Below the pieces are notes generated by a model, which did not search any database, was not told the DNA's origin, and saw only the letters and a list, made by a program, of their open reading frames with translations. From Flaccisagitta enflata (Eukaryota): 64,000 nt of DNA. Positions within the stretch are counted from its first letter, which is position 1, and each line of letters starts with the position of its first letter. A program made the position numbers and the translations under genes. Location: assembly GCA_965153355.1 (NCBI GenBank), contig OZ231126.1, positions 5,084,001-5,148,000 on the forward strand, given 5' to 3'. This document shows positions 1-64,000 of this stretch, one piece after another.

Positions 1-837
1 TGACAAGATTCTCTCCTAGTCTGTTTGCTTCTATTCTTGTTCCATATCGCTATTTTAAACCATTTTTTTTTCAGCATGTCTTTTTTTTTTCAGCATGTCT
101 TTTTCAGCATGTCTTTAAAAGGTTGTGTCTGTTGGTTGTTTAGTTGGTTGGTTGGTCAGTTGGAAATGCTTTCATTCTACTATCCGAATGGCGCCTATGA
201 TAGCCTACTTAGCCTTGTTTTCTTTTGTTGGAGATAATCCTTTCATGAGGCTTTCAAACAATGCAGGATACACGGCCAATTAGTAGTCACTTGCGTGTTG
301 GCAGGGGCAGTTATGAGGATTGACAGAAGCTGTACACGGTAGAGCAGGGGCTGTGATCTGGCAAGGCAGGGGCAGTGATGCATAGAAATTTCTAGACTAA
401 AAAGTGGAAGAAAACTACCATCTAATTACTAAATTGTTTCTCACAAAAAGGGAAAATGTTACAAGCGCATCATTCTTTCATTCATTCATTCATTCATTCA
501 TTCATTCATTCATTCATTCATTCATTCATTCATTCATTCATTCATTCATCAATTCATTCATTCATTCATACAACCTTTGTTTATACGCAAAGCATATATC
601 AGTAACATATGTAAACTGAGACAGAATGAGAACCAAAAACATGTTTTACAGTCTGCTGCATACTGTAGAAACAAAATGGAAATGGCATGACGGCAACGAC
701 ATTTAGCAGTGACGATGTCGAAACTTACAACAAGACATTTAAGGGAAACGAAACTTTTGATGACCAATTGGTTTTTAGCTAGTGTCGATGATCTCTACTA
801 CTGACTCACTAAGCTACCAAGGCGATATAACACTTAC

Positions 838-24012
<23,175 letters not shown>

Positions 24013-24094
24013 GTTGGGGGCTCTGTAGGTTGGCTGGTTGGCTGGCTAGTAGGTTGTTATGTTGGTTTTTTGGTGTGTTGATTCGTTGGTTGGG

Positions 24095-24228
<134 letters not shown>

Positions 24229-24257
24229 GGTGGTGGTGGTGGTGGTGGTGGTGGTAG

Positions 24258-24348
<91 letters not shown>

Positions 24349-26136
24349 GCTGTTGTTGTTGTTGTTGTTGTTGCTGTTGTTGTTGTTGTTGTTGTTGTTG
24401 TTCACAGGCCGAAGAATAAGTTATCGGTGGGACTGAAAGCAGTCAACAATCGCTCACTGAGACATATTGAGTTTTCGGATCAAAGCGAGTAAAACTAAAA
24501 GCGAGTATCTCGGAACAAGATGTCCTCACAGCCTCTCCGACTGGTGTTGATTTTTGCGGTAATACTGTTTGACGGATTGTCCGATGGGGGGAAAAACTTG
24601 TCTGAAGCGATTCTAGGAAATACTAAAAGTGAATAAGATCATATTTACTTATATAACCGGAATGCACTTTAAGTTTAATTGTAAACGTGGCTTAACGGAT
24701 GGCAAAACAGAAGGTCGGATGGAGGTTCAGATGGACGGATGGACAGACGAAGGTACATATGAAATTTACACGTGAAAAACTACATGAAGATCAGAAACAC
24801 GACCCTGGCCATCGCCGAATCCGCTCATCTTCCAACGTCTCCTAAGACCCTCATTCAAGAGTCGCTTAGAGATTGTGTAGCGCGCGTAAAACAGACATGT
24901 GAGCAATGTTACGAAGTATGATCTACTATTAGATCAGGAAGAATTATTCAAACTTAAGGCAGCTGAACAGTCAATGCTTGCGTTGCGTAACGATTAACAA
25001 AGACGCGGACCCAAATTCACTGATTCTGGTATTGATACCTATGGCATAGGCATGGCTTACACATGGCCAGGCCATAGCTACGTTTTGTTACGATTAATAA
25101 TGAGATTACAATTAAAGATTTCAACGTTTTCTCTTTTTTAAGCGTCGAATTTCTTTATTCTTCATTAAGCTTTTTTTACCTCTTGCATCGATTTTGAAGG
25201 AAAGAAAAAAAAAACATTATTTTTCCAAATCGGAAGTCGCGAGTAAGGAAATTGATGAAGAAAAAAATGAGGAAGAAGAAGAAGAAGAAGAAGAAGAAGA
25301 AGAAGAAGAAGAAGAAGAAGAAGAAGAAGAAGAAGAAGAAGAAGAAGAAGAAGAAGAAGAAGAAAGAAGAAGAGAAGAAGGAAGGATACACAAGCCAGTT
25401 ACCAGACGGGTGGGCAGGGGGCAGAAATGCGCGTTTTGCCGCGCGACTCAATCATTACGGACCGACGGACCGACGGACCGAAGGACCGACGGACCGACGG
25501 ACAAAGCCTCTTATAGAGTTGCGTGTCCACAACTAAAAAGAGGAAGAAGAAGAAGAAGAAGAAGAAGAAGAAGAAGAAGAAGAAGAAGAAGAAGAAGAAG
25601 AAGAAGAAGAAGAAGAAAAGATTAGGTAGAAGAAGAAGGAGAAAAATAAGAAGAAGACGAAGAAGAAGAAGAAGAAGAAGAAGAAGAAGAAGAAGAAGAA
25701 GAAGAAGAAGAAGAAGAAGAAGAAGAAGAAGAAGAAGAAGAAGAAAAAGAAGAAGAAGAAGAAGAAGCAGAAGAAGAAGCAGAAGAGGAAGGAGAAATAG
25801 AAAAAAAAGAAGAAGAAGAAATAGAAAAAAAAAAGAAGAAGAAGAAGAAGAAGAAGAAGAAGAAGAAGAAGAAGAAGAAGAAGAAGAAGAAGAAGAAGAA
25901 GCAAGAAGATGAAGAAGAAGAGCAAGAAGAACAAAATCAGAAGAAAAAATTGCCCGATGATTCTTTTAAATGACAAAAAAAGGAAGGACCACCAACGTCT
26001 TTGGGCTAAATATCTGATATGTAATGTTTATCTTTTTAAACACTCTCTCTCTATAGCTGTTGTTATTTACGTATCATGTTTTCATCTGATGTTGATATTG
26101 TTGTTGATTTGGTTGTGGTGGTTGTTGCTGATTTAG

Positions 26137-26196
<60 letters not shown>

Positions 26197-26278
26197 TTGT
26201 TGTTGTTGTTGTTGTTTTTGTTGTTGTTGTTTTTGTTCTTATTGTTGATGTTGTTGTTGTTGTTGTTGTTGTTGTTGC

Positions 26279-26351
<73 letters not shown>

Positions 26352-27259
26352 ATCGTCGTTTTTTTTCGTTTCTATGCTGCCTTATAAATTCCTTTTTCAA
26401 TGAACACGCCAATTCAAGTGTACATTTTCGCTTCTTTTTAACGCCCCCCTTCTCCTTATCATCCCCCCCCCCCAAAAAAAAAAGAAATGAAATCACAAAA
26501 AACTTCAATTTATCTTGAAAAATTCCGTTGTTACTTTGATAATGTCTTTTCTTTGACAAAAAAAAATTTTCGTTATCTGGGTCAGAATTTTTTCTCTAAC
26601 AAAATCTTCCTCCTCTCTCTCCCCCCCCCCTTTCCCCCTTTCCCCCTTCCTCCCCTTCCTTTCCTTCCTCGTACCCCCCCCCCTCCGTCCTTCCCCCAGC
26701 CTTTGAGACATGGAATGACTTGGTATCCGTGCTTATCATAAAAGGCAGCAGATTTTTCATTTCTTTCTGCTTTTTTTAAACCATTTTTTTTTTCTCTCTC
26801 CCTTTTTCTAATCTTTAATTCCTCAATTCATGATTTTTTTGTACTCATTTTTTTTGGAAAGGGGTATCTTCTCTTTTTCCCCCGTCTTCCCCATCATTGA
26901 CATCTTTTGACATGTAACCCTCTTGGGCCCCGATTAACCAGCCCCAAATCAAACCCCCACAATCAACAAACTTTTTTTTCCCACTGTTCCCCCATTTTTT
27001 TGCCTCTTTCTCTCACACTTTCGATTCTTGTGATTTTTTTTTCTCCTTTCTTTCTTTAGTTTTTTTTCTATCTATCAATTTTGCACTCTTTCTTTCTTTC
27101 TCTATTTCTCTAAATCTCTCTTTCTCTCCTTCTCTCTTTCTCTCTTTCTCTCTTTCTCTCTTTCTCTCTTTCTCTCGCTCTCTCTTTCTCTTTTTCTCTC
27201 TTTCTATCTTACCTAGCTACAGTCATTACTTTCATTCTTTCTTTTTTTTCTTTTTTCTC

Positions 27260-27294
<35 letters not shown>

Positions 27295-27412
27295 CTCCTT
27301 ATTTTTTTTCTCTTTCTCTCTTTCTTTCTTTTTCTTTTCCTTTCCTTCTTTCTTCAGTTTTGTAATTCTTTCTTTCTATCTTATTCTTACTTTCTTCTTG
27401 TCCTTGTATCAT

Positions 27413-27452
<40 letters not shown>

Positions 27453-27488
27453 TTTTTCTTTCTTTCTTTCTTTCTTTCTTTCTTTCGT

Positions 27489-27520
<32 letters not shown>

Positions 27521-27660
27521 TTTTTCTTTCTTTCCTTCTTTCTTTCTATCTTGTTCTACGTCAACAGAAACGCGTACTTTAAAGTACCATCTTTGATAAC
27601 ATATTGTTTATGTCCTGTTATAATTTATCGCCCATGATCTTTTTTTTTTTTTTTTGATTG

Positions 27661-27971
27661 TTTTTAGTTGCGGGCCCGCAACTCTATGGGAGGCTTAGTC
27701 CGTCCGTCCGTCCATCCGTCCGTCTGTCCGTCCGTCTGTCCGTCCGTCCGTCCGTCCGTCCGTCCGTTCGTCCGTCCCTCCGTCCGTCCGTCCGTCCGTC
27801 CATCCGTCCGTCCGTCCGTCCGTCCATCTGTCGGTAATGATCGAGTTGAAAAGTGGAAAAAAAAAGCGTTTTGGATACTTATTGTGTATGTTTGTGTGTG
27901 AGGGGTTGGATGGGGGTTGGACGCCCCAGCGCACCCGTCCGTAACGATATTGTGACGCCGCGTCACTTGTT
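27661..27971. mobile_element. DINE-1/HINE-like (non-autonomous Helentron-type) element, representative copy
   Basis: T-rich flank, terminal hairpin agttgcg..cgcaact, (GTCC)n microsatellite, subterminal repeat, and 3' stem-loop gtgac...gtcac followed by ttgtt. Related copies near 2680-2903, 25380-25539, 28060-28207, 32648-32790, 33441-33646, 35316-35512, 38771-38980, 45654-45830, 54914-55114, 58593-58832 and 61382-61562. Confidence 0.75.
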
Positions 27972-28243
27972 GTGTTAAAACGCGATTTTTGACTTGGTTA
28001 AAATGATTTACACTTGTTACTCTCTTTCTTTCTGTCTTCGTTTTTTCTTACTTTCTTTTTTAGTCGCGGACACGCGACTCTACGCCTTGCCGTGTCGGTC
28101 AGTTCGTCCGTCCGTCCGTCGGTCACATTTCTGAATTCCGAGCGGTTTTTGCGGTACTGCTCCTGCCGATTCGTCCGCGACTAGATTGCCGTGTATCCGG
28201 CCTTGTTTTTCTTTCTTTTTCTTTCTTTCCTAATTTTTTTCGT

Positions 28244-28327
<84 letters not shown>

Positions 28328-28460
28328 TTTTTCTTTCTTCCTTTCTTTATTTCTTTCTTTCTGGCTTTCTTTCTTTCTCTCTTTCTTTCTTTCCTTCTTT
28401 CTTTTTTTTCTTTCCTACTTTCTTCTTTCTCTTTCTTTTTTTTTCCCCTTCTCTTTTTCT

Positions 28461-28556
<96 letters not shown>

Positions 28557-28677
28557 TAATTCATGTTGTTTTTTTCCTCTTTTTTTCCTATTCATATACC
28601 CGTCGGTGGCCCCATGCCAGGGAGCCGGGGCTTCAATGGTTAATTTTTTGCAATTTTTTCACCACCATGAAAAGGAC

Positions 28678-28718
<41 letters not shown>

Positions 28719-28961
28719 AAAAGACACTGAGAAGAGTCAGGGTTAACATTTTTTATTTCTCTCCTCTTTTTTACCACTTTCTCTTGATTTTTCCATAGTG
28801 AGGGTAGAGATGAGGCTTTTGAAAAAAAAGTCTTTCATGGTGGGACCTTAAAAAAAAAATCTAAGGTTTTTTGGGATTTTGGCAAGAATTTGGGGATTTT
28901 TTTTTCTCTCTCTCTCTCTAGGTCCTCTTTATATTGATGCGATAGTGGAAAAAAAGGGTTT

Positions 28962-29034
<73 letters not shown>

Positions 29035-29520
29035 TCGATTTATTTTTTCATTGTGTCTCATCACAAGATGGTTGCTGGGAAAGTGATGACAGAGAGAAAA
29101 GTGCTTTCTTATATTTTTTGAGGTAATTCATTTAACCATTTTTTGGGGGCATTTTTAGTGGCTTTATCACAAAATTTTTCGCGTCTTCTTTGTGGGAATG
29201 AAAACCAAGTTTTAAAAAGAAAATTGAACAAAAATGAGGGAATGAAGCATAAGATTTGAGATAATTGATTTTTTTTTTCAATTATGTTTTTTAGATGATT
29301 ATTTTCGGGGGGGGGGGTGACAATGCTCGCTCTTTGGAATTTCTGTTGTAACTGTTGTTCATCCTACATGTACTCTTTTAATCGAACGTTTTATTCATTG
29401 GTTTGTTGAAAATCTCTTTGCAAGTTTATCAAAAGTGTATTAACGAGGTGACACTTGATCGCTCCATGACAAAATTGTCCGAGATTGATTCTTATATAGC
29501 AATGAAGGACTTTATTTCGC

Positions 29521-29820
29521 GATAGATGAACGACTGTATCGTCGCTGTGAATGATGCCATCAGGAAGATTTTCACTTTTAATAGGTGGGAGAGCGTCCGC
29601 ACATTGAGACAAGACCTTGGTTACCCTGCCTTAACTGAAATTTTTGCCATGGCTAGAAACAAATTTCAACAATCGTTTCCTCATCATCATAACTCCACTG
29701 TTTCTCGTCTGTGCCTCCTTACACAAACTGTGGAGTTATCTTGTTCCTTTTTTTGATACTTAATATGGGCACCCCCTTGATGCAATAATGTGGCCAAGGA
29801 CCAAAATTGTAACAATATTT
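29521..29820 (+). pseudogene. Possible 5'-truncated LINE 3'-end fragment
   Basis: VAVNDAIRKIFTFNRWESVRTLRQDLGYPALTEIF...HNSTV resembles the C-terminal tail of non-LTR retrotransposon ORF2; no RT catalytic motif is present. Confidence 0.35.
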
Positions 29821-30898
29821 TTTTTCCGTAATTATATTGCCGCTTGTATTTATTCTTTTTAGATGCGTCCTCGCATCTCTAAAAGAGGGTCTGTCCGTCC
29901 GTCGGTCCGTTGGTCCGTCCGTTGGTCCGTCCGTTGGTCCGTCCGTTTGTCTGTCCATTACGCAAGTGCTAAAACCGCGTTTCTTGGCTGTTTTTGGCCA
30001 CGGTGAGATCTTATACTAAAACGAATGATCAACCAACATGTTTTGAAAGCCTTCTTTACTACTTTTTTACTACTTTTTTTTTACTACTTAGTCTTCACCC
30101 GTCTGTTCGTCCATCTGTCGCTCCATATATGTCACATGATCAATACACGTAGAGACACAGCCCGGACGCATCGTTGCCCGGTCGGGCTTGTTTGTCACAT
30201 TGAACCCATTCATCGCTTTCGTTTTCATTTTTTTCTTCATGTATGTTTGTCTATGTTGTGTGAGCCTGTCGCTCTATTGCTGAGGAATTTAACAAACCTC
30301 ATAGCTCGGCCTCCGTGATCAGTGATTCAGTCTGTAGTACTCTGTATGCCCCAGAAATTTGCGAGATCTAGACAGCTCAAGCGCCTAGCGTCGCGAGTTC
30401 CGATTACGCTTCTCTTGCACTTATTTTGCAATTTATTCAATTCATAGTAAGATTTGTATTTTGACACGTCACATCAATCAAAACAAACTTGATCACTTTT
30501 AAACACGGAAAGTCGTCTTTTATCATCTGCGCTTCGTAGATGCTGTCTCTTTAATCTGGTATTCAATTTTAATTTACTGAAACAAAATTTTGGCCTTCTA
30601 AGTAAATGGTGATCTTAAACCCGCAATATGCAAATTAGTTGTTACTGCATACATTGCTACAATTGCTTCCCATCTCGCTAGTTTCGATTACGTGTTTTTT
30701 TTTCATAATTTACCACGATTGCAATGATTACCATGCATGATTGACATGATTTACCACTCTCTCAAATTCTTTTTTATTTTCTCCCAAGACAACCCACTCC
30801 CTTCAGCGCAGCGACTGCTCCAGAATCCCTTGATAGTCTGTAGATTTTATACATATTTTGACATGAGTCAAGTAACTTGGCCAGTGACCACCGGATAG

Positions 30899-31002
<104 letters not shown>

Positions 31003-31411
31003 GATAGAAGTCCGGGGAGCACGCGTAAATTGCGTATTTGATCCTGTCCTCTTGTCCTTTACATAACCAAAAGCTTCATGATAAAATTTGATAACCGCAT
31101 TTTTTCTAACAAGCGCCCGGGCGATTTTGAAATAAACAAGGCCGGATATATGGCTACCGCAGTCGCGTGCTGAGCGACAAGGGCAGTGATAAGAAAGGTT
31201 AACTCAAACATCTGGGCAGGAGCAGTATTGAAAAATCACCTGTAAGCACAAAAAAGGCAAACGGGGACGGACTGACACACCGACAGACCGACTAACTGAC
31301 ATAGCAGGTTATGGAGTCAAGTGCACGCAAATAGAAATCAGCTTTGTCATTTACCTCCCTCCCCATTTCAAAATGTTTTTAAGAGATTATCCTTCGGACC
31401 TATTTACATAG

Positions 31412-31868
31412 CAGGGGTGTATATTATTGAGTCGCTTTTGATTTCCCCCCCCCCCTGCCTTTGATTATCTTCCCCACGATGCGTTGCGTCGCGTTTTTAT
31501 ATCCATGATTTTCATCCCCATATAGCAATCAAACTATGTATTTAAGGTTTAGATAGTGTTAAATTGTGTTTTACTAATTGAGTTTTATGATTTAATAGAT
31601 ATATATGATATAATAATATAATATAAAAGTAAAGCTACCAAAGGAGACAACCTTTTTACGAGTTGCCCATCGAGATGATAGCATCGAGATGATAGCTTAG
31701 TACTGCTTAGTACTGCTTTGTACTGCTTAGTACTGCTAAAAGTTATATTTTCCCCAAATTTCCTCTTTTTCTCTTTTTTCCTCCTTTGAGTTCCTTCCCC
31801 ATCTCCAGACCCTTTGATTCCCCCCCCCCCACCGGGGAGGGGGGAAAACTCAAGAATATACAGGCCTG
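31412..31868. mobile_element. hAT-like MITE (same family as 6602-6924)
   Basis: cagggg...caggcctg ends with 8-bp flanks ttacatag/ctacatag. Confidence 0.75.
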
Positions 31869-32116
31869 CTACATAGAGATGCGACGACGCTTCAAAGGGA
31901 ATTTCAACCTATAAAATGGTATGTCCGTCAGTCCATCCGTCGGTCCGTCGGTCCGCCGGTATTTCCATTACAACCCGTGAATTCACGTGGATAACGCATC
32001 TAGTTTCCCGGGCGGAGTTGAATTTGACTCGTTCGGTTGACTCAGGTTGATTTTATTTGGGATGCCATAATTTCATTGATACATGCAAGATGAATGGCTG
32101 AAATTTATGTTATTAT

Positions 32117-32818
32117 CGGGTGTTCGAAAAAAACTGTAGCCGTAATCTAAACAGCTGAAAACGAAGGTTTTTATCTTTTATGTTCTATGCCCATTGTCTA
32201 AGTCTTTATAAAACAGTTTGCAGTAAAGATACATGGGCATAGAAAAGCAAGCATTTTGTCCTAAGCGCTGTTCAAAATTACTAAAAAAGTGATGTTTATT
32301 TTGATTTATTCAGATTCTTTTCATGATTTTATCAAAATCTTATTACCAAGTTGTCGAGTACCAAATATGTCATCCAGCAATACTCATCATTTATTCAAAC
32401 AAGGCCAACACCTATAAGTCGCGTGGGAGACCTATATTCAAAATCACTTAGAATGACTTAGAATGACTTAGAATGACTCGGTATACTCTTAAATGACCTA
32501 AAATGACATAAAGGAATAGAATTGATAATAAAAGTAAAAGTGTGACGGATGGACTGACAGACCAACCAACCAACATATGGACAGACTAAGCGGGGTGTAG
32601 AGTCGCGTGCACGCGGCTAGAAACTATTCTGGTGGCCATTCCTAAGTAACAAGGCCAGATACAGTCGCGGATGGTTGGGCAAGAGCAGTGATGCAAAAAA
32701 CCACTCAAAATTTAAAAAGGTTACGGGACCGACAGACCGACCTACCGACCGACACGGCAAAGAGTGGAGTCGCCTGTCCGCGACTAAAAACTACCTACAG
32801 TTTTGATTCGAGCACCCG
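32117..32818. mobile_element. TIR element containing two nested HINE-like insertions
   Basis: cgggtgttcgaaaaaaactgtag ... ctacagttttgattcgagcacccg; nested copies at about 32396-32622 and 32648-32790. Confidence 0.65.
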
Positions 32819-34219
32819 TTAGTCAGGTGAGATAAAACTGACCAGTCGTAACAAAACAGGGCCAGATAAACGACTGCTCCTGTCGCCTTTCGATGGGCAG
32901 GGGCAGCTATCAAGTAGGCCAAAGGAATACTCAATTTTACTGTAAGGCCCACAAGATTCCTTTTGTATTGGAGTTACTGCCCCTGCCCAAACGCACGCAG
33001 CTATTAAGATGGCCTTAGTTCATCGATGAGTCCATTGAACGTATGACAGACTAAGAATTGACAAATTATTGAGAAACGGACAAACGGACTGACCGTAAAA
33101 TTGGTCGATGTTAATAAAAACAAAATGTCCATCAATGTCATTGATCGTCACGCGACTGAAAATCAAAACCGGATGTACACGGTCGCCACAGTCGCGTTAG
33201 CGTGGGCAGGATCATCGATGGAAAGGGTAACTCAAGCATTGGAAATGGAACCATGAATTATATCAAATGAGCACAAAAGCGTTAGGATGGGCAGGGTGTT
33301 TCATGGAAGAGGTCATTTAGGCATCGGAGATAAGACCATCTGGTATATGAGTTTTTAATCGTGTTCAAAAACAGAAACACAGTTAAGAACAAAACATCAT
33401 TCAACTAAAACAATTGACAATCAAGGAGCTACAGTCGTGAGAACAAGTTACGCGGGGTCACATTATCGTTGCAGACGGGTGGGCAGGGGCATCCAACCCC
33501 CATCTATATCCCATGCCCCCACACATACACACAAACCATCGAAAACGCTCATTTTCACACTTTTCGACTCTTGTCCACAGACAGACCAACCAACCAACGG
33601 ACAGACGGACAAAGCCTCTTATAGAGTTGCGTGTCCGCGACTAAAAAGTAAGAGTGGCTTGTTCAAAATAGCGTCGTCTTTGTGTGAATGAATAACAGAC
33701 GGACGGATAAAGGGACGAACGGACGCGGACGGATAAATGGTCAGGCGAATCTGGGTATTAACTATAACTCCCGGGCACGCGATCAGATGTCATATCAGAA
33801 GTAAAATCGGCGATCAAAAACCATGACAGTTTTTATATGAAATGACGTCGTTGAAATTTAACCATTTTGTGATTCATTGTTAAGCTTTTATAAATTTTTT
33901 CTGGGTTTTCAAGGGTTTTGAAATTTTGTCCAGTTTCCACCCAAAAGCGGGAGATGATTAAGACGATGATGATGATCATACTGACGATGACGACGACGAC
34001 GAAGACGACGACTATGAGGAGGAGGAGGAGGTTGAGGAGGAGGAGGAGGAGGAGGAGGAGGAGGAGGAGGAGGAGGAGGAGGAGGCTGAGGAGGAGGAGG
34101 AGGAGGAGGAGAACAACGTCTTGGGTCGCTAAAACGGAGGAAAAAGTGTTATTGTCCGGCTTCAACCCATATTCACGGAGGAACCGAGTTCGCGGCATTC
34201 AGAGGCTTTCCCGAAATCT

Positions 34220-34293
<74 letters not shown>

Positions 34294-34612
34294 TGTCCTT
34301 GCCATCGTTTCCATCGTTGTAATTTTCGACGCCGTCGTTGTCGTGAATGGCCGTCGTATTTCAATCTGTTCGCATTGTTTTTGGTTTGTTTTTTTTGTTT
34401 GTTTGTTTTTTTTTTTTTTTTTTTTTTGTTTTTTTGTTTTGTTTTTTTCGTTTTTTTTTCTTTTTGTATCTTATTATTGTTGTTTTTTTTTTTTTGTTTT
34501 TTTTCTTTTGTTGTTTTTTGTTTGTTTGTTTTTTTTTGTTTTGTTTTTTTTTTTTTTTTGCTTCAAAACCAGGAATCATCTAAGTTTCAAGCTACATGAT
34601 CGTCTTCGTCAT

Positions 34613-34646
<34 letters not shown>

Positions 34647-35074
34647 GCCGCCGCCGTTGTCGTCGCCGTTGTCGTCGCCGTTGTCGTCGCCATTATCGTC
34701 GTAGTCATCGTCGTCGTCGTTGCCATCGTTTCCATCGTTTCCATCGTCGTAATTATCGTCGCCGTCGTCGTCCTGGTTGGCCGTCGTCATTCGATCTGAT
34801 CTCATTGTGTTTTTGCTTCAAAACCAGAAATCATCTAAGTCGTCGTCGTCGTCGTCGTGTGCATCGTTGTCGTCGTCGTGTGCATCGTTGTCGTCGTCGT
34901 CGTCGTCGTCGTTTGCATCGTCTTCGTCGTCGTCGTTGGCATCGTCGTCATCACCTCTTTCGTCATTTTCGTTATGTATTCCCCAACGATTGTTCGATTT
35001 TAGAACCCCCATCTGCTCCCAACCCCCGAACCTGGCCTCTTCTGGCTTTCCAGTCAGTGCAGTGTGTGCATATG

Positions 35075-35172
<98 letters not shown>

Positions 35173-36479
35173 AGTCTGTCTGTCTGTCTGTCTGTGTGCC
35201 TACTCTTCCCTCTTTACCACCAGAATCAGAGAGTGACAGTTGAGCTTCACTGAACTGGACTTAAAACCCAAGTTTTAAAAGATTATATCACTGCCATGGT
35301 TATTTTTTTTTCTTTTTAGTTGCGGACACGCAACTCTATAAGAGGCTTTGTCCGTCCGTGGGTTGGTTGGTCCGTGGACATGAGTCGAAAAGTGAGGAAA
35401 TGAGCGTTTTAGATGCTTTTTGTGCATGTGAGTGGGGGACTTGTGGTGTGGATTGGGGTTGGATGCCCCTGCCCACCCGTCCGCAACGATATTGTGACCC
35501 AGCGTCACTTGTTAATGCTTTAAAGGTAAGTATGCGTAAAAAGCGAGTGCGCACTAGAAAGGTACGGTTATATCCTGTATATATCCTTGTCCCGATGCGT
35601 CGTGTCCGCCCCCTGCAACTATCAACACAGGACCCGAGGGTATGCGTCTCCAAGGAAATTCTAAAACTTATCGTGACTGAAATCTGATTGTATTTAACCA
35701 AAGCTAGAATTTTCTGTGGCGTGCATCCGATTCTCCATGTAACCATATTCTCTGATTCTCTAAGGTCCTTTGTATAATAATACAAAGCAGGACCCCTGAT
35801 TTTGTCTGATATTTAGTACCGCATTTTACAACAAAATCGTTTCAAATTGACCATTTGAAAAGCGACAAAAAATTCCTTTTATTGTGATTGTGGCGGTTTC
35901 AGACCATTTTTCTCTTTTTATTTTTGACCTCTTTAGATTTTGCTCTTGTTATCTTTTCCTTTTGTTAGTCGCGTTAACTCCCCCCCCCCCCCCGCCGGTT
36001 CGTCGATCTGTCTTTTTAGACGCTTTGAGAACTTCCTTTGCTACTCTGTCTTTTCATCTGATCGTCCATCTTTCTCTCCAAAAAGTCCAAATATGTCATA
36101 TATTAAGCGTCAAATTTGATACAAGCAGAGACTTAATCCTGAGGCGTCGTTCCCCCATCGGGCTTTGTTCTCCTTCCTCTCCTCCCTCTTTCTTCTTTTT
36201 ATCTCATGCAAGATACTCAAAAGTGTCTCTCTGTCGGTCAATCGGTCCGTTGGTCACACTTTTGTTTTAGGCGTTCACGGCCCGTTCCTCCACACGCGAT
36301 CATTCTTTGACCTAATTCTTTTTTTCCCTTTTTTTCTTTTTTTCTCTTCTTTTCTTTTCTCTTCCTTTTCTCCTCAAGGCCGATGATTGAAACGAACTCA
36401 AACTTTGTAAACAAAATAGAATCTCAGCATCCCGATATTTAATTTTAACGAAAAAAATGTAAATAACTCAACCTTAAAA

Positions 36480-47961
<11,482 letters not shown>

Positions 47962-48556
47962 TTATATTATCTATCTATATCGGGCCTTCAGGGCTGTCCT
48001 AAGTTGAAAGCTGAGGCATTGCAAGCAAGAGTTTGTGAAAAAAAAGTTGTAATCAACATCAGATACAAACAAGCAAAGGATTTGAAGAGGAAAAATTACA
48101 AAAGTGACTTTGAGTAATTTCATAGATTGAATGATACCACATGATTGCTATGAAAACAGTGAATAGAAAAGGATGCAAATAATCAATAATGACATCGATA
48201 GATTTGAGTCAGCGTTATTCAATGAGATAAAGGAGGAATGAACAAGAGACAGTTTGATTTTGAAGAATATAGAAGGCAGTCCATGATACAGAGAAGATTC
48301 CAAATGGCAGCCGCATTAGACAATGATGGAATCCAGCCTTTATGAAAAAATAGACAAATCAGTTGTTAGCAGCTCCTTCTTTTGTAGTACTGTGTATCTA
48401 GATATCTTTATTCAAAATCAGTCCTTAATCAAGCTAACATACCTGATGAACTTGCAGTTTGCGGTTTGGAGGCACCAGTGTCATAATTTTGATCATTTAC
48501 ATTCCAAATACAAATCCATTATCCAAATGTTTAAACCTGCAGAGATCATTGTATAG

Positions 48557-49201
48557 TAGCTTGTACCTAAATGACTAAAAGCAATAAAATCAGAATTCTA
48601 CAAGTAGTTCTAGTTGTGGGGCTGTCTTGGGCTTCTAATGGCATCACTTTTGGTCTGAAAAATTTGCATCTTGCTGTCCGCGCCTTACCTTGAATTTTCC
48701 TTCAGCCTATGGGAAACCAAAAATTTCAAAGTGCTTAAATCTCTGTTTTGACTGCAGATTTGAAATCTGCAGAAAAAACTGTTAATTGAAAGTGCTTTCC
48801 TTTTTTCAATATTCCTTCGGGATCATAGTCAAAATTCATCTTAAAGATATAAAAAAAAGGTAAGTTTGGCGATTTTACATATAAATAAAAGAGAAAGGTA
48901 AGTTTTGCAAACTTTGACACTTATTTTGAGCACCTTCTAGTTGGAATATTGAAAAAAGGAAAGCACTTTCAATTAACAGTTTTTTCTGCAGATTTCAAAT
49001 CTGCAGTCAAAACAGAGATTTAAGCACTTTGAAATTTTTGGTTTCCCATAGGCTGAAGGAAAATTCAAGGTAAGGCGCGGACAGCAAGATGCAATTTTTT
49101 CAGACCAAAAGTGATGTCATTGGAAGCCCAAGACAGCCCCACAATAAGAACTACTTGTGGAGTTCTGATTTTATTGTTTATTGTCATTTCAGTACAAGCT
49201 A
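48557..49201. mobile_element. Foldback element with ~258-bp inverted arms, TAG...CTA ends and an 8-bp target duplication (hAT-like)
   Basis: Arms 48557-48814 and 48943-49201 are near-perfect reverse complements; ttgtatag lies on both flanks. Confidence 0.85.
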
Positions 49202-50328
49202 TTGTATAGCCTTTGTTGAGTGCTAGGTTGATTAGGTTTTGTGTCGCTTCCAATAGTGGTTAAAATCCTACTAAGAGAGAGAGAAAAATAGTCGCAAAAG
49301 CGTTAGATGGTCAGCGGTACCCGTGCCCTGCCTAAGTAGGTTGTGCTTGAAGTTGAGGGGGAGCAGGGCGGCGGCCCCGAAGGGGTCGATGATGTATGCT
49401 TTCACACATATGGGGGATTTTCTCCTCCTTCTCCTCCTCCTTCTTCTCCTCCATCCCTCCCCCTCAAATCCCAGTCTCGAGGCCCAAATTACAGTCTCAA
49501 GGCCCAAATCCCAGCCTCAAGGCCCAAATCCTAGCCTCAAGGCCCAAATCCTAGCCTGGAGGCTGAGATTTGGGATTCAAGACTGAAATCAGGGCCTCCA
49601 GGCTAGAATTTAGGCCATGAGGCTAGGATTTGGGCCTTGAGGCTGGGATTTGGACCTCAAGACTGGGATTTGGGCCTCAAGACTGGAATTTGGGCCTTGA
49701 GACTGGGATTTGAGGGGGGGACGTAGAAGAAGGAGAAGGAGAAGGAGGAGAAAATCCCCCATATGTGTGAAAGCATGGGTCATCAACCCCTTCGAGGCCG
49801 CTGCCCAAAAAAAAACTAGTCATCCAAGGATCGCACATGGTCAGCGGTACCCGATGCCCTGCTGAGTGATCCAGTGAAGAAGTGGAGAGAGAGCAGGGCA
49901 GCGGCCCCAAAGGGCCGATGTCCTGTAGAACACAGGGGGGAATTTTGAGACGTCTGTCCATCCTGAGGGGGCTCTAGATGGCTGATTTTTGCCACTGAAG
50001 GCATATCTGAGGGTTGGAGAGCATAATTAAGGCTTGGAGAGCAGATTTGAGGTTTGGCGGGCTGGTTTTAAGCTTGGAGGGCTAATTGAAGGTCTGGAGG
50101 GCAGATTTGAGGTCTGGGAGGTAGATTTAGGGCATGGGAGGGGGCTGATTTGAAGCCAAGAGGGCTGATTTTAGGCCTGGAGGGTTAAATTGAGTCCTGG
50201 GAGAGCTAATTTGAGGCCTTGATGGTCAACGGGGGGGGACGGAAGGATGGAAGGACGGACGGACGGACAGACGTCTCAAAATTCCCCCCTGTGTTCTACA
50301 GGACATCGGCCCTTTGGGGCCGCTGCCC

Positions 50329-50398
<70 letters not shown>

Positions 50399-50594
50399 GA
50401 CAGACAGACAGACAGAGAGTATCATGCTAGCCCACGGGCAATGTATCCGGCTAAGTCAAGTTGAATTTCATACTTACCAATTGTATGAGATGGCAAAATT
50501 TGAAGATTAAGTCAAAGTGATGTTCCCAATTATACAGGTGTGATTACTGACATCAGTGGCATGTTATCAACCACGACTGCCATCTTGGTTCCTT

Positions 50595-53500
50595 CTAACT
50601 TGGAATATCGATCTCAAGCAAGTGGTTGGGATGGTAGTTATCTAATTTGTCAATATAACCGCCGATGCAAATGATTTTGGAAACTCGATTTTCCTTCTCA
50701 ACTGTAACGGCTCTGTGATTCCACAATCCGCCGCCTTTTCCACAAAACTCCCCAGGAAGACTTTGGTCTTCGACCCACGTGGAATCTCGGGCGTTGAAAA
50801 TCATCACCTTGTTAGACACGTGTTTATCATATTCTCCACCTCCTAACAACAAGAGTTGAAAAGGCGGAAGAGCTGTCAATGACTGTGCTTCTGCGTTATG
50901 TTTCAGACCAAAATCGTGCAACTCTGACCACTGACTTGTTAGCATGTCCAAAACATGAAAGTCATTCATACAGGTTCCGCTAAAGCCACCATGAATGAAA
51001 ACTTTCGACCAAAGCCTTGTGACACCCATCAAAGTGCGTGGTTTTGGTCGAGATCCAGCAGTGGGAAAATTTGTATACTTCCTCTCACTCATATTGAATT
51101 TGACAATCTGATTGGTTCGAACAAGGAGTTCATTGAGTTTGATTGAATCTCCCCCTTGAATGAATTCGCTCCCAAGATACTGTGCTCTCATACCAAATCC
51201 TAAGTAAATGTCATCTTTGTACATCCACGCGGTATGGAGGAACCTTGGTGTGGGTAACGCGCCTTCAATCTTAACCTTTTCAAAGATGCCCTCTGAGTTG
51301 AGAGTGAAAAGCTCGTTGGTCATCTGATGTGGTTCTGAGGCATAAGTAGAATTTTTTCCACCAGAAATGTAAATGACATCATCCACAATGACACTTGCAG
51401 TTCTATTTGAGAAAGAAGGAATCTGCCCTTGAGCTGGAATTGATGACCAAGTCTTTGTCTCTATATTGTAAACATGAATCATGCTACTCGGGAGGAGAGA
51501 CCAACTTCCATCCTCTTGTCTCTGCATGCCTCCCCAAACAAAAATTTGATTTTTGATGCGTTGGGCAATGAATCCTTCACCACCTGGAAATCCAACTGTT
51601 GAATTCCATTTGGCATTGAGGGTGGCTGGAGAAGGGACGAGTTGAGGTGGAGGAAGAGGAGACTGGATCAAACCTGTGGAGAGAAAAAGAGGATGATTAA
51701 GGATTCTATTTCATAATAACAATAAATTCATTAAGCCAGGTTGCAAATGTTCAGACAACATGCATGAATAAGCCTACTCCTGCTTACCTCGCATTTGAGG
51801 TTTCCCGTAGTGAATGACCATTGAGCCTTTGTTGACATGTTTTCTACTGTGTGGTAACTTTGACAAAATTGATCCAGTGGCAGGCAAACAGAAAGCTATA
51901 AAGTCTTTGCCTTTAGCGAGAAATGGGTAGATGGAAAAAGGCTTGACATCAGGCCAGTTTATGGAGGTATTACCAAGCAATTTCTGCTCAAACAGTCTCC
52001 TCACTCTTTGCTTGAGTTCAGCGGGCAATTGACAAATTTCACAATTCTCTTTCACATGTTGGTACATTGCCGCAAAAAGGTTTGTTGATAAAGATTTCTT
52101 CAATCTTTTGTCCAAGTAAAAACCTTTTTGATCAACTAACTGAATGAAAGTCTGAATAACATTGGTGAGCAGTGATTCCTCATCTGACAGATTCATGCTT
52201 GTCTCAATCGCTTCACAGACCATTTGGACGAGTCTCCATTCATCTGCGGAGATGCAACTACCCAAAACCTGTTGGATGACATTGACAACCTTCTGTTGTG
52301 AGGATGATCTGTTGTCATGCCTTCGGATTAGAGCCAATGAACAACGAAAGACAGAGAGATGTGCATCTTTTAGACGACCCTCTTTGGTTTGGGTCTTCAT
52401 TGTGGAGGTGGTCTGACTAGCATACAGAGAGACAACCAGTTCTCTGAAACTTCGGTGGAAAAATTGAAACATCCAGACAGATCCAATGAGCTTCCTTTCA
52501 AAGAAATCCAAACAAAGAAGAAACTCAATTTCCTTGTCACATAAGCCAAGATTTTTCAGTGTTTTCCTCAAGCTAAGTTCTTCCAGATTCTGGAATCCTA
52601 TGAGGGAGTTACCATTGCAAATGAAGATGGTGTGACCCAATTTGACAAGAAGTTCTTTTTTCTCTTGAAACATTGTCAAAGGATCCATCAGCATAAGTTC
52701 TTCCTTTTCCTTGCAAAGAGAGCGCTGTTTTTCAGGAGAGAGACAAGTGTCAATCTCTATCTCGATGGATTTGAGCAGTGCAGCTTTTACATTCATAGCC
52801 AGTATAGCTTCAAAGATTTCTAATTCGTCTTTGAAGGTGCCATGGAAGTTGTCCTCATCAAACAAGCGGCAAATCATTGCCCCATTGATTGGAATGGAGA
52901 ACACTGATTTGATGATCTCATTTCCATGCCAAACTTGCAGGAGTGAGGATCGTTTTGTGGCTGCATTTTTGCCGGTGAATGGGAATTTCTCCATGAATAG
53001 CTCACACTGCCGGAGATTGAGGTTGTTCATTGCAAATTCCACTCTGGTTGTGTTGATCTGATCCAAAATCTGTTTCCCCTCATTGCGGGTCAAGATCAAA
53101 AACACACTCTTTGGAAAAAGTTGTTCATTTCTCTCCAGGAACTGTTGGGTTAAATGATGGGACGGGGACTCATCAAGTCCATCCAACATCCACAAGACTC
53201 TCTCCTGACATGTTCGAAACATTTCTTTGATCTTCTCAAGCTGCTCTTCGGAGTATAAAGATTCCAAAAAGGGATACTGCAACAACAGATTTTCAAAGAG
53301 GCTTTTTGTCATGTCAAGACGCTTGACATCCAGGCGTACAACTGCATAGAACTGATGGAGGCACTTGCCTTGGCCCCATCGATGCATTAGCTTTTTTGCT
53401 GCTGTGGTTTTTCCTCTTCCTCCAGCAGCAGTGATCAGAATTTTGAGATTCCCTCTTTTAATTTCACTTTCAATAGCATCACACATCTCATTAAACAAAA

Positions 53501-55334
53501 TTTGGATATAGTCCATGCTGGATGTTGAAGAAGAATCTGAAGAATCTGAAGAATCAGACTGGTAGCCAGAAGCTACACGAGCCATCATTGGATCTAACAG
53601 CTCAGCGTACTCTTTATCTGGTTCTTTTGCAATGGAATCTTGTTTTTCAGTAGACTCTTCACTTGGTATTTTTGCAACATATTCAAATTGCAAAGGTGTT
53701 TTTGGAGTTTCCCCCTCATCCAAAATGTTTTGATTGGACAAATCAGCTACAAGATCATCTGAACTTTCATCATTTCTGTCAGCCCCATCCTGATTATGCT
53801 TCCTACTTTTTACCTCAGGCAACACTCTTTGCATAGACTGATTGAGTACAGTTTCCTCCAGATCCATAAAAAAGGATGAGGCTGGTATAGGGATGCTTGA
53901 TAAATTTCTTCTCACATGTTCTTTTAAGTGGTTGGCAAATTCGTTCCCTATTTCTTGCATATTTGTTTGAGGAGTGGTCAAACTAAGTCCAGTTTCCATG
54001 GCATTTTGAATAGCTTCCAACTTTTGATTCAGCAGGGCAAGCTCATTGTGTGTATCTAGCTGAATGTGTTCTAGCTTTTCCACCATTTGGCCAATGGCCG
54101 GGTCCTTAGAGGGACTGCGCTTGGCATTTTGAATTGCTTCCAATTTTAGATTCAGCAGGGCAAGCTCATTGTGTGCCTCTAAATGAATTTGTTCAAGTTT
54201 TTCGACCATTTCACCAAGGGCCTGGTCCTGAATGGTACTGTTCGTGGCATTGTGTATAGCTTCCAACTTTTGATTCAGCAAGGAAAGATCATTGTGTGTA
54301 TCTTGCTGAATGTGGTTAAGCTTTTCAACCATTTCACCAATGGCAGGGTCCTGAAAGGGACTGTTCTTTGCATTTTGTATAGCTTCCAACTTTTGATTCA
54401 GCAGGGAAAGATCATTGTGTGTATCATGCTGAATATGGTCTAGCTTTTCAACCATTTCAGCAATGACCGGGTTCTGAATGGGACTGTTCTTGGTATTTTG
54501 AATAGCTTCTAACTTTTGATTCAGCAGGACAAGCTCATTGTGTGTATCTAGCTGAATGTGTTCTAGCTTTTCAATCATTTCGCCAATGACTGGGTCCTGA
54601 ATAGGACTGTTCTTGACCTTTAGTAGCTTGTTGACCCATTTTTCTGAGACATGGGCTTTTGATGCAAACAAGTCTCGCAAAATTCGAAATAGTTGAGAAA
54701 ATCCATCTTCATACTCTGGTAGGGACATTTCCATCTTGGTTCCATGGGCATTGGCATTTCTCAGCTCTTTCAAAGGCTTAAATATTTCCTTCTCGGGGTC
54801 TTCAGCCAACTTTTCCAGAACATATGCAATACATGTTATGTCTAATCCGGAGAATGTAAAGATCTTGTGACCTTCGTGTTCTACTTTTTGATGTTTGTTG
54901 AAAAACCAGTATTTTTTGTTGCGGACACACAACTCTATAAGAGGCTTTGTCCGTCCGTCAGTCCGTTGGTCCGTCATGGTGATGGAGTTGAAAATGATTG
55001 TTTTCGATACTTTTTGTGTAAGTTTGAGTGTTGGAGGTGGGTTGGGGTGTGGATTGGAGTTGGATGCCCCTGCCCACCCGTCTGCAATGATATTGTGACC
55101 CCGCGTCACTTGTTTCATGTAGGACTCATTGGCCTTGTGCCATTGAATCCATAAATTGCCATCAACCCATGGCTTGCTGAAGACCTTCTCCAATAGCACA
55201 ATGACATAATCCTGGCCTATCAGTGAAGAGAGACTTATGGCGATGTTCCATCTCATCAAAAGTTGTTGTCCCTCGTCAAAGATGTTTGGGTTCAGTAATG
55301 TTGCGGAGTGATGGAGCCCAGTTGTGGGCTCCAT
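50595..55334 (-). CDS. NLR-like STAND protein: DZIP3-like HEPN + 41-aa helical repeats + NACHT NTPase + Kelch propeller (~1541 aa, 2 coding exons)
   Basis: Exon 55334-51788 (CGA G|gtaagc) splices in phase 1 to exon 51673-50595 (ccacag|GT TTG). Motifs: LDIT...LKELRNANAH (HEPN Rx4H), ILITAAGGRGKTT (Walker A), LWMLDGLDE (Walker B), LILTR, FQFFHRSFRE (winged helix), and Kelch-type repeats IFVWGG / IYISGG / VFIHGG / LLLLGG / ICIGG with spaced Trp/Tyr. Confidence 0.85.
54000..54614 (-). repeat. Five 123-bp (41-aa) coding tandem repeats in the NLR-like gene
   Basis: KNSPIQDPVIGEMIEKLEHIQLDTHNELVLLNQKLEAIQNT-type unit, five copies. Confidence 0.92.
54914..55114. mobile_element. HINE-like element inserted inside the open frame of the HEPN-NACHT exon
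   Basis: Same ends and internal motifs as the copies at 35316 and 58593; contributes about 66 codons (QVTRGHNIIADGWAG...KPLIELCVRN). Confidence 0.85.
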
Positions 55335-56042
55335 CCAAAATCCAACTCTTTCTTGAATGTTCCAAAATCCAACCAAAATCCAACTCTTTCTTGAATGTTC
55401 CAAAATGATCACAGTTGCAAAAGTTACGTCATTGGAACAAAATTAATGTAGCAGGTTTGAAGTGGGATAAATGGCGGAACTACAGAGAGATAAACCAAAT
55501 GGACGATCGGCTGGGGAAGGAGGTGGGGAGGGGTGAGAAGGGATTGCTTTACTTTTAATTGTACATTCTTTCCGGTGAATCCAGTTAAGGTAGCGACAGT
55601 AATTGAACGGAATGAATCAGAAAATTTCAATTTGTAACAACCTTACTAAAAAAAAACTGACTATTAGTTTGCTGATACCCGGATATGTCAATTAAGCAAA
55701 CTTTACATGGATTTTTGAAGATGATTCAGGAAATGCTTGATTGTGTCAATCCTTCAATATTAAGAAATGTTGTTGGTTGCAGGATAACCAGGCCAACACC
55801 TACGAGTTGCATGCATGACATAAATAATGTAAGCTAACTTTCATTGACATAAGATGTCTTAAAAAGACGTAAAATGACATAAAACGACAAAGTAAAGCTA
55901 AGCATTAACAATGGGCAGACCAGCATACAGAGTTTTACAGACGGACCAACGGACAGAGCGGGTCATGTAGTCGCTTGTCGGCGACTGAACACATCATATT
56001 GATGTTTACTATCACATGCTCTTTTACCAACGCCATGGACTA

Positions 56043-56134
<92 letters not shown>

Positions 56135-57251
56135 CTCTCACATTATGAAACTTACCAATAATTTATTTGTCCATCGTATGAATTGAGGCGAAAAAGGTTC
56201 CAAAGTAAAAGAACCTTCTCTACGTATCCAATAAAAAACAGTCAAGCGTTATCAAACAAGGCCAGATACACGGCTACCGAAGTCGCGTGTGGGTGGGCAG
56301 GGGCAATATTTGGGGTCACTAGACCATTTGGGCAGGAGCAGTGAGGTCAAAGAATTAAAATCCAAAGGCATGAGCCGTAACCACTCGGCCACTACGAGCC
56401 CATGTTTAAAAGTGGTCGAAGTTGAATGGGGGAGAATCGAATCCAAGACCCCACATTCAAATCCAAAAGCTAAGCAAAATTCCTGTATGGAATCATAGGT
56501 CATCAGCCCTTCGGGGCTGCTCCCCATTAGTTTAGCACTATAACACTTTATGAAGTCAATGGGGCATCGGTAACTGCTGACCACAATGACAATGACAAGC
56601 GGCCTTTACTATTTTGTACATTAGGTCATTTCCAGAGTAATTTTGAACCTTTTTAGTCATCTTAAGTCACTGTAAGTCATTTTAAATCATTATAAGTTTT
56701 TTATCTTATACTATGTCATTTTAGGTCATTCTATGTTGTTTTAGGTCATTCTTCTATTTTTGTACATTGTTATTTTGGGTCATTTTAGTCATTTCAGGTC
56801 AACTTAGTTGTACAAGTCACCTAAGGTATTTAAAGTCATACAAGTCATTTTAAGTCACTGAAGTCATTTGGCAGTGGGTAATCTGTTCATGTTGTATAAA
56901 ACAGTGAGATTTAACCTAGGGGGTTGCTCGGGGTCGCTTGAGGTTGCTCTGGGCTGCTTACAAGTGCTGGCCTTGTTTTTGAGTCTGTCCTCGCAGATCT
57001 ATCAGAAGTCTTGTCCATCTGTTGGTCGGTTGGCAGGTTGGTTGGTTGCTCGGTCGCTCATACTTGTTCAAACTGCGCAAAATGACTCATTCCGACGTCT
57101 CTCCATTACCATTCATGGCTTCCCACTTTCATATTCATTCATTCATTCATTCTTTGATCCATTCTCAAACGTTCTTTTAGCAAGGCGCACATTGCTTTTC
57201 CTTGTTTCCTTGTCCCTCACCCACTGACCTCCTCTAGCCTCTCTCTCTCTC

Positions 57252-57547
<296 letters not shown>

Positions 57548-57729
57548 ATTCTCCTTGATATCCAAGCCCTAGCCACATGCGTCTCTCGTCACTCTCGGAC
57601 TTTCTCACTAAGCTGTTGTCGCGCCCGCGGCCATGCGGCCAGTGACGCTGCTGCTCCTATTGCTGAAGCCACGAATGCTGCTGCTACTGTTGTTGCTGCA
57701 GCTCTAGATATTCTGCCAGAGGAAAAATA

Positions 57730-57766
<37 letters not shown>

Positions 57767-58014
57767 AAGAGAGAGAGAGAGAGAGAGAGAATATAAGTAT
57801 GATTATTTTGCTCTTGTGTGTCTCAGACCGCAGAAAAGAGGCGAAAGAGGAAACAAGAAGGCAAAAGAGAGAGAGAGAGAGAGACAGAGAGAGAGCGCGC
57901 GCGCTTGTAAATGAACGAGCGAGCCAGAGAGAGAGCGAACATGGGAGAGACCAGAGCCGGCCGCTGCCACCCGCGCCCGCGCGCATGCCCAAGCGCGTGA
58001 CACAGTCAAAGGGA

Positions 58015-58085
<71 letters not shown>

Positions 58086-58269
58086 CTGTTGCTTCAAGGG
58101 GAGGTGATAGAAAAGCGTAAAGATTGGAGGGAGGGTGTTATCGCGAAAAGGTGATTGAGGCTAGAATGAATGCCCCTTCAAGCTCGGCTTGGACATAGGA
58201 AGCGAAACCCAATAGATTCGTTGATAAAGGAGAGCAGGAAAACCAACGCGTTTTAGATCAAGGTGAAAG

Positions 58270-58359
<90 letters not shown>

Positions 58360-60606
58360 CAGAGAGTCAGAGAGAGAGACAGAGAGAGACAGAGAGAGAG
58401 AGACAGAGAGACAGATGGATAGACAGGTACATATAGTGACAGACTGGTACAGATACACCGAAATTGAATTATGAAAAATTGAGATAGAAGGGGGTTGAGA
58501 AAGAGAGACACTAGGACAGGTGCAAAGTAAAACAGCAGGAAGGAAAGTGAGGAGGCAAGAAGTAAAATAGTAAAGGTAGTAGAAAGTATGGAAACAAGTG
58601 ACGCGGGGTCACAATATCGTTGTGGACGAGTGAGCAGGGGCAGCTAACCCCCATCCACACCCAACAGCCCACCAAACACCCTTTCCAACACAGACACAAG
58701 AAGCTTCAAAACGCTCGTTTTTCCAGTTTCCGACTCCTGCTCAGTGAGCAGTGCAGTGTTCACGGACCAATGGACCAACGGACCAACGGACGGACAAAGC
58801 CTCTTATAGAGTTTCGTGTCCGCAACTAAAAAGATGGTCAGATGGAGTACAAAAAAGAAAGAGAAGGATGAGGGAAAGGACGGAAAGAATGGGGAAAGGA
58901 ATATTTGAAGGGAAATAGAGGGAGGTAGAAAGGAGAAAGGAAAAGAAAGATGCACGCAAACAGGAGGGCAAGTACGGATGGAATAAGGTTGAGCATGATG
59001 GAAGAAAAGTGGAAGGCCGAAGCGGCAGTGCAGTGAAGGGAGATGGATGGATGGACGGCATGACTGACTAAGACAAACAAGAAACAAAAGGGTAGAAACG
59101 GAGAGTCAAAGATAGAGACAAAGAGAAAGAGTATAGAAGTAGATGCATCCAGAGAGAAAGAGAGAGAGAGAGACTTGGATATACAGAGGGAGTTTATTGC
59201 TGGCGAGAATTCTTAGAATTATCGCTACCGAGAATCAGGGTTTTTCGCGCTACCGAGAATTCTCGGTAGCGTTAAAATAGTAAGAGAAATTTGATTCTTG
59301 CTATAGAGAATTTGTTTCTCCTTTTCTCTGCATTTCCTTCTGCTTTCTTTTCTTTCTTTTTTTCCTTCCTCTCTTTTTTTTTCCTTTTTTTTTACACCAT
59401 TTTTAGTTGCAGACACGCAACTCTTTAAAAGGCTTTGTCCATCCTTCCGTCGGTTGGTCCATCCGTTGGTTGGTTGGTTTCATTTTTTTTCATTTCTTTT
59501 CCTTCTACTGTTCTTTCTTTTTTACTTTCTTTGTTTTCCTTTTTTCGCTTTTTCTTTTTTTTCTCTCTCTCTTTTTCTCTATCTTTCTTTTTTCCTCTCT
59601 TTCTCTTTTTAGTCGCGTGCACGCGACTCTACACCTTGCCGTTTCGGTCGGTAGGTCAGTCGGTAGGTCGGTCTGTAACATTTTTAAAATAATGACTTTT
59701 TATGTTTTTTTTTAGGTAATTTAAGGTACTCTAGGGTATTTCAGGGTACTTTAGGGTACTTTAGGGTATTTAAGTTTTTCTAGGTACTTAAGGTACTTTA
59801 AGGTACTTTCAGATATTTTCAGGTACTTCTAGGTATTTTTGAGTATTTTTGAGAACTTTTGGGTGTTTCTGGGTATTTTTGGGTATTTTTGGGTATTTTT
59901 GGGTGTTTTTGAGTATTGTATTGGACCAGTATTGTATTGATATTGTATCAAAATTGTATCGACATTGTATCACTACATATCGCGTGGCCTTAGGGGGAGG
60001 AACTCTTTTGTTTCTTATTTCCAGACGCAAGCAACTGTTGCCCTCTTGGGCTCGTTTTTTCCTTTTTCTCTTTTTGTTTTTTTTTTTTTCTCTGTTTTTT
60101 TTTTCTTTGTTTCTTTTTTTTCTTCTTTTCGTCTTTGTTCCTTGTTTCCTTTTTTTGTTCTTCTTTTTTTTTCTATCTTTCTGTTTTTTTTTGTTTTTTT
60201 CGTCTTTGTTCCTCCCTTCTTTTCTTCCTTTCTTCTTTTTTTTATTTTTTCTTTGTCGTTTTTCTTTCTTTTTTTTTCATTCTTTTTCTTTTTCTCTTTC
60301 TCAATATCTTTTTCATCTCTTTATTTGAGTGTAATGTGTCCTTTCATAAGTGCAACTCAAAATTGGTAATAATAAATAAAATATTTCTTAAAAATTTTGA
60401 TAACAAAGATAAAATAAAAAACATTTGAAAAATAAAGCTATAAAAATTTGTTTGATGAAGAAATATTTTCTTTGAAAAACCTGAACAAGAAATGATATTA
60501 ATTTTTCAATGAAAAATTTATCCTTATATTTTAATTTTTTAGGGTTTGACATTCATTTTTTGTAAAGGCCTTCTCTCCCACTGGAAACTTGTTCATTAAA
60601 CTAATA

Positions 60607-60689
<83 letters not shown>

Positions 60690-60984
60690 CAATTGATTCT
60701 CAGTAACAATACTATTTCATGCAATAATCATCATAACTGAGAATCAGTTTTAATGCTATGGAGAATTCTCTATAGCATGAAAACATCAAAATGACATTGT
60801 TAATGCTACCGAGAATTCTCGGCAGCATTACCCACTCTATACAGAGCAGGAATAGAGAGGCAGGCGTAAGTTATTGCGATCATAAAGGTAAAGGTGTCGA
60901 CTAAGCCATAATGAGAATGTCGGGGGGTGAAAAATATATGCAAGAATTGTATGTGTGTTTCTGTGTGTCTGTGTGTCTGTGTGT

Positions 60985-61176
<192 letters not shown>

Positions 61177-61190
61177 GTGTAAGCTACCTC

Positions 61191-61290
<100 letters not shown>

Positions 61291-62731
61291 CTGTGTGTGT
61301 GTTTCTGTAAATGTTTGTGTGTGTGTCTAGAACAAGTCTTAAACGTTTTTATGCAATTTTTTTTTTTTTTTTTGTCTGTTTTTAGTTGCGGACACGCAAC
61401 TCTATAAGAGGCTTTGTCCGTCCGTCCGTCCGTCCGTCCGTCCGTCCGTCCGTCCGTCCGTCCGTCCGTCCGTCCGTAACCATCGAGTCGAAAAGTGTGA
61501 AAACGCGCATTACCGCCCCTGCCCACCCGTCTGCAACTGATGGCCGTGTATCCGGCCTTGTTTTTTTCATCGCTTGCCATTTGTTTGTCCGTTTTTCAAA
61601 TAACCTACGGCGAATTTACATTCAAGTTTATAGCTTAGTAATTGTCGCCCATCAGAGGTGGTCTCAGAGCCTCGCCATTTCGTAACATACTTTGACTACT
61701 ATAACATCAAAGGCGTTTAAAGGGCATCGGTTACTGATCTCCGACTGCGTATATTTTGTTGAGTAATTAGAATGTAATAATGAGTTAGTTAGAGTTAATA
61801 TCTACACTCCATGAGTGGTTCCCTGTGCCGCGCCGGAGCTTTGAGTTGATTGATATAATTTACATTTAAAAAAAATGTCAAATGACTATCATTAGTCAGT
61901 CGCGAATGACCTCTATAGAAAGAACAAGGCCAAATACACGGCTACCCAAGTCGCGTGTGGGTGGGCAGGGGCAGTGTTAAACGAGGCTGGATACACGGCT
62001 ACCCCAGTCTAGGGCTGCAGAAATTTTTTTGCTTCCTACGAGGGCAATTTTCACATGTTTACCTTCTTACTGGCAATCTTATCAGCGTAATACCTCTTGA
62101 AAGAAAAAAAAAAGAAGCAGAGATAGATACAGAAAGAAACAGAGACAGAAAAAAACTTACTCTCTATTTGTCTGTTTCTTTTCCTCTCTTTTTCCTCCTT
62201 AATTTCTCTTTGACCTTTTTTCATTTTTTTCCATTTTTTTCTTCTTTTTTTTTTTCTTTCTTTTCTTCCACTTTTTTTCCTTGGCCTTCTTTTCCTTCCT
62301 ACTTGCCTTGCTTGCTTCCTACGAGCGCCGCTCGCGTGCTCGGCCACTTTCTGCTGCCCTGCCCCAGTCGCTTGCGGGTGGGCAGGGGCCATATTTGAGG
62401 TCACATGACCATTTGGGCAGTAGGGTCAAAGAATGAAAATAGTAGGGTCAAAAAATGAAAAGCATAAAAAAAGTAAAATGTGACCAACCAACAGACAGAC
62501 CGACCAACAACGCGTAGCACGCGACTAAAAAGGCTTTCCAAGCATTTGGGTGATGGTAAGTAATCTACAAACCGCCCATAAAAGCACGAACTGTGAGGGA
62601 CTGACCAACTGACCAACCGAGTGATAGATCGACAAAGCGGGATATTGAGCCGCTTAACACACAACTAAAAAGAAGTAAAGAAACTTGGTATATAAAGTCA
62701 AAAGACACCTCCTTAACTCGAAGGCTCAGCC

Positions 62732-63159
62732 ATGGAGTTTCAGTCTCTATTCGCTCTTTTGACATTTTGTACGGGGGTGATTTTCACGTCAGTTGATATT
62801 GGCAGTGACGTTGCCCTCGCTCAAGAGTACTGGTCCAACTGTTTCAAAAACGATTCTAACAAAACCATAGATAACAATACGGCTTATGATCCATCAAACA
62901 GTCTAGATGCCGGTGATAACTGTGTTTTTACATTGCCGACAACGCTGTGGATCGCACTTTGCGGGATAGTTCAATTCTTCATTATAGCGCGTTGTCTGTA
63001 TCGTGGCGACGTGCGCCTGAAAGTGTTGCCTAAACCATTTCGGGCCCTTCTTCTCTGCTCCTCGCTTATTTTGCTTGGTCCAATTGTCCTCAACGTGTTT
63101 GGCGTTGCGCTGGTTCTTCAACACACAAATAACGACCGAAGAGCAGAAGATATTGTCAG
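62732..63159 (+). CDS. First coding exon of a probable XK-related multi-pass membrane protein (continues downstream)
   Basis: gccATGG start; pattern hydrophobic-DIGSDVALAQEYW ... TLWIALCGIVQ ... ILLGPI resembles the XK-family N-terminus; three hydrophobic segments; donor AG|gtattc at 63159. Confidence 0.55.
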
Positions 63160-63196
63160 GTATTCATAACAATGGAATGGCAAGATTCGAGATAGA

Positions 63197-63408
63197 CCAG
63201 GCCAACTATAAGAAATATGTCCACACTCTGTCACATTGATTTTACGCTTACACATAGGGATGCTTCTCACTCATGAATGATGAAGTGCTATTTCTATAGC
63301 GCATGAACTAAAAGAAAGTACTAAAACACCCATAGGTAGATTTTTATCTATGAATCAGTGATAAACTGATGTCACAAAGTGTGGACATATTTCTTATAGT
63401 TGGCCCGG
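63197..63408. mobile_element. MITE with ~40-bp inverted ends
   Basis: ggccaactataagaaatatgtccacact ... agtgtggacatatttcttatagttggcc. Confidence 0.75.
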
Positions 63409-63553
63409 CGAATGTCGAATCATGCCAAATATATAATTGACTCTCAGGAAATGTAAGCAGAATCAAGGGTTTCATAAGCCGCTTCATGTTCTGGAATTGA
63501 TTTGCAGTAAATACGCTAGCAGAATTGTGGGTCCTTTTTCCTATTCATCCAGA

Positions 63554-63770
63554 TAACACCTGTCCCACAATTATTGCAAAAGCTTCACTTCAAATAAAAC
63601 CATGAAAGGCATACTTCTAGTTGGCGCAGTTGTATGAAATTTGAACTGAAGCATTATAACACCTTTGGGTAACTACAGTTCAAATTTCATGTGACTGGGT
63701 CAACGAGAAGTATGCTTGTCATAGTTTTATTTGAAGCGTTACTTTTGCAATAATTGTGGGACGGGAGTTA
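63554..63770. mobile_element. Palindromic MITE
   Basis: taacacctgtcccacaattattgcaaaag ... cttttgcaataattgtgggacgggagtta, inverted symmetry through to the centre. Confidence 0.75.
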
Positions 63771-64000
63771 CACCAGTTTTAATGTAGGTCCTTAATCCTT
63801 TCATCCATTCTAAATTTCCATCCAGCTTGAAGTCCCTCATTTCGTTATTGCAAATTTGTGAGGTGACCATTGAGTCACTGCCTCAGTTGGGGACACAGTG
63901 GATGGCTGTGTTTGCAGAGTCATTAAAAGCCATTGATAATGATTCATCATTTGATGGTATGAGCGTCCTTCAATGTTTTTCCGTGTCCTCCTCCACATTC

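What the first reader, a model, noticed from the sequence alone, without database searches (positions are those of the whole stretch)
50595..55334. HEPN-NACHT-Kelch: NLR-like receptor with a putative RNase effector and a Kelch propeller in place of LRRs
Seen: two ORFs join through a short phase-matched GT-AG intron (51787-51674) into one ~1541-aa protein. It has an intact Rx4H motif (RNANAH, 54761-54744) after an LDIT motif, NACHT Walker A/B and winged-helix motifs, and a C-terminal Kelch-like propeller. Established: STAND/NACHT proteins follow an effector-NTPase-sensor layout; HEPN Rx4-6H domains are dimer-activated RNases; DZIP3-like HEPN domains fuse to STAND NTPases in some invertebrates, usually with LRR, ankyrin, TPR or WD40 sensors. 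Inference: a ligand-gated RNase-type innate immune or cell-death receptor with an atypical Kelch sensor, analogous to prokaryotic STAND-nuclease defence proteins.
Basis: partly seen in the sequence, partly recalled or inferred. Interest (0 to 1): 0.82.

Follow-up and report, generated by a model that had tools for sequence, protein, structure and literature searches.

The report
HEPN-like NACHT receptor with Kelch tail
An animal gene that seems to encode an NLR-type immune switch with an RNA-cutting-type head and, joined through a short intron, a Kelch propeller where leucine-rich repeats usually sit; the parts are real, but the join and the function are still inferred.

Summary
Two same-frame minus-strand ORFs (55334-51788 and 51673-50598) are separated by a 114-nt GT-AG gap and would join into 1541 codons, with RNANAH at 54761-54744. 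NACHT (Pfam E 1.9e-10) and a KLHDC2-type Kelch propeller (E 1.6e-46) are certain.

The N-terminal domain matches no Pfam HEPN model at threshold and is not DZIP3-like. It belongs to a small unnamed family (8 relatives among 1.84 billion representatives) with invariant R-N-x-x-A-H. Its only weak profile, fold and language-model matches are to HEPN families (Swt1, Csm6/CARF-HEPN). I read it as a divergent HEPN domain (about 0.8).

The Kelch join rests on sequence alone. The donor and acceptor are among the best in the window, and the Kelch frame has no ATG before its first blade. One RNA run gave no reads on the gene, and the three long relatives carry no Kelch.

A dispersed ~200-bp repeat is inserted in frame (64 aa) inside the HEPN-like domain. 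Five 41-aa coiled-coil repeats lie between head and NTPase.

HEPN-NACHT proteins are already described in invertebrates, so this is a new variant of a known kind. Function is untested.

The parts
51788..55334 (-). Exon 1 (3547 nt, 1182 codons plus 1 base): head, coiled-coil repeats, linker, NACHT and C-terminal helical region. ATG at 55334-55332.
   Evidence: ORF list and sequence. The relatives P0014 and P0005 start at a similar distance before the conserved IY.E..Q stretch. An upstream 5' exon cannot be excluded, because P0001 has about 185 more N-terminal residues.
55110..55292 (-). HEPN-like domain, first part (aa 15-75: two long helices and short helices).
   Evidence: 39% identity over 61 aa to P0001, E 2e-12. 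79% identity to P0002. pLDDT is above 90 in the model.
54912..55117 (-). Copy of a dispersed ~200-bp repeat inserted in frame, adding about 64 aa (aa 76-139) to a loop of the HEPN-like domain.
   Evidence: blastn finds other copies in the window: 82% at 35313-35513 and 77% at 33438-33647, plus partial copies near 58.6-58.8, 61.4, 27.7-27.9, 25.5, 45.8, 59.4, 29.9 and 2.7-2.9 kb. All 8 relatives that span the point lack the insert. pLDDT is below 50 for aa 80-140. RNA reads from other copies pile up only here. No usable in-frame splice pair surrounds it.
54615..54917 (-). HEPN-like domain, second part (aa 140-240): beta hairpin, LDIT helix, helix ending in RNANAH, and two more helices.
   Evidence: A representative search with aa 142-242 found 8 true relatives. 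R192, N193, A196 and H197 are invariant. There are sub-threshold HEPN profile hits. The fold matches Csm6 and Swt1 at Z 6.8-7.1.
54744..54761 (-). Rx4H motif RNANAH (aa 192-197), the predicted catalytic motif.
   Evidence: Coordinates. Invariant R, N, A and H in 10 of 10 rows.
54000..54614 (-). Five tandem 41-aa (123-nt) units (aa 241-445), predicted coiled-coil stalk. The relatives have one unit.
   Evidence: TRF: period 123, 5.0 copies, 84% matches. Units listed. One unit in P0001, P0014, P0013 and P0004. dN/dS is 0.27-0.79 in 10 of 10 unit pairs.
53832..53903 (-). Conserved short motif LSSIPIPASS...VLNQSM (aa 478-501), function unknown.
   Evidence: The core is invariant in 5 of 5 rows of alignment A3.
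53499..53831 (-). Acidic, Ser-rich, poorly conserved linker (aa 502-612).
   Evidence: Sequence. The alignment is gapped and variable here.
52992..53426 (-). NACHT NTPase domain (aa 637-781), with Walker A 53403-53423 and Walker B 53169-53195.
   Evidence: PF05729 E 1.9e-10, 41.2 bits against 26.7. Motif coordinates. GGRGKTTAA is invariant in 5 of 5 rows.
51789..52991 (-). C-terminal NACHT-associated region (aa 782-1182), conserved in the relatives. No Pfam family.
   Evidence: 34% identity over 785 aa to P0001, E 4e-148. No Pfam hit in this region.
51674..51787 (-). Predicted 114-nt GT-AG intron, phase 1. It contains the in-frame stop at 51774-51776.
   Evidence: Sequence. Donor score 10.46 (4 of 3040 GT sites are as good). 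Acceptor score 13.89 (best of 4299 AG sites). There is no transcript evidence.
50595..51673 (-). Exon 2: a roughly 35-aa Pro-rich linker and a KLHDC2-type Kelch propeller (358 aa), with the stop at 50595-50597.
   Evidence: PF24681 E 1.6e-46. Human KLHDC2 structures E 2.7e-19, query 32-301 against chain 33-309. The first Met of the frame is residue 49, inside the Pfam match that starts at residue 37.

Best explanation
This is one intact minus-strand gene of an SSR-rich animal genome, and it encodes a STAND/NLR-type protein of about 1541 aa. From N- to C-terminus it has these parts:
1. A divergent HEPN-superfamily domain with RNANAH. Its family is not covered by Pfam and is nearest to Swt1 and Csm6-type HEPN. 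Here it carries a 64-aa loop insertion derived from a dispersed repeat.
2. A stalk of five 41-aa coiled-coil units.
3. A conserved short motif followed by an acidic linker.
4. A NACHT NTPase with intact Walker A and B motifs, plus its helical C-terminal region.
5. After a 114-nt intron, a six-blade-type Kelch propeller related to KLHDC2.

Proposed mechanism, which is inference from how STAND proteins and HEPN RNases are known to work: the propeller holds the NTPase closed until it binds a protein or peptide ligand. Nucleotide exchange then lets the NACHT modules oligomerise. This brings HEPN domains together in pairs, so that two Rx4H motifs form a composite RNase site that cuts RNA, giving an antiviral, translation-arrest or cell-death output.

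Shown: the domains, the motifs, the family and the splice signals. Inferred: the splicing, the RNase activity, the gating and the immune role.
For: Gene and domains:
- The ORFs are open and in one frame, and the joined length is 1541 codons.
- NACHT scores 41.2 bits against a cut-off of 26.7, and Kelch scores 158.8 bits against 50.
- Walker A and B are intact, and GGRGKTTAA is invariant in 5 of 5 relatives.
- dN/dS is below 1 in 10 of 10 pairs of the tandem units, so the frame was under constraint after the units expanded.

HEPN reading:
- An exhaustive HMMER search found 10 hits at E<=1e-3. Eight are true relatives and two were dropped as low-complexity proteins.
- R, N, A and H of RNxxAH are the only invariant columns in 10 of 10 rows.
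- 9 of 10 rows have a HEPN-named Pfam family among their weak hits. These are Swt1 in 3 rows (best E 2.5e-4, spanning profile positions 13-101 of 115), RiboL-PSP in 3, Cthe_2314 in 3, DZIP3 in 2 and MAE_28990 in 1.
- An independent library, PADLOC, gives CARF_HEPN models for 4 and 2 of 10 rows and RTasHEPN for 2.
- The AlphaFold models are confident: pLDDT 85.6 for the insert-free relative, and above 90 outside the insert for the window's own protein.
- Foldseek's top 7 rows are all Csm6 chains of one entry, at E 0.1-0.6.
- VIA-align ranks S. mutans Csm6 first (Z 7.1, rmsd 3.8, 112 aligned) and the yeast Swt1 HEPN domain fourth (Z 6.8, rmsd 4.2, 118 of 136 aligned). Values for the window's own model are similar.
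- Further HEPN proteins appear: HepS, a HEPN toxin, HEPN-MNT and AF_0298.
- The nearest ESM Atlas cluster (score 0.87) carries HEPN_Swt1 in 20% of its members.

Kelch join:
- The donor and acceptor are among the best on this strand of the window, lie 114 nt apart, and are phase-compatible.
- The Kelch frame has no ATG before blade 1.
- Nothing else that looks coding lies between the two ORFs.
Against: - No Pfam HEPN model reaches its cut-off. The window's best is 14.8 bits against 27.1, and the family's best is 21.8 against 27.5.
- All fold matches have Z below 8 and are tied with unrelated helical bundles such as acyl-CoA dehydrogenase C-terminal domains and bromodomains. The tool itself states this is within noise for helical proteins. 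No Foldseek match has E<=0.001.
- The three long relatives (P0001 and P0012, 1125 aa; P0014, 954 aa) contain no Kelch. They run 22-24 unrelated residues past the position of the window's donor. So the Kelch join is either lineage-specific or not real.
- No protein with a close Kelch domain plus extra length was found.
- In about 6% of one poly-A RNA run, no read lay on the gene outside the repeat, so neither expression nor the junction is shown.
- The repeat insertion sits inside the putative effector domain and might disable it.
- No canonical poly-A signal lies within 1.4 kb after the stop.
Confidence: 0.55

Rival explanations
1. The locus makes two separate products. The HEPN-like-NACHT protein ends at ...PQMRGKQE* (1186 aa) without any repeat sensor, as its relatives appear to. 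The Kelch ORF is an unused remnant, or an exon of another transcript, for example a retrocopy of a KLHDC2-like gene.
For: P0001, P0012 and P0014 end 22-24 residues after the equivalent position and have no Kelch domain. No NACHT+Kelch relative was found. There is no RNA evidence for the junction. The Kelch part aligns to KLHDC2 from that protein's residue 33 onward, as a near-full-length copy of a stand-alone gene would.
Against: The Kelch frame has no ATG before residue 49, which lies inside blade 1. The acceptor at 51673 is the best of 4299 AG sites, and the donor at 51787 is matched by only 4 of 3040 GT sites. Both are in phase and exactly bracket the stop. The 358-codon Kelch frame is intact, with a Pfam E of 1.6e-46. 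The tails of the relatives past the junction point resemble neither each other nor anything else, as read-through into introns would look.
Confidence: 0.25
2. The locus is a silent or decaying copy. The repeat insertion broke the effector domain, and the gene is no longer used.
For: A 64-aa insertion lies inside the head, and it is absent from all 8 relatives that span the point. There was zero RNA depth on the gene in the part of the run that was read. Only poor splice signals surround the insert.
Against: 1541 codons are open with every motif intact. The insert lies in a surface loop between helices that still pack at pLDDT above 90 in the model. dN/dS is below 1 among the tandem units. Immune receptors are often barely expressed without a challenge, and only about 6% of one run was read.
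Confidence: 0.15
3. The head is a helical bundle that keeps an RNxxAH motif for binding or oligomerisation. It acts as an adaptor or RNA sensor, not as a nuclease.
For: No HEPN model reaches its threshold, and fold scores are within noise. PMC8662601 (passage read) notes that HEPN proteins were predicted to be either RNA sensors or RNases. Non-catalytic HEPN domains exist (established knowledge, for example the HEPN parts of Roquin; recalled).
Against: R, N and H are the very residues needed for HEPN catalysis, and they are the only invariant columns besides one Ala. The Asn after the Arg is typical of HEPN proteins in general (PMC9646362, passage read).
Confidence: 0.2

Closest known systems
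Invertebrate HEPN-NLRs. These include bivalve DZIP3/hRUL138-like HEPN-NACHT proteins (more than 50 in the pearl oyster; PMC9646362, passages read) and HEPN-NLRs in nine invertebrate taxa (PMC8662601, passage read).
   Same: They share an N-terminal Rx4H HEPN-type head with Asn after the Arg, a central NACHT, and a variable C-terminal repeat domain. A predicted immune or RNA-directed role is untested in both cases.
   Different: The head here does not match PF18738 and belongs to a separate small family. The C-terminal domains reported there are LRR, TPR and WD40, not Kelch. This protein also has a 5 x 41-aa coiled-coil stalk and a repeat-derived insertion.
Swt1 C-terminal HEPN endoribonuclease domain (PDB 4pqz) and Csm6/Csx1 CARF-HEPN RNases (PDB 4rgp, 6tug, 5yjc).
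   Same: These are the best weak profile and fold matches. HEPN_Swt1 reaches E 2.5e-4 for P0005. CARF_HEPN hits 4 of 10 rows. Z is 6.8-7.1 over 112-118 residues.
   Different: All scores are below family thresholds, identity is 5-12%, and the partner domains differ (PIN or CARF instead of NACHT).
RNase L (established knowledge, recalled). It has an ankyrin-repeat sensor, a pseudokinase and a KEN/HEPN RNase that is activated by ligand-induced dimerisation.
   Same: The logic is the same: a repeat-domain sensor controls pairing of a HEPN RNase in animal innate immunity.
   Different: RNase L has no STAND NTPase, its RNase is C-terminal, its ligand 2-5A is known, and there is no sequence relationship beyond the superfamily.
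KLHDC2, a Kelch-propeller substrate receptor of CUL2 ligases that reads C-terminal degrons (PDB 6do3, 8sge).
   Same: It is the closest solved relative of the Kelch part, at E 2.7e-19 over about 270 residues.
   Different: In the KLHDC2 stretch GGRYRDARMND, both Arg residues are lost here (GG-FSGTCMND), and the Ser of GRSWHS is Glu. That these residues bind the degron carboxylate is recalled, not tested. The frame here stops about where the propeller is expected to end. One search aligns residues 32-301 of 358, so I did not check whether the ligase-docking tail of KLHDC2 is missing.
Prokaryotic STAND-nuclease defence proteins (Avs, bNACHT; established knowledge, recalled).
   Same: The effector-NTPase-sensor layout is the same, with activation by oligomerisation.
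   Different: They have different effectors and sensors and a different kingdom of origin. This is an analogy only.

Membership tests
NACHT NTPase (PF05729) | Profile score at or above Pfam's gathering score | tested here: met
   41.2 bits against 26.7, E 1.9e-10, aa 637-781. The relative P0001 scores 44.9 bits.
NACHT NTPase (PF05729) | Intact Walker A (GxxxxGK[ST]) and Walker B (hhhhD[GD]xDE) motifs. The motif definitions are recalled. | tested here: met
   GGRGKTT at aa 638-644 and LWMLDGLDE at aa 714-722. Walker A is invariant in 5 of 5 rows.
HEPN superfamily | Conserved Rx4-6H motif | tested here: met
   RNANAH at aa 192-197. R, N, A and H are invariant in 10 of 10 rows.
HEPN superfamily | Significant match to any curated HEPN profile | tested here: not met
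   The window's best is HEPN_Cthe2314 at 14.8 bits against 27.1. The family's best is HEPN_Swt1 at 21.8 bits against 27.5. Nine of 10 rows have only sub-threshold HEPN hits. PADLOC CARF_HEPN reaches a best E of 5.7e-4.
HEPN superfamily | Helical-bundle fold superposable on solved HEPN domains | tested here: inconclusive
   Csm6 4rgp gives Z 7.1 (rank 1) and Swt1 4pqz gives Z 6.8 with 118 of 136 residues aligned. Values are similar. Six HEPN entries appear. All have Z below 8 and are tied with unrelated bundles. Foldseek E is 0.1 or higher.
HEPN superfamily | Metal-independent RNase activity that depends on the Arg and His | not testable with these tools
   This needs a biochemical assay.
DZIP3/hRUL138-like HEPN (PF18738) | Profile score at or above the gathering score (27 bits) | tested here: not met
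   The window's protein has no hit even at E<=10. Two of 10 relatives hit at 13.7-15.3 bits.
Kelch propeller, KLHDC2/KLHL20/DRC7 type (PF24681) | Profile score at or above the gathering score | tested here: met
   158.8 bits against 50, E 1.6e-46. KLHDC2 structures match at E 2.7e-19.
KLHDC2-type C-degron receptor | The Arg pair and Ser of the degron pocket. Their role is recalled from the KLHDC2 structure papers, which I did not read here. | tested here: not met
   The alignment shows KLHDC2 GGRYRDARMND against GG-FSGTCMND here, and GRSWHS against A-EAQS.
NLR-type tripartite receptor (effector - NACHT - repeat sensor in one chain) | All three modules on one transcript or polypeptide | tested here: inconclusive
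   The splice signals and phase are strong and the Kelch frame has no own start. But no RNA reads cover the gene, and the relatives have no Kelch.

The most novel reading that the evidence does not exclude
This would be an animal NLR-type receptor whose sensor is a Kelch propeller taken from the KLHDC2 family of protein-end readers. It would have been added to an older HEPN-coiled-coil-NACHT gene by capture of a single intron-less exon, since the relatives lack it. Its effector would be a previously unnamed HEPN RNase family. That combination would be a natural example of sensor swapping in a metazoan STAND protein, and of a protein-sensing (not nucleic-acid-sensing) switch wired to an RNase.
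Probability: 0.35. Interest if true: 0.65.

Novelty: new variant of a known kind. Interest (0 to 1): 0.45.

Why it matters
HEPN-NLR genes are numerous in invertebrate genomes, but none has been tested. Nobody knows what they sense or whether the head really cuts RNA.

A member with a Kelch propeller related to a well-understood peptide reader would offer a tractable sensor for ligand hunting. The small divergent HEPN family found here extends the set of HEPN heads attached to animal STAND proteins beyond the DZIP3-like type.

The locus also shows in one gene how such receptors diversify: possible exon capture of a sensor, tandem growth of a coiled-coil stalk, and exonisation of a mobile repeat inside the effector.

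If the join is not real, what remains is an ordinary member of a known class, though an unannotated one.

Tried and rejected
- Whole-genome paralog census: no genome is held for this window.
- RNA evidence: no RNA holder was listed, and one same-study poly-A run was offered. About 6% of it was laid on 50430-56040. This gave 99 reads, all only partly fitting and all on the repeat at about 54930-54975. Depth was zero on the rest of the gene and no joints were seen. This says nothing about the splice.
- Word-index protein searches: the head (aa 60-260) gave none. The NACHT half gave 1 hit (P0001) among 8000 scored candidates. The Kelch part against longer proteins gave none.
- Two scans of metagenome contigs, one with alignment A3 and one with the Kelch part, matched patterns in 253 and 273 stretches. 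None was confirmed.
- PDB sequence searches with the head profile and with P0005 gave only chance-level rows.
- NCBIfam gave nothing relevant.
- Homodimer prediction of the head gave 'no answer' at score 0.00. It used ESMFold2 without my alignment. It is not evidence either way.
- I considered a cryptic intron that would remove the repeat insert (GT 55109 ... AG 54933, 177 nt, in frame) and rejected it. The donor scores 4.39 (241 GT sites are as good) and the acceptor scores -9.13. No in-frame pair has donor above 2 and acceptor above 0.
- The tails of P0001 and P0014 past the junction point were compared with the Kelch frame. No similarity was found, with best E 0.24-0.51.
- P0007 and P0010 were dropped before alignment. 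They are long low-complexity repeat proteins that match only 26-28 residues.
- Literature: four searches for a NACHT+Kelch architecture found no paper describing one. The hits were co-mentions of NLRP3 and Keap1 or unrelated papers. The one sponge paper I opened lists Kelch genes separately. Supplementary tables, for example domain-architecture lists in PMC9646362, could not be seen and might list such proteins.
- Earlier notes of this scan: nothing on this genome or on look-alike sequence. A word search gave only bacterial cases.
- Rfam found no family in the window.
- Four neighbouring ORFs had no Pfam hit.

Full report
**1. Observation**

On the minus strand there are two long open frames. 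One runs 51774..55442 (1222 aa stop to stop, first Met at 55334). The other runs 50595..51710 (371 aa). They are in the same frame.

The sequence between them reads ...CGA G|GTAAGC...tctttttctctccacag|GT TTG... This is a GT at 51787 and an AG at 51674, giving a 114-nt interval in phase 1 that contains the stop at 51774. Removing it rebuilds a Gly codon (...PQMR-G-LIQSP...). Exon 1 (3547 nt) plus exon 2 (1076 nt) give 1541 codons.

The named motifs are at these coordinates:
- RNANAH: 54761-54744
- LDIT: 54845-54834
- Walker A GGRGKTT: 53423-53403
- Walker B LWMLDGLDE: 53195-53169

**2. Certain domains**

Pfam places a NACHT domain at aa 637-781 (E 1.9e-10, 41.2 bits against a cut-off of 26.7). 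It places a KLHDC2/KLHL20/DRC7-type Kelch domain in the second frame (E 1.6e-46, 158.8 bits against 50).

The Kelch part is closest to human KLHDC2 among solved structures, at E 2.7e-19, with residues 32-301 aligned to 33-309. Its nearest ESM Atlas clusters, at scores 0.93-0.96, are Kelch-only proteins of about 330-360 aa.

In the KLHDC2 alignment, both Arg of GGRYRDARMND and the Ser of GRSWHS are not kept here. From memory, these residues hold the C-terminal degron in KLHDC2. If so, the ligand is probably different.

**3. The head**

No Pfam HEPN model reaches its cut-off on the window's protein. The only hit is HEPN_Cthe2314 at E 0.03-0.1.

An exhaustive HMMER search of 1.84 billion representatives with aa 142-242 gave 10 proteins at E<=1e-3. 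Two are low-complexity repeat proteins, and I dropped them. The other eight are true relatives at 31-79% identity. A word-index search with the NACHT half found one long relative, P0001 (1125 aa, E 1.6e-124). Cluster look-up added P0012, P0013 and P0014.

In the alignment of ten rows, the only invariant columns are R192, N193, A196 and H197. F144, G155, F161, D165, T167, F185 and F212 are nearly invariant.

Scanned one by one, nine of the ten rows have a HEPN-named family among their weak Pfam hits. Each hit is centred on this motif:
- Swt1 in 3 rows. The best is P0005 at E 2.5e-4 and 21.8 bits against 27.5, covering profile positions 13-101 of 115.
- RiboL-PSP in 3 rows.
- Cthe_2314 in 3 rows.
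- DZIP3 in 2 rows.
- MAE_28990 in 1 row.

For the tenth row, the part of P0001, I saw no per-member table. Full-length P0001 had no HEPN hit at E<=10.

PADLOC, an independent library, gives CARF_HEPN models for 4 and 2 of 10 rows and RTasHEPN for 2.

The AlphaFold models are confident. The window's own head has 127 residues at pLDDT 90 or more, with aa 80-140 below 50. The insert-free relative has mean pLDDT 85.6 and pTM 0.76.

The fold searches gave these results:
- Foldseek finds nothing at E<=0.001. Its top rows are Csm6 chains: 6 of the top 10 and the top 7, with best E 0.099.
- VIA-align against 48,161 chains ranks S. mutans Csm6 first (Z 7.1, rmsd 3.8, 112 aligned) and the yeast Swt1 HEPN domain fourth (Z 6.8, rmsd 4.2, 118 of 136 aligned). 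Cas13, LsoA and AbiF score 5.7-5.8. One search is similar.
- A second look at Foldseek's list adds HepS, a HEPN toxin, HEPN-MNT and AF_0298 at Z 4.6-5.3.
- None of these Z values exceeds the noise level that the tool states for helical bundles. Unrelated bundles such as acyl-CoA dehydrogenase tails and bromodomains are tied with them.

The nearest ESM Atlas cluster (0.87, lead level only) carries HEPN_Swt1 in 20% of its members.

Each line is weak, but all point the same way. I conclude that this is a divergent HEPN-superfamily domain (about 0.8). It is not a member of the DZIP3-like family, and it is nearest to Swt1 and Csm6-type HEPN.

**4.

(a) Repeat insertion. In all 8 relatives that span the point, the residues ...HMKKY(K/R)F... 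are contiguous. The window has 64 extra residues (aa 76-139) between ...SYMK and KYWFF....

The DNA at 54912-55117 is a copy of a dispersed repeat with many other copies in the window. The best are 82% identical at 35313-35513 and 77% at 33438-33647. The only RNA reads that lay on the region came from other copies of this repeat.

The frame through the repeat is open. No acceptable in-frame splice pair surrounds it, so it is probably exonised. In the model it is a disordered loop between well-packed helices.

(b) Tandem units. Between head and linker lie five tandem 41-aa units (123 nt, 84% matches). The relatives have one unit. dN/dS among the units is 0.27-0.79 in 10 of 10 pairs. This argues that the frame stayed under constraint after the expansion.

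(c) Conserved motif. A 24-aa motif, LSSIPIPASS...VLNQSM, is nearly invariant in 5 of 5 rows. Its function is unknown.

**5. Is the Kelch exon part of the gene?**

For:
- With a simple weight matrix (weights recalled), only 4 of 3040 GT sites on this strand score as high as the donor. The acceptor is the best of 4299 AG sites.
- The two sites lie 114 nt apart, are in compatible phase, and exactly bracket the stop.
- The Kelch frame has no ATG before residue 49, which lies inside the first blade.

Against or open:
- P0001, P0012 and P0014 have no Kelch. They continue 22-24 residues past the equivalent Gly, with tails that resemble nothing. This could be read-through into an intron at a conserved boundary, or it could be a true short C-terminus. 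I could not fetch their DNA.
- No NACHT+Kelch relative turned up.
- The one RNA run gave zero depth on the gene in the roughly 6% that was read.

I put the fused reading at about 0.65-0.7.

**6. Mechanism (inference)**

By analogy with STAND proteins and with dimer-activated HEPN RNases such as RNase L and Csm6 (established knowledge, recalled), the mechanism would run in these steps:
1. The propeller keeps the NACHT closed.
2. A bound protein or peptide ligand permits nucleotide exchange and oligomerisation.
3. The coiled-coil stalk and oligomer bring heads together in pairs.
4. The paired Rx4H motifs form an RNase site.

The homodimer prediction gave no verdict.

**7. Comparison with what is known**

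HEPN-NACHT proteins are documented. The pearl oyster has more than 50 NACHT proteins with N-terminal DZIP3-like HEPN domains and C-terminal LRR, TPR or WD40 (PMC9646362, passages read). HEPN-NLRs occur in nine invertebrate taxa (PMC8662601, passage read). HEPN RNase domains recur in metazoan death and immunity architectures (PMC8195603, passages read). Their function is untested in all of these.

Four literature searches found no described NACHT+Kelch architecture. Supplementary domain tables could not be opened.

This locus is therefore a new variant of a known kind. It has a different HEPN family, a Kelch tail that is inferred but not shown, a stalk expansion and an exonised repeat.

**8. 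Verdict**

Interest is moderate (0.45). The parts are real and the combination is unusual. But the class is known, the join is unproven, the gene may be poorly expressed, and the function is inferred.

Noticed in passing
window 54912-55117; other copies at 35313-35513, 33438-33647, 58591-58838, 61379-61541, 27661-27971, 25403-25539, 45673-45831, 59399-59460, 29856-29943, 2681-2904: A dispersed ~200-bp repeat family contains a GACGGAC-type core. One of its frames is commonly open, so it shows up in several spurious ORFs (for example ...LYKRLCPSV... on the opposite strand). RNA reads from other copies are abundant in the one run laid.
   Followed up: partly
window 53832-53903 (-): A 24-aa motif, LSSIPIPASS...VLNQSM, lies between the coiled-coil units and the acidic linker. 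It is almost invariant in 5 of 5 family members although its surroundings vary. It matches no known family and its role is unknown.
   Followed up: no
window 55330-55406: A 38-nt unit is duplicated in tandem (97% matches) and overlaps the predicted ATG at 55334. It might affect the 5' end or the choice of start.
   Followed up: no
window 49175-50594 (-): No AATAAA or ATTAAA lies within 1.4 kb downstream of the stop. The first are at 49182 and 49175. The interval is full of simple repeats (AG run at 50334-50419, 20-nt tandem at 50000-50219).
   Followed up: no
window 20680-24045 (-): A 1121-codon open frame is rich in Ser, Ala, His and Gly and is flanked by very long CAG/CAA-type runs (about 20.7-21.4 kb and 24.0-24.5 kb). 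The part 21200-24045 has no Pfam family. It may be a real low-complexity gene or just a repeat-driven open frame.
   Followed up: partly
window 62717-63169 (+): A 150-aa open frame with hydrophobic stretches looks like a membrane-protein exon. It has no Pfam hit at E<=0.01.
   Followed up: partly
whole window: Simple-sequence repeat density is extreme: GA/CT, GT/CA, CAG and AAC runs of hundreds of bases, for example at 12.8-13.4, 16.6-17.1, 36.8-37.5, 57.1-58.2 and 60.9-61.3 kb. No Rfam family reaches its gathering score anywhere.
   Followed up: partly
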